Assembly: GCA_048882325.1 (NCBI GenBank)
Contig: JBHLRS010000004.1
Location: forward strand, 19,762 to 83,761
Reading direction: 5' to 3'
DNA: 64,000 nt
Origin: Candidatus Thorarchaeota archaeon
Lineage (GTDB): Archaea > Asgardarchaeota > Thorarchaeia > Thorarchaeales > Thorarchaeaceae
Shown here: positions 1-64,000 of the stretch, piece after piece
How the letters are laid out: each line of letters begins with the position of its first letter
How positions within the stretch are numbered: position 1 is the stretch's first letter
The notes under the pieces: model-generated
Seen by the model: the letters and a program-made list of their open reading frames with translations, nothing else
Database searches by the model: none
Told to the model about the DNA's origin: nothing
Made by a program: the position numbers and the translations under genes

Positions 1-700
1 CTGGATCCTCCTCAAAAGCTAGATTTCGCCGAACAAGTTGCATTCTATCATCAATTGTGTGATGACTTCCAACTGCAACATGGAGGGGGAATCTATCAAG
101 CAATTGCGGTCTTAGCTCACCCTCTTCTGGGTTCATTGTTCCAATAAGCACAAAGTCAGAGGGATGCGAAATGGATATACCTTCACGTTCTATCACATTG
201 ATCTTGGTGGCTGCTGCATCTAGGAGGTCATCAACCAGGTGATCCGGAAGAAGATTCACCTCATCAACATAGAGTACATTCTGATGTGCCTCTGCTAGAA
301 TTCCAGTTCTTAGAGCTTGGATGCCATCCTGTAACACACGCTCTATGTCTAAAGATCCAATCAAGCGGTCCTCAGTTGTAGAGAGTGGGAGGTTCACCAC
401 CCGCATCTTCCTCTTTTCAGACTTGAGCTTCTTCCCAGAGTCGAGTTTCTCCCTGCAATCTGAACACAAGAGGTCATGATTTCCAGGATTACATCCAAAT
501 CTGCAGTCAACTTCAACTTCCACTTCTGGAAGGAGATCAGCCAAAGCTCGAACTACGGTAGTCTTTCCCGTTCCCTTTGGTCCTGAGATAAGGACTCCTC
601 CAATCTGCGGATTGATGCCATTTAGAATAAGGGCTAGCTTTAGTCGCTCTAGACCAACCAATGAGGTGAAAGGTAAGGTTGTCCGTTTTAGCTCGCCCAT
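1..700 (-). CDS. Magnesium chelatase subunit I (ChlI/BchI)-like AAA+ ATPase, 3' part runs off the window
   Basis: Not in the ORF track; manual translation gives [16 protein letters not shown]...[15 protein letters not shown] (Walker A)...[10 protein letters not shown]...LYVDEVNLL (Walker B)...[18 protein letters not shown]. Confidence 0.9.
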
Positions 701-736
701 ATACATCACATAACGTAATAATTCCGCGAATCCAGA

Positions 737-1942
737 GTGACAGGTACAAATAAGGCTAAGTGTTCATGTAATAATGTGAGAAAGTTGATATCACACATCT
801 CACACCTCGAATGCCCTCAGTGCAGGACAAAGTTCTCACCAGAAACAAGAACCACATACTGTGTCTGTGGTTCACCCCTCTTTGCTATCTATGACCTAAT
901 TGGTGTGAGAGAGGATTTGTCAAACAATGAGTTCCCCTCCAATCTGAATTCAATGTGGAGATACTCTCAGCTCCTACCAGTCAAGTCCCCCACTTGCGTA
1001 GTCAGTCTTGGAGAGGGTTGGACACCCCTCCTTCTATCAAGACGACTTGGAAAACACATTGGTCTTCAGCTGTTACGTATAAAAGACGAGGCCCAGAACC
1101 CCACTACGAGCTTTAAGGACAGAGGGCTCTGTACGGCTGTTTCAAAGCATTTTGAATTAGGAGCAAAAGCATTTGCATTACCATCTGCTGGAAATGCTGC
1201 TGTTTCGACCAGTGCATATGCGGCTGCTGCAGGACTCGAAGCTCATATTTTCATGCCTGATGATACTCCGGAACCCTTCTTCCAGCAGTGTGAGTTGTAT
1301 GGAGCCACAACAAAGAGAGTGGAAGGAACTATCTCAGAAGCAGGTAAAGAAATGCGTGCCCAGAATGGTGAGTGGACCGATCTCTCAACCACAAAGGAAC
1401 CATATCGTGTAGAAGGTAAGAAGACTCTTGGTTTTGAAATCTGTGAGCAGTTAGGTTGGTCAGTTCCGGATGCTGTGATCTGTCCAACAGGAGGAGGCAC
1501 AGCAATCATCGGGATATGGAAGGCATTCGACGAACTTGAAACGATAGGTTTGATTGGTTCAGAGAGACCTCGAATGTTTGCTGCACAGAGCGAAGGATGT
1601 GCACCAATCGTCCGAGCAATAGAGAAGGGAACTGATGCCATTGAAACGTGGGTGAATGGAGAAACAGAAGCCCTTGGGTTAAGGGTTCCTCATCCATTTG
1701 CAGGTCGACTAATCCTTCAAGCGATTCGGAACTCTGGAGGAAGTGCAGTCGCTGTCGCTGAGCGAGAAATCAAAACTGCGCGACGCACCGCATCCAAACT
1801 TGAGGGTCTAGACTTTTGTCCGGAAGCAGCAGTTGGTATCTGTGGTTTGCGAAACCTCATCGAATCTGGAAAAATCGATTATGATGAGGAGGTAGTGTTG
1901 CTCAATACAGGGAGTGGTGCGCGTTATACGAACATGATATGA
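737..1942 (+). CDS. thrC: Threonine synthase (PLP-dependent)
   Basis: N-terminal Zn ribbon, [19 protein letters not shown] (PLP lysine), SAGNAA, PTGGG, NTGSG. Confidence 0.9.
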
Positions 1943-2024
1943 TTGGTGCGCAAAAAAACACCATTATTTATAGTCAGGTGAATTTAGCCCCAGAGTATCA
2001 AGAAGACCCACGGGGGAAACTCAA

Positions 2025-3182
2025 ATCGCGCAGTCAGTAGATAAATACGAAGACTATCAAGGAGTAAGAGAATCTCTGGTAGCAAGGAGAAAAGAACTAG
2101 TCTTTTTCCTCGGATTATTGATAGTTTATTTCTATCTGAGATTTCAGGGACTGGAGCCAACACTTGTCATTATTCTAGGTTTGATTGGAGGGATTTGGCT
2201 AGCTTTCAGACCATCAGAGTGGGCAGTTGAAGGATTTGAAAGTGCAGCTGGACATCTTGGATTAACAGCATATGTTGCTGGAATGTTGTCAAGTCTTGCG
2301 AGCAATATGCCCGAGGCAGTCATCAGCGGAATTGCTGCTTTTGATGGTTGGTCTACTGGAAATCAAGATTTGCTTGATATAGCTGTTCTATCGATTCTTA
2401 TAGCTGCAGGATTCAATATGCTGCTTCTTGGAATTACGATAGTCATATCCACGAGTGGGAAACCAGACATGGAGGTACCAGAAGAGGCGATCAAAAAGGA
2501 TTCAGTTTTGATTAGATGGACCTTTGTCGCTCTATTGAGCATGTTTGCCCTCGGGATTTTAGATATGGTTTCGCCTAATTCACCATCAAATCCAAGATTC
2601 CCAGCTGCAGCATCTTTCGTGCTGTTTTTGTCGTACATTATCTATGCTGGAGCATTAACCACTGGAGATGTTGTGAACGAACGTGCGAAGCCCCAAGCCA
2701 AAGCTAGCCACTCAAAGAGTACAACTGCAATCCTTGTTATAATCGGTTTCATTGGAATCTTCTTTGCGGGTGAAATACTCACTCATTCCGTTGAAGCACT
2801 TCTTACTGATTTTGGTATCCAGATTGAATCATTTGCCAATCGAGTGGCAATAGCAGCTTTGATTCTCGGTGCAGCAGGTGCTTTACCTGAACATGGTATT
2901 GCAATAATCGCAGCTGCAAAAGGAAAGGTTGGGTTGGCTGTAGGGAATCTGATTGGAGGCGTACTCCAGATTGTACTGCTAGTCATGGGGGGAATTGGAA
3001 TTTTCGTCCCTATACCACTTGATAGATACGTATTGTTTCAAATCATAGTGATTGCTGGGAGCTTGTGGTTCTTGAAACGAGCCATAACTGATGACCACAA
3101 GCTGGACTTCTTTGAAGGTGCAATGATCATCCTACTCCAAGCATATGTGTTTGTGCTACTTATTGCGGGGACTCCGGTATGA
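2025..3182 (+). CDS. Na+/Ca2+ (CaCA-family) cation exchanger; start probably ATC at 2025 (ORF track uses TTG 2118)
   Basis: Two alpha-repeat motifs (LASNMPE, AGALPEH...GNLIG), ~10-11 TM helices; frame open from 1974. Confidence 0.8.
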   Translation: MAQSVDKYEDYQGVRESLVARRKELVFFLGLLIVYFYLRFQGLEPTLVIILGLIGGIWLAFRPSEWAVEGFESAAGHLGLTAYVAGMLSSLASNMPEAVISGIAAFDGWSTGNQDLLDIAVLSILIAAGFNMLLLGITIVISTSGKPDMEVPEEAIKKDSVLIRWTFVALLSMFALGILDMVSPNSPSNPRFPAAASFVLFLSYIIYAGALTTGDVVNERAKPQAKASHSKSTTAILVIIGFIGIFFAGEILTHSVEALLTDFGIQIESFANRVAIAALILGAAGALPEHGIAIIAAAKGKVGLAVGNLIGGVLQIVLLVMGGIGIFVPIPLDRYVLFQIIVIAGSLWFLKRAITDDHKLDFFEGAMIILLQAYVFVLLIAGTPV

Positions 3183-3813
3183 CATGAGGTAGTATTGCTC
3201 TCAAATCATCGTCGTGTATGACTACATCTGCAGCCTCAGCCACATCTTCGTCCTCAGGATTGAAGGCAATCGATAGACCCACAACATCGAAAACACCCAT
3301 GTCATTCCTGCCGTCTCCTACGAATGCAGTTTCATCCAAGGGAATTCCAAAGTGGTTGTTTATCCTGTGAATCTCATCAGCTTTTCCACCCCACGCAACT
3401 AAATTGTCGACTCTACCAGTGAGAATTCCACTGTGATGATGAAGTATGTTGGTTAGAACATAATCAATCCCTACGCGGCTAGCGATGTCATCAGCCATTA
3501 TATTGAGTCCGCCAGAGAGGATTGCTGTCTTCAAACCATATCTCTTCAAAACTTGAATTGTTTCTTCAGAGCCACGTGTCAATTGAGTAGCTCTAACAAC
3601 CTTCATGACCTCATCAATAGTTTTACCCTTCCAGAGACCTGCGTCAAGATCAGCCCACTGATCATAGGTTATTTCTCCTGCGAAGTATTGGTCATAATAG
3701 AGCTTGCCTTCATTTGTTGTTCCAAAATGTTCATGAAGTCGCCACCACACACTACTGTGTCTGGTTAGCGTTCCATCCACATCAAATACAACTAGCCGGA
3801 TAACCAATCTCAA
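3160..3813 (-). CDS. HAD-IB phosphatase, phosphoserine phosphatase-like
   Basis: FDVDGT, ILSGG, K, VGDGRND motifs. Confidence 0.85.
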   Translation of the reverse strand: MRLVIRLVVFDVDGTLTRHSSVWWRLHEHFGTTNEGKLYYDQYFAGEITYDQWADLDAGLWKGKTIDEVMKVVRATQLTRGSEETIQVLKRYGLKTAILSGGLNIMADDIASRVGIDYVLTNILHHHSGILTGRVDNLVAWGGKADEIHRINNHFGIPLDETAFVGDGRNDMGVFDVVGLSIAFNPEDEDVAEAADVVIHDDDLRAILPHVIPESPQ

Positions 3814-3846
3814 CTACACCTGAAAATTACCTGATTTAAATGAAAT

Positions 3847-4509
3847 CTACTCTTTTTCTCGAGCTCTTTCTTCTCGAGCTTCCTTCTCAAGATCAGCCAA
3901 GAGCTCATCAATTCGTTTATCGTCAGATTTCTTGGATTCAGAGGATTTTACTGGTTTTTCTCCTTCAGTCCCGAGTGGTGGTAGGACACCTTCTTTTTCA
4001 AGCAACACCTCAGCTTCCATTGATTGGAGCTGACGATCTATCCGCTCTTCATCCTCTATTGTTGAGTCAGTCCCTGACAAATCCTCAGACAGGAGTTCAC
4101 CAGCAATTGAAATGTGCTCGAATGATTCAGATAGCTTGTCTAACTGTGTCTGAATCTCTTCTGGTCGCAACATTGATCGTGCTTCTGTCAGAGCATCGTT
4201 TGCTATGGTGAAGGCTCTTAGTACCTCAGCCTGAGTTTTGGCTTCCTCCAAGTTTAGTAAAGCAGTTTCCAGCGTGAGGAATTGTTGCTGATATCGACCC
4301 CTTCGATTCTCAAGATCTACTACTATGCCTAGATGAGAACGTGCCACTGCTCGGTTGCCCTTTACGATAGCCTCCCGTGCAGACCTTTGTTCCTCGACCA
4401 TGCGTGTTTCAAGTCTACGAATCCTTAGGGTCAGAGCATTCATTGTACCCTTCATTTCTAGAATTCCGCGTTCTGCATCTACCTTTTTCTTACCGCTAAG
4501 AAAGCCCAT
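3847..4509 (-). CDS. Snf7-family ESCRT-III subunit (Vps20/Vps32/CHMP6-like)
   Basis: MGFLSGKKK N-terminus, basic helical hairpin (..AREAIVKGNRAVARSHL..), acidic C-half (DEERIDRQL), LPPL MIM2-like motif, C-terminal LLADLE helix. Confidence 0.85.
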   Translation of the reverse strand: MGFLSGKKKVDAERGILEMKGTMNALTLRIRRLETRMVEEQRSAREAIVKGNRAVARSHLGIVVDLENRRGRYQQQFLTLETALLNLEEAKTQAEVLRAFTIANDALTEARSMLRPEEIQTQLDKLSESFEHISIAGELLSEDLSGTDSTIEDEERIDRQLQSMEAEVLLEKEGVLPPLGTEGEKPVKSSESKKSDDKRIDELLADLEKEAREERAREKE

Positions 4510-4626
4510 TTGTTCCACCAGATTTGGCCTTACGATTCCTACTCGTGTCTTGACGCATTTAAGGTATTGTAATCACTACCCAACAAGTGATATAGAGCCG
4601 ACAAATACTAGCAAGATGAATTCAGC

Positions 4627-5439
4627 ATGACACTTCAAAAAATACTGCAGAACGCAATAGCTGATGCTAAGAAGGTCATAATAAGCAATCTCGATGCTGC
4701 ACAAGAGCGCACAGGTGATTTGAATCCTTATGGTGACAAGACACTCTTACTTGATGTCAAAGCTGAGGATGCTATAATCAGCATACTCACCAGTTCCAGC
4801 ATTAACTTTGAGATTCTATCTGAGGAGAAAGGCCTCATAAAGAACGACAAGAAGCCAGAATACCTTGCTCTCATTGACCCAATAGATGGTTCTGTAAATC
4901 TGGAGAAAGGAATCCCATTGGTAGCAATTGGAATCGCGATAGTTCCTTACAAAGAAGAAATGAATTCAGATGACGCAGAGATCAGTATCATTGATTCGGT
5001 CTTTACCAATGAAACATACTTAGCTATCACCGGAGAAGGTGTGAAAAGGAATGGTGTACGGGTAAAACCCTCACCTCCCGTTGAGCTCAAAGATGCCATT
5101 ATCTCTTACGACTTGAAGAAGACTTGGGATTCGGACTACATGACAAAATCATTCAGAACAATTAGTGCAGTCCATGATACAAGAAGAACTGCGAGTAATC
5201 TTCTTGATCTGTGCTGGACAGCTGCAGGTTTCATAGATGGTATGGTAGATCTAAGGGATATGCTGCCAATAATTCACCTTTGTGGAACACATATGGTTTT
5301 TGAATCTGGGGGATTTGTTGTCGACCAAAATGGAGGAAGATTCTGTCCACCTCTTAGGCCTGAAGTAATGATGAATTTCGTGGCTGCATCATCTGAGAAC
5401 CTCGCTAGGCAAATCTTAGCTAAATTCAACGGAAGCTAA
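4627..5439 (+). CDS. Inositol monophosphatase / FBPase family
   Basis: LSEEKG, IDPIDGSVN motifs. Confidence 0.85.
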   Translation: MTLQKILQNAIADAKKVIISNLDAAQERTGDLNPYGDKTLLLDVKAEDAIISILTSSSINFEILSEEKGLIKNDKKPEYLALIDPIDGSVNLEKGIPLVAIGIAIVPYKEEMNSDDAEISIIDSVFTNETYLAITGEGVKRNGVRVKPSPPVELKDAIISYDLKKTWDSDYMTKSFRTISAVHDTRRTASNLLDLCWTAAGFIDGMVDLRDMLPIIHLCGTHMVFESGGFVVDQNGGRFCPPLRPEVMMNFVAASSENLARQILAKFNGS

Positions 5440-5498
5440 CATTTCAGACATATACGACCTTTTATTAGATTCTCACTTGCGCGACGATTTTGATAACA

Positions 5499-6308
5499 AT
5501 GTCAAAACCTCCAGTCACGACGGATATTGCTGAGAATATGAAAGGAATAAAACACAAGATTGTGGTTCTCTCCGGTAAAGGTGGTGTTGGAAAAACAACT
5601 GTTGCTACCAACCTTGTTGTGTCATTTGCCAAGAGGGGCAGAAGTGCGGGAATTGTAGATGTTGATATCTATGGTCCCAATGTTCCTAAACTTCTCGGAA
5701 TGGAAGGTCAACATCCAACTGTTGACGGAGATTTCCTTTTACCGATTATTGGTCCCCAAGAGGTAAAGGTCATGAGCATGGGTTTTCTTCTAAGGAAAGA
5801 CGATGATGCTGTTGCATGGCGTGGACCCTTGGTTGCCCGGGCAATCAGCCAGTTTCTAGCGAATGTCCGATGGGGAGAGCTTGATGTTCTAGTTGTAGAT
5901 CTACCTCCTGGAACGGGAGATGAGATTCTTAGTATTCTGCAATTAATTCCAGATATTGATGGTGTTGTGATTGTTTCTACACCCCAAGAGGTCGCTGTTC
6001 TTGATGCAAGGAGAGCAATTCAACTAGTAGAAAAAATGCAAGTACCTGTTCTAGGAATTGTTGAGAACATGTCCGAGTTTATCTGTCCAAAGTGCGGAGA
6101 GGCACACCGACTTTTTGGTGAAGGAGCTGCAAAAAAGGCTTCAGATGAACTAAGTGTTGACCATCTAGGTACTTTGCCACTTGATCCTAGGATTATCGCT
6201 CTCAGTGATGAAGGAACCCCATTTGTGATTAGGGAACCAGAATCAAAAGCGGCAATAGCCTTTGCTGCACTTGTTGACAAACTAGCCAAAAAGACCAATA
6301 TGGAGTAA
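5499..6308 (+). CDS. Mrp/NBP35 (ApbC) Fe-S cluster carrier ATPase
   Basis: SGKGGVGKT, DVDIYGP, WRGP, DLPPGTGD, ENMS..CPKC. Confidence 0.95.
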   Translation: MSKPPVTTDIAENMKGIKHKIVVLSGKGGVGKTTVATNLVVSFAKRGRSAGIVDVDIYGPNVPKLLGMEGQHPTVDGDFLLPIIGPQEVKVMSMGFLLRKDDDAVAWRGPLVARAISQFLANVRWGELDVLVVDLPPGTGDEILSILQLIPDIDGVVIVSTPQEVAVLDARRAIQLVEKMQVPVLGIVENMSEFICPKCGEAHRLFGEGAAKKASDELSVDHLGTLPLDPRIIALSDEGTPFVIREPESKAAIAFAALVDKLAKKTNME

Positions 6309-6333
6309 TAGATGTAATAAAGAAGAGAATGGT

Positions 6334-6843
6334 TCAGTCCTCTTCCATGACATCATCATCTTCCTCAGGCATTTCTTCCTCCGTGACATCCTCAGTGACA
6401 GCTTCTACCTCTTCGAGTAGCTCTTCTTCTCTTTCTTCTTCATCGAGCTCTTCATCTTCAACTTCTACTTCTTCTATTTCTTCTTCCGCCTCTTCACCTT
6501 CTTCATCAACCTCATCCTCCTCAAACTCTTCTTCAACAACTGAACCGGGTTTCAGCCGGAGGATGAAGACATATCCAAGTAGGAAACTTACAGCTCCAAG
6601 TAGAAGTGTCAGCCAGACTGCACCATCGAGTCCAAACCAATGAACCGGGTCAAGGGCAAGTCGATCCCTTCGTATTCCTAAAGCAATAGTTTGGAACCAC
6701 TGCGGAATAGTGAACGCAAGTGGAATGCAAATAATTACAAGCAAAATTATTGACAGAATAATCTCAGCAGTATAGTTCAGGATTTTCCTTAGTGTGCTGT
6801 CAACAGCTTTCTTTGCCACAGACAATTTCACTCGCCTTGCCAT
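6334..6843 (-). CDS. Two-TM membrane protein with very acidic C-terminal tail
   Basis: Basic N-terminus, two hydrophobic segments, ~65 aa Glu/Asp-rich tail; upstream GGAG. Confidence 0.7.
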   Translation of the reverse strand: MARRVKLSVAKKAVDSTLRKILNYTAEIILSIILLVIICIPLAFTIPQWFQTIALGIRRDRLALDPVHWFGLDGAVWLTLLLGAVSFLLGYVFILRLKPGSVVEEEFEEDEVDEEGEEAEEEIEEVEVEDEELDEEEREEELLEEVEAVTEDVTEEEMPEEDDDVMEED

Positions 6844-6939
6844 GGCTCCTTGCGAACTCCATTAAAACCTTCTGGCTGGAGAATAGATGCACAAGAGAAT
6901 CGAAGAAGTCTCTAATGGCAGTTAGGTAGATGATTCTAT

Positions 6940-7063
6940 AGAAGAAGTGAGGAGGGAGGGGGCCCGCAAAAACAAGCGAGTTGTTCGCCAGTCGGGTCGG
7001 ACGTTTTGAGAGAGGGAGGGAGTGACAGTATTCATGATGGTCGCGATCGGACCCCCTGTTCCT
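6940..7063 (-). ncRNA. Putative stem-closed CU-rich small RNA (copy 1)
   Basis: TATA-like TTATATGC (7092-7085), 5' AGGAACAGGGGGUCC pairing with GGGCCCCCU (9 bp incl. G-U, minus strand only), CUCCCUCCC loop, CU/U-rich tail. Confidence 0.5.
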
Positions 7064-7136
7064 AAGAGATAATAGATAATAATAGCATATAAGGATTGTT
7101 GATATATCCGTATCTCGAGAGAGAAAAGGAACACTT

Positions 7137-8729
7137 ATGGCTTTTAATGTTCAACTAGTTGAAATTGGATGTGAGCAACCAGTAACGAGAGTGGATAATT
7201 TGGAGAAGAGTCGAGGACCAGCTTGGGCGACGCTCATAGTCACATCCATATTCATCATTCTAACTTCCCTGTTTATCCTCCTCGCATTCTCAGGATTCGC
7301 ATGGAACATCATTACAGAGCAAGTTTTCTCATTCTGGCTTACAATACTTACTATCGGACTAGCAATATCTGCAATGGCAGTATCAACATACTCGTTTGTT
7401 CTGTACATTCAGATTCGCGATGTAAGACACCTCATGTTGATACTACTTGGTGCAAACATCGTGATTTGGTCATTCTTGTTTCTAGTAACACACCCATCCT
7501 CAGAATTATGGTCAGGAGTCTTCTCTGATAGGGATAGAAATCGGACACTTGCAATGGCGTTGGTTCTCGCTGTTGTGCCAAGTATCCTTCTGGGATCATT
7601 TGTAGGGGAAGTGAAACCCAAACGTTCAATCAAACTCATCCTCATAACTTGGGGAACTCTCATAATGCCTTGCATTAGCCTTTGGTTATTCCTAAGCCAA
7701 GAACCTGTCTTTATCATGGTTATAGGAGATGGAGGCGTCGAAGGACTGACTTTGATTGGGGCAATTTTATCAATGGTGTATTTAATCTCCCAGATATTAG
7801 CCCTGATTCGATTTGCGTACAAGTGGTGGAAGACAAGAAACATAATTGACCTTTCACTATTGCTTGCTTTAGCTGTATGGACCATGGGGACTGGTTTTAT
7901 CATAGTTCTTTGGAACCCATTGCAAATTGCTGAACTACTTTGGGTAGCCTCAATCATATCGGGATTTTTGATAATAGGATCAGTGCAGTTTCTAACAGCA
8001 ATCATCGAACCTCACAGGTTCTTGGAGAACCAGGTTGCCCAGCGAACAAGGGAACTTAATCTTTCAAAACAGGAAAGTGAATTCTACCTGAAGATGTGGA
8101 CTCATAAAATGGGAAATCTATTGCAAGGTTTGGTTGTCTATCTCGATATACTAGAAATGGCATCTCAGAATAGTGAGGAAGATATGCAGACTCGCAGTGC
8201 TGCAAGCGACCTCAGCAGAGAAGCCGCAATGCTAAATCAACAAGTCATCCAACTCACAAGGATAAAGGAGAGCCTTGATCAAGTATTATGGCCAGTCAAT
8301 CTTCCGGAGGCTTTCGAGGACGCTGTCAAATCAGCGACCAAACTTTTGGGAGATCATGCATTCAAATCAGAGTTCACATATGGTGCACCAATTACTGTGG
8401 ACGGCGATAATCTTCTCCCACTTGCATTCCATAGTACAATTGCGTATTTTGTGAAAAACAGGTTGGTTGACCAGCCAGTCATCAAAGTCAGTGTTGGACC
8501 TGAAGAAGCACCAAGAAGCGTCAAAATCGCATGTAAAGGAAAACCGATTCCAGAGAGCCTTAGAACATTCTTGGAAGGTGATGAATTAAGAGGGCAGATA
8601 GCACTTGATATCGATCTCTTTACAATAAAACTTCTAATGAATCGTTATCAGGCAACAGTTGAATGCGGTCGAAACGAAGCAACTGAAGAGAATGTTTGCA
8701 GGTTCATATTTCCCGAGTCAACACGTTGA
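7137..8729 (+). CDS. Multi-TM sensor histidine kinase-like protein with degenerate ATPase domain
   Basis: ~8 TM helices, S-helix LENQVAQRTREL, H-box WTHKMGNLL; N/G boxes poorly conserved. Confidence 0.7.
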   Translation: MAFNVQLVEIGCEQPVTRVDNLEKSRGPAWATLIVTSIFIILTSLFILLAFSGFAWNIITEQVFSFWLTILTIGLAISAMAVSTYSFVLYIQIRDVRHLMLILLGANIVIWSFLFLVTHPSSELWSGVFSDRDRNRTLAMALVLAVVPSILLGSFVGEVKPKRSIKLILITWGTLIMPCISLWLFLSQEPVFIMVIGDGGVEGLTLIGAILSMVYLISQILALIRFAYKWWKTRNIIDLSLLLALAVWTMGTGFIIVLWNPLQIAELLWVASIISGFLIIGSVQFLTAIIEPHRFLENQVAQRTRELNLSKQESEFYLKMWTHKMGNLLQGLVVYLDILEMASQNSEEDMQTRSAASDLSREAAMLNQQVIQLTRIKESLDQVLWPVNLPEAFEDAVKSATKLLGDHAFKSEFTYGAPITVDGDNLLPLAFHSTIAYFVKNRLVDQPVIKVSVGPEEAPRSVKIACKGKPIPESLRTFLEGDELRGQIALDIDLFTIKLLMNRYQATVECGRNEATEENVCRFIFPESTR

Positions 8730-8913
8730 AGGCATAGATATTTCTGAAATTCACGCGCGTTCTGGTATAAACCAAGAAACTGTACGTGAGATTCTTGCAG
8801 CTCGTCTAATCAATAGAATTCTATTCGGGTTTATCGAAGAAGATCTCTTCGTACGAGATACATCAACGAGACCACCTACCTACCCAGGTCGAATGGGCTT
8901 ATATGGTAGATAG
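8659..8913 (+). CDS. Short winged-helix/PCI-like ORF, possibly a gene remnant
   Basis: IDISEIHARSGINQETVREILAARLINRILFGFIEEDLF resembles the end of a PCI/wHTH domain; overlaps the kinase 3' end. Confidence 0.35.
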   Translation: MNAVETKQLKRMFAGSYFPSQHVEGIDISEIHARSGINQETVREILAARLINRILFGFIEEDLFVRDTSTRPPTYPGRMGLYGR

Positions 8914-8996
8914 CAAAAGAGGGGGAGAAGGGAGCCGTAGAGAACATGGAAGGAGGAGAGAAACTGCTTCTGAGAGAGAAAGGCTCCCTGTTCCTC
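8913..8996 (-). ncRNA. Putative stem-closed CU-rich small RNA (copy 2)
   Basis: TATA-like TTAAATAT (9025-9018), 5' GAGGAACAGGGAGCC pairing with GGCUCCCU (8 bp), CUCUCCUCCUUCC loop, CCCCCUCUUUU tail. Confidence 0.5.
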
Positions 8997-9144
8997 ATAA
9001 TTAGTATTGCTTAGAATATATTTAAGCAAATGTCAGATTGCGGAGACTCTTACTACAAATTTCTGCATTTCATGAGTATCATTACCAGATTCTCTATACT
9101 TCTATCAAACAACTTATCTAATTCAGAGATATGTACATTGTCAA

Positions 9145-10530
9145 GTGACATCATTGAACGACGCCACTCAAGATATCTTTGATAAACCAGTGAAAAAGAA
9201 GGGATTCTCCGTTGTTATAAAGAACAGAGACTTCACTAAACTCTGGATTGGACAACTTATATCCAATATAGGCTCTTCAGTAGGGAGTCTTGCCCTCTTG
9301 TTCTATGCGTTTGCACTGACTGGCTCAGAACTGGCAATGGCAGGTCTGGCAATGATGCAAATTTTACCTATGGTTCTTTTCTCTGGATTAATTGGAGTAT
9401 ACATAGACCGATGGGATCGAAAAAAGGTCATGATTGCAGCTGACATCGTTCGCGCGGTTGTCACACTTCTCTACCCCTTTGTTGCATTATTTCCCTCTAT
9501 TGTCAGTCCTCTCATGTGGTTGTATGTCCTAGCATTTGTATACGCAACAAGCAATGCTTTCTTCTTCCCTGCAAGGAGTGCATCTATTCCTAGACTTGTT
9601 GACAGAGAAGAACTAGTGACTGCTAACTCCTTGGCTCAAATGACATTTCAACTCGTGGCTCTAATCTTCACGCCTCTCGGGGGAGCACTGATGGCCATTG
9701 TTGCACCAGACTACCTCGTGGGATTCTTGATAGATGCATCTTCTTTCGTTGCATCCGGTATTGTACTCTCAACTATCAAAACATCGCTTATACCTGAGAT
9801 GGTGCCAGATATTGAAAGAAAGTATATTCGTGAATTAAGTGAGGCAGGAGGAATTGTAAGAAGAAGTGCAATTGTCTCATTTCTCCTTGTAATATTCACC
9901 GCACTAATGTTTCTTGGTGGAATGTTAAATGCCATCATTGTTCCATTCTTCCAAGGGGAACTTGGTTTTGACGAGTTCTTATTCAGTTTGATAATGAGTG
10001 GTAGTGCAGTGTCTGGGGTGATTGCTGCGGCTATTCTTGGACAGAGGTCAACCATAAAGCGACCATTCTATCTAATGATGGGAGCGATGGTCATCGTTGG
10101 AGTTGTGATGAGCCTCCTCTCCTTTGTCCCAGCAGGGGACTTCCTTCCTGCTCTATTACTCATGTCAGTTGTGGGAGCTGTGAATGTAGCTATTGGGGTA
10201 CCAAACGCCGCGATCATGCAAGAAATCATCGAGGATAAGATGAGGGGTAAGGTGTTCTCACTCCAAAGCATGATGATTAACACAGCTCAACTTGGAGGTA
10301 TGGCTGTTGCAGGTGTGTGGGCGGAGTCGGTCAGCTCAAGTAGGCCGCCTATCTTTGTCGCAGGCACTGGAGCTTTGCTAATAGCAATGATAGGACTTGC
10401 ACTAGTTGCGACCAGGGGACTGCACGGTAAACTTTGGCAGGTCAGAGAAGATCGTGAGAGGATACTCACAGAAACCAAAGGTGAAGCTGAATCAACTGAA
10501 GAGGATTTCGACACAATAGAGTATACTTGA
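9145..10530 (+). CDS. MFS transporter (DHA3/macrolide-efflux-like)
   Basis: 12 TM helices, [32 protein letters not shown]. Confidence 0.9.
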
Positions 10531-10565
10531 AAACAGATAATAGACCTACTAGTTTGATAATAACT

Positions 10566-10895
10566 ATGAAAGGACTACAGATTGAGGATATTATTGAAGG
10601 AACTGGGGATTTACCGAAACAGGGACAGACTGTTGTTGTCCACTATACTGGTTGGCTGACTGATGGAAAGAAGTTCGATAGCTCAGTCGACAGAGGTGAG
10701 CCATTCGAGTTTCAGATTGGAATCGGACAAGTCATCCAAGGTTGGGATCAGGGTGTTGCAACTATGAAGGTTGGTGGGAAAAGAAAGTTGACAATCCCAC
10801 CAGAGCTAGCATATGGAGACCGCAATATTGGTGATGGACTAATCCCTCCAAACTCAACTCTAATCTTCGAAGTTGATTTGTTGGATCTGAAATAG
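10566..10895 (+). CDS. FKBP-type peptidyl-prolyl isomerase
   Basis: [43 protein letters not shown]. Confidence 0.95.
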
Positions 10896-10941
10896 GAAGG
10901 TTCTATATTCGTTCAATACAAGCCTCTCAGGAGGAAGAAGT

Positions 10942-11310
10942 TTGAAGACACTATCTTTTGATGCCCAAGATGTGCAAAGAGTCATCAATTATCTTTCTAG
11001 CAATTATGCGGCCGTGACCAGGAAGATTTCAGAGAATGATCAGAGTATAATGGCTATTTTCATCCATGAAGAGTACGTTTTCAGAACAGGGTCATATCAA
11101 ACTCTGACATCTATTGTTGAATCAAAAGGGGATTTTGGACAGGCCACCCTCACCGTCGTCGGTAGCGGAGGTGGTGAAGGAATCTGTAATTTCAATTGGG
11201 GATCTCAGTCTGCTGGAGAGGATACAGTGATTCGAAATGTTCAACAAATAATCCGCCAGGGATATGTGAGGGAAGATTACGATAGGCATTATTACGAAGG
11301 TCAGAGATAG
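10942..11310 (+). CDS. DUF6054-like protein
   Basis: EEYVFR...VGSGGGEG..FNWGSQ pattern; SD AGGAGG upstream. Confidence 0.55.
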   Translation: MKTLSFDAQDVQRVINYLSSNYAAVTRKISENDQSIMAIFIHEEYVFRTGSYQTLTSIVESKGDFGQATLTVVGSGGGEGICNFNWGSQSAGEDTVIRNVQQIIRQGYVREDYDRHYYEGQR

Positions 11311-11404
11311 ACCCTGAGAGTGTGTTTTGATCTATTTTGAGATTTGCTAACGTCCTAAAACTCAGCACAGACTTATACGGATTCATGAGCGGTGACATTC
11401 CAAT

Positions 11405-12289
11405 ATGAGTGAATATAACAAAGATACAAGATATGCAATTCGCGATGAATCGGGAAATTATCTTCCTCCATTTCCAGTAGACCCAATAAGGCTAGCAAAA
11501 GATACTCGCAAAACAGTCTGCAAGTCTCAAGATGGAATGCTTCTGCGTAAGTATACGAGGTTTTACGCTGTGGGTGTCTATGGAGGCATAGCAACTGCCT
11601 ATTCAGTAGGATGCAATTATCGATGCGTCTTCTGTTGGGTTGACTGGAGTAGAGATTGGCCAGAGAAGTATGGAAAGTTTTACTCCCCCACCCAGGTGTA
11701 TCAAGAGCTCAGACAGATAATGAAAGTCCAGGATCTTCGCAAGGCACGTATTAGTGGAGCAGAACCTACATTATGCCCGTCACACTTGCTAGGTGTCCTC
11801 GATCTAGTCCATGAGAACAGGGATAAGTTCAATCTTTTTGTAATCGAGTCAAACGGTGTTGTCATCTCACAGGACCGAGAGTTTGTCAGGAAGATTGTCG
11901 AATATGCATCGTCGGATTCGAACACAGTTGGACATGTGAGGTTGTCTATCAGAGGTGGACTTCCAGAATCCTTCGAGGAGAAGACTGGGTGTCATGGTAA
12001 ATTCGTAGACCTTCCATTCATCGCAGCCAAACGTCTTTGGGACGAGAATGTATTATTTCATGTTGCTGTGGTAGTCGATCCGCGTTTCACATCTGAGGAT
12101 GAAAGACAGGTAATCTATGACAAACTCTCAGACATAGATGTATCAGTTAGACGAAGCGTTGAGGAAGAATTCCTTGATCCCTATCCTCATGTGTTAGTTA
12201 GACTACGAGCAGTCGGACGTAACGATGTAACAGGAAAAGAAGTAACCCGCATGGAAGAACGATTGCTCCGTGAGCGACTAGATTTGTGA
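11405..12289 (+). CDS. Radical SAM protein (archaeal COG5014-like)
   Basis: GCNYRCVFCW (CxxxCxxC), RISGAEP, ESNG. Confidence 0.85.
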   Translation: MSEYNKDTRYAIRDESGNYLPPFPVDPIRLAKDTRKTVCKSQDGMLLRKYTRFYAVGVYGGIATAYSVGCNYRCVFCWVDWSRDWPEKYGKFYSPTQVYQELRQIMKVQDLRKARISGAEPTLCPSHLLGVLDLVHENRDKFNLFVIESNGVVISQDREFVRKIVEYASSDSNTVGHVRLSIRGGLPESFEEKTGCHGKFVDLPFIAAKRLWDENVLFHVAVVVDPRFTSEDERQVIYDKLSDIDVSVRRSVEEEFLDPYPHVLVRLRAVGRNDVTGKEVTRMEERLLRERLDL

Positions 12290-12398
12290 GCTTTAGCTCG
12301 TGTATTTCATTCCCTTTTTGCGAAAATCGCAATGAAATAACGATAAAATTGAGGTTATTACCACAATTATTATATACTTTTGTGGAAAAAACAGAAAG

Positions 12399-12512
12399 TG
12401 AAGTGTTGAGAGGCGCAAACTCCCTCCTGAAATCCTAACATTATCCTCTCCTCCTCAAGCAACCATGCGAACCTCAATTTTTCTGCGCCTCTCTCACCTT
12501 CAAACTACTTCT
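12399..12512 (+). ncRNA. Putative stem-closed CU-rich small RNA (copy 3)
   Basis: TATA TTATATAC (12370-12377), 10-bp stem GAGAGGCGCA (12408-12417)/TGCGCCTCTC (12484-12493), CUCCCUCC and CCUCUCCUCCUC in loop. Confidence 0.5.
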
Positions 12513-12546
12513 ACAAATTTCATGTGCGAAAAAGAAAAGACAATCT

Positions 12547-12936
12547 CTACATCTGAGGTATCATATTCATGACAATGGGAGCATAGCCATGGGAGAACAC
12601 CTCAACCACAAAGGGATCGCTGGCTTCAGCAACTTTGGTCCATGACCCGTTGTCACGGCGATAGTATGCAAGCTGTGCATTGCTGTGACGAATCTCGATG
12701 ATTGACTTCGGAGGGATACGATTGAGATCAGCCACTTCAAGTGACTGTTCATTCTTCGATTCACCATCCTCAGGTCTAGACAGGAAGACTGAGAAAATCC
12801 CTCCAGCATCTGGTAGAAGCAGAGCAACATGAGGTCGGTCAACGGAGTTCCACCTCTTTGGGACAGGTGGATAGCGACAGGTGAATGCACCTGATGCTGA
12901 CCGAAGAACCAGATAAGTACCCTCGTCTATCGTCAT
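12547..12936 (-). CDS. Hypothetical protein
   Basis: ORF with ATG (MTIDEG) downstream of a GAGGT SD. Confidence 0.55.
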   Translation of the reverse strand: MTIDEGTYLVLRSASGAFTCRYPPVPKRWNSVDRPHVALLLPDAGGIFSVFLSRPEDGESKNEQSLEVADLNRIPPKSIIEIRHSNAQLAYYRRDNGSWTKVAEASDPFVVEVFSHGYAPIVMNMIPQM

Positions 12937-13221
12937 GGAGTCATTTACCTCTAGCGTGCTTTGCGAATGTTGGGATATTCTCGTACTGATTGTCACATAG
13001 GATACTTACGCGAAAGCGTATATAACCTTCAGGCGAGCGCGTCTCGAGAAACCGACCCTCCAGAGATTGAATAGAGCTCGACTAGACGCCGTTTCGGGAG
13101 ATGGTCTGCAAATAACCTCTTCGAATCGTGCAATGCGAAGAAAGCTACTAGAAGTTGGATTTTCGATGTGCTTCCCTCTTTTCGAATGACTTAACAAATG
13201 GCCAGTCTGAAAGTTGGTGTC

Positions 13222-13896
13222 TTATTCACGATTTGAGAGAGCAGCAGCCAGGACCTCATCTAAGGAATGGAACACTCTGGACGCACCTGCATCATAGAGG
13301 TCGTCCACAGTTGTTTCACCAGTGGCAACACCCCAGAATTCGATACCAGCTCGAGTTGCTGCAGCGCCATCAATGAGAGCATCACCAACGTAGACGACTT
13401 CATCAGGTTGCATACCCAATTCAGTGGTCACTTTCAAAAGACCATCGGGGAAGGGTTTAGGCTTAGGAGATTCGTGCCGAGTCTGAATGAGGTCAAAGTT
13501 CTCAGCCAGGGGGATCTGAGTCATGATTTTATCCAGAGCCGGACGACCGTTGTTAGTTAGAATTGCAAGTTTGAATCCAACATCACGAAGTTTCTTGATT
13601 ATCTCTAAGGATCCATTAATCAGAGTTGCAGTGGCTGCAGCGAATCCCTCATGCTGACTGAGAATAGAGTCCAATTCAGTTTCCATAGCGTCCCACTGTC
13701 CTTGAGAAAGTCCATTATTCAAGAAATAGTCCCGAGCTTTTCCTGTTGCGCTAGAGATTCCGTCAGCAGGTTCGAAGAGAGTTGAGGGAACCCCTCTTGA
13801 AATGAAGTACTTCTTGGTGTCATTCCTCATCGCCTCAAGAGGGAGAGTCAGATGGGTTATTGTCCCATCCATGTCAAACACCAAGGCTTTCAACAT
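13222..13896 (-). CDS. HAD-IA hydrolase, phosphoglycolate phosphatase-like
   Basis: FDMDGT, LTNN, KPFPDG, VGDALID. Confidence 0.85.
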   Translation of the reverse strand: MLKALVFDMDGTITHLTLPLEAMRNDTKKYFISRGVPSTLFEPADGISSATGKARDYFLNNGLSQGQWDAMETELDSILSQHEGFAAATATLINGSLEIIKKLRDVGFKLAILTNNGRPALDKIMTQIPLAENFDLIQTRHESPKPKPFPDGLLKVTTELGMQPDEVVYVGDALIDGAAATRAGIEFWGVATGETTVDDLYDAGASRVFHSLDEVLAAALSNRE

Positions 13897-13960
13897 AAGA
13901 GCCACCTTTCGAGAGCTATTGGAAACGGTACTTAAAGATAACCTTGAGTCAATCGATGTA

Positions 13961-14602
13961 TCAATCATAGAGAGTAGCTATGAAATCACGGATTGAGGAC
14001 TCTACTATTGGTAGAGACCTTTGATAGAAGTGACCTTCACCATCTAGGAGTTCTATCTTTATTGGTTCCGATCTAATAGCTTTAGCTATATCATATAGGT
14101 CGGTAAAAGGAATCATACTGTCAGATTTTCCATGAAACATCATTGTAGGACATTCTATGTTGATGAGCTGAGCAATATCAAAACCATCCTCTAAAATCAA
14201 GTACTTAGATGCACTGAGTGTTATAAGAAATGGAGGTGGTTTCAACAAGGCGAGTCTAATAGCTGTGGATGCTCCAAATGAGTATCCAACTATCGCAGTA
14301 TATTTGTTGTCTTTGTTTGATTCGAGAAATTCAATCGCATTCAGTGCATCCGTGATGGCACTGTCGATACCGGAGTAACCTTGAGGAGAAGATGGTGCAC
14401 CACGAAAATCGAATCTGAAAGTTGTAAAGTCTTCATCAACGAAGATGCGTTCCAAAGTTGTGACAACATGATTCTCCATATTGCCGCCATAGAGTGGATG
14501 CGGATGCAAAATGATGACATTTGTATTCTTGGAGGATTCCAGCTGGGTAATCTTTCCATGTATCTTGTATCCCTCGGACTTGAATTCTACAATGTGCATC
14601 AT
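13961..14602 (-). CDS. Alpha/beta hydrolase
   Basis: HPHPLYGGNM, RFDFRG, GYSFG nucleophile elbow, D...H. Confidence 0.9.
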   Translation of the reverse strand: MMHIVEFKSEGYKIHGKITQLESSKNTNVIILHPHPLYGGNMENHVVTTLERIFVDEDFTTFRFDFRGAPSSPQGYSGIDSAITDALNAIEFLESNKDNKYTAIVGYSFGASTAIRLALLKPPPFLITLSASKYLILEDGFDIAQLINIECPTMMFHGKSDSMIPFTDLYDIAKAIRSEPIKIELLDGEGHFYQRSLPIVESSIRDFIATLYD

Positions 14603-14689
14603 ATCTACATCTCTCCCTTCTGATAAACAAAGCCTAGGAGGGATTATCTTAAAGGTGCTGTTGCCACTGAGTAAAAAGAGAGTGAAGAA

Positions 14690-15694
14690 GTGAAAGATGT
14701 TGAAAATGCAGATATGAGAAGTATGGTGAGGGATTTTCCTAATCTACTTACTAGAGTAAAAATCGATCAAGATACTCAAGATATCTGTGTAAGACTTGGA
14801 GACGAGGGACTGGGAGGAGTTGCAATTCTTGGGATGGGAGGGAGTTCCATAGCAGGTCTCTATGTTCAAGCATTACTACAAGAGGCGGCGACATTCCCGG
14901 TGAGAGTAAACCAGGTGTATACATTACCAGCCTATGTAGACTCAAGATGGGCGACTATAGCTGTAAGTTACAGTGGTAACACTGAAGAAACTCTTGCAGC
15001 GTATAATCATGCCGCTCAACGCAACTGTCCCATCTTCGCAATCACATCAGGGGGACTGCTCCTATCAAAAAACATTAGCACAATGATCATCAAGATTCCG
15101 GGTGGTTTTCAACCGAGAGCTGCCTTCCCCATCTTCTTTTCTGTGGCCCTGAACCTAGTCGAATGCCTGGCTGGTGTTAATCTCACAGATTTCGATACAA
15201 TAAGTAAATCTCTCCTTGCGAAACTTGCTAAGTGGGATGACTCAGCGTTAACACCTAGAGCCATGGCTCAGGATTTTACAGGATATGTTCCAGTCTTCAT
15301 TGGTTCTTCGCATCTCACACCAGTTGCTTACAGAGCAAAATGTCAGATCAACGAGAATGCAAAAACCATGGCTTTCTATTCAGAGATTCCCGAAGCAAAC
15401 CATAATGAAATTGAGAGCTTCATAGCTGATAACGAGTTCAATATTCTTCCTGTGTTTCTAAGAAGCTCATACGAAGATGAACGGCTCAAAAGAAGGATGG
15501 ACATCACGACCTCACTTTACGAGGAAGAGGGATTTTCACCAATACGTCTTAGTATTGGGAGCAAAGACGAGTTAGAAGAGATGTTGGCACTTACACTCTA
15601 TCTCGACTTGGTTTCAGTAGAACTGGCGGAACTTCGAGGTGTAAATCCTGTTTCAGTGAATCAGATTTCTAGACTCAAGAAAGAGCTGGAATGA
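14690..15694 (+). CDS. Bifunctional phosphoglucose/phosphomannose isomerase
   Basis: GMGGS, SYSGNTEET, QPRAA, NENAK, PEANHNE. Confidence 0.9.
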   Translation: MKDVENADMRSMVRDFPNLLTRVKIDQDTQDICVRLGDEGLGGVAILGMGGSSIAGLYVQALLQEAATFPVRVNQVYTLPAYVDSRWATIAVSYSGNTEETLAAYNHAAQRNCPIFAITSGGLLLSKNISTMIIKIPGGFQPRAAFPIFFSVALNLVECLAGVNLTDFDTISKSLLAKLAKWDDSALTPRAMAQDFTGYVPVFIGSSHLTPVAYRAKCQINENAKTMAFYSEIPEANHNEIESFIADNEFNILPVFLRSSYEDERLKRRMDITTSLYEEEGFSPIRLSIGSKDELEEMLALTLYLDLVSVELAELRGVNPVSVNQISRLKKELE

Positions 15695-15702
15695 TTACTA
15701 TC

Positions 15703-16257
15703 CTATGCAAGACGTATAGTAGTGTTACCTGTGTAATCAAAATTGATGTATCGCCAAGTAATAGTATTTGGTTCGTCAAAGGTTATGAAACGAAAACGGA
15801 AAACAATCTGCCAATGCCAAGTATCAGAGTTGTAAGCAAGATTGACCGTATCTCGATCCCAAGTCGCTCCTGTCGTTTTAGCGAGCGTGAAGTTACGGTT
15901 ATAGTTCGGAAAGAGTGGCTGCAAACTCTCAGGTAATGTATATGCAAAGGAAGTGTAGGAGAGCAGATCATCATTCAGCGTGATTTGAGCACCCATGAAC
16001 ATAATACGGACATTACCCTCGATATCCGTATCACTGAAGAAGTTGAAAGTGAATGAAAGGTGAGGATACACCGTTTCATTTGTGGGGTCAACATTGCTGA
16101 CGGTTGTTTCTTGGATTGTCACCTCCAGACCCCCAGCCAGTGCATAGCTACCACCAAAGTATACTGCATTGCTGACCAAGAAGACCGAACTAAGGAGCGC
16201 TGCAATAATGGTGACTGAAATAATGACGTTCTGAGTTCTTTCACTCGCTATCATCAC
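15703..16257 (-). CDS. Membrane-anchored beta-rich hypothetical protein
   Basis: N-terminal TM helix, beta-strand-rich ectodomain with N-x-T sequons. Confidence 0.65.
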   Translation of the reverse strand: MMIASERTQNVIISVTIIAALLSSVFLVSNAVYFGGSYALAGGLEVTIQETTVSNVDPTNETVYPHLSFTFNFFSDTDIEGNVRIMFMGAQITLNDDLLSYTSFAYTLPESLQPLFPNYNRNFTLAKTTGATWDRDTVNLAYNSDTWHWQIVFRFRFITFDEPNTITWRYINFDYTGNTTIRLA

Positions 16258-16322
16258 ATCTCACACCCAAAAGCTTTGACACTCTCAATATGTTCCTTTT
16301 GCTCCACGCAGATTTCACCATC

Positions 16323-17189
16323 CTACAGGAACAGAGGAAAAGCTAAGAGATGAGCTATCCATGGGAAGAGGGCAAGTAATGCAGGAAGTGGTATGCCAGG
16401 TAATACCTCATCATCCCTTGCAATAATTGTCGCATTGATGATTATTCCTAGACTCGCTAGTAGGACGGACATGACCCATACGTAGAATGGAAAGAATAGT
16501 AAGGAGTGTGCAGAAATCAAAGCGAAGGCAATATAATCGCCCACTCCGACCGCAGCTGAACTAGTCTGTATTCGCGTATAGTCAAATGGATCAGAACCAG
16601 GTGTGTCAATCAGGACAGCTGCTTCAGCTGCTGGAGAGTAACGTGTAAGAAAATAATCTTCCATCACAACAACCACAACAAGAACAATCATACTCGCGGT
16701 GAGTGAAACTATTCCAAGAAATGTGCCAAACACACTTCCATAGAATACAACGAAGAAGTTTCTCAAATACGAAGGCACCGAGTCCATAAGGATGAATACG
16801 AAAGACATCAACAGGACACCCAGTGATGCAAGTGAAAGTACGCTAGCAATAATGTCAGCACCTTTGAAGAGAATGAATAGAAGTGACTGACCAACGATGA
16901 AGAACGAAATAGTAAGAATGGGTGATACAACAAGTGCAACCAATGTCCTTCTTGCAGCAGGTCCTCGCTTCTGAATAGTGTAGAAGAGAGAGAGAACGAC
17001 CAGAGATCCAAGGCCGGTTGATATTACTGTCTGAATGGCGATTTCAATGAAAGAATATTGTTGTTGACTATAACTAAGAAGCTCACCAAAGACTGTTGAT
17101 CCTAGGATCATACTGGCAAGCCCTCCACCAACAATGAATGGAAGAATGGAGAGTGCAATCACTGTGATTCGTGGTCTGTCAATCCTCAT
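16323..17189 (-). CDS. Presenilin/signal-peptide-peptidase-like GxGD intramembrane aspartyl protease
   Basis: ~9 TM helices, TM Asp (MEDY), GVGDY, C-terminal PGIP (PAL-like). Confidence 0.65.
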   Translation of the reverse strand: MRIDRPRITVIALSILPFIVGGGLASMILGSTVFGELLSYSQQQYSFIEIAIQTVISTGLGSLVVLSLFYTIQKRGPAARRTLVALVVSPILTISFFIVGQSLLFILFKGADIIASVLSLASLGVLLMSFVFILMDSVPSYLRNFFVVFYGSVFGTFLGIVSLTASMIVLVVVVVMEDYFLTRYSPAAEAAVLIDTPGSDPFDYTRIQTSSAAVGVGDYIAFALISAHSLLFFPFYVWVMSVLLASLGIIINATIIARDDEVLPGIPLPALLALFPWIAHLLAFPLFL

Positions 17190-17292
17190 GTGCGTGACCT
17201 TGGATTTCCTGTGTTATGTTGTATTAAAGGGGCTCTCTTTCACGCAATTATATGGGGAATGTAAATCTTCTTTCATCTCATTGATGAGATAT

Positions 17293-17328
17293 TAGAAAAA
17301 TAAAGGAGGAAGGGGACATTAGTCCCCT
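17293..17328 (-). terminator. Hairpin plus U-rich terminator of the SBP gene
   Basis: AGGGGAC/GTCCCCT stem followed on the minus strand by CU/U-rich tract. Confidence 0.6.
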
Positions 17329-17341
17329 AATAGTTGCTAAA

Positions 17342-19204
17342 CTACTTCTGTCTGAGCAGCACAAAACCACCGACAAGAATCACAACTGCAGCGCCAACTG
17401 CACCAGCCACGATAGCTAGAGTAAAGTTATCTCCTGTTGGTCCGGTTGTTGGTTCAGTAGTTGTGGTTGATGAAGTTGTTGTGGTTGTGGATGGTTGTGG
17501 GAAGTAGTGGAAGTCAGGGTTAGCTGAAATCTCGTAGAACTCACCAGGATCATAATCAGTGAGTTCGAATGGTCCGCAGTTGACGTTGGGCTCTGCAGGA
17601 TCGAACATTGGGTTCCAAGTGTTCCAACCTTCATAGCCAATACCATCGACATCGTTGAAGATGTGTTTTGGTATGATCCAGTCGGTTGCGAAGTTCGAGA
17701 AGTGCCACCAAGACTCAGTGCTGAACTCAATTACAGCTCTGTAGGGTGTTGGAGCATATGCAGCCACAAGATCAGTTAGGTCTGTTGCTGCAGGGTTTCC
17801 AAAGACACCGCTTTCAAAGAAGTAGGTGTAGCTGAAAGCCACATCCTCAGCTGTCAGAGCTGTACCATCAGTCCATGTCGCGTTCTGAATAATATCCACT
17901 GTGAAACGAGTATGACCATCGGGAACCGCTGCGTTGTCAGCATGTGTTTCGACTGTCAAAGTTTCAGCCAAGTTCGGATATGGTGTCAGATCAGGTGCGA
18001 TTGTGTACAGTGAAGGCCATAGGTTCTCTAGGATAGCGATCGAGTAAGCAGAGTTGGTAACGAAGATGTTGAAGCTGTCCGGTTCCTGGCTAATTGCCAC
18101 TGGGACAGTTCCACCTGGGGTACCATCAATCTTGTGGATCTTCCTGTAGGTCCATGGACCTGAGATGTAGCTACCAAGGTCGGGAACATGTCCAGTGAAG
18201 ACGTCGTTCCTGTAGCCTTGCATGTAGGTGTTCTCGTACACAACAAGTCTGGGTACGTTCTCCTGTAGGATCATCTGCATTGCAGCAGCTGCCTCATATA
18301 CTTCAGCATAATCGGTTCCGTACAGGAGCTGATCTCTCCAGCTGTCATAGGTTGCATTTACGAAATTAGTTGGGTTCTGGTATGGCACGTCAGCGTATTC
18401 ACTCCAGTATTCATAAGCAAGCCAGTCTACGTTATCACTTCCAAAGTTGAAAGCATAGAAGACCATGTCATAGTCTCCGTGGCTGTCTAGTCTGGAGATG
18501 TACTCGTTGAACTCAGCTGCCTGGGTTCTAGCATTTACATCTAGAGCCCTGAGAGCGTCAACACCAATCTGAGCTGTACCACCAGCAATCTCGGGTGATG
18601 ATGAGGCGTACTCAATGACCACATCGAATGGTGAGCCATCAGGTGCGAGCCTGTAGCCTGTACCAGGGTCAATGGTGAAGCCAGCAGCATCGAGAATTGC
18701 ATTTCCAGTGGCAACCTGAGCTGTGTAGTAGTGGTATGGCATATCATCTTCAATACACCAGCTATTTGGATAAGGCACAAGTGAATCTTGTTCCTGTGAA
18801 AAGCCGTCCATGATTTCTGATGTGACTGCTGTCTTATCAAAAGCATAGGCAAAAGCTCTTCGGAAAGCGCTGATGTTCAACGGATAGTCACGAGTGTTAA
18901 TTGTAATGTGACCATAACCGTTTCGGAGAGCACTGAAGATGTCTATATCTGGATCCAGGTCCAAAGCCTCAAGATGAACTGGATCAAAGAAACTATTGTC
19001 CATTTCAATCTCGCCAGCTTGGAGAGCAAGAATCCTCTGATCTTGGTTTGCTATAACTTTGAAAACAACTTTGTCTACATATGGTCCCACATTAAGATTT
19101 GCTGGGACATCGACAGCCACACCTAAAGCTGGTGAAACTGCCATAAATAGAAAAGCTGTGGCAAAGGATATAGCGACCAATCTTTTCTGACGATCAGTAA
19201 GCAT
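17342..19204 (-). CDS. Peptide ABC transporter substrate-binding protein (family 5), circularly permuted, C-terminal membrane anchor
   Basis: Signal peptide; RRAFAYAFD; GGT...EPDSFN; WTDGTALTAEDV; CGPF; Thr-rich linker, TM helix, RQK. Confidence 0.9.
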   Translation of the reverse strand: MLTDRQKRLVAISFATAFLFMAVSPALGVAVDVPANLNVGPYVDKVVFKVIANQDQRILALQAGEIEMDNSFFDPVHLEALDLDPDIDIFSALRNGYGHITINTRDYPLNISAFRRAFAYAFDKTAVTSEIMDGFSQEQDSLVPYPNSWCIEDDMPYHYYTAQVATGNAILDAAGFTIDPGTGYRLAPDGSPFDVVIEYASSSPEIAGGTAQIGVDALRALDVNARTQAAEFNEYISRLDSHGDYDMVFYAFNFGSDNVDWLAYEYWSEYADVPYQNPTNFVNATYDSWRDQLLYGTDYAEVYEAAAAMQMILQENVPRLVVYENTYMQGYRNDVFTGHVPDLGSYISGPWTYRKIHKIDGTPGGTVPVAISQEPDSFNIFVTNSAYSIAILENLWPSLYTIAPDLTPYPNLAETLTVETHADNAAVPDGHTRFTVDIIQNATWTDGTALTAEDVAFSYTYFFESGVFGNPAATDLTDLVAAYAPTPYRAVIEFSTESWWHFSNFATDWIIPKHIFNDVDGIGYEGWNTWNPMFDPAEPNVNCGPFELTDYDPGEFYEISANPDFHYFPQPSTTTTTSSTTTTEPTTGPTGDNFTLAIVAGAVGAAVVILVGGFVLLRQK

Positions 19205-19380
19205 GTTCTCTCTATCTCCTTTCCGTTCCGAGTCGATTTCGGATACAGACCGTTTGTGGGAGGCAAATAAAAGCGTTGTGTATGCTGTAACCGTTGTGTA
19301 CAGTGATACAATACATGAGACTGATGAGACAACTGTCTCAGGAAAGGCGACTTTCCTCGGATAAATGCGTGAAGATTAGA

Positions 19381-19412
19381 AAAAGAAAGGAAGTAGGAGC
19401 ATGAAGCTCCCA
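19381..19412 (-). terminator. Hairpin plus U tract after dppB copy A
   Basis: GGAGC/GCTCC stem, A-rich run on the plus strand. Confidence 0.55.
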
Positions 19413-19424
19413 CATACTTGATGA

Positions 19425-20486
19425 CTATCCATACTTGATTCGTGGGTCCAACACTCCATAGAGGAGGTCCGCCACAAAGTTTGCAAGCACCGCAGTTATC
19501 GCAATGATCATGAAGATTGCTTGAATGACAGGATAATCAAACAACAGTAGACTGTCGAATATGAACCGTCCAAGACCCCGCCATGTGAACACCGTTTCTG
19601 TCAACGTTGCTCCGTTTATCAGGAAACCAAAGGTCATTGCAATGATTGTCACCATTGGCAGCATTGCGTTCTTCAGACCATGCTTGTACAGAACTTGATT
19701 CTCATCCAGACCCTTTGCGCGAGCTGTGAGAATATAGTCCTCTGTCATGACATCAATGAGATTGTTTCGCATATAGAGGAAGTAACCACCATATCCACCA
19801 ACTCCCAGTGTGATCATGGGTAGGAAGAGGTGATGCAAGACATCTCCAGCCACCATTAACGCTCCAAACGGATGCGTACGTGCTGCTTCCCAAACATCAT
19901 AACTTATCGTACCAAACTGGGGAAAGCCAATCCGTACTCCCCAAACAGCATCGGTCCACTCTGGGAGCATGAAGCCAAAGACAAGCAGAAGCATCATTCC
20001 CAACCAGAAGATCGGTAACGCGTAAATGAACAAAGCTACCGTTACGGCACCAACATCTTTTCTTGATCCGGGATCTGCAGCCACCTTGACGCCAGTCCAG
20101 ATACCCAACAGGATAGCTACCATTGAAGATGTTCCCATAAGGAGCAAAGTGTTGGGTAGTCGCTCAACAATCGAGTCCATCACTGGCCGCTGGGTCAGGA
20201 AGGATACTCCAAAGTTACCAGTGAACATACTAACCAAGTATCGCCAGAACATGTAGATCCAGTCAAAGATATCAGGATCAGGTACGAGACCAAAATTAGC
20301 ATACATCTGTTCAAGTAAGTCCTGAGTCAAGTTTCGTCGAAGCTCGTCACTCAGCATTAGGCTGATTGGACTTGCTCCAAAAATGAAAGTGGGCAGTCTG
20401 AACAAGAAGAAGTTGAAACATACTACAGCTACAATTAGTAGTACCATGTAGATGCTCCGTCGGATTATGTATTCACGTAGTCCCAT
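19425..20486 (-). CDS. dppB: Peptide ABC transporter permease DppB/OppB, copy A
   Basis: RLPNTL, EAA loop EDYILTARAKGL, ETVF.W.GLG, LDPRI. Confidence 0.93.
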   Translation of the reverse strand: MGLREYIIRRSIYMVLLIVAVVCFNFFLFRLPTFIFGASPISLMLSDELRRNLTQDLLEQMYANFGLVPDPDIFDWIYMFWRYLVSMFTGNFGVSFLTQRPVMDSIVERLPNTLLLMGTSSMVAILLGIWTGVKVAADPGSRKDVGAVTVALFIYALPIFWLGMMLLLVFGFMLPEWTDAVWGVRIGFPQFGTISYDVWEAARTHPFGALMVAGDVLHHLFLPMITLGVGGYGGYFLYMRNNLIDVMTEDYILTARAKGLDENQVLYKHGLKNAMLPMVTIIAMTFGFLINGATLTETVFTWRGLGRFIFDSLLLFDYPVIQAIFMIIAITAVLANFVADLLYGVLDPRIKYG

Positions 20487-20509
20487 TGCCAGACTCACTC
20501 CGAAAGACA

Positions 20510-20534
20510 ATAGTACCTAGTGACACTAAGTACT
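20510..20534 (-). promoter_or_regulatory. 5'-UTR hairpin of dppB copy A
   Basis: UAGUACUUAGU-GUC-ACUAGGUACUA, conserved with covariation in copy B. Confidence 0.55.
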
Positions 20535-20623
20535 ATGACAGTAAGTACCACGAATATCAACCTAATAAAAGTAATGCTCAAGGCGGATGTAGGGATTTTT
20601 AGTTGAGGTCAAACAACTTTGTG

Positions 20624-20653
20624 AAAAAGGAAAGCTGGGAGCGAAGGCTCCCA
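20624..20653 (-). terminator. Hairpin plus U tract after dppB copy B
   Basis: TGGGAGC/GCTCCCA stem, U-rich tail on the minus strand. Confidence 0.6.
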
Positions 20654-20665
20654 TAGGTATGATTT

Positions 20666-21727
20666 CTATCCGTACTTGATTCGTGGGTCTAACACTCCAT
20701 AAAGAAGGTCTGCTACGAAGTTAGCAAGTACAGCAGTTATAGCAATGATGAGGAAAATTGCTTGTATGACTGGGTAGTCAAATAATAGTAAGCTGTCGAA
20801 AATGAATCGGCCCATACCTCGCCACGTGAACACCGTTTCTGTTAACGTGGCTCCGTCTATAAGAAATCCGAAAGTCATCGCAATGATCGTCACCATTGGC
20901 AGCATCGCATTCTTGAGTCCGTGCTTGTAGAGCACTTGGTTCTCATCAAGACCTTTTGCGCGAGCTGTGAGAATGTAGTCTTCCGTCATGACGTCAATGA
21001 GATTGTTTCGCATATAGAGGAAGTAGCCTCCATAACCACCTACACCCAGAGTTATCATTGGCAAGAACAGGTGATGTAAGAGATCACCTGTGACCATAAG
21101 AGCACCCAATGGATGGGTTCGCGCAACCTCCCAGACATCATAGCTTATCGTTCCGAACTGCGGGAAGCCTATCCTTACCCCCCATACAGCGTCAGTCCAT
21201 TCTGGAAGCATGAAGCCAAAGACAAGCAGAAGCATCATTCCAAGCCAGAAGATTGGTAACGCATAGATGAATAAGGCAACTGAAACCGCACCAACGTCTT
21301 TCCTAGATCCAGGTTCCGCCGCAACTTTTACACCCATCCAAATCCCAAGCAGAATGGAAACCATAGATGAAGTACCCATGAGGAACAGTGTATTGGGTAG
21401 GCGTTCAACAATTGAATCGATTACAGGACGCTGTGTAAGGAATGAAACCCCAAAATTACCAGTGAACATACTCACCAAGTAACGCCAGAACATGTATATC
21501 CAATCAAAGATGTCCGGATCTGGTACGAGGCCAAAATTAGCGTACATCTGCTCTAGTAGGTCCTGTGTAAGATTACGTCTAAGTTCGTCACTAAGCATGA
21601 GACTAATAGGACTTGCACCAAATACAAAAGTAGGCAGTCTAAACAGGAAAAAGTTGAAACAAACTACAGTTATGATAAGTAAAATCATGTAGATGCTTCG
21701 TCGAATTACATACTCTCTTAGTCCCAT
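20666..21727 (-). CDS. dppB: Peptide ABC transporter permease DppB/OppB, copy B
   Basis: About 18 aa differences from copy A over 353 aa. Confidence 0.93.
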   Translation of the reverse strand: MGLREYVIRRSIYMILLIITVVCFNFFLFRLPTFVFGASPISLMLSDELRRNLTQDLLEQMYANFGLVPDPDIFDWIYMFWRYLVSMFTGNFGVSFLTQRPVIDSIVERLPNTLFLMGTSSMVSILLGIWMGVKVAAEPGSRKDVGAVSVALFIYALPIFWLGMMLLLVFGFMLPEWTDAVWGVRIGFPQFGTISYDVWEVARTHPLGALMVTGDLLHHLFLPMITLGVGGYGGYFLYMRNNLIDVMTEDYILTARAKGLDENQVLYKHGLKNAMLPMVTIIAMTFGFLIDGATLTETVFTWRGMGRFIFDSLLLFDYPVIQAIFLIIAITAVLANFVADLLYGVLDPRIKYG

Positions 21728-21752
21728 TTTTATTTCACACCGGATACTTGAT

Positions 21753-21775
21753 AATACCTAGCGTCGCTAAGTACT
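21753..21775 (-). promoter_or_regulatory. 5'-UTR hairpin of dppB copy B
   Basis: AGUACUUAGC-GAC-GCUAGGUAUU. Confidence 0.55.
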
Positions 21776-21835
21776 GAAACAAAAGATGTGTTAAACCTCT
21801 GCTTAATAAACGTAATGCTCACGGCGAAGACTTGT

Positions 21836-21874
21836 AGAAAAAGAATAGGAGGGAGGAGGTTTTAGAAAACCTCC
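21836..21874 (-). terminator. Hairpin plus CU/U tract after dppC
   Basis: GGAGGTTT/AAACCTCC stem then UCCCUCCUAUUCUUUUUUCU. Confidence 0.55.
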
Positions 21875-21889
21875 ATTCTCCTCTAGAGA

Positions 21890-23482
21890 TTATCTCTCCC
21901 TGAGTCGTGGATTTAGGACCTGGTCTAATGTGTGTCCGACGAAGGTGAAGGACAACGACAATAACGTGATCATCAGTCCTGGGAATAATACAACCCACCA
22001 AGCTCCTGTTGTAAACGCGCCACCTGTTCTTGCATCAGCAAGCATGCGGCCCCAACTTGGATCTTCTGGGTCTGTTAGTCCGAGGAATGAAAGACCTGCC
22101 TCAGAGAGGATAGCTCCAACCACTCCTAGTGTGATGTTAGCAAAGAGGATTGGTGTTACGTTAGGCAAGATGTGTCGAAACATGATGTACGTGTCAGACG
22201 CACCTATTGCCCTAGCTGATTCGACATAGGCCTTGTTCTTCTCCGCCAGGACCTGAGACCGTATCAACCGAGACGTTCCAGTCCATCCTAATATTGCGAT
22301 AACGATGATGATGTTTTCAATCGACGCTCCGAGGAACGCCGCAAGCACCATCATCAACGGTAAGCCGGGGATGACTAACAGAAAGTCTACTATACGCATT
22401 AGTACTTCGTCGACTTTGCCACCGAAGTACCCGGCAACCATTCCTACAATAACTCCCACCGCTGTGGAAAGTGCAGTGGCTAATATTCCAATGATCAGTG
22501 AGATTCGGCTACCGTAAATGAGCTGCGAATACGCATCGGCACCCCAGTTAGTAGTACCCATAAGACCGAAGTACTCACCATATGCAACCATTTTGAGATT
22601 GGTAAAGGTGAAGGTCACTGAACCAGTGTAATTACGCCAAGCTTCAATCGAGTAGCCATCAAAAGCGTTGTAATAGAAGTAGAAATTGTCTGTAGGAGCA
22701 AGAGCAGCAACAATTCGAACAAAGTTATCAGGATCTTCTTGTGTTCCATTGACAGTAATCATACCATCGAACACATCCTTGATACTCAAGTAGTTCAGAC
22801 TGATTCGCTTCTCTTGTACTTGGTCAGTGTAAGTAGCTTCTCTTGATGAGTATACTCTAACCCATTCACCACTTGAATCAATCAACCAAACGTAAACTCG
22901 GAACATGAGATTATTGTAGGGTTGAGCCCCAGCAGCAAAATCACCAGTCAAATGTGTCGAATACGAGATTGACATATTGACGTCACTTGGCCGGTTATTG
23001 TATGGCCAATCAAAGTCAACCTCAAAGTATGCGAACTCACCGAATGAAGGTAGAATCTCATCAGGATCCTCACCCCAATATTCTAGCTCCGTGCCAGCTG
23101 TATGCGACCATGTCAGATTCACGTAACTTTGGTTGTTCGTTGGGCTAATAGGCGCATGCGCACCCGAAAATTCACCACTCGATCCGTTCCCACGGATTAT
23201 TGGCTCCTGTGAGAGAGTCGGATCAGTAACGAGTTCTCCAGTAACAACACCAGTGGGATCAAAAACTGAAAGCCAAGAAGGTGCGAGGTATGTTGGAGCA
23301 ACCTTAGCCTGCGGCGTTGGATCATGAGTAGCAAGGTAAGGAGCGAAGACAGCCATCCCAAAGAAAATGAACATGATTCCAAGTCCAATAAGTCCAATTC
23401 TATGCTTGCGATATTCTCTCCAAAAGTTGGTAATGCCAACGTACCAGTTGCTATCTTTCCAACCTTTTTCTGTTCTAGACAA
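21890..23482 (-). CDS. dppC: Peptide ABC transporter permease DppC/OppC with a large extracytoplasmic insertion
   Basis: APYLA, GTTNWGAD..QLIYGSRISL, YVESARAIGAS, SWGRML, LNPR; ~230 aa extra loop. Confidence 0.92.
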   Translation of the reverse strand: MSRTEKGWKDSNWYVGITNFWREYRKHRIGLIGLGIMFIFFGMAVFAPYLATHDPTPQAKVAPTYLAPSWLSVFDPTGVVTGELVTDPTLSQEPIIRGNGSSGEFSGAHAPISPTNNQSYVNLTWSHTAGTELEYWGEDPDEILPSFGEFAYFEVDFDWPYNNRPSDVNMSISYSTHLTGDFAAGAQPYNNLMFRVYVWLIDSSGEWVRVYSSREATYTDQVQEKRISLNYLSIKDVFDGMITVNGTQEDPDNFVRIVAALAPTDNFYFYYNAFDGYSIEAWRNYTGSVTFTFTNLKMVAYGEYFGLMGTTNWGADAYSQLIYGSRISLIIGILATALSTAVGVIVGMVAGYFGGKVDEVLMRIVDFLLVIPGLPLMMVLAAFLGASIENIIIVIAILGWTGTSRLIRSQVLAEKNKAYVESARAIGASDTYIMFRHILPNVTPILFANITLGVVGAILSEAGLSFLGLTDPEDPSWGRMLADARTGGAFTTGAWWVVLFPGLMITLLSLSFTFVGHTLDQVLNPRLRER

Positions 23483-23640
23483 ATGATATCCTCCATTTTA
23501 GGGACTGAGTCAAAGCCATCCGGGAAGGTGGGAAGGAAGTGAACCAATCCCCGGTCTCGTCTAATAATTTGAAAACCCCGAAATTTCCCTAAAAAAGCAA
23601 TTGGTTCGGGTAGACGAAATTAGTTCGGGTATGCAACCAT

Positions 23641-23979
23641 CTACTCATCACCATAGGCTTCCTCAAATGGATCCTCATCTATCTCCTCTACCACTTCGGT
23701 TTCGAGACCTCTCTCTTCTCTTGCTTTAATAATGTCCTTCGTCCGTCGATGGGCAGCCCAGAGATCGGCAAAGACCATTCCAACTAAGAACACAACAAGA
23801 ACGCCAGTTAAGGAGAGAATTGCACCAAAGAACTGCAGAGGGAAAAAACCAAAGATCCACCATCCTGTAAGCATCCAATATCCAAGAACAATTAGTACAA
23901 CTGGTACCAAGAGGATCCGTTTTCGTGGTTCGTTCCTTGTTCGGGGAAATGACCTAATCTCTGGCATTGATATCAACAA
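23641..23979 (-). CDS. Small two-TM membrane protein with acidic tail
   Basis: Two hydrophobic segments, acidic C-terminus. Confidence 0.6.
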   Translation of the reverse strand: MLISMPEIRSFPRTRNEPRKRILLVPVVLIVLGYWMLTGWWIFGFFPLQFFGAILSLTGVLVVFLVGMVFADLWAAHRRTKDIIKAREERGLETEVVEEIDEDPFEEAYGDE

Positions 23980-24188
23980 CTTTCGTAGGAAGTGAATTGC
24001 CTTTTACCTTTTCTAAACCAGCCTAGGAGGAATTCCAAAATTCACAATCGTAATTACTCTTGAACTGTGCGTCCGCTGATGAATGTCTTTGAAAGCAACA
24101 TATTTAAGCCAACCATCGGGCAACGATACCCCACAAGGGTGAGGTGATTCCACGCCCAGAGCTATATGGCTCGATGGAGTTTACAAAC

Positions 24189-25178
24189 ATGCCCCTGCTA
24201 GATATTAGGAACCTACGCATGTACTATCAGACTCAGAAGGGTCTGGTAAAAGCGGTCGATGATGTTTCTCTCACACTTGAGCCGGGAGAGTCTATTGGGC
24301 TTGCAGGTGAGTCAGGTTGCGGAAAGAGTAGCTTGGCTTATTCAATCATGCAACTCCTTCCTCCAGCGGCTAATATTGTCGGAGGGAATGTCTATTTCAA
24401 AGGAGATGACCTGATTCGTAAGACTGCAAAGGAGATGCGGGATATCCGATGGAAGAATGTAGCGATAGTCTTCCAGGGTGCGATGAACGCGTTAAATCCC
24501 GTTTTCGAGATAGGAGAACAGATTGCTGAAGCTATCCTCATGCACGAAAATGTGACAGAGGAAGAGGCACTTGATCGATGTGCAAAGCTGTTTGAAATGG
24601 TTGGTCTTGACCCTGGTCGAATTCATAACTACCCTCACGAATTCTCGGGGGGTATGAGACAAAGGGCAATGATCGCAATGGCTCTTGCTTGCAACCCAGA
24701 CTTAGTAATTGCAGACGAGCCGACAACCGCGCTAGACGTCACAATCCAAGCACAGATTCTGAAGCTCATGCAGAAGCTCCAAAAAGACTTGGGTCTATCA
24801 CTCATCCTGATCACACACGACCTAAGTGTTATCGCTGAAACATGTGACAAGACAGCTATCATGTACGCAGGCAAAATTGCAGAGCTTGCAGATGTGGTAT
24901 CGGTTTTCAAGGACCCAGTGCATCCATACGCAACAGGACTAGTGGGAGCAATTCCTAGCATGGTCAAAGCCGAGAAGAAAACACTCACCTCAATTCCTGG
25001 CTCACCGCCTGACCTTATCGCGCCTCCATCAGGATGTCGTTTCCATCCCAGATGCCCATATGCACAGGACATCTGTTCAAAGGAGGACCCATCCTTTGAT
25101 GAGATTGAACCTGACAGGTTTGTGGCCTGTCATTTCGCAGAGCAACTCAAAGGCGAGATTGATTTAGACCTGGGGTGA
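24189..25178 (+). CDS. dppD: Peptide ABC transporter ATPase DppD/OppD
   Basis: GESGCGKS, FSGGMRQR, DEPTTALD, GCRFHPRC. Confidence 0.95.
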   Translation: MPLLDIRNLRMYYQTQKGLVKAVDDVSLTLEPGESIGLAGESGCGKSSLAYSIMQLLPPAANIVGGNVYFKGDDLIRKTAKEMRDIRWKNVAIVFQGAMNALNPVFEIGEQIAEAILMHENVTEEEALDRCAKLFEMVGLDPGRIHNYPHEFSGGMRQRAMIAMALACNPDLVIADEPTTALDVTIQAQILKLMQKLQKDLGLSLILITHDLSVIAETCDKTAIMYAGKIAELADVVSVFKDPVHPYATGLVGAIPSMVKAEKKTLTSIPGSPPDLIAPPSGCRFHPRCPYAQDICSKEDPSFDEIEPDRFVACHFAEQLKGEIDLDLG

Positions 25179-25181
25179 TTA

Positions 25182-26243
25182 ATGATGACAATTGATGAAA
25201 CACGAGTTCTAGAGGGTTCCTCAGATATTCAAGATGGTGAAACTCTCATTTCTGTGAAGAACATGCGAAAGTGGTTCCCAGTCAATACTGGTTTTCTCTC
25301 ATCCATGCTTTACAAGCAGGAGCTATTCGTGAAAGCTGTTGATGGAGTCACATTCGACATCATTAAGGGTGAAGTACTTGTACTTGCAGGGGAAAGTGGT
25401 TGCGGAAAGACAACAACTGGTAGATGTGTACTTCACCTAGAAACTCCAACTGATGGCGATGTGATCTATGCTGGTCAGAACTTGGCCACGCTTGACCGAA
25501 ACGAGATCAAGGAACTGCGAAAGCGAATGCAAATTACATTCCAGGATCCTTATGAATCACTCAATCCCAAACAGAGTATTTTCAGTATTGTTGAAGAACC
25601 TCTATTGGTTCACAAGATACCACTTTCACCCAGCCAGAGGCGTCTGAGAGTTCTTGAGTCGCTAGAGAGTGTCGCACTCACACCAGCTGAAGACTACATC
25701 GACAGGTTTCCTCACGAACTTTCGGGTGGGCAAAGACAGAGAATCTCAGTGGCCCGAGCGTTGATTCTTCACCCTGAGTTCATGGTTGCTGACGAACCTG
25801 TATCAATGCTCGATGTGTCTATCCGTGCTGAGATTCTGAACCTACTACTCACACTGAGGGAGGAACTTAGTCTCACCTACCTGTTCATCACACACGACTT
25901 GGCTGTAGCAACATACATTGCAGACAGAATCGGAATCATGTACTTGGGAAAAATCATGGAGATTGGTCCAGCACATGAGGTTGCGTTTAACCCGATGCAC
26001 CCTTACACTCGAGCGCTTATTTCAGCAGTCCCATCTGGAGACCCAACAGTGAAGCGAAGAGTCGAGTCCCTTAAAGGTGAACCACCAAGTCCAATCAATG
26101 TCCCTTCAGGCTGTCGTTTTCATCCACGATGTCCATACGCACAGGAGATCTGTGTCAGAGAAATCCCTGAGGATCGCGATATGGGTGAAGGTCATTTTGT
26201 AGCATGTCACTTTGCAGGCGAGCTACCTGATGCCCAGCTGTGA
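25182..26243 (+). CDS. dppF: Peptide ABC transporter ATPase DppF/OppF
   Basis: GESGCGKT, LSGGQRQR, DEPVSMLD, GCRFHPRC. Confidence 0.95.
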   Translation: MMTIDETRVLEGSSDIQDGETLISVKNMRKWFPVNTGFLSSMLYKQELFVKAVDGVTFDIIKGEVLVLAGESGCGKTTTGRCVLHLETPTDGDVIYAGQNLATLDRNEIKELRKRMQITFQDPYESLNPKQSIFSIVEEPLLVHKIPLSPSQRRLRVLESLESVALTPAEDYIDRFPHELSGGQRQRISVARALILHPEFMVADEPVSMLDVSIRAEILNLLLTLREELSLTYLFITHDLAVATYIADRIGIMYLGKIMEIGPAHEVAFNPMHPYTRALISAVPSGDPTVKRRVESLKGEPPSPINVPSGCRFHPRCPYAQEICVREIPEDRDMGEGHFVACHFAGELPDAQL

Positions 26244-26260
26244 TCATAATGATGTTAATT

Positions 26261-26302
26261 CACGGGTGCCCATTGGCCACCCGTGTTCCTTTCTTCTTTT
26301 TC
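26261..26302 (+). terminator. Hairpin plus U tract after dppF
   Basis: CACGGGTG/CACCCGTG then TTCCTTTCTTCTTTTTTC. Confidence 0.7.
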
Positions 26303-26318
26303 AAATCCATGAGGTGAA

Positions 26319-26759
26319 ATGATGACTGAGGATGAAGATAGACCAAGAATTCTCAGAGCAATCAAGAAATGCCTTGTGGATGGTGATGGATATTTCGAGG
26401 CGGCTCAGGACGCACTGGATGAAATGTTCAAGGGGTCAGTTGGTGTAGGGATGACACCGCTTGTCGGTGGGTACGCAATTAAGGATGACAAGGAACACTA
26501 TCGTCATGCTTTGATCAATGTTGACTCTGCTGAGAAAGCATTACTACCGCTCACAAAGCGGTTCAGGGATGGGAGGGTGAATGAATCACACTTCAAGTCT
26601 GAAAAAGCAATGGTTATTCTTGGCGATATAGCAGGAATGGATTATGACCTATTGATTAAGATGCTAGTTGAGCAGAGAGGACGAGAGTCCACTTGGTATC
26701 GACTAAAGGAGCTTCGTGAGAAGATATCCGAACTAATCGAACTCATCGCAGACGCATGA
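26319..26759 (+). CDS. Alpha-helical hypothetical protein
   Basis: SD GAGGTG, 146 aa ORF. Confidence 0.7.
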   Translation: MMTEDEDRPRILRAIKKCLVDGDGYFEAAQDALDEMFKGSVGVGMTPLVGGYAIKDDKEHYRHALINVDSAEKALLPLTKRFRDGRVNESHFKSEKAMVILGDIAGMDYDLLIKMLVEQRGRESTWYRLKELREKISELIELIADA

Positions 26760-26828
26760 TGATGTGTAGAGCTAACAAAGATAATAACGATTCAATCGCA
26801 ATCCCTGACAATGGGCAACCCTTAGTGA

Positions 26829-27509
26829 GTGGTCGTGACCTTGAGTAAATCCAATAATCAGCGAAGTCTTCTCAATGAGCTTGAGAGAACAGAGGGTGTT
26901 TTGCAGGATTTACTCTCGACTCTAGCAGGTTTGAATATGTTGTTAAAGCCAATAGAACAGGAAATGAAAGTCACTGATTTTGCTTCAAGTGGGGAGTATG
27001 TGCAAGGGGTGTCCAAGGGAGTCGTCTGTGTTCTTACAGGACTTATTCAGGGAGACCCACTGCAAAAGATCTTGGCTGAGAAAGGGAGGGGAAGAAACAT
27101 CCCAGCCCTCATCAAAGCTGGTGACCGTACTGAATCGCAAGTGACAGTTGAAAGTGTTGTAAATATGCTTCATGCGGAAGACCAGAAACAACGATTGGAA
27201 TTTGTGATTAATCTGAGGTGGGCAGAACTTCCATCTCCATTAGAGAGGAATAGGGTAGTTGTTAGAGGAGATAGGTTCGTTAGTGGAAAACAAATCATAT
27301 TGAGGAAATTAGAGAATGAGTTAGAAGAACTTGGTTTAGTGGTGACCGTCGACCAGGGTGAGTTTGGCGGAGGTCCATTAGTCTATGAGATTATAAGATC
27401 GTTCCGCGAAATCCATGATCTATTGGTAGCAGAGCTGACACTATCTCGCGAAGTTGTGGAAAATGATGCTCTTGTAATTCAGATGTTGAACATGCTAGCT
27501 TCTTTCTAG
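26829..27509 (+). CDS. Coiled-coil plus degenerate N-formylglutamate amidohydrolase (Zn-peptidase-fold)-like protein
   Basis: C-terminal LGLVVTVDQGEFGGGPL...LVAELTLSRE resembles the FGase C-terminus; metal ligands not evident. Confidence 0.45.
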   Translation: MVVTLSKSNNQRSLLNELERTEGVLQDLLSTLAGLNMLLKPIEQEMKVTDFASSGEYVQGVSKGVVCVLTGLIQGDPLQKILAEKGRGRNIPALIKAGDRTESQVTVESVVNMLHAEDQKQRLEFVINLRWAELPSPLERNRVVVRGDRFVSGKQIILRKLENELEELGLVVTVDQGEFGGGPLVYEIIRSFREIHDLLVAELTLSREVVENDALVIQMLNMLASF

Positions 27510-27518
27510 GTGTGTTTT

Positions 27519-30500
27519 ATGAGCTCTGAAAAAGAAGGTGAGATGCAACTACCATTTCCCCATGGAATAGAAGTCGAGCTCCAAGTGATTCGGAAAGACG
27601 GGACGTGGATTCGTGGTGAGGACATTCTTCAGGTATTCGACAAAATTGTTTCCAGTGCAAAGAGCTTGCTAGACAAGAAGATACGGGCATCATCTGTTGA
27701 ATCTGTAAAACGAAAGTACAAGCTGTCAGCGCAGACTGAGGAGGGTGAAAGAGGCTCGAGGATTGTAGCAACCTATGATAATCCTAATGGTGAGGCTACA
27801 GAGTATACTCTCTTAGGTCACGACCCCAATGTGACCAGCTTGACCTGGATACTTGAAGTTGCGACACCACCATGTACAACACTCGAAGAACTCGCTTGGT
27901 GGGTTCAGACATTAATAGCAATTTCACAAGAGTCTTTGCCAGTAGACTCGAAGGCGGTACTTGTCTCAACAGGATTGAATCCGACCCAAGAGTACCTGAG
28001 AAATCTCTCCTTTGGTGAACATCATCATATACTTGGTAAAAGTACTGACGAGAGGACAAAGATTGCAGTCTACAATATGCTACGAAATTTCCTTCCGCAC
28101 CTCATTGCACTTTCTGTCAACTCACCATTTGAGAACAAGAAGCCAAGCGATGAGGTTACTATATCTGAGGATGGTCGAGTACGTGCACCACGATGCAAGA
28201 GGTCTATTAGACTATTCAGAAACACGACACAGATGGGTCCAACAAATGAGTTTGAGTTGATTCCTTATCTTCGAGGTTCAGATAAAGAAGCTTTCGCGCG
28301 ACATGTCAACCGAAGCTACGCTCGCATGGTGGATATGTATCCGTTTACTGATTATGGAACAATCGAAGTGCGCGTCTTCGACACGCAGCTTTCGATCCCT
28401 AGGCGTATGGGATTGGCATTATTGCTACAAGCATTAGCCCTCAAAGCGAAAAGAATGGTTGAGAGAGGAGAAACAATACCGGATGTGGGACCAAAGACAC
28501 TTGCAGCCAACAGAGCTTCAGCCTTGTCTGCAGGACTATGGGGACCGTTTCGACCTAGTGAAAAGACGATGGAGTCAGACTACGTTAGAATTTACAATCA
28601 CCAAATCGCAGATGACGGTCTGATCAACGAAGGCAAGAAGAACAGGTTTCTTGGTGACGCAGTAGTTTCAATGTTGTATCTGATTAGAACTGAACTTGAA
28701 GATTTGAATGTCATTGAGAATCCATTCATGCAAGCTCTCCTTGTTTCAGTGTATGGAAGTGAATATGCTGAACCAAGAACAACTGGTGCGGATTTTCAGT
28801 TAGAGGTGTTTGCTAAATCGGACAACAATATGGTTGTGTTGATGAAACGATTGTCAGAGGTGACACGAGAATGCAGCACTAATTGGCTCTACGACCCGAT
28901 TCAAGGTTCTCCGCATTTACCCACATGGCTATGCTGGTGGAAAGGTCTTGAGCCTGAGATTGTGCACGATGCAGAGAGGGTCTTTGCAGGGCAAGATGTC
29001 CAATTCAATATTCTAGCTAGGAACTTTACAGGAAGGGCACTTGAGAGCATCACAATCACGTATTCAATTGAAGATTCAGAACGAAATGTTGTCGAGAATA
29101 ATGTCCTTACAATTCCAAGTATTCAGGATGGAGAGATACACGTTTCCCAAGTGTCATTTCAGACAAGAAAGAATATCCCGGCATACAACATCATTGCTGA
29201 AGTGGGTTTTGTTGGTAGAGTCATCAATCTTACCAGCACAATCAACATGTATTGGATGAAAGCTGAAATAAGACCTGGAACAACCACTCAGTTTGCTGAT
29301 GGTAAGACACCAGTCCTCTTCAATGGTCAGATTGAAACGAATTTTCCGACACAGACTACAGTTCAGTGTCAGGTCAGTGTTATTGCTCCTGGTATGGAGA
29401 AGGTTTTGGTATCCTCAAAAGACAATATTCTGGTTGATAACGGTGAAGCAACCAAACTTGACAACACGAAATTTCTGCCCATTCTTGTCCCATCAGATGC
29501 AGCTGATGGAGTTGAACGATGTATACTTCAGCTTAGTCTCTTTAATCAAGATGGGACCGAGATCGCAGAAGCCGTTTCCAAACCATTCTATGTTGGCTTT
29601 GTGAAGAGAGGACCACAAGTTGTTTTGAATACAGACTTAACAGGTACATACAAACTTGGTGACCTGATTTCAGGAGAAATCCTTGTCACTAACTTGGGAA
29701 AACGGATCCCAACTGACACACGGTTACTGCTAGAGTTCAAGAGCGACTCTGGTCGTACGCACCTCATAGAGGAGTTTCTTAAGGAGGAATTTACAGCTGG
29801 AGCAGTGGGATTTCATTGGAAGATACCCATATTGCTAATTGAAAGTTCAGCTGATAGAGTGGGTATCATCAAAGCATCACTCAGGCAGAAAGGACAAATC
29901 GTTGCTTCTGCAGAGTCTGAAAGACTCAGAATTGAGCAGGTCACAGCTAGGGTCAACATTGATTCACTCCGGGTTCCCAAACGTGCGCATATAGGAGGTA
30001 AGGTTTCAGGCTGGCTTAGAATTAGAAGGAACACAGAGAGTGGAGAACCTGCAATACTCAACATGACGTTCGTTTTTCCAGATGGTGATGAGCACCATGT
30101 GTTAAGCCAACCCGTCAAACAGAGTAAGAATTTATCAATCGCCTTTGGTCCGATAGTCATCCCTGCGCCTCGTGTGACTGCAAACCACAAAGGTGTAACA
30201 CTGGTGGCTACACTGAGCTATGCTGGAGTTGAGGTTGATAGGAGGTCAAGTGACATAGACCTCATGGGTGGGCCTCAGATGGATATGGCTCAGATTGAGT
30301 TTGTTGGTCTTCCCAATTTCACAGCGCCTGATGATCTAATTCAGCCAACAGTCCAAGTAATCAGTAATGTTGAGAAGAAGAAGTCGTGCATTATAACAGT
30401 TGAATTGGAATCAGTTGGTGGAAACAGCGAGCTCCTCACACAGGAGATAGAACTTGAGCCGGGGAAGGAACGTTTGTTCCCTGTGCCGGTGAGAATCCCA

Positions 30501-38344: not shown

Positions 38345-39634
38345 TCACTCAGATCCACGAATTACTACAGCAAACTCACCAGCTAACTTGCCATACCACT
38401 CGAGCAGGTCTCTCATATTGTCCACATGACGATAACTACCATTTCCATATTGTGCAATAGCTAGCATCAATTCCTCATCTATCTCACTTCGTTCACCCAG
38501 TCCAATGGAGTAGATAACGAGTTTGTTTCGATCCGTGAATCGATCTTTTAAGACTTTGAGTGGTGGAGGTCCTGAAGTTGTCATTCCATCAGTAAGCATG
38601 ATTAACATAGTAGGTTTGTCAGGGTCTCCGAATTCCTCCATTATCTCATGGGCTTTGGCCAGAGCTGTGCCCATGTCTGTGAGTGTACCACCTTCTTCCA
38701 CTTTATCTACAACATGCGTGCTGATAATCTGCAGACCTAAAGCCTTCTCTCTGCCAGTACATTCAACAAACGGTTGAACTTCACCGGTTTCGGAGTTTAG
38801 AAAGGTCATCTCACTGACCTCTTTTTCGAAAGTAATCACTCCAACTTTCTCACCGTAACCTCGACCGACTTTCTCCGCCAAGTACAGAAGAACAGCCATT
38901 GCTGCAGCTTCTGCTCGACTAACGTTTTTGCCCTCTTCGAAACGGTTCAGGAATGCTTGAACTTCAGGACTGTCTCCAGCAAGATCTTTCAGACCTTCAC
39001 GAGCATGCGCAATGTCCTGCACTGGGACATCTGTGGTTTTCATTGAACCACTTGTATCAATGCAGAGTACTGCGTTGAAAGGCGATGCAATTCCTACTGT
39101 TTTGAACTGGTATCCAGTCCGTTCGCGAAGTGCTTCAAATGCAAGTTTGGCAAACTTCTTGCCAGCTAAATCTGGTTTTGTGTTGATTATCTCCACTTTC
39201 ACATCAAGTTCTGGCCAGTTGAATGACATACCAGGATATACCAACCGACCACCAATGATATTCTCAAGACCCGTAACTCTCTCTGCAGCTCTGGTTACTA
39301 AGTCCTCTGTATTTGCATCTTCAGTCAGTGGTTTGAGTCCAAACTCCACATATTCTAATGCAAGCATGTCTTCATCGTAGAGTGTGACTTCAACTTGGTC
39401 ACCTTCCATTAAGAGCGATGCTTCGAGAACTAAAGTATCAATGATTATGCCATCTTCGGAGGCATCCTCACTTTTTCTAATCTCAGCTGCGCCCCAGAAA
39501 CTACTTTGCGGGTCCTCGAAAATTACTATAGACCCTATATCTGCGTCCAGCTTCTTCGCAATCTTTGGATGTAGATTGGCGAATCCTCTTAGGTCTCCGC
39601 CGTCAATTATCTCCAAGGTCAGTTTCTTGGTGAT
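38345..39634 (-). CDS. Cdc48/VAT-N module fused to a VWA domain with intact MIDAS
   Basis: LDADIGSIV..GIIIDTLV..GDQVEV double-psi barrel plus CDC48_2 lobe; DTSGSM, TDMG, LTDG; start probably ATC 39634 (track: TTG 39616). Confidence 0.8.
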   Translation of the reverse strand: MTKKLTLEIIDGGDLRGFANLHPKIAKKLDADIGSIVIFEDPQSSFWGAAEIRKSEDASEDGIIIDTLVLEASLLMEGDQVEVTLYDEDMLALEYVEFGLKPLTEDANTEDLVTRAAERVTGLENIIGGRLVYPGMSFNWPELDVKVEIINTKPDLAGKKFAKLAFEALRERTGYQFKTVGIASPFNAVLCIDTSGSMKTTDVPVQDIAHAREGLKDLAGDSPEVQAFLNRFEEGKNVSRAEAAAMAVLLYLAEKVGRGYGEKVGVITFEKEVSEMTFLNSETGEVQPFVECTGREKALGLQIISTHVVDKVEEGGTLTDMGTALAKAHEIMEEFGDPDKPTMLIMLTDGMTTSGPPPLKVLKDRFTDRNKLVIYSIGLGERSEIDEELMLAIAQYGNGSYRHVDNMRDLLEWYGKLAGEFAVVIRGSE

Positions 39635-39704
39635 GGCATTTGCCTCCTCAAGTCCTTTAAGAAGTCACTCCAATTCTAGGGTTATAAAGAATTGTGAGTC
39701 AGCG

Positions 39705-41213
39705 TCAATCAAGAAGTTCGAGTATGCGTGATTTAATCTCAGAGGAAGATTGGACAGTCTGTGAATGGTCTGAGATTGATCTTAGTAGAACCTGTCCAAG
39801 TTTCTGGGATGCGTTCTCCAGGGTTTCCAACCGAGTCATACCCTGTGTGGCTAAGAGTGCGCAACTGAAGTAATCACCAGGACGTCTTCGCATCCACATA
39901 TGCTGCTCCCTGGTTTTGTCTTTGGATTTCAAGGTAAGTACATACGAGTCGAAATCGACTCCATTAAACCACCCCTCAGACCTGGATACTGGTTCAGGCC
40001 ACGTACCAATTGGAGGAATCATAAAGTCAAGCGAGCTGAGGTCCCAAGGCCCCTCTGCTATAATATCTACAACAGATTGCTCAAGGTCACGTTGAATGGT
40101 GAATGATTTATCTCTGCAGACATACTCTACAGGTGTACTTGAAATTCCTGTAGATGTTCTAAAGGGACTATTAACAAGCGATAGTGTATTGCCTGCGAGA
40201 ACTCGTTGCGCATCAGCTAATGTGCCAGGGAATTCCCTGGATAAAAGGAAAAGAATGATGTCCATTGCTTGCACTGATAAGAAACTGTAGTCGGTTCCAA
40301 AGAGTATCTTTTCTGACCATTCTTGTTGTGAGGCATTTAGTCTCTCACTTGCGGATTCAAAAAGGACAGGTACATCTCTATCATGAAGTGTTGAGGTTTC
40401 AGCAAAAATCAGAGGGTCTTTTAATGCTTCGTACAGACGAGAGTCCCCTGGAGCCATTCCACAGTGCGCAAGTATAACTCTTAGACCCTTTATTGCGGTT
40501 CCGCAGTCAGGGTCATTTCGCATGGAGTCTACAAGGCGTTTAATACGAACAACTGTGCGAATGTTTCGTGTATCAAAGATTACAGGAATTCCCAACTCTC
40601 CAGCTCGTTTCACAACCTCACGAGGTTCATTCTTTTCGATGGAATCAACAAAGAGCTGAGCCAGAGGATGAAGCTTCAACCCTCTGAGTCCAAGCGTTTG
40701 TACTGCTCGTTCAAGTTCTTCCACAGCTACTGGCAGTCCGTTGTTAGAACCATCCAGCGGATTAACTCGTGCAAAACCAATCAAACGGGAAGAATGTGGC
40801 GCTCTAGTTGTCCATGATGCTATTTTATCATTTGATATCTGAAATGATGGTTCCCCCTTTTTACTGGGCATTGAATAATCATCAGTGTACGGAAATACGA
40901 TTGTTCGATCAACAAGCCAGCCATGATTCAATCGTTCCCAGTTCGCCTTACTTTGGAATAGCTGTTGAGCAAGATTAGGAGCTTCAACGCCCACAGGTTC
41001 AAACAACAGCCGATCTTCTTCTAAGAGAGTCTTCACTGTTTTTTGGATTTCAAACCAGAGCTGAGCATAGAAATCATACGCACCAGCAGGAGTGTTCTTG
41101 TGTCCTTTCTCTCGGCCCATATGATGATGAGCATCCACGATGTACAGACGAAACTGATCACCCCTACTTATTCCACGGTTGGGTATATTCTCAAGAGCTC
41201 GAACGACGAGCAT
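39705..41213 (-). CDS. Amidohydrolase_2 family metallohydrolase with extra C-terminal domain
   Basis: DAHHHMG, GLKLHP, ILAHCG, LFGTDY, LAGN. Confidence 0.85.
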   Translation of the reverse strand: MLVVRALENIPNRGISRGDQFRLYIVDAHHHMGREKGHKNTPAGAYDFYAQLWFEIQKTVKTLLEEDRLLFEPVGVEAPNLAQQLFQSKANWERLNHGWLVDRTIVFPYTDDYSMPSKKGEPSFQISNDKIASWTTRAPHSSRLIGFARVNPLDGSNNGLPVAVEELERAVQTLGLRGLKLHPLAQLFVDSIEKNEPREVVKRAGELGIPVIFDTRNIRTVVRIKRLVDSMRNDPDCGTAIKGLRVILAHCGMAPGDSRLYEALKDPLIFAETSTLHDRDVPVLFESASERLNASQQEWSEKILFGTDYSFLSVQAMDIILFLLSREFPGTLADAQRVLAGNTLSLVNSPFRTSTGISSTPVEYVCRDKSFTIQRDLEQSVVDIIAEGPWDLSSLDFMIPPIGTWPEPVSRSEGWFNGVDFDSYVLTLKSKDKTREQHMWMRRRPGDYFSCALLATQGMTRLETLENASQKLGQVLLRSISDHSQTVQSSSEIKSRILELLD

Positions 41214-41341
41214 AAATGGTCAGTTCCTCCAGAATGAGGGTTATTCTACATTGGTGATAAAGTATTGCCTCATAGAAATCGGCACTATGCATATATCGAC
41301 TTCCGTTGACGTTCAGATAGGTATTTCCGGAGACATGCAGT

Positions 41342-43993
41342 ATGATTGTTGTCGAAGACACTGAAGCAAATGAGATTCACCGCTTTCTTGTCGTTGACAG
41401 TTCAATTCAGCTTGGCATCGTTCGCGCTGGAGCCAACATTCGTACATTTGATCCTGATAGAGCGTTTGGATTTTACAGCATGGTTGAAAGTCAACTGCAT
41501 GATTTCTCAGCACAATATCCGGGAGCATTCAAATATCTTCCAAGAAGAGTCTATGATTATTTGAGAAAACCGAAGTTACTCGGCGAATTCTATCACGAAT
41601 CATCATCACAAGCGAATTGGATCGCAGACTATCTTATTGTAAAACCACTGATTGGCATTGGTGACACAATGCTCCCTACTCTTCAACAGAACGCAAATGC
41701 AGAGTCAATTTATAGATGGTCAATAGTTCCCCCTTACAGTCCAAGATTGTTGCATCTCCAAGATATGCGACTCGATAGGAGAACAGAGCAAGGGTGGGGA
41801 TGTGTTCTTAGTGCTCAGGACCTGAAATATATCCTGAAGGGATCCAATCGGAAAGACTTGATTGATTCCATTAAAACAGGAAAGCCAATCTTCGTTCAGC
41901 TCGGACCAGTTTCTGAACTAGATCCCCTTCTTGAATGGTTGGTTCTTCTAAAGCAGGCTGGGCTCAAGACACCAAATCTGATACTTAGTGTTAAGAACCA
42001 CAAAGAATGGGGAAAGGAAATCACACGTTTACTTGATGTTCCGGGTAGTCGTGTCTTGACTTCTGGAGCTACAATATCGTCTTTATCAACTATCATTCGA
42101 CATATGAGAAAACAACAGAGTGACATCAATTGGTCTAAGAGATTGATATTCGCATCATCTTACCCTGAGACCCAATTTGGAGATAGTGTGTCAGAGGTCT
42201 TCAGCTATCTTTTGAGTCGGAATTTGGCTGCGGAGCCTGAAGAGATTCAACGGATTTTAGGTGGAAACATTCTCACTCTTCTTCCACCACGACCAGCGTT
42301 TCTGGTCTACGAAGACAACAATGCTTCTGTTGTGGCTGAAGAAAGTCTTGGAAAAGCTGCAATGAACGAGCTTGCTAGAATTCTGCAGTTACTTGATGCC
42401 CGAAAGACCCTTGGTGTGGTTTCGCTAGACTATATGATTGATAGCGATGGCGGGAGAGTCCATCTTGATAGTGCTGTATTATCATTAAAGAGCCCAGCAT
42501 CACCCAAAGCAACAAGTCTTGTTGTTCTGCTTGAGAAGAATGGATCTGTGTTGGTTTCTGGATGGAAACAGGCTTTTTCAGACAGCCTCATCTCACGTGA
42601 TGGTGTGCTACTCGACACACTAGTCCGTGCTAATGCAAAATTGGAGGGACCAATCTATGGGTCTCCCGCACATCTCACTCGTTTTGATCAAGCGCTTCTA
42701 ACCTGTCTTCAGGTGGAGAATCCCAAAGAGATTCTCTCAGCACTTCACTTTGGAGTTGAGATAGCAAAATCTGAACCAGGTATCTTCTTCATGTGTAATA
42801 ATGATATGTCTGCACTGGAAATCGTGTCTGGAGATTACCTCCTTGCATTGGATTCAAGTACTGGAAGATGGGCTGCTGGTGAAGCAAGACAACATCCAAG
42901 GTGTGGCGAGAGGTCCATTGTTGTCTCTGAGTCAGATGCTTCTCTTTTTGGTTTTCGAAACTCATCTGTGGTGAATCTTGTGAAATATGAGAACGATATC
43001 GTTGACATTTCCAACGCTGTTTTCTCATTTACTGCTCCAAACAATCTTGACAACGCAGAACTCACATCATTCATTCATCTTCATGATAAGGAGATTCGAA
43101 ACACAATCGATGGAACCTTAGTCGGACTGGACACTCGGCTTAGTGTAGGAAGTGAGGCAACAGAAGTCAATCTATGTTTAGAGAACTCGTTGCCTCAGCT
43201 GCAATCTGGACAAGTTGGAAGACTAAAAGAGGAAACAGCCGAATTCAGACCTCAGCAGGCATTTCGTGAGATCAATTTGATTGTATGCGTTTCCAAAGGA
43301 ATGAAGATGAAGACGAAGGATGTATCTCTAAAAACGTTGCATGCAGCAAGAAGTCAGCTTAGTTCGCTGACAAGGAAAGTCCCAGAATTAGTATCGTTCA
43401 TTGATAGACTACGAAAAACTGTTTCACGATCTCAGATTGCTGCCTTGACAGCCCTCACGATTGTAAACATATTGATACACAACCGAACTGAAGGGAGACT
43501 TGCACTCGTAACTTTTGGGGAAACATCAGAGAAGTTCTCAATACAAAGAGGAAAGGAAGTACAAACATATGTTGAGTTCTTTGAGGATTTGCAATCGGAG
43601 GAAGTTCTCATTTCACTGATTTATTCCATCATGGATGCGATAGAAGATGTTGATGGACATGAAGATATGGCAGGAGCTTATCGATCAGTTGCAGAGTATT
43701 TGGAAGACTTCGGCCCAGAAAGACCCACATTAGCAATTGTGCTAAGCAATGGTGTCGGACACTATGATGAAGAGCATCTCTCATTTCTTCGTGCAATCTC
43801 TGAATACGATAGATATCAGCTCGACATTCTTACTCTGGGGAAAAACGGCGACATGAAGAGTAGCTTGAGGATGTTGAAGGGACTGAATTCTCGGGTACTA
43901 CCTGTCGAATCTTTTTCAAACCATGCATTTACGGGATATTTGCTTAACACAATTGAATTATTGACTCGGGGCGTTACTGAGCACCAGTTCTGA
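41342..43993 (+). CDS. Inactive amidohydrolase plus Cdc48-N module plus degenerate VWA fusion
   Basis: DSSIQLG (lost HxH), LIFASSYP, ILGGN; MSALEIVSGDY..SIVVSESDASLFG..VVNLV barrel; VWA strands LIVCVSKG, LALVTFG, IVLSNG. Confidence 0.7.
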   Translation: MIVVEDTEANEIHRFLVVDSSIQLGIVRAGANIRTFDPDRAFGFYSMVESQLHDFSAQYPGAFKYLPRRVYDYLRKPKLLGEFYHESSSQANWIADYLIVKPLIGIGDTMLPTLQQNANAESIYRWSIVPPYSPRLLHLQDMRLDRRTEQGWGCVLSAQDLKYILKGSNRKDLIDSIKTGKPIFVQLGPVSELDPLLEWLVLLKQAGLKTPNLILSVKNHKEWGKEITRLLDVPGSRVLTSGATISSLSTIIRHMRKQQSDINWSKRLIFASSYPETQFGDSVSEVFSYLLSRNLAAEPEEIQRILGGNILTLLPPRPAFLVYEDNNASVVAEESLGKAAMNELARILQLLDARKTLGVVSLDYMIDSDGGRVHLDSAVLSLKSPASPKATSLVVLLEKNGSVLVSGWKQAFSDSLISRDGVLLDTLVRANAKLEGPIYGSPAHLTRFDQALLTCLQVENPKEILSALHFGVEIAKSEPGIFFMCNNDMSALEIVSGDYLLALDSSTGRWAAGEARQHPRCGERSIVVSESDASLFGFRNSSVVNLVKYENDIVDISNAVFSFTAPNNLDNAELTSFIHLHDKEIRNTIDGTLVGLDTRLSVGSEATEVNLCLENSLPQLQSGQVGRLKEETAEFRPQQAFREINLIVCVSKGMKMKTKDVSLKTLHAARSQLSSLTRKVPELVSFIDRLRKTVSRSQIAALTALTIVNILIHNRTEGRLALVTFGETSEKFSIQRGKEVQTYVEFFEDLQSEEVLISLIYSIMDAIEDVDGHEDMAGAYRSVAEYLEDFGPERPTLAIVLSNGVGHYDEEHLSFLRAISEYDRYQLDILTLGKNGDMKSSLRMLKGLNSRVLPVESFSNHAFTGYLLNTIELLTRGVTEHQF

Positions 43994-44225
43994 GTCTAAA
44001 ACCCATGTGTTCAATGGCGGAAAGTCTCATCTCGAGTTTGTCGATTTCAACTTCTATCTGGTCAACTAGGGTCTGAATAGCGTTTATTCGTTTCAGAATT
44101 AGACTGAGTGATTCGGGGTCCTCGGAACTGCTGAGTTTTTTGGTTGAACTCATTATCGCTTCAAGGTCTTTGATTCGTTTCCCAAGAATAATAAGTTCCT
44201 TTGAAAAGCCCATGTCATCACTCAC
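43974..44225 (-). CDS. Small coiled-coil protein
   Basis: Heptad pattern over 83 aa. Confidence 0.65.
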   Translation of the reverse strand: MSDDMGFSKELIILGKRIKDLEAIMSSTKKLSSSEDPESLSLILKRINAIQTLVDQIEVEIDKLEMRLSAIEHMGFRLRTGAQ

Positions 44226-44243
44226 TTGTCTTACACATCCGAC

Positions 44244-45365
44244 TCATATTCGCAGTTTCTTCAATCTCTTCTCAAGATCACCCAATCGATTGGATAACGA
44301 CTCAATTCGCTCAATGTTCTCAACCAATCGAGACTGAAGTATATCCATTGTTCCACGGGCAGTTCCAGAAACTTCTGTTCCATCTGTGGAGGACTTCAAA
44401 CTTGATTCCAGTAAATCTATTCGTCTTGTTAAGTCTGCAATAGAAGGAACATCTGATTTAGTTTGAGATGATTTAGGGATACTTGAAACAGATTTTCGTG
44501 GTTCGACAGTCACTTCTCGAACAGGTTTGGGAGGTTTGATGCTTTCCCCTGCATCAATCCAGAGAGGATTCAAGTATTTCATTGCCAGTGAGTCAAGATT
44601 ATCGTGATTGAAGGTCATGAAGGCGGCGATTCTTTGAGGTTGATCCCAGAAACATGCATCTATTGACTTGCGACCTATGAATACTAGTGTAGCAATTCCA
44701 TTGGAGGTCCCCTTGAAAAGTTCGAGTCCAGTTAACCACCTTGTGAGTAAAGCAGCAAGTTTTGGAATTCGATTAGAGGTTCCATGCTGTAATTCTATAC
44801 TCTCTGAGGAGGGACTGAGTAATGCATCCTTCATCCATTCTGACATTTTGACTTGCTTTTTGGGGAGGGCAAAAACTGTCATCTCATCGATAGAGCCTTC
44901 TGAAACGTCTGATCTGAGCTGCTCAACGTAATCTAAGTTGGGTTCATGAAATGCTTTAGATGTCTTTCTACTCAAAGCGAATTGAAGAAGGAGTTTGATT
45001 ATTTCAAGAGGGGATGTCTTCTGAATTTGAAAAGCGACTAGTGTCTGAGAGTTTCCCTGTTTGTAGACCAACCCCACGAATTTACTAGAAACCAGACCTT
45101 TTGATCCTATGATGACTAAAGCGACTTCCTGTCCGTCCTCACGGTCTCTTGCAAGTCGGGCAAATCGATCTGCTGGAATCACGAGCGTTTCTTGATTCAT
45201 TTTGTCTCTTAATTTTCCAGTCATACCTTTCGACAAGAGACCCTGTTCAATCCAACCTGTCTTTAATGGTCCATTAGTCAGTTTTGAGTGAATATAGCTG
45301 GATACCTGTCCGCTATGGAACAACGCTTGTAAGTGGGTGGCTATATCATTACTCAACTGAATCAC
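44244..45365 (-). CDS. Hypothetical protein with C-terminal coiled coils
   Basis: 373 aa, start overlaps the upstream stop (ATGA); LTRRIDLLE, LSNRLGDLEKRL. Confidence 0.75.
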   Translation of the reverse strand: MIQLSNDIATHLQALFHSGQVSSYIHSKLTNGPLKTGWIEQGLLSKGMTGKLRDKMNQETLVIPADRFARLARDREDGQEVALVIIGSKGLVSSKFVGLVYKQGNSQTLVAFQIQKTSPLEIIKLLLQFALSRKTSKAFHEPNLDYVEQLRSDVSEGSIDEMTVFALPKKQVKMSEWMKDALLSPSSESIELQHGTSNRIPKLAALLTRWLTGLELFKGTSNGIATLVFIGRKSIDACFWDQPQRIAAFMTFNHDNLDSLAMKYLNPLWIDAGESIKPPKPVREVTVEPRKSVSSIPKSSQTKSDVPSIADLTRRIDLLESSLKSSTDGTEVSGTARGTMDILQSRLVENIERIESLSNRLGDLEKRLKKLRI

Positions 45366-46507
45366 CCGGATGTTCTTGATATTTCATTGAGAGCATCCAC
45401 GACTAAGTTCATCCTATCAACACTAGTCAAATGGATAGCAATCCCATTTCCTTCCTTAGCAATGGCACTCATAATGTCTGCGGCGGAACTTTCTCCAACT
45501 GAAACACAAAGAAGCTTGGTTGCTTGATCGCCTATATTTGTGCGAGTCATCTTGACTGGGTTTTGACCAGCTGAGTGGACTCCACTGGAGAAGAGAATAA
45601 TCGTTGATGGGAAACTATTGCCTTCATTCAATGCTGATGACCGGTCTAATGCATACTTCAACGCAGCTCCAGGATTGGAGGGTCTGTTCGAATACTCATC
45701 TAGAGCAGTATCAAACCAATTCCTGAAAGCAGCAATGAGAGAAGCTGAATCTAGAGTGGTTATCTCCTTTTCATCACCAGTTTCAGAATCAAAAGTAATG
45801 AAAGGATGAACTTCATCAGAAAAAGCAATTCCCATGAACCGTAGATTTTTGTCATAAATCAGATGCTGTTCTACAACCTCGAGGGCACTAATGATAGCTT
45901 GATGACGTGAAATGCTTTCACCATCATTGTTTTCTTGATTCTGAACATCAGCAATTTGGGTTGCAGCTGCAACTTCAGCTATAATGCACAGATTGCTTGG
46001 TTGATGTTCAACAGCCCCAAGATGAATTTTGATAAGTTCACTCCATCTAATCCGAGCTAACTGAGTTGAAGTGTCAAGTGGTTTCATCGATCGAACCACA
46101 AGAGCAACTCTCAATTCAGGCAAGACCAGTTCTTGTCCTAGTTGTAAGACAAGTCCATCAAAATGCTCTTGGAAATCATCAATTCTCTTAGAGATCGCTG
46201 TAGCGATTGTGTGAGTTTGGAGGTCTCTATTTGAAACCACATCCAGATGAATTTCAGTGCATAGAGGAGGATTTACCGATAATGGAATCACAGTGACCTC
46301 ATCACCCTCGTCGCAACCTAGCAAATCGAAAACACGTGAGTCGAAAATGATGATTCCATCAGGAACCTTTGCTGAAATCCTAATATCCGAATAAGTGGAA
46401 TTCGTTTCTGTCGAGATTTTACAGGTTTCAATAGATGGGACAACAGAGTCAGAAGGCACAAAACAGAGACCCTGTTGATTTCGTCCCCGTCTTGCGCGCA
46501 ATTTCAA
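45362..46507 (-). CDS. Cdc48-N module fused to a degenerate VWA domain
   Basis: VPDGIIIFDSRVFDLLGCDEGDEVTV; EVAAAT in place of DxSxS; FSSG; TTG start after AGGAGGAG. Confidence 0.75.
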   Translation of the reverse strand: MKLRARRGRNQQGLCFVPSDSVVPSIETCKISTETNSTYSDIRISAKVPDGIIIFDSRVFDLLGCDEGDEVTVIPLSVNPPLCTEIHLDVVSNRDLQTHTIATAISKRIDDFQEHFDGLVLQLGQELVLPELRVALVVRSMKPLDTSTQLARIRWSELIKIHLGAVEHQPSNLCIIAEVAAATQIADVQNQENNDGESISRHQAIISALEVVEQHLIYDKNLRFMGIAFSDEVHPFITFDSETGDEKEITTLDSASLIAAFRNWFDTALDEYSNRPSNPGAALKYALDRSSALNEGNSFPSTIILFSSGVHSAGQNPVKMTRTNIGDQATKLLCVSVGESSAADIMSAIAKEGNGIAIHLTSVDRMNLVVDALNEISRTSG

Positions 46508-46520
46508 AAAGACTCCTCCT

Positions 46521-47663
46521 TTAGTAGATCCGGGTATTATAGATCTTAGTTGCCACTGAGCGAGAACCGTAGAACACCTCAATCCTTAGACTTGCTTTAC
46601 CCTTTGTGTCTGTCATTGGTACAAGTTTCAGTTCGACCTTTTTATCAGACTTTGGTCCGATATCATGATGTTCATTTGTAACCTCAGAAACACCGTCAGA
46701 TGTCACCAATGATGCGATTACACGAATGCCGACTACAGTCTGACTTGGATTTTTAACTCTCAAATCATAATTGAAAGCTTTCCCAGCTACGATGTTGTTA
46801 GGGACTTCACCCAAGCTCACAATGAGGCCCATCTGAGAAGGAGAAAGAGGTTTTCCTTTAGGCCAACGAGTGATCCGTCCCAGTTCAAGAAGTCGGGACA
46901 GCGAAGTTTTCAGTTCTCTCAATTCTAAATCCAGATGGGGTGCTGCTTCACCCATATCAAAGGTGCCATCATTTGCTTCATAGTAAGATAGAACCTTTCG
47001 GTCTGCTTCAATAAGGTCGCTCACGCCCTCGAGTATTTGCAGGATTGCCTCAGGAAGTTCATGTGCCTCCAAGAGTGAATAATATTTCCCGCCCTCAACT
47101 GAAGCAGCTATCTTCCTGAATGACTCTTCAACAAGTGGATTGCAACCACATACAAAAATGAATACAGTACTTCCAAAATCAGTTCTAAGTTGTTGAACTT
47201 CCTGAATAGGATCATGCCCCTTCGGGCAACCCTCGGGAAAATAGTCATCACCAATACTGTTGTACAACTTTCCGTGTGGTGGAGCATCACCTACTAGAAG
47301 AAGGACCTTGTATGCATCACGTTCCCAAGACAATTTTGTCCTTGCATCATATAGACCATCAGCAACAGCCTCAGGGGTGTCCCCGCCCTCAGATGGCCGT
47401 AGCTCCGAGATTAGCTTGTGAACTCGTTTTATTTTCTCTGTGAAATCATGTACTCTCGTGACATATGATCTGTCTTGAGGAGGATGGTCGCGATATGAAA
47501 CAATACCAAATCGAATCTCTAGTCCTTCTGTGCGACTCGTGATATGTCCAACGATCTCAAAAAGACTATCCTTGACTGCCTTGATATCGTCCTTCATCGA
47601 CCCGGTTGTGTCAACTACAAATGCTACGTCTAGTTTGGTGGAGGCCAGCCCAATCCTCTCCAA
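46521..47663 (-). CDS. VWA (intact MIDAS) plus winged helix plus Ig-like domain protein
   Basis: DVAFVVDTTGSM, YRDHPPQD, GGDTPEAV, GDAPPH; LKTSLSRLLELGRI wHTH; terminal beta-sandwich. Confidence 0.85.
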   Translation of the reverse strand: MERIGLASTKLDVAFVVDTTGSMKDDIKAVKDSLFEIVGHITSRTEGLEIRFGIVSYRDHPPQDRSYVTRVHDFTEKIKRVHKLISELRPSEGGDTPEAVADGLYDARTKLSWERDAYKVLLLVGDAPPHGKLYNSIGDDYFPEGCPKGHDPIQEVQQLRTDFGSTVFIFVCGCNPLVEESFRKIAASVEGGKYYSLLEAHELPEAILQILEGVSDLIEADRKVLSYYEANDGTFDMGEAAPHLDLELRELKTSLSRLLELGRITRWPKGKPLSPSQMGLIVSLGEVPNNIVAGKAFNYDLRVKNPSQTVVGIRVIASLVTSDGVSEVTNEHHDIGPKSDKKVELKLVPMTDTKGKASLRIEVFYGSRSVATKIYNTRIY

Positions 47664-47746
47664 GTCAAGCTTGATTCATGCCCAATTAAGCCTTTGCTGC
47701 TAGGCATAGCGTAGAAGATTTTAGGACCATTAACAGTTGAAACAGT

Positions 47747-48136
47747 ATGTACGATATGAGTGATACTGATCTTCAGATAGAGTTTGTATTCGAAGGAGAA
47801 CTCGTTCTGAAGGGTATCATAAACAGAATCTATGCTCCATTGATTGTTGAAGAGATCAAATCTAGACTGCCCTTGGAGGGTAGAACTGCCCTTATGCGTG
47901 ATGAAATGAAAATCACACTAGGGATATCTAAAGGTAATGCGAAACCTACGAATGATGTCAAGAAAGCCGATATTGCATATCAACCCCTAGGTGACTCATT
48001 GGACATCTACCTAAGTGATAAGCGGACATTTAGTCAGGTGAACGTAATAGGAAGGATAACATCCGACGAATCAGAACTTGATGCCCTAGTTGGTGTTCGG
48101 AGAGGGAGCCTAGTCACAATTCGATTGGTAGAATGA
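47747..48136 (+). CDS. Cyclophilin-like fold protein (DUF369/TM1367 type)
   Basis: APLIVEEI..LP, DIAYQPLG, VNVIGRI. Confidence 0.75.
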   Translation: MYDMSDTDLQIEFVFEGELVLKGIINRIYAPLIVEEIKSRLPLEGRTALMRDEMKITLGISKGNAKPTNDVKKADIAYQPLGDSLDIYLSDKRTFSQVNVIGRITSDESELDALVGVRRGSLVTIRLVE

Positions 48137-48140
48137 GTAT

Positions 48141-48692
48141 TCAGAGACGTTGAAGTTTGGTTAGCAGAGCCTTCTTCTCATCGACCTCAACTTCTGAGGG
48201 GTCCACAACCATTCCAGCCTCATGGGTTTCAATTCTCACTTCTACACCTGAGTGCTTCACACTTTTGATTCCGTTGCTTGATAGTGCACGGACACGAAGC
48301 TGAGTGGTGTTGAACTCGGTCTTATCAGAAGTTTCCACTGCAATGGACTCTCGTCGTAGCTTAATCTTCGATATTCGGACCTGTTCTTTGAGCTCAGCTA
48401 CTTGAACTTGCAATTCCTTTCGTTCAGAACTCTCTTGTTCCAATTGGTCTTTTAATTCATCATGAGTTGTGCGAGGTACAAACTCCTTGGTCTTGTCAAT
48501 CCATTTGACAATTGTTCCATCAAACTTTCGAGTTGTACTTACTTGCTCAAGAGCTTTCAAAACAGCAATGACATCATAGACACGCCGCTTTGGAGTGTCC
48601 AGTCGCTCAGCCAGGATATCACTCCTAATCCCCTCATCCCCACACTCCTTGAGAACTCTGACTGACTCCTTGGCCAGATCTACTAACTTCAA
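48141..48692 (-). CDS. E2F/DP-family winged-helix transcription factor-like protein
   Basis: KRRVYDVIAVL recognition helix, IVKW, then coiled coil and beta-rich marked-box-like region. Confidence 0.8.
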   Translation of the reverse strand: MKLVDLAKESVRVLKECGDEGIRSDILAERLDTPKRRVYDVIAVLKALEQVSTTRKFDGTIVKWIDKTKEFVPRTTHDELKDQLEQESSERKELQVQVAELKEQVRISKIKLRRESIAVETSDKTEFNTTQLRVRALSSNGIKSVKHSGVEVRIETHEAGMVVDPSEVEVDEKKALLTKLQRL

Positions 48693-49042
48693 CTATGCAC
48701 CCCACTTGAAATCCGGCGGCCTGCTCAAATGAGCACACTTCCACCATATTTATCGCGGCTCGTATTTATGGGTTTGTAATTTCCCCATTATACGAGTTCC
48801 CGGCGGTTTATCGAAGGTATTACTCACATATCACACGAAGCTGAGATTTAAAGAATCTAGAAAAACTCTCCGTGTATTCTTTCGAAAAATGCGAGACTGC
48901 ATTATTCGGGATAGTCTCCGATATTTTGGAGACCAGACTCCAAAAGATGGTCGCTCTACCTCATTTGACTAGACCAGACATTTTTTAACGTGCCTCAGAG
49001 GTTTCGAGAAACCGTTGACCACCCAAGACTTGGAGTAGAGAA

Positions 49043-50377
49043 ATGATGAGCAAGAAAAAAGTCATAATCATGGGTGCAGCTGGTAGAGATTTTCATAATT
49101 TCAATGTCTACTTCCGCGACAATGAAGACTACGAAGTCGTTGCTTTCACAGCGGAACAGATACCAGGAATTGGTGACAGAATGTACCCGCCTGAGCTCTC
49201 GGGACCACTTTATCCAAAGGGCATCAAGATCTATCCGGAGGAAGAACTTCCCGAACTCATCAAGAAGCATGAAGTTGAACAATGTATACTTGCATACTCA
49301 GACCTACCACATGAGGTCGTAGGTCATAAAATTGCGTGGGTGAATAGTCTAGGACCAGATATGCGACTTATGGGTCCGGAAACCACGATGATAAAAAGCA
49401 AAAAGCCAGTTGTTGCAGTTTGTGCGGTAAGGACTGGTTGTGGCAAGAGTCAGACATCAAGGCGTGTGAATCAGATTCTGGTTGACATGGGCCTCAAGCC
49501 CGTCAATATCCGACATCCAATGCCTTATGACCCAGATTTGACTACTCAGATTGCCCAGCGATACGAGAAACTCGATGACATGGACAAATTCCGATGTACA
49601 ATCGAAGAGCGAGAGGAATACGAACCAATTATCAACATGGGTGTGATCCTCTACGCAGGCGTTGACTACGGTAAGATTCTGGAGCAAGCTGAAACCGAAG
49701 CAGATGTCATAACTTGGGATGGTGGAAACAATGATTTCCCATTCTACAAACCAGACCTCCTCATTGTTCTAACGGATCCTCACAGACCCAGTCATGAGAT
49801 AACCTACTATCCAGGAGAAACCAACCTAAGAATGGCAGACGTTGTTGTCATCAATAAGATAGACACTGCAGATTATGAGGATATTGAAGAGGTCAGAGAG
49901 AACATCATGATTGTCAATCCACAAGCAACGATTGTCGATGCGGCATCTCCACTCACTATCGACGATATGGAAAAGATTAGAGACAAACGTGTGATTGTTG
50001 TTGAGGATGGACCTACAGTCACTCATGGCGATATGCCATATGGTGCAGGTTACATAGCGGCGAGAAAGGCTGGTGCAACCATTGTTGATCCACGACCGTT
50101 CGCTGTTGGAAGTATTGAGGATACCTTTGAAAAATACTCACATCTGGAGGATGTACTCCCTGCAATGGGATATGGTAAGAAACAGATGGATGAACTCCAA
50201 GAGACCATCAACAAGTCTGATGTTGATGCTATTATCATTGGTACTCCAATTGACCTTAATCGTGTCATCAAAATTGACAAACCTAATGTCAGAGTGAGGT
50301 ATGATCTCCAAGAGATTGGAAGACCCAATCTAGAGGATATTCTGACAGAGTTTGTGAAGAAACACAACCTGAAGTAA
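49043..50377 (+). CDS. COG2403 P-loop NTPase (cyclic 2,3-diphosphoglycerate synthetase-like)
   Basis: GAAGRDFHNFN, RTGCGKS, RHPMPY, DGGNND, EDGPT. Confidence 0.9.
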   Translation: MMSKKKVIIMGAAGRDFHNFNVYFRDNEDYEVVAFTAEQIPGIGDRMYPPELSGPLYPKGIKIYPEEELPELIKKHEVEQCILAYSDLPHEVVGHKIAWVNSLGPDMRLMGPETTMIKSKKPVVAVCAVRTGCGKSQTSRRVNQILVDMGLKPVNIRHPMPYDPDLTTQIAQRYEKLDDMDKFRCTIEEREEYEPIINMGVILYAGVDYGKILEQAETEADVITWDGGNNDFPFYKPDLLIVLTDPHRPSHEITYYPGETNLRMADVVVINKIDTADYEDIEEVRENIMIVNPQATIVDAASPLTIDDMEKIRDKRVIVVEDGPTVTHGDMPYGAGYIAARKAGATIVDPRPFAVGSIEDTFEKYSHLEDVLPAMGYGKKQMDELQETINKSDVDAIIIGTPIDLNRVIKIDKPNVRVRYDLQEIGRPNLEDILTEFVKKHNLK

Positions 50378-50390
50378 ACTATTATTTGGC

Positions 50391-50426
50391 AGAAGAAAAA
50401 AGGTTGGGAGCAGTCTAAGCTCCCAA
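50391..50426 (-). terminator. Hairpin plus U tract between convergent genes
   Basis: TTGGGAGC/GCTCCCAA stem, A-run on the plus strand. Confidence 0.6.
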
Positions 50427-50434
50427 TCCGTGGT

Positions 50435-51379
50435 TTATCCAACCATTAGGGAATCTAGACTTGAATCTCCACGACGGGAGCTTAGGTCCCTGTACAGGAC
50501 CACAGTAAAGACCACTTGAATTGCAGTGAATAGCAAAGAGGATATTATAACTTGAACCACCAGATAGTATGGACTGAACCAGAGAAGGGATGTGACTGCA
50601 AATTCAATGACAGCGATAACAATCCCAACCAGAAACATTCCACCAAAAACATGGAAGACATTACCACTAGTCAATTCCCAAGATTTCCTCAATGAATCAA
50701 TCGCTGACAAATCTGTGTCAACAACAATAGCGGTGACAGGTGCAAATCTAATGGAAATGTAGAGTGCGAATAACCCTCCGATAAATAAATACCCCATTGC
50801 AGCCAGCATCGTTTCCATAGCGCCCGGCGATATGATTGGATTGAATGGATCCGATATGTCAATGCCAGCTAGTGCCCGAGCAAAAAGTATGAAAGCGGGT
50901 GTAAGAACTCCAGTGACTAGAATCGTGGTTATTATTCTTACAAGTATAATATTCAAAGTCTTCCCAGTAGCGTAGGAAAAACTTGTTCCAACATCCGCAA
51001 CCTGTTCTCCGCCGTAATCATCTAGAGCGAATTTGGTTCCAGCTCCAGTTATCCAAGCGTTGACAATGAATGCTACAGTGGCAAACACGACTGACACAAT
51101 AATCAAGTCCACAATTGGCAGTGTTGAGAAAGAGAAAAGGTTGAAAATGTAAGACAGTGGGTTTGTCGCGATAGTTCCAATCAAGCCAAAAATCACTGAT
51201 AGTATAAGGAAAGAAGCAACAGCAAGTGCCACCCCTGCCAACCCGACAATTATGATATATTGGACTAGTTTGCGTGTCCACAAATTGAATGTTCTTGACA
51301 CAAGGCCAGTAGCACTCACTTCATAAGAGCCAGTACGAGCCTGAGATGGGTCTAATCCTAAGTCGTCTTCAAATGCCAT
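50435..51379 (-). CDS. Six-TM membrane protein (GDPD-membrane-domain-like)
   Basis: AIDSLRKSWELT..N, VVLYRDL. Confidence 0.7.
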   Translation of the reverse strand: MAFEDDLGLDPSQARTGSYEVSATGLVSRTFNLWTRKLVQYIIIVGLAGVALAVASFLILSVIFGLIGTIATNPLSYIFNLFSFSTLPIVDLIIVSVVFATVAFIVNAWITGAGTKFALDDYGGEQVADVGTSFSYATGKTLNIILVRIITTILVTGVLTPAFILFARALAGIDISDPFNPIISPGAMETMLAAMGYLFIGGLFALYISIRFAPVTAIVVDTDLSAIDSLRKSWELTSGNVFHVFGGMFLVGIVIAVIEFAVTSLLWFSPYYLVVQVIISSLLFTAIQVVFTVVLYRDLSSRRGDSSLDSLMVG

Positions 51380-51453
51380 GTGAAATCCTCCTCACACTAT
51401 GACTTTACTTGCCTTTCGTTATAATTGCTCCGTATAGACTAGATGTCAATCAC

Positions 51454-53049
51454 TTACGCTGGCTTGGGTCTATTGTCAATAATCTCCATGAACTTCATGC
51501 CACCAGCTCTTTCGACCAATTCCTCAAAACCAATTATCGTCACACCTGGAGTGACCTCTGTGTTTGTCTTTGTTGTCTTCTGAATCTCCAGAATTAGGGA
51601 CTTGTAATCATCAGTGACGGGACCTCTGGGAGCAATATAGACATTCAACACATCCATGCTATACGGGTCAGACATATCCTCCTTCGCAACCTCAATTTGA
51701 ACTTCCTCAACCTGACTGATTGCTAGTAGCATCTCTCTGAGTGCAGTCAGATTCACCGTTGCACCCTTGATCTTTTTCTCACTTATACCCATGATTTCAA
51801 TCTGAGCCTGAGTATCATTGGTTCGACCAATATTCCAGAAGAAGGGGCCATCAAATTCGCAGTGAGGACACTTTCCTTTCTCCTGATGCGAAGCTACATC
51901 ACCGAGGAGAAATCCTTCAAAAACGGTCCCAGTTCCATCCAGATGGAACAGACACATATGACCTGATTCGTCATCACCTACGAAGTCATAGGTACCATCA
52001 TCATTAAACTTAACCAGTTCAAATGCAAGCATGAGAGGGGAAACGTTGTGATATGGTCCATGACGCTCACATTGAACTGCAAATGATATCTTACTTTCAG
52101 ATGATGCGTATCCACCAACCACTCTTACATCTTTTGCACCCTTCTCGGTCAGAGTGGCAACCATGTCATCGACTACTGGTTCGTAGATCTTCTCGCCAGC
52201 AAGCAACATGACACACTTCTCTGGAGCTTCATAGTCTTTAGCCTCTTTCATTGTTCTGAAGAACCTGTTTCGAAGATAGCTCGGCATACCAGCAAATCCA
52301 TTTACCTTGAACAGTCCAGCAAGCTCAACGAGTCTTTCGCTTGGAATCGCACCACCAGCACTTGTAGCAACATAGAACTTTGACATCTGCTTTAGACCTA
52401 AATTGACAGCGTGCCAACCGAGATGTGGTGCATACGGAAATAAGTTCATACTTGTAAGCTCCCAACTACTATCAACATAGGGATCAATGGCCATTTGACC
52501 AACCTTCACACAGTTCTTGTACAACAAATCGTTGTCATATCGAGTTAGGAAGACAGGAGAGGGCAATCCAGAGGCCCTTCCTGAACTGAACCAGAATTGA
52601 AGTGGCGAGAACTGATAGGTTGCTCGTTCTTTCAACCGATAAGTTGCAGCTGCTCTACCAATACCAAGCTTTACCCTCGCGCCGTTATTTCGAATGAATT
52701 TTGCAAGCTCCCTATGACCTGCTTCATTTGCGTATTTCATGAGGTTTCCAATAGCTTCAGAAGAATCACGTGGCTTACCATCAACTTCTGTAGGATTAAG
52801 GACGAACTTCTGAATGTTATCACGATAATCAATCTTCTTGACAAGTGGTATGTTGTATTTTGCCCAGTCCTCGATGCACGTGATATTGAAGGGGTCAATA
52901 TCGTTGTTCTTGAACATCTGTCGGTAGTATTTGTGGTTAGGCCACACCTGATACCGAATGAATGCCCTAAACTTCTTGTCTTGAATCTCCTTGATTTCGC
53001 GATGATTAGTTCTCTTTAACTCCCGAAAGGTGAATGTATCTTTAGTCAT
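51454..53049 (-). CDS. Phenylacetate-CoA ligase-like AMP-forming enzyme
   Basis: SSGRASG P-loop, LAGE, YASSE, GD, GR, KIKG. Confidence 0.75.
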   Translation of the reverse strand: MTKDTFTFRELKRTNHREIKEIQDKKFRAFIRYQVWPNHKYYRQMFKNNDIDPFNITCIEDWAKYNIPLVKKIDYRDNIQKFVLNPTEVDGKPRDSSEAIGNLMKYANEAGHRELAKFIRNNGARVKLGIGRAAATYRLKERATYQFSPLQFWFSSGRASGLPSPVFLTRYDNDLLYKNCVKVGQMAIDPYVDSSWELTSMNLFPYAPHLGWHAVNLGLKQMSKFYVATSAGGAIPSERLVELAGLFKVNGFAGMPSYLRNRFFRTMKEAKDYEAPEKCVMLLAGEKIYEPVVDDMVATLTEKGAKDVRVVGGYASSESKISFAVQCERHGPYHNVSPLMLAFELVKFNDDGTYDFVGDDESGHMCLFHLDGTGTVFEGFLLGDVASHQEKGKCPHCEFDGPFFWNIGRTNDTQAQIEIMGISEKKIKGATVNLTALREMLLAISQVEEVQIEVAKEDMSDPYSMDVLNVYIAPRGPVTDDYKSLILEIQKTTKTNTEVTPGVTIIGFEELVERAGGMKFMEIIDNRPKPA

Positions 53050-53214
53050 CCTACAGTCTCCATGACAAACGTATAGTCAGAGGCGCGCAGCAACCCGACA
53101 TAAGAAAGTTGTGAGTGATATTTACAAAGGAAATACACGCCTTTAAGGGTCTGAAGTAGAAACCCATAATAGATAACTACACAGAAGACAAACGTCTATG
53201 ACCACTGGTCAGGA

Positions 53215-53655
53215 GTGATTTCATTGTCAGAAGCTGACGAAAAACTACAGAAAGGCATCATTGAACTGGACAAAGGAAACGACAAGAAGGCATTTAGCCT
53301 TTTCAAAGAAGTCTTTGAAGAGAGACAGGGAAGACTCCTGAAGAAAGTGCAGGATAATCCGAAGTCACCAACTTTGATGCTAGACGCACTTTACATGGTT
53401 CACAGCCTTGTATGGCTTAGAGTGGCTGAGGCTGGGAAAGAGAAGAAGCACAGTGTTGAACTTCTTGGTAAAGCTGTGGGAACTGTTGAGGCTGCCCGAA
53501 CTGCATTGGGACCACTTGTCACAGGTCTCGCCCAGTGGGCGAAGGAGAAGAATATCAAGGTGGTCCATAACAAAGCATTGGGACTTCTTGCAGCAACAAA
53601 AGATCTTGAAGATATGGCAAAGAAGGCTCTTGAAGCAAGCAGAAAAATGGCTTAG
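53215..53655 (+). CDS. Alpha-helical hypothetical protein
   Basis: 146 aa, coding-like composition. Confidence 0.7.
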   Translation: MISLSEADEKLQKGIIELDKGNDKKAFSLFKEVFEERQGRLLKKVQDNPKSPTLMLDALYMVHSLVWLRVAEAGKEKKHSVELLGKAVGTVEAARTALGPLVTGLAQWAKEKNIKVVHNKALGLLAATKDLEDMAKKALEASRKMA

Positions 53656-53689
53656 ATGACAAGTCAATTCTGAAAATGAAGACACTCCA

Positions 53690-54034
53690 TCAAAAGTCAT
53701 TCTTATTCATATACTGAGACCATTCCTCGACTGGAAATCTTTCCTCCATTATTTCTAGCTCAGATAGTACAGCTGATTGGAGATCCACACCAAATGAACT
53801 AGCAATCTGCATGAAGAGATTGAAGGACTGAGCAAATTCGCGAGCAATCTCATCTTCCTTTGGAGCTTTGTGTCCCAATCCAATCACTTTGTACCCCTCT
53901 TTCACAGTGATATGACGCGATATTTCACCAAGTTCCTCAATGAGATGAGCAAACACTAGTGAAGCTGGAAATTTGTCCCATCCACGCGCTTTGTCAAACT
54001 TGTCAAGTTTGTCTTGAATTTCTCGGAGATGCAT
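53690..54034 (-). CDS. MazG-like NTP pyrophosphohydrolase
   Basis: LIEELGE..., EIAREFA, ERF. Confidence 0.85.
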   Translation of the reverse strand: MHLREIQDKLDKFDKARGWDKFPASLVFAHLIEELGEISRHITVKEGYKVIGLGHKAPKEDEIAREFAQSFNLFMQIASSFGVDLQSAVLSELEIMEERFPVEEWSQYMNKNDF

Positions 54035-54745
54035 CTATATCATCCTCTTTGTGATCAGTAAAACCTGAGCCCGGGCTTGATCCAACGCAGATGCAGGAGG
54101 ACTCTTCATAGGTCCTAGAGGTGTGTCCATGGGGAGTGACCCACCTCCAAGAAACATGGCTTCACTAACTATACCCATCATCTCAACAGGAGGAAGAACA
54201 GCACAGGCTAGTTTTGCTCCAGTCTTTACATCTTGGATATTCGTCACAATCTTCCAAATTCTTGTTCCATCAGTACAACGACATTCGATAAGGTTTTTCG
54301 AGTCCGGTACAGGTTGTGTTTGACTGACTTCCACAGCAAGAATGTCTACTGCATGAGCAGGTTCATCATCGAACTCCTGAAGTTTTTCGATCAGCGCCTC
54401 AACAATTCGAAATGAATAGAAAACTTCTGCCAGAGTCAGAGATTCTTTCAGAGTTACAGGTTTGTATCCAGATGTTTTGATAGAGTCCTCAAGGATGCTA
54501 CGGAACTCAGCAATGCTTTCAACAATCTTCTTTGTTGCATCAAGTTCAGCCACATTACCTGCAGGCACATAAGAGTACTTGACCTCATATATCAAACTGC
54601 TTGCTTGTTGAAGAGTCGTTCCAAGTTTTGAGTAGTCCACATGAAATTTTAGCTTCCTGTTCCCCATCGTTTCATGCAGACGTCTTAGTGCATCTTCAAG
54701 CACGAGTAGCCTAGCATCCTTCGCAGTATCCACGAGAGTCACCAT
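54035..54745 (-). CDS. Archaeal tRNA-binding (EMAP/OB-fold, COG2517-like) protein
   Basis: EVKYSY helical N-terminus; AVDIL, IVTN, LPP..MGIVSEAMFLG. Confidence 0.85.
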   Translation of the reverse strand: MVTLVDTAKDARLLVLEDALRRLHETMGNRKLKFHVDYSKLGTTLQQASSLIYEVKYSYVPAGNVAELDATKKIVESIAEFRSILEDSIKTSGYKPVTLKESLTLAEVFYSFRIVEALIEKLQEFDDEPAHAVDILAVEVSQTQPVPDSKNLIECRCTDGTRIWKIVTNIQDVKTGAKLACAVLPPVEMMGIVSEAMFLGGGSLPMDTPLGPMKSPPASALDQARAQVLLITKRMI

Positions 54746-54863
54746 TTGTTATGATTCAGAGGCTCCAGATAAACCTCTCTCAATAGAAGGAGGAGGCCAC
54801 ACGAAGTGATATAAAGATAGGCGCAATAGTCCAGAAAGATTTCAGCAGTGGGAGCTACGCACC

Positions 54864-55475
54864 TTGATACAAGCCGTGTACATCCTGATTGCCGACAGCG
54901 GCCTTTGTGTCCTCGACAGGAAATATGGCGAGGCAGATATGGATCCCAATCTAATTAGTGGGTTTCTTACGGCTCTGATACAATTTGGACGTGAACTCAG
55001 TGACGGAAACCGAGTTCATGTTATTGATTTTGGTGCATTCGATATTTGCCTCTCGTTGAAAAACAACGTAATTGTCGCAGCTTCAGTTGACAAGGTTGAT
55101 GATGGGAACGCTGCTATGGCGGTCCTCAGCGAGGTCAATAATGCATTCACAAAGCAATTCGGAAACATGCTCCAAGAGTGGGACGGTAATCTCGAACCGT
55201 TTGAATCATTCCACTCAAAACTTGATGATATCACAAAGGAAGGTCATGCATCTGAAACCAAAATCGTGGTTCCAGTTCTCACTGGAAAGGTCAATCCCAT
55301 GCTTGTAAGATTAGGACAGATGAGTCAGGTAACTTTCGATGTCGCTAAGAAGTGTGATGGAAAACTCACAACAAGGGATATTGCTGACCAACTGGGAATG
55401 CATATGAAAGAGGTTCAGAAATCACTCCATACTCTTGAGGACATGAAAATCCTCGAATGGAAAGAGATTGGATAA
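54864..55475 (+). CDS. Longin-domain plus C-terminal winged-helix protein
   Basis: SGLCV..Y..DPNLISGFLTAL..F longin signature, WDG; CDGKLTTRDIADQLG wHTH. Confidence 0.8.
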   Translation: MIQAVYILIADSGLCVLDRKYGEADMDPNLISGFLTALIQFGRELSDGNRVHVIDFGAFDICLSLKNNVIVAASVDKVDDGNAAMAVLSEVNNAFTKQFGNMLQEWDGNLEPFESFHSKLDDITKEGHASETKIVVPVLTGKVNPMLVRLGQMSQVTFDVAKKCDGKLTTRDIADQLGMHMKEVQKSLHTLEDMKILEWKEIG

Positions 55476-55538
55476 GACCTGGCTATATCCAACTTGTTGT
55501 TTGTTCTTTTTTAATTGAGTGAGGAGCTGATCTGCTAA

Positions 55539-56246
55539 TTATGATGATTGACCCCACTCATTACCAACTGCAATCAGAATGAGTCCGATTACTATCAGAC
55601 CAGGTGCTAGAACTCCAGGAATTGTAGTACTATTAAACACCAGATCTCTCAGAAGATAGCGTCCAGCGTGAACTACTCTTCCTGCGAATAACACAAAGAA
55701 TCCTAACCCAAGAAATAGGTTAGACTTTCGTAGATTGCCACCAGACTGCCATGCAAGATACCAAAACAGAAGCGGTATGAAGAGGGCATAAACTGCTCCT
55801 GCTGAACCTGAGAGAAGGACTCTTGTTGTGGAGTCAAATGGGACAAACCCAAGAAGAATGCCGATTCCTACCGCAGGTATTGCGAATCCGATTTGGGCCC
55901 ATCTCTTTCCAATTATCATGAAACCAGCAGTGGCTGACAGTAAGGCTAATGCCATCCATTGGAAGAATGCTCCAGCCATCAGCCAGAATGAAGATTCACC
56001 GAGGTATGGAAGTTCACCCGCCAAGATTCCCGTTAGACTCTGGGTGTCTGCGTAGAAATCACCTACGAAATAGAAGCAACGTCCAATCGCCAAGAGAAGG
56101 AAGAATAATGACATCGCAAACTGGAAAGGATTTCCAGATTTCCTCCATCTTCGGCCCAGAAATATGAAGAGAAAGAAGTAGTATCCTACTACTAAGAACC
56201 ACAATCCTGCGTGGACTTCTCGAATAATGATCTCAGCTGGCTGCAT
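55539..56246 (-). CDS. Seven-TM membrane protein
   Basis: Seven hydrophobic segments, no soluble domain. Confidence 0.7.
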   Translation of the reverse strand: MQPAEIIIREVHAGLWFLVVGYYFFLFIFLGRRWRKSGNPFQFAMSLFFLLLAIGRCFYFVGDFYADTQSLTGILAGELPYLGESSFWLMAGAFFQWMALALLSATAGFMIIGKRWAQIGFAIPAVGIGILLGFVPFDSTTRVLLSGSAGAVYALFIPLLFWYLAWQSGGNLRKSNLFLGLGFFVLFAGRVVHAGRYLLRDLVFNSTTIPGVLAPGLIVIGLILIAVGNEWGQSS

Positions 56247-56325
56247 CCTTAAGACTCCATCCTAAACCTTCTGAAACTTGAACGGTGCGCCGGCAAATAA
56301 AGATATTCCGCTCTTGTAAAACCGT

Positions 56326-56787
56326 GTGATACGCCCAGACAAGTTCTATATTTGCATGAAAGATGTAATCCCTTGTTGTGAGATGAACTCAGGACCAACA
56401 TGGAAACTACACAGGAATGAATCTGATATAGAAGAGTTCATCGACGTCCGTAGGAAGGTGGGAAACCAGATAATTCGTGACTACCTGTTGGACAATGTTG
56501 TAAAAGACAACAAAATCAAAAGGATACCAGGAAAACTTCGAGGGCCAAAGAATGAATTTAAGGACCTGGCGAAATTTCTCATTCTAGAAATCTCATTGGA
56601 AGGAAAGAAAGTACGTTTTCTAGCGGAAGCTGGAGTATATGAGAACTTGAGAATTGTGGCTGTTGATTCAGATTTTCTTGCAGATCAAAGCAAAGAGGAC
56701 CTGATACGGATATTCACTGAAGCTCTTGAAAGTCCAGATCTGTATGACACTTCTGTTGTTCTTAGCGATGATTCAGAAGTCAGGTGA
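56326..56787 (+). CDS. Hypothetical protein
   Basis: Coding-like ORF; true start probably a downstream ATG. Confidence 0.65.
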   Translation: MIRPDKFYICMKDVIPCCEMNSGPTWKLHRNESDIEEFIDVRRKVGNQIIRDYLLDNVVKDNKIKRIPGKLRGPKNEFKDLAKFLILEISLEGKKVRFLAEAGVYENLRIVAVDSDFLADQSKEDLIRIFTEALESPDLYDTSVVLSDDSEVR

Positions 56788-56796
56788 GTGAGACCC

Positions 56797-56991
56797 ATGA
56801 CCTTCGAAAGATATGCAAAGTGCCCTATATGTAGTAAACGGACAGTCCTGAGAGTACCTCCAGATGTACTCGACAAAGCAGAGAGATTTCCCTTCACGGT
56901 GAAAGTCAAGCATGATGATCATTATTTCTATATCAATCTTGATAGTCAAGCTTGGATAACGGACATATTACACCCTGAACTTGTTGAGTGA
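56797..56991 (+). CDS. Small Zn-binding protein (CxxC...HxxH)
   Basis: CPIC...KHDDHYFYINLD; SD AGGTG overlapping the upstream stop. Confidence 0.7.
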   Translation: MTFERYAKCPICSKRTVLRVPPDVLDKAERFPFTVKVKHDDHYFYINLDSQAWITDILHPELVE

Positions 56992-56992
56992 C

Positions 56993-57808
56993 TCACCCAA
57001 TATATCTGTCAGAGGGACTGGTATCGTCACTAGCAATTGGACCTTTCTGAGCAATCTCATCCTTTGCCCACTCGATGAATTCAACCACCTTCTCGACTTC
57101 AGTGTCAATAACATCAAAATGAGCTTTAATCCCCACAAGGTCCGTGAGTCGATCGAGTAGGACTCTTGCAGCACGGAAGTCTGCTTTTATCACGCCCATA
57201 GTTTCGCCCAAGAGACATGCACCTTCCATATTGTAGATGGAGGCAGCCCAATTGGGAATGATTCCATTTGCTCCAACAACAACGCCTTCCTCTGTGGCAA
57301 TCATTCCATCAGCCTGTGAAATCTTGTCAAGAAAGTCCTGTGAGCTTGCAGAGATATAAACACGAGGAGGTGCAGGAAATGAGCCAAAGTATTCCTGATA
57401 TCCCTGTTCATATGCAGCAAGCGAATACATCTCTTTCACACCAAGTCTAGAGAACTCGTTGGCAACATAATCTGCATACTCGAATACACCGGTTCCTGAA
57501 GCTGGTTGAAAATCAGCAGTCAATGTGAGAAGGTCATGAGGTTCATCTGGTGCTGCTCTATAAAGAAATATTGAAGAAGTTGGTACCCGTGAGATTCCCT
57601 TAGATACGAGAACACGAGGGGGAAAATCGTTACTGAAGAAGTCCATGACATGTTTTGCATCAAGCACCCTTGTGAGTGTCTGAATAGCGATTCTTCCAAC
57701 ATTGGCAATTCCTGGTAGTCCAACTATACCAATGGGGGATTTCAAAGACGATGCGTCAACATCCATGAACCGTCGAGTAAACATAACTAAAGGAGGAATT
57801 GAACCCAT
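56993..57808 (-). CDS. PAC2-family proteasome assembly chaperone
   Basis: VGLPGIANVG, FPP, DFQP, G.CLLGET. Confidence 0.88.
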   Translation of the reverse strand: MGSIPPLVMFTRRFMDVDASSLKSPIGIVGLPGIANVGRIAIQTLTRVLDAKHVMDFFSNDFPPRVLVSKGISRVPTSSIFLYRAAPDEPHDLLTLTADFQPASGTGVFEYADYVANEFSRLGVKEMYSLAAYEQGYQEYFGSFPAPPRVYISASSQDFLDKISQADGMIATEEGVVVGANGIIPNWAASIYNMEGACLLGETMGVIKADFRAARVLLDRLTDLVGIKAHFDVIDTEVEKVVEFIEWAKDEIAQKGPIASDDTSPSDRYIG

Positions 57809-57831
57809 TTGGTACTTTGGGTGAGGGAGTT

Positions 57832-58584
57832 CTAAAGTCTATAGAATTTGAACGCATTCCGAGTAGTCTGTTTTGCAATATCACTTTTGGACTGATCCAA
57901 TAAATCACTAAGAGTTTCAACGCCAAACAGGATGTTAGCGGGTTCATTTCTCTCAGATGTTGGTGAGAGGTATGGACCATCTGTTTCAAGAAGAATTTGC
58001 TCAAGCGGTAGGATAGTGGCGGCATCTTTTCTGTTCCGATATTTCCCAAAATTAGCAGGAAGTGTGATGAACCAACCATTATCAGCCACTCTCCTGGCGG
58101 CCTCGGAAGATCCATCAAAACAGTGCATAAGGACAACTCCAGTGAACTCCTTCTCAAGAATTTCAGTGGCGCGATCTTCCGCTTTTCGAGCGTGAATTAC
58201 AATGGGAAGTTCTAGCTCTGTTGCAAGATTGATGAACATCTGAAACAGAGGTTCTTGGTTCATTCGACCTCGTTGATCTTTGATCCAGTAATAGTCCAAT
58301 CCCACCTCACCCACTGCAACAATTTCGTTTGCATATTTCCTTGTGAGTGCAATGATTTTATCAGCTTCCTCCTTGGTGAGCTGAGACACGCTACAACCTG
58401 CTGAATGGTGCACAAATCCGCGGTGCTTCTTGACAATACCCAGTGTTCGACGGAATGATGCTGACCCGATTGAGCTAGATACCATGCCCAAAAGTCCAGC
58501 CTCTTTTGCTCTCTGTATGACTCGTTCTCTGTCATTCTTGAAATGATTCATATCGATATGTGTGTGGGAATCGAACAAGTCCAT
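57832..58584 (-). CDS. tatD: TatD family nuclease
   Basis: DSHTH, VGEVGLDY, IHAR, HCF, ETDGPY. Confidence 0.95.
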   Translation of the reverse strand: MDLFDSHTHIDMNHFKNDRERVIQRAKEAGLLGMVSSSIGSASFRRTLGIVKKHRGFVHHSAGCSVSQLTKEEADKIIALTRKYANEIVAVGEVGLDYYWIKDQRGRMNQEPLFQMFINLATELELPIVIHARKAEDRATEILEKEFTGVVLMHCFDGSSEAARRVADNGWFITLPANFGKYRNRKDAATILPLEQILLETDGPYLSPTSERNEPANILFGVETLSDLLDQSKSDIAKQTTRNAFKFYRL

Positions 58585-58605
58585 GATGTGAGCACGCTCA
58601 ATGGT

Positions 58606-59010
58606 CTAGTCCTTCTCAGAGTCCTTGCTCTCTTTGATAGCTTCCCGGACATATGAACCAAAATCAGAGGTTTCTCCGTCACGCTGAACACGTATCTTGG
58701 GACCTTCACCCTTTACCTGACGCTCCACATATCGAACATCAAGTTGAGTTATGGTCTGACGAAGCCCACGATATACAATTAGATAGAGGAGGATATCTTC
58801 CACTCGCTTTCCAATATGTGGTTCATTCTTTTTGAGTGCAGATAGATGGCTCTGAGCATTTGAGTCCAAGAATCTCTGGAGAAGCTTTGTACGTTCCACT
58901 TCAGTCTTTTCCATTTGCTCTTTCTGTTCCTGTAACTTTTTTTCACGTGCCACTAGCTTTGCCATTTTCTTCCTTCTGATCATTGCAAGCTCTGTGTCAT
59001 CGTCGCTCAG
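58606..59010 (-). CDS. PDCD5/TFAR19-like dsDNA-binding protein; probable CTG start at 59010
   Basis: (M)SDDDTELAMIRRKKMAKL...LLQRFLDSNA..L..L...VEDILL. Confidence 0.75.
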   Translation of the reverse strand: MSDDDTELAMIRRKKMAKLVAREKKLQEQKEQMEKTEVERTKLLQRFLDSNAQSHLSALKKNEPHIGKRVEDILLYLIVYRGLRQTITQLDVRYVERQVKGEGPKIRVQRDGETSDFGSYVREAIKESKDSEKD

Positions 59011-59090
59011 TGTGAATTCCTCATTGTTTTGCCCTTTCTAGACACAGTTAAAGATAACGATACAGCGAGGGTTGGTTTTTTAACTTTCAA

Positions 59091-60071
59091 GTGGCATCAA
59101 GACATAGACAACTTGGACGTGAAGACTGCTTGGCATTGGAAGGTAGATGCACTTGGTTGGGCGCCACTGAGGATGAGAAGCCATATTGCCGTCTCAGAGG
59201 TCAGGAATTGCCCAAAGGAGAGGTTTCGGGCAAGTGTATGAAACCTGAACGTGCAACAATCTGCATTGACGCATATTCCTCTCTTGCTAGGGGACAGGAT
59301 GCTCTTGAATCAAACAGCACAGATGCGTTTCCTTGGTTGATTGAATCTGCTTCACAGTTTGAGAATCTTGGTGAAACCGATAATGCAATTCAAGCGTACA
59401 TCAAGGCAATCAATTTTGCGAACAAGAATGATATGGTGGAGAAGGCATACGACTTGTTTTGTTCGGTTCGAACCGTGTATGAAGAAGGAATAGCAGAGAA
59501 TGATCCAACGCTGACAGCAGCCGAAATAAAGCATGAACTGATGAGGGCAGGAGAAGCAGTAATAGAAAAGATCGAGCAGGTTGCTGAACGCGCACCGACC
59601 ACCGAACTCCAGTCAGAGCTGAAAGCGGCTGTACTTGGAGGAGTGACTCTCAAGAAAGCAGATTCAAAGGAACACACAAAGGATTTGGTTATCAGTCATG
59701 GAAGATCACTCTACACTAAGAAGGCACAAGAGTACAAAGATGGGGCAGCTTCATACATTAAATCAGGCATGATAAAGAATGCTGTAACCCTCGCATGTAT
59801 GGGAGCATTAGCAGACTTGATGTTGGGAAAAACGAAAGAGGGTATGGCATATCTTACAAAGACTACTGCGCAGTCTGGTGAAGCACAGACCTTTAATGAA
59901 CATCCTTGCTTTGTTTGGACTAAACTAGTCTTCAGAGCCCTGATTGAGAGGGATCAGAATCTTATGATTACTGTGAACAAACAATTCTTGGAGATACCTT
60001 GGTCATTCAAAGATGATAGAGAATTTGCTAGACGTGTCATGGAATCGGTTGAGAGAAGTATCAGTGCTTGA
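59091..60071 (+). CDS. Cys-rich N-terminus plus TPR/SNAP-like helical repeat protein
   Basis: Five Cys in the first ~60 aa; ASQFENLGETDNAIQAYIKA and AASYIKSGMIKNA repeats. Confidence 0.6.
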   Translation: MASRHRQLGREDCLALEGRCTWLGATEDEKPYCRLRGQELPKGEVSGKCMKPERATICIDAYSSLARGQDALESNSTDAFPWLIESASQFENLGETDNAIQAYIKAINFANKNDMVEKAYDLFCSVRTVYEEGIAENDPTLTAAEIKHELMRAGEAVIEKIEQVAERAPTTELQSELKAAVLGGVTLKKADSKEHTKDLVISHGRSLYTKKAQEYKDGAASYIKSGMIKNAVTLACMGALADLMLGKTKEGMAYLTKTTAQSGEAQTFNEHPCFVWTKLVFRALIERDQNLMITVNKQFLEIPWSFKDDREFARRVMESVERSISA

Positions 60072-61374
60072 TTCGCAAACGAGCGATGAAGAAACCACTT
60101 GAGTTGTGTTTGTGTGGGAACAGTCTTGTGACTTTGTTTGAGCATTCAAATCCTCCATATCCTCGATTTCCAAAACTTGGAGGGTCCAATAACTCAATAC
60201 TGTGATGCTTCATTGCTGAGTCGATCTGCGTTTCGCCCTCATGAGGTAGAATTGAACAAGTAGAGTAAACAATCTCTGTTTCAGGGCGATCTGCATAATT
60301 CGTGAGTATGCCTTCGAGTATCTTATTCTGAACGGTCATTAGGGCAAACAGCGTTTCCTTTTTCAAACGCCATTTGAAAGAAGGGTAGGACTGTAGAATA
60401 CCAGTTGACGTGCAAGGAGCGTCAATCAAAATCTTATCAGCATCATGGACTTCAGGTTTTGAAGCATCAGAATGAATCCATTCAATTTGTTGAGCATTAA
60501 GTAGCTTGGACCGTTCGATAGCCACTTTAACGCGATCCAAATAGACATCACTTGCCACAATTTGGCCAATTCCGTCCAGTTTCTCTAATATGAGTTGAGT
60601 CTTCATTCCAGGAGCTGCACAGGCATCCCATATTTTCTCTCCCGGTTGTGGATTTAGAATATCAACTGTGATTACACTGGCTTTGTCTTGGATAAGGATG
60701 CGACCATCCTTGAATTGTTGAGACCCCACAACAGACTCAACTCCCTCGACAACTCTATATATCTCAGGTACATCAGGGTCGCTTTCAGTTGTTAGACCTT
60801 CTATTGATGCAAGGATTTCATCGTAATCTTCATGAAGTTTATTGGGTCTGACATAGTAGATTCGTTTCCCGTTGTTTGCTTTCATCAACTCTATTGCATC
60901 ATCTTGCTGCATATTGTCAAGTAGAGTCTTCACTAAAAATGTTGGATGTGAATAATCCAAGCTAAGTCTATTGACTACTGGCATTTTCTTTGTTATGTTA
61001 GATAGATTATATGCTGTCGCAAGCCTGAATTCCTTTTGATAGTGTGAATCTATTCTCGGATAGTTTGATATTGTTTCATCAGAATCAGTTTCGAGCCACT
61101 TGACCTCATACAGAGCCAAACGAAGCATGTTCCTGTCACGTGGACCAAGACGAGTAAGTTTCCTTTTTCCCAACGATCGGGTAAGAATAAAGTCGATACT
61201 ATTTCTGAACCGGACAACAGAGAGAGATAATGAATGGGTGTGAAACTGTGATACAAGCGAGTCTGCTGAGGTGGTCTGCATCTCACGCAAGATTGTCTTC
61301 ATTGAAGTAGCAGACTTTTCATACGTTACAAGTGCATTGATGGCCTCAGTTCGAGCAGATTGTTCATGTTTCAT
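60061..61374 (-). CDS. RsmB/NOP2 m5C RNA methyltransferase with NusB-like N-terminus
   Basis: IQDKAS, DACAAPGMKT, DAPCTSTG, YSTCS, GFFIA. Confidence 0.93.
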   Translation of the reverse strand: MKHEQSARTEAINALVTYEKSATSMKTILREMQTTSADSLVSQFHTHSLSLSVVRFRNSIDFILTRSLGKRKLTRLGPRDRNMLRLALYEVKWLETDSDETISNYPRIDSHYQKEFRLATAYNLSNITKKMPVVNRLSLDYSHPTFLVKTLLDNMQQDDAIELMKANNGKRIYYVRPNKLHEDYDEILASIEGLTTESDPDVPEIYRVVEGVESVVGSQQFKDGRILIQDKASVITVDILNPQPGEKIWDACAAPGMKTQLILEKLDGIGQIVASDVYLDRVKVAIERSKLLNAQQIEWIHSDASKPEVHDADKILIDAPCTSTGILQSYPSFKWRLKKETLFALMTVQNKILEGILTNYADRPETEIVYSTCSILPHEGETQIDSAMKHHSIELLDPPSFGNRGYGGFECSNKVTRLFPHKHNSSGFFIARLRIKH

Positions 61375-61402
61375 GACACTGTGTCTGAAGCTATATTACT
61401 GT

Positions 61403-63445
61403 TCAATCTTGTTGTCTGTTTTTTATCGGAGGCATAACATTGGCATACCCATCCATGACAATTACACCATCTGCATTGAAGACATCAAACCTAAGTCGAC
61501 ACAGGTTGTTCTCTGGGATTTTTTCAGTCACCTCAACAACTGCTCTGATTTCATCGCCAGGATAGACTGGTGCTTTGAAGTTTACCTTCATATTGAACGC
61601 TAGTGTTCCCAAACCTGGAAGTTGCGTTCCAATAACACGTGCAACTAGTGCACCTCCAATTGGACCATGAGCAATACGTTTTCCGAAAATAGTTGTAGCT
61701 GCATACTCATCATCCACGTGAAGTGCGTTATAGTCACCAGACATCTGAGCGTATAGATCAATATGCTCGTCTGTTACTAACATTGTTGATTCTGCTATCT
61801 CGCCGACCTCTATTTCATCCAAACTCTTGCCTAGTTTAAACTTGGATTCTTTTTCTGTTCTTTTGGTTTCAATAGGAGCCTCATCGGTCTTTTTGGTACC
61901 TTGAAGAATCTCTGGAGTAAATCTGAACATTCTCGCGAATTTCATCAATAACTCCATGTCATCTGTGTCAATAACGACTTTCTCAGTCATCATGGCTTGC
62001 ATGGCATCAAGTTTCCCTAGCAAGATATTTCGCCATGTTGCTGAGTCTGTCTTCACAGTCATCTCTGGAGTATCTGTGTCACCCTTCTCAATGGAACACT
62101 TCTGATCGTTGATCTTCAACAACCACGAATCAGTGTCATCAAAGTAGAATCGAATAACAGCGGATACACCTTCTGCGCGTTCAGGTCGAAATCCATTTGG
62201 AATGCTGGACATCATGGCATCGAAATCAATGGCATCCATGTCAGGCAAGACTTGGAAAGAGCTATCACGTTTACTTTCGATATAGACCTCTCTCTGGATT
62301 AAGAATCGCAAAATCTCCGAGGTACCGCCCCCGATTGTACCCAATCTTGCGTCACGGTAGAACTTTTCAAGTGGGTAGAAGTCCTTGACATATCCCGCCC
62401 CTCCACAGACCTGAATCGCCATGTCACAGACTTCTACCGAAACTTCAGTTGCGTAGAGCTTAGCAATCGTAGCTTCCTTTGTACATGGAAGGTCATTTTG
62501 AATCATCCGTGCAGCAGAAATCAGAAGAAGTCTTGCATTGCGCATTTTCACAGCCATATCAGCAATCTTGAACGAAACTCCTTCAAATCGAGAGATGGGT
62601 TGACCAAACTGTTCCCGTTCTTGTGAATAGTTAACAGCAATCTCATATGGAGTCCTCATACAACCCAATGCCTCTGCAGCAATTCCAACTCGCTCTGAGT
62701 CCAATTCATTCATCAAGATTAGGAATCCCTGATTCTGCTTTCCGAGAAGATTCTCCTTTGGAACCTTTAGATTGTTCAGTCTGAAATGTGTCACGCGAAC
62801 ACCATCGCGACCCATCAGATTGAAGTCTTTCTCAACCTTAAAACCGTCCCAAGAGGTCTCGATTATAAATGCAGACATGCCACTCTTACTGTCCACATGA
62901 GGATTAGTTATCGCAAACACTACAATCTGATCTGCAATACTACCATTTGTGATGTAACGCTTTTCACCATTGAGCACCCAACACTCTTCTTTTTCATCCC
63001 ACTTTGCATTGGTGACCATTCCAGCTGTGTCGCTGCCAACTTTAGGTTCGGTGATGGCAAGAGCACCAATTTTCTCCCCCCGAGCCAGCGGTACTAGATA
63101 CTTCTCCTTCTGTTCCTCTGTCCCATAACGAAGAATCGGAATTGCTGAGAGTGTGCAGCTCGCTCCAAACATCATAGTTGCTGAAGGACAGATTGCAGAA
63201 ATCTCCTCTCCTGCAATCAGCTGATACATAAATGGTTTCTCTGATCCTCCGTACATTTTAGGTATCAAGAGACCTGAGAGACCGAAATCTCCTAGTTTTT
63301 TGAAATACCTGCGATGATTGAAATCAGGGCTGGTAATACTGTTCACAAGTGGCGTAATTTCCTTTTCAGCCCATTCTCTAACCCTCGAGCGAAATTCGAG
63401 CTCATCTTTTGTGTATAACAACATGTCATCATTCATTTGAGTCAT
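61403..63445 (-). CDS. Acyl-CoA dehydrogenase - SCP2 - MaoC (R-specific enoyl-CoA hydratase) fusion
   Basis: TEP..GSD, GEKRYITNG, REQFG, GGT.EI; SCP2 (LDAMQAMMT); MaoC SGDYNALH, RIAHG, F.APVYPGD. Confidence 0.9.
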   Translation of the reverse strand: MTQMNDDMLLYTKDELEFRSRVREWAEKEITPLVNSITSPDFNHRRYFKKLGDFGLSGLLIPKMYGGSEKPFMYQLIAGEEISAICPSATMMFGASCTLSAIPILRYGTEEQKEKYLVPLARGEKIGALAITEPKVGSDTAGMVTNAKWDEKEECWVLNGEKRYITNGSIADQIVVFAITNPHVDSKSGMSAFIIETSWDGFKVEKDFNLMGRDGVRVTHFRLNNLKVPKENLLGKQNQGFLILMNELDSERVGIAAEALGCMRTPYEIAVNYSQEREQFGQPISRFEGVSFKIADMAVKMRNARLLLISAARMIQNDLPCTKEATIAKLYATEVSVEVCDMAIQVCGGAGYVKDFYPLEKFYRDARLGTIGGGTSEILRFLIQREVYIESKRDSSFQVLPDMDAIDFDAMMSSIPNGFRPERAEGVSAVIRFYFDDTDSWLLKINDQKCSIEKGDTDTPEMTVKTDSATWRNILLGKLDAMQAMMTEKVVIDTDDMELLMKFARMFRFTPEILQGTKKTDEAPIETKRTEKESKFKLGKSLDEIEVGEIAESTMLVTDEHIDLYAQMSGDYNALHVDDEYAATTIFGKRIAHGPIGGALVARVIGTQLPGLGTLAFNMKVNFKAPVYPGDEIRAVVEVTEKIPENNLCRLRFDVFNADGVIVMDGYANVMPPIKNRQQD

Positions 63446-63571
63446 ATATCAGCACCAAATTTCGATTCAATCGATTAGACAACCGCACGCAGTTTAGAAG
63501 CTCTTAAATCTCCTCTCATCGCCGACCTATCCTCACCAGATTAATCTAAGAAGAGGAGACAAGGATTTCGT

Positions 63572-64000
63572 ATGCGTTTCTTTGGTCATCTCATAAAGGG
63601 TGAGAAGTCAGAACCAGTATCAGGACAGACAAGCTTCTTCCCAAACATGAACAAAGCAATCGGAGATCCTAGACTGCTTTACGCGATGGCACTTAGAGAA
63701 CAAGGATCACTAAGTAGATTTGCAGCTAGGTATTTTTCAGGACAAATGCCTGAAAAGGCACCAGAAATAAGATTGCTGAAGGACTATATCAAGGTCCATG
63801 GATATCCACAAGCGTCAGATGATGAAATTCAGGAGATAATGTTTGCCGGGTACGCAATTGGTGGACCCAAAGAAGCAGCGATTGCATGTGAGGAGGCTCA
63901 TGCAATCCGTCGTTTCATGCATAAGGAGTACTATGAGAAAGGGGAGGGTCTAACCCTTAAAGAACGTGCTGAGAGTCTGATCAAAGTTGGGGAAGTGCTT
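63572..64000 (+). CDS. Partial CDS, possibly the N-terminus of an aldehyde dehydrogenase family protein
   Basis: Open frame to the window end after GAGGAG; AAIACEEAHA...LTLKERAESLIKVGEVL. Confidence 0.5.
   Translation, partial: MRFFGHLIKGEKSEPVSGQTSFFPNMNKAIGDPRLLYAMALREQGSLSRFAARYFSGQMPEKAPEIRLLKDYIKVHGYPQASDDEIQEIMFAGYAIGGPKEAAIACEEAHAIRRFMHKEYYEKGEGLTLKERAESLIKVGEVL

What the first reader, a model, noticed from the sequence alone, without database searches (positions are those of the whole stretch)
6940..8996. Two paralogous promoter-driven, stem-closed CU-rich sRNA candidates flanking the sensor-kinase gene
Seen: both intergenic regions have, on the minus strand, a TATA box ~29-30 nt upstream of an identical AGGAACAGGG 5' end. 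Each then has a closing stem with different but complementary arms (AGGGGGUCC/GGGCCCCCU and AGGGAGCC/GGCUCCCU), a loop with CUCCCUCCC or CUCCUCC, and a CU/U-rich tail. The G-U pair in copy 1 fixes the strand. The loops are complementary to the GGAGG/GAGG Shine-Dalgarno sites used throughout this window. Inference: an undescribed anti-SD trans-acting sRNA family, or a sponge for a pyrimidine-binding protein such as Sm/Lsm.
Basis: partly seen in the sequence, partly recalled or inferred. Interest (0 to 1): 0.72.

Follow-up and report, generated by a model that had tools for sequence, protein, structure and literature searches.

The report
Split cluster of Thorarchaeota small RNAs
Each of the two flagged spacers holds a real, separately promoted small non-coding RNA gene from an uncatalogued family kept across a whole family of Asgard (Thorarchaeota) archaea; in this genome inserted protein genes have pulled the usual tight three-gene cluster apart, and the RNAs' role is still untested.

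Summary
The genome is a Candidatus Thorarchaeota MAG. On the minus strand, 7063->6944 (e1, about 120 nt) and 8995->8913 (e2, about 83 nt) each have a TATA box 29-30 nt upstream. Each has an end-to-end closing helix, an open CU-rich loop containing CCUCC, and a CU/U-rich tail.

Both are 80-96% identical across the genus, while flanking genes are 64-77% identical. Covariance models find e2 in most genera of the GTDB family. The closing helices covary (for example GGGUGACCC/GGGUCACCC and GAGCUCGCAGG/CCUGUGAGCUC). They tolerate G-U but not A-C, which fixes the strand. Frameshifting indels exclude coding. Rfam has no match.

In most relatives e2 and e1 lie 130-390 nt apart, and a third member, e3, sits about 200 nt upstream of e2 on the other strand. 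Here e3 is at 12404-12506 (+). This genome's cluster is therefore split by a 1.85-kb insert (the sensor-kinase-like gene) and a 3.4-kb insert (four genes).

Function is only inferred. Masking of purine-rich ribosome-binding sites is most likely and a protein sponge is second. My target tests found no specific or conserved target. This scan has already reported the same cluster in other Thorarchaeota genomes.

The parts
6944..7063 (-). e1 small RNA gene (about 120 nt). The 5' end is near A7063. The 3' end is not defined and lies somewhere in the CU-rich tail.
   Evidence: Model R2 scores it at 126.9 bits. It is 73-94% identical in 21 congeners. Homologues with covarying stems occur in other genera.
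7085..7093 (-). e1 TATA box (CTTATATGC), 29 nt upstream of AGGAAC
   Evidence: cTTATATgc is essentially invariant in the genus alignment. It recurs as acTTATATac/gc before e1 in other genera.
7048..7057 (-). e1 closing helix, 5' arm AGGGGGUCCG
   Evidence: It pairs with 6957-6966. The U-G pair alternates with U-A in relatives (8 against 13 sequences).
6957..6966 (-). e1 closing helix, 3' arm CGGGCCCCCU, preceded by the U-tract GUUUUUG (6967-6973)
7008..7024 (-). e1 open CU-rich core CACUCCCUCCCUCUCUC (contains CCUCC)
   Evidence: Mean P(unpaired) is 0.89. It is conserved in the genus.
6975..6989 (-). e1 small internal hairpin GGCGA-ACAAC-UCGCU. It is variable and has been lost in several congeners.
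   Evidence: Relatives show GACGUACAUCGUC or CGACGAAUUUCGUUUG, or have the whole module deleted.
8913..8995 (-). e2 small RNA gene (about 83 nt)
   Evidence: Model R1 scores it at 93.7 bits. R1 finds it in 53 of 86 family genomes. R3 finds it in 21 of 26 sampled family genomes.
9017..9027 (-). e2 TATA box (GCTTAAATATA), 30 nt upstream of AGGAAC
   Evidence: gcTTAAATAta is invariant in the genus. It is present as TTGCTTAAATA in genus g25 and as TATA-like boxes in other genera.
9030..9061 (-). Conserved block upstream of the e2 promoter (..GTAGTAAG..CCGCAAT..GACATTT). It may be a regulator site. In compact relatives it lies between the divergent e3 and e2 promoters.
   Evidence: Conserved at 80-96% together with e2. 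A similar 'ctaGTAAAtttat.ctcaaacaagattt' is seen in other genera. Its function is not tested.
8982..8989 (-). e2 closing helix, 5' arm AGGGAGCC
   Evidence: Congeners show compensatory AGGGGGCC/GGCCCCCU, and genus g22 shows GACUCGAGGG/CCCUCGAGUC.
8929..8936 (-). e2 closing helix, 3' arm GGCUCCCU, followed by the CU/U-rich tail UCUCCCCCUCUUUUG
8948..8963 (-). e2 open CU core UUUCUCUCCUCCUUCC (contains CCUCC). UCUCUCCUCCUUC is nearly invariant across genera.
   Evidence: P(unpaired) is 0.64.
12404..12506 (+). e3, the third member of the cluster. TATA at 12370-12377; 10-bp closing helix 12408-12417 with 12484-12493; loops CUCCCUCC and CCUCUCCUCCUC; U-tract AUUUUUC before the 3' arm.
   Evidence: R2 cross-hit of 25.3 bits. 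The fold has z = -3.9. Homologues lie about 200 nt upstream of e2 on the other strand in compact relatives, with covarying stems.
7137..8729 (+). Inserted gene between e1 and e2: a 530-aa polytopic membrane protein that is at best sensor-kinase-like
   Evidence: It is absent from the e2-e1 spacer in 9 congeners and all other genera inspected. It has no Pfam hit and only faint NCBIfam MASE3/HK hits.
9145..12289 (+). 3.4-kb stretch with four genes (MFS transporter, FKBP isomerase, DUF6054, radical SAM) that separates e2 from e3 in this genome
   Evidence: Pfam. The e3-e2 distance is about 200 nt in G002, G006, G007, G015, G023, G024 and G056.
6334..6843 (-). Conserved downstream neighbour of e1: a small membrane protein with an acidic tail. 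It has its own conserved TATA-like box, GTTTTAATGG, at 6859-6868.
   Evidence: The gene and the box follow e1 in every genus inspected. It matches no Pfam family.

Best explanation
The two elements are autonomous small non-coding RNA genes, e1 (about 120 nt) and e2 (about 83 nt). They belong to a three-gene sRNA cluster (e3 divergent, then e2, e1 and a small membrane-protein gene) that is ancestral to the Thorarchaeota family holding this genome. Each gene has its own TATA promoter. Each transcript pairs its 5' and 3' ends into a GC-rich helix that holds open a long pyrimidine-rich loop, and ends in a CU/U-rich tail. In this genome inserted protein genes have pulled the cluster apart, yet all three RNAs stay intact, so each works as an independent unit, that is, in trans. 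All of this is shown by sequence comparison. The rest is inferred. The open loops carry CCUCC, the same anti-Shine-Dalgarno core as the 16S rRNA 3' end. They most likely base-pair with purine-rich GGAGG-type ribosome-binding sites, or other GA-rich stretches of mRNAs, to lower their translation or change their stability. The end-to-end helix probably protects the RNA from exonucleases and keeps the loop single-stranded.
For: Conservation: both elements, with their TATA boxes, are 80-96% identical in congeners, while adjacent coding sequence is 64-77% identical. Distribution: R1 finds e2 in 53 of 86 family genomes and 8 of 16 genera. The broader R3 model adds genera g15, g19, g24 and g26. Tandem e2->e1 is seen in every genus inspected. 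Structure: on the model-fitted e2 alignment, 7 of 10 pairs change on both sides and 94% of cells are paired. No shuffle of 500 reaches these values, and all slid controls are lower. There are 17 (e1) and 20 (e2) distinct arm pairs, all complementary. Strand: the core helices contain G-U pairs (U-G alternating with U-A), while A-C appears only in spurious extensions. TATA boxes sit at a fixed distance on this strand. Non-coding: indels of 1, 4 and 17 nt and whole-module deletions occur inside the conserved blocks. Autonomy: the e2-e1 spacer ranges from 128 nt to 3.5 kb with different gene content, and the e3-e2 spacer from about 200 nt to 3.4 kb. For the function: the CU cores are predicted unpaired. 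Congeners' 16S rRNA ends in ...GGAUCACCUCCU. GGAG/GAGG peaks at -15 to -11 before predicted starts in this genome. Known sRNAs of this kind include the cuckoo/CcsR RNAs, with their CCUCCUCCC loops (PMC4615179), and Methanosarcina mazei sRNA41 and sRNA154, which mask ribosome-binding sites (PMC5867862).
Against: There are no expression data, so transcript ends and abundance are unknown. RNAduplex energies of the loops against 2,653 start regions are no better than against mid-gene windows or than a reversed loop (e2: -16.8, -16.4 and -16.1 kcal/mol). Complementary 11-mers are scattered mostly inside genes, and nothing longer is found apart from the genes' own antisense strands. The extended complement at one start-site candidate is not conserved in orthologues. 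The invariant stretch of e2, at least 13-16 nt, is longer than SD pairing needs. Three congeners (G007, G015, G024) have an e2 loop without CCUCC. e1 always stays next to the membrane-protein gene, so a local role for e1 is not excluded.
Confidence: 0.45

Rival explanations
1. The same three sRNA genes act mainly as protein-binding RNAs, as sponges or scaffolds. The open (UC)n/CCUCC loops and the U-tract would bind a pyrimidine-binding protein. Candidates are an Sm-like archaeal protein (U-rich sites) or a KH-domain factor that recognises the CCUCC end of 16S rRNA. The closed-end design would be a stable display platform, similar in shape to Y RNAs.
For: The invariant stretches are longer than an anti-SD seed and are mostly simple (UC)n. 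Each RNA carries several CU motifs. A U-tract directly precedes the 3' arm in e1 and e3 in most species. No specific RNA target was found. Three LSM-domain genes exist in this genome.
Against: No candidate protein is encoded next to the cluster. There is no RRM protein and no Ro60/TROVE protein in this 93%-complete genome. Nothing ties any Sm-like protein to these RNAs. The KH/16S-end idea rests on my own recollection and was not tested.
Confidence: 0.25
2. e1, or e2 and e1 together, is a cis-acting leader of the downstream membrane-protein gene (6334-6843, minus strand), for example a structured 5' UTR that controls its translation.
For: e1 is followed by this gene in every genome inspected. 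CU-rich leaders can sequester an SD.
Against: A conserved TATA-like box (GTTTTAAAGG; 6859-6868 here) lies between e1 and the gene about 25-40 nt before its start, so the gene has its own promoter. e2 and e3 keep the same design although they are separated from that gene by 1.85 kb and 5.3 kb of other genes on the opposite strand. e1 is closed by its own helix and is followed by U-runs in many species.
Confidence: 0.07
3. The elements are not RNA genes. They would be DNA-level or plus-strand features: inverted repeats acting as insertion or recombination sites, terminators or insulators of the plus-strand genes, or short protein-coding genes.
For: Genes have repeatedly been inserted next to the elements. 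On the plus strand the copy-2 region also folds well (z = -4.3). Short ORFs overlap both elements.
Against: G-U pairs in the helices become A-C mismatches on the plus strand. The plus strand has no T-run after the helix, and the copy-1 region does not fold better than shuffles there (z = +0.4). The conserved TATA boxes are placed for minus-strand transcription. The loops, not only the repeat arms, are the most conserved part. Frameshifting indels rule out the ORFs. No integrase or transposase lies in the inserts.
Confidence: 0.03

Closest known systems
Cuckoo / CcsR (RSs0680, alpha-r14) sRNAs of Alphaproteobacteria (PMC4615179)
   Same: Both are clusters of paralogous small RNAs that display an anti-SD-like pyrimidine motif (CCUCCUCCC there; CUCCUCC or CUCCCUCC here) in single-stranded loops. 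In both, stems vary while the loop motif is kept, and copies lie side by side with preserved genomic context.
   Different: They are bacterial and Hfq-bound, and RSs0680a-d are co-transcribed from one stress promoter. They are built from 2-4 adjacent short hairpins, each with the motif in its loop. The RNAs here are archaeal. Each has its own TATA promoter and one end-to-end helix around a 45-80-nt open loop. No Rfam model matches. This is analogy, not homology.
Methanosarcina mazei intergenic sRNAs sRNA41, sRNA154 and sRNA162 (review PMC5867862)
   Same: They are archaeal, intergenic and trans-acting, and their loops carry anti-RBS sequence. sRNA41 and loop 2 of sRNA154 repress translation by masking ribosome-binding sites.
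   Different: They come from a different phylum and have no sequence or structural similarity. They are nitrogen-regulated and have experimentally shown targets. The Thorarchaeota RNAs have no known regulation, target or transcript, and they form a conserved three-gene cluster.
Y RNAs (eukaryotes and some bacteria). The comparison is from my own knowledge and concerns shape only.
   Same: They are about 80-120 nt long. Their 5' and 3' ends pair into a long stem, they have a large pyrimidine-rich internal loop, and they end in a U-rich 3' tail.
   Different: No Y_RNA match appears even at E up to 10. No Ro60/TROVE gene is found in this genome. The short GGUCCGA word shared with human Y RNAs is a recollection and was not tested.

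Membership tests
Thorarchaeota three-sRNA cluster (e3/e2/e1; uncatalogued, defined by this scan) | Own TATA box about 22-30 nt upstream of a G-rich 5' end | tested here: met
Thorarchaeota three-sRNA cluster (e3/e2/e1; uncatalogued, defined by this scan) | End-to-end closing helix that covaries between species | tested here: met
   (7 of 10 pairs change on both sides; 0 of 500 shuffles reach this). The alignment was fitted to the model, which favours the structure.
Thorarchaeota three-sRNA cluster (e3/e2/e1; uncatalogued, defined by this scan) | Open pyrimidine-rich loop with CCUCC-type motifs | tested here: met
   Exception: e2 of G007, G015 and G024 lacks CCUCC.
Thorarchaeota three-sRNA cluster (e3/e2/e1; uncatalogued, defined by this scan) | Conserved order: e3 (divergent), e2, e1, membrane-protein gene | tested here: met
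   Order and orientation are kept here, but with 3.4-kb and 1.85-kb inserts.
Cuckoo / alpha-r14 / CcsR sRNA family | 2-4 adjacent hairpins, each with CCUCCUCCC in its loop (PMC4615179) | tested here: not met
   There is one end-to-end helix and a large open loop. The motifs are CUCCUCC or CUCCCUCC, not CCUCCUCCC.
Cuckoo / alpha-r14 / CcsR sRNA family | Match to any curated Rfam model, including the alphaproteobacterial sRNA models | tested here: not met
   No hit at gathering score. No relevant hit at E up to 10.
Y RNA | Rfam Y_RNA model match and a Ro60/TROVE partner protein | tested here: not met
   No Y_RNA hit at E up to 10. PF05731 is not found in this 93%-complete genome, while the control genomes were positive.
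Archaeal C/D-box or H/ACA guide sRNAs | C/D or H/ACA boxes with a K-turn; Rfam model match | tested here: not met
   Only chance-level snoRNA hits (12.8-20.3 bits against cut-offs of 50-60), and none lies on the elements.
Trans-acting anti-SD (RBS-masking) sRNA, a functional class | Single-stranded anti-SD sequence matching the organism's 16S 3' end, in an organism that uses SD sites | tested here: met
Trans-acting anti-SD (RBS-masking) sRNA, a functional class | Preferential or conserved pairing with start regions of particular mRNAs | tested here: inconclusive
   No energy preference for start regions. Only a few 11-mer complements lie at SD positions. One candidate is not conserved.
Trans-acting anti-SD (RBS-masking) sRNA, a functional class | Discrete small transcript and an effect on target translation | not testable with these tools
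   No transcriptome is available for this uncultured lineage.

The most novel reading that the evidence does not exclude
The three RNAs are mimics of the 16S rRNA 3' tail. By displaying CCUCC-containing pyrimidine strands in a nuclease-proof closed frame, they would act as a global switch. They could soak up SD sequences across the transcriptome, shifting translation between SD-led and SD-less messages. Alternatively they could titrate a factor that reads the 16S 3' end during ribosome maturation or initiation. Either would be an RNA-based layer of translational control specific to an Asgard lineage, with a Y-RNA-like architecture.
Probability: 0.12. Interest if true: 0.8.

Novelty: new variant of a known kind. 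Interest (0 to 1): 0.6.

Why it matters
Almost nothing is known about regulatory RNAs in Asgard archaea, the closest prokaryotic relatives of eukaryotes, and no Thorarchaeota is in culture. My literature searches found no description of such RNAs. Here is a set of three small RNA genes kept across a whole family, better conserved than the proteins around them, with clear promoters and covarying helices. That gives ready-made probes for metatranscriptomes and clean candidates for the first functional sRNA study in this phylum. This genome adds a natural experiment: the cluster has been split by inserted genes and the RNAs survive unchanged. That argues they act in trans rather than as parts of one transcript. 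If the loops do mask ribosome-binding sites, the design (one end-to-end helix holding an open anti-SD strand) is a new solution to a task known from bacterial cuckoo RNAs and Methanosarcina sRNA41.

Tried and rejected
1. Known RNA families. An Rfam gathering scan of the whole window and of six related loci found nothing, and permissive scans of both regions gave only chance hits. ARAGORN found no tRNA.

2. More copies from the 10-mer or by blastn in the genome. The other 13 AGGAACAGGG sites are unrelated, and there are no further blastn copies.

3. A larger family in this genome. A descriptor scan (8-bp or longer helix, CU-rich loop with CCUCC, TATA upstream) recovers only e2 and e3. Reversed-sequence controls give as many or more hits. 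The weak R1 hits on contigs C8 and C44 (E = 0.4) were not inspected.

4. Y-RNA/Ro idea. There is no Y_RNA hit and no TROVE gene.

5. RRM (PTB-like) partner. No RRM_1 gene was found.

6. Small ORFs (40 aa at 8876-8998, 70 aa at 6922-7134). Frameshifting indels lie inside the conserved blocks, so these were rejected.

7. Plus-strand function. Rejected on the G-U/A-C asymmetry, TATA orientation and absence of a T-run. My symmetric G-U/A-C count was noisy because it extended helices spuriously, so only the core helices are informative.

8. Target prediction. RNAduplex showed no preference for start regions. The 11-mer complement search found no long target. The TIR of a 745-aa membrane protein (contig C29) has 11 nt of complement, but this is not conserved in 20 orthologues.

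9. Homologues outside the family. R3 gives many weak hits in other Asgard families. Those inspected lack the TATA box and the closing helix, with one possible exception, L064.

10. Viral copies. None was found with the invariant e2 motif.

11. A remnant in the window of the 310-aa membrane-protein gene that other congeners carry between e2 and e1. None was found.

12. The cognate-versus-permuted arm energy test gave 0 of 5000. It is biased, because the arms were defined by their pairing, and I treat it as illustration only.
Full report
**What is in the sequence**

Read on the minus strand, the two spacers are built alike.

- Copy 1 (e1) has CTTATATGC at 7093-7085, with its first T 29 nt before AGGAACAGGG (7063-7054). 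Its arms are AGGGGGUCCG (7057-7048) and CGGGCCCCCU (6966-6957), with one U-G pair. It has an outer AGGA/UCCU extension, an 81-nt interior with CACUCCCUCCCUCUCUC and a small hairpin, a GUUUUUG tract just before the 3' arm, and a CU-rich tail.
- Copy 2 (e2) has GCTTAAATATA at 9027-9017, with its first T 30 nt before AGGAACAGGG (8995-8986). Its arms are AGGGAGCC (8989-8982) and GGCUCCCU (8936-8929). It has a 45-nt loop with UUUCUCUCCUCCUUCC and a tail ending in CUCUUUUG.

The minimum-energy folds give exactly these closing helices. The CU cores are predicted unpaired. Taken alone, this evidence is thin. The folding z-scores are -1.9 and -2.4. The 10-mer occurs 15 times in the genome, 13 of them in unrelated sequence. 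The two copies share little beyond it.

**Comparison settles that the elements are real**

The genome is a Candidatus Thorarchaeota MAG (contig titles of the nearest relatives). A DNA search of 40 relatives found both spacers in essentially all 24 congeneric species sampled. They are 80-96% identical, while the flanking coding sequence aligns at 64-77%.

The alignments show an invariant TATA box at a fixed distance, invariant loop blocks, and changes in the arms that keep pairing. Indels of 1, 4 and 17 nt, and loss of the whole internal hairpin of e1, lie inside the conserved region. The overlapping short ORFs therefore cannot be genes.

**Distribution across the family**

A covariance model of e2 (R1) finds it in 53 of 86 genomes of the GTDB family, in 8 of 16 genera. 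A model rebuilt from 42 sequences (R3) adds four more genera, whose hits have clean TATA boxes and helices. Outside the family only weak, low-complexity hits appear. Those I inspected lack the design, with one possible exception. Rfam has no match at any useful threshold.

**Structure and strand**

On the model-fitted alignment of 42 e2 sequences, 94% of cells are standard pairs and 7 of 10 pairs change on both sides. None of 500 shuffles reaches these values, and all slid controls are lower.

Read directly from the sequences, e2 uses AGGGAGCC/GGCUCCCU, AGGGGGCC/GGCCCCCU, AGGGGGUCC/GGRCCCCCU, GGGGCCG/CGGCCCC, CGGGGGCCA/UGGCCCCCG and GACUCGAGGG/CCCUCGAGUC. e1 uses AGGGGGUCCG/CGGRCCCCCU, ACAGGGAGUCCGA/UCGGACUCCCUGU, GGGUGACCC/GGGUCACCC, GGGGCUCAC/GUGGGCCCC and GAGCUCGCAGG/CCUGUGAGCUC.

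Several core helices hold G-U pairs. In e1 the same position is U-G in 8 sequences and U-A in 13. On the other strand these would be A-C mismatches, and no A-C is seen in a core helix (with the caveat that this count was noisy).

**The two RNAs belong to a three-gene cluster that is split here**

In every other genus inspected, and in nine congeners, e1 lies only 128-392 nt downstream of e2 on the same strand. It is followed by a small membrane-protein gene with an acidic tail (6334-6843 here). That gene has its own conserved GTTTTAAAGG box.

The e1 model also hit window 12404-12506 on the plus strand. That site has the same design: TATA at 12370-12377, a perfect 10-bp helix, loops CUCCCUCC and CCUCUCCUCCUC, AUUUUUC before the 3' arm, and a fold z of -3.9. 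Its homologues, with covarying stems, lie about 200 nt upstream of e2 on the opposite strand in G002, G006, G007, G015, G023, G024 and G056.

The ancestral layout is therefore e3 (divergent), e2, e1 and the membrane-protein gene within about 750 nt. In this genome the order and orientation are kept, but two inserts separate the members:

- 3.4 kb with four genes (MFS transporter, FKBP isomerase, DUF6054, radical SAM) separates e3 from e2.
- 1.85 kb separates e2 from e1.

**The e2-e1 spacer is variable**

Within the genus this spacer holds nothing, the kinase-like gene on the opposite strand, a roughly 310-aa membrane protein on the same strand, or both. One species keeps only a 40-residue remnant of the kinase-like gene.

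The 'sensor kinase' itself has no Pfam hit. It has only faint NCBIfam matches to a MASE3 membrane module and a histidine-kinase dimerisation region.

The exact AGGAAC start shared by e1 and e2 is found only in this genome and two close relatives (G018, G019). Elsewhere e1 starts GGAC and e2 starts AGGGCC. The identical 10-mer is therefore a recent parallel change or gene conversion, not the family signature.

**How the RNAs probably work**

What is shown: there are three autonomous, promoter-bearing, non-coding, structured RNA genes, and their most conserved part is a single-stranded pyrimidine tract. They remain intact when moved apart. That argues against one polycistronic precursor or a purely cis role, at least for e2 and e3.

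What is inferred: the loops contain CCUCC. The 16S rRNA of congeners ends in GGAUCACCUCCU. GGAG/GAGG peaks sharply at -15 to -11 before predicted starts in this genome. The loops can therefore compete with the ribosome for Shine-Dalgarno sites. The cuckoo/CcsR RNAs carry a comparable anti-SD-like loop motif, although their function is still unresolved (PMC4615179). M. mazei sRNA41 and sRNA154 mask ribosome-binding sites in this way (PMC5867862).

My tests do not lift this above inference:

- Duplex energies against 2,653 start regions equal those against mid-gene windows or a reversed loop.
- Complementary 11-mers are mostly inside genes.
- The few at SD positions precede membrane or secreted proteins. 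The one followed up is not conserved in orthologues.
- The invariant tract (UCUCUCCUCCUUC in e2) is longer than an SD seed.
- Three congeners lack CCUCC in e2.

These points keep a protein-sponge reading alive. Three Sm-like genes are present, while RRM and Ro60 genes are not. A U-tract precedes the 3' arm in e1 and e3.

I put the odds at about 0.45 for RBS or GA-tract pairing, 0.25 for a protein partner, 0.07 for a cis leader role of e1, and 0.03 for 'not an RNA gene'. The rest is unknown.

**Novelty and standing**

No paper found in three searches describes sRNAs of this kind in Asgard archaea.

This scan has already reported the same three-gene cluster in several other Thorarchaeota genomes. 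One of those windows shares sequence words with e2. Those notes are AI notes. I re-derived conservation, covariation, distribution and synteny independently here. The new points from this window are:

- the split of the cluster by two inserts;
- the variable content of the e2-e1 spacer;
- the lineage-specific AGGAAC start;
- the negative target tests.

The kind of element (an sRNA displaying an anti-SD-like strand) is known. The family, its host lineage and its end-to-end-helix design are not catalogued.

Noticed in passing
It has only faint NCBIfam hits: a MASE3-type membrane module (E = 9e-4) and an HK dimerisation region (E = 0.007), both far below their cut-offs. No ATPase domain is recognisable.
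   Followed up: partly
e2-e1 spacer: window 7064-8912; L011, L013, L014, L029, L030, L002, L023-L026: Within the genus this spacer is a hot spot for gene gain and loss, ranging from 128 nt to 3.5 kb. It holds no gene, the kinase-like gene (opposite strand), a roughly 310-aa membrane protein (same strand as the sRNAs), or both. G020 keeps a 40-residue remnant of the kinase-like gene. No integrase or transposase was seen.
   Followed up: partly
window 7054-7063 and 8986-8995; L011, L012: The identical AGGAACAGGG start of e1 and e2 exists only in this genome and in G018 and G019 (e2 of G019 reads AGGAAA). Other congeners have GGAC (e1) and AGGGCC (e2). Both paralogues changed in parallel, which suggests gene conversion or co-evolution with a shared partner.
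   Followed up: no
window 6967-6973 (-), 12477-12483 (+): A run of 4-7 U lies directly 5' of the 3' arm of the closing helix in e1 and e3 in most species. In archaea such a run can terminate transcription. A short open isoform and a long closed isoform are therefore conceivable, and the run is also a candidate Sm-like protein site.
   Followed up: no
L026, L027, L028 (G007, G015, G024): In these three congeners the e2 loop has lost the CCUCC core (..GUUUCUCUCCAUG..) and e1 has lost its internal hairpin and about 40 nt. The promoters, closing helices and remaining CU tracts are kept.
   Followed up: no
L064 (G116, another Asgard family): A weak R3 hit (26 bits) shows a similar design: a 10+5-bp end-to-end helix, CU-rich loop (CCCUCCC, CCCUCUCCCCCC), and a U6 run before the 3' arm. 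It may be an analogous sRNA outside Thorarchaeaceae. No clear TATA box was seen.
   Followed up: no
window 9030-9061 (-): A block upstream of the e2 TATA box (GTAGTAAG..CCGCAAT..GACATTT) is as conserved as the RNA itself and recurs in other genera as ctaGTAAAtttat.ctcaaacaagattt. It may be a regulator binding site between the ancestrally divergent e3 and e2 promoters.
   Followed up: no
window 6334-6843 (-) and 6329-6643 (+): The conserved neighbour of e1 is a family-less small membrane protein with a long Glu/Asp tail. Its true start is probably the TTG about 27 nt downstream of the listed ATG, judged by alignment with other genera. The Ser-rich 104-aa ORF on the plus strand is just the antisense shadow of the acidic tail.
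   Followed up: partly
window 8659-8913 (+): An 84-aa ORF overlaps the 3' end of the kinase-like gene and ends beside the e2 tail. It matches no family, and it is unclear whether it is a gene. An unterminated e2 transcript would run antisense to it.
   Followed up: no
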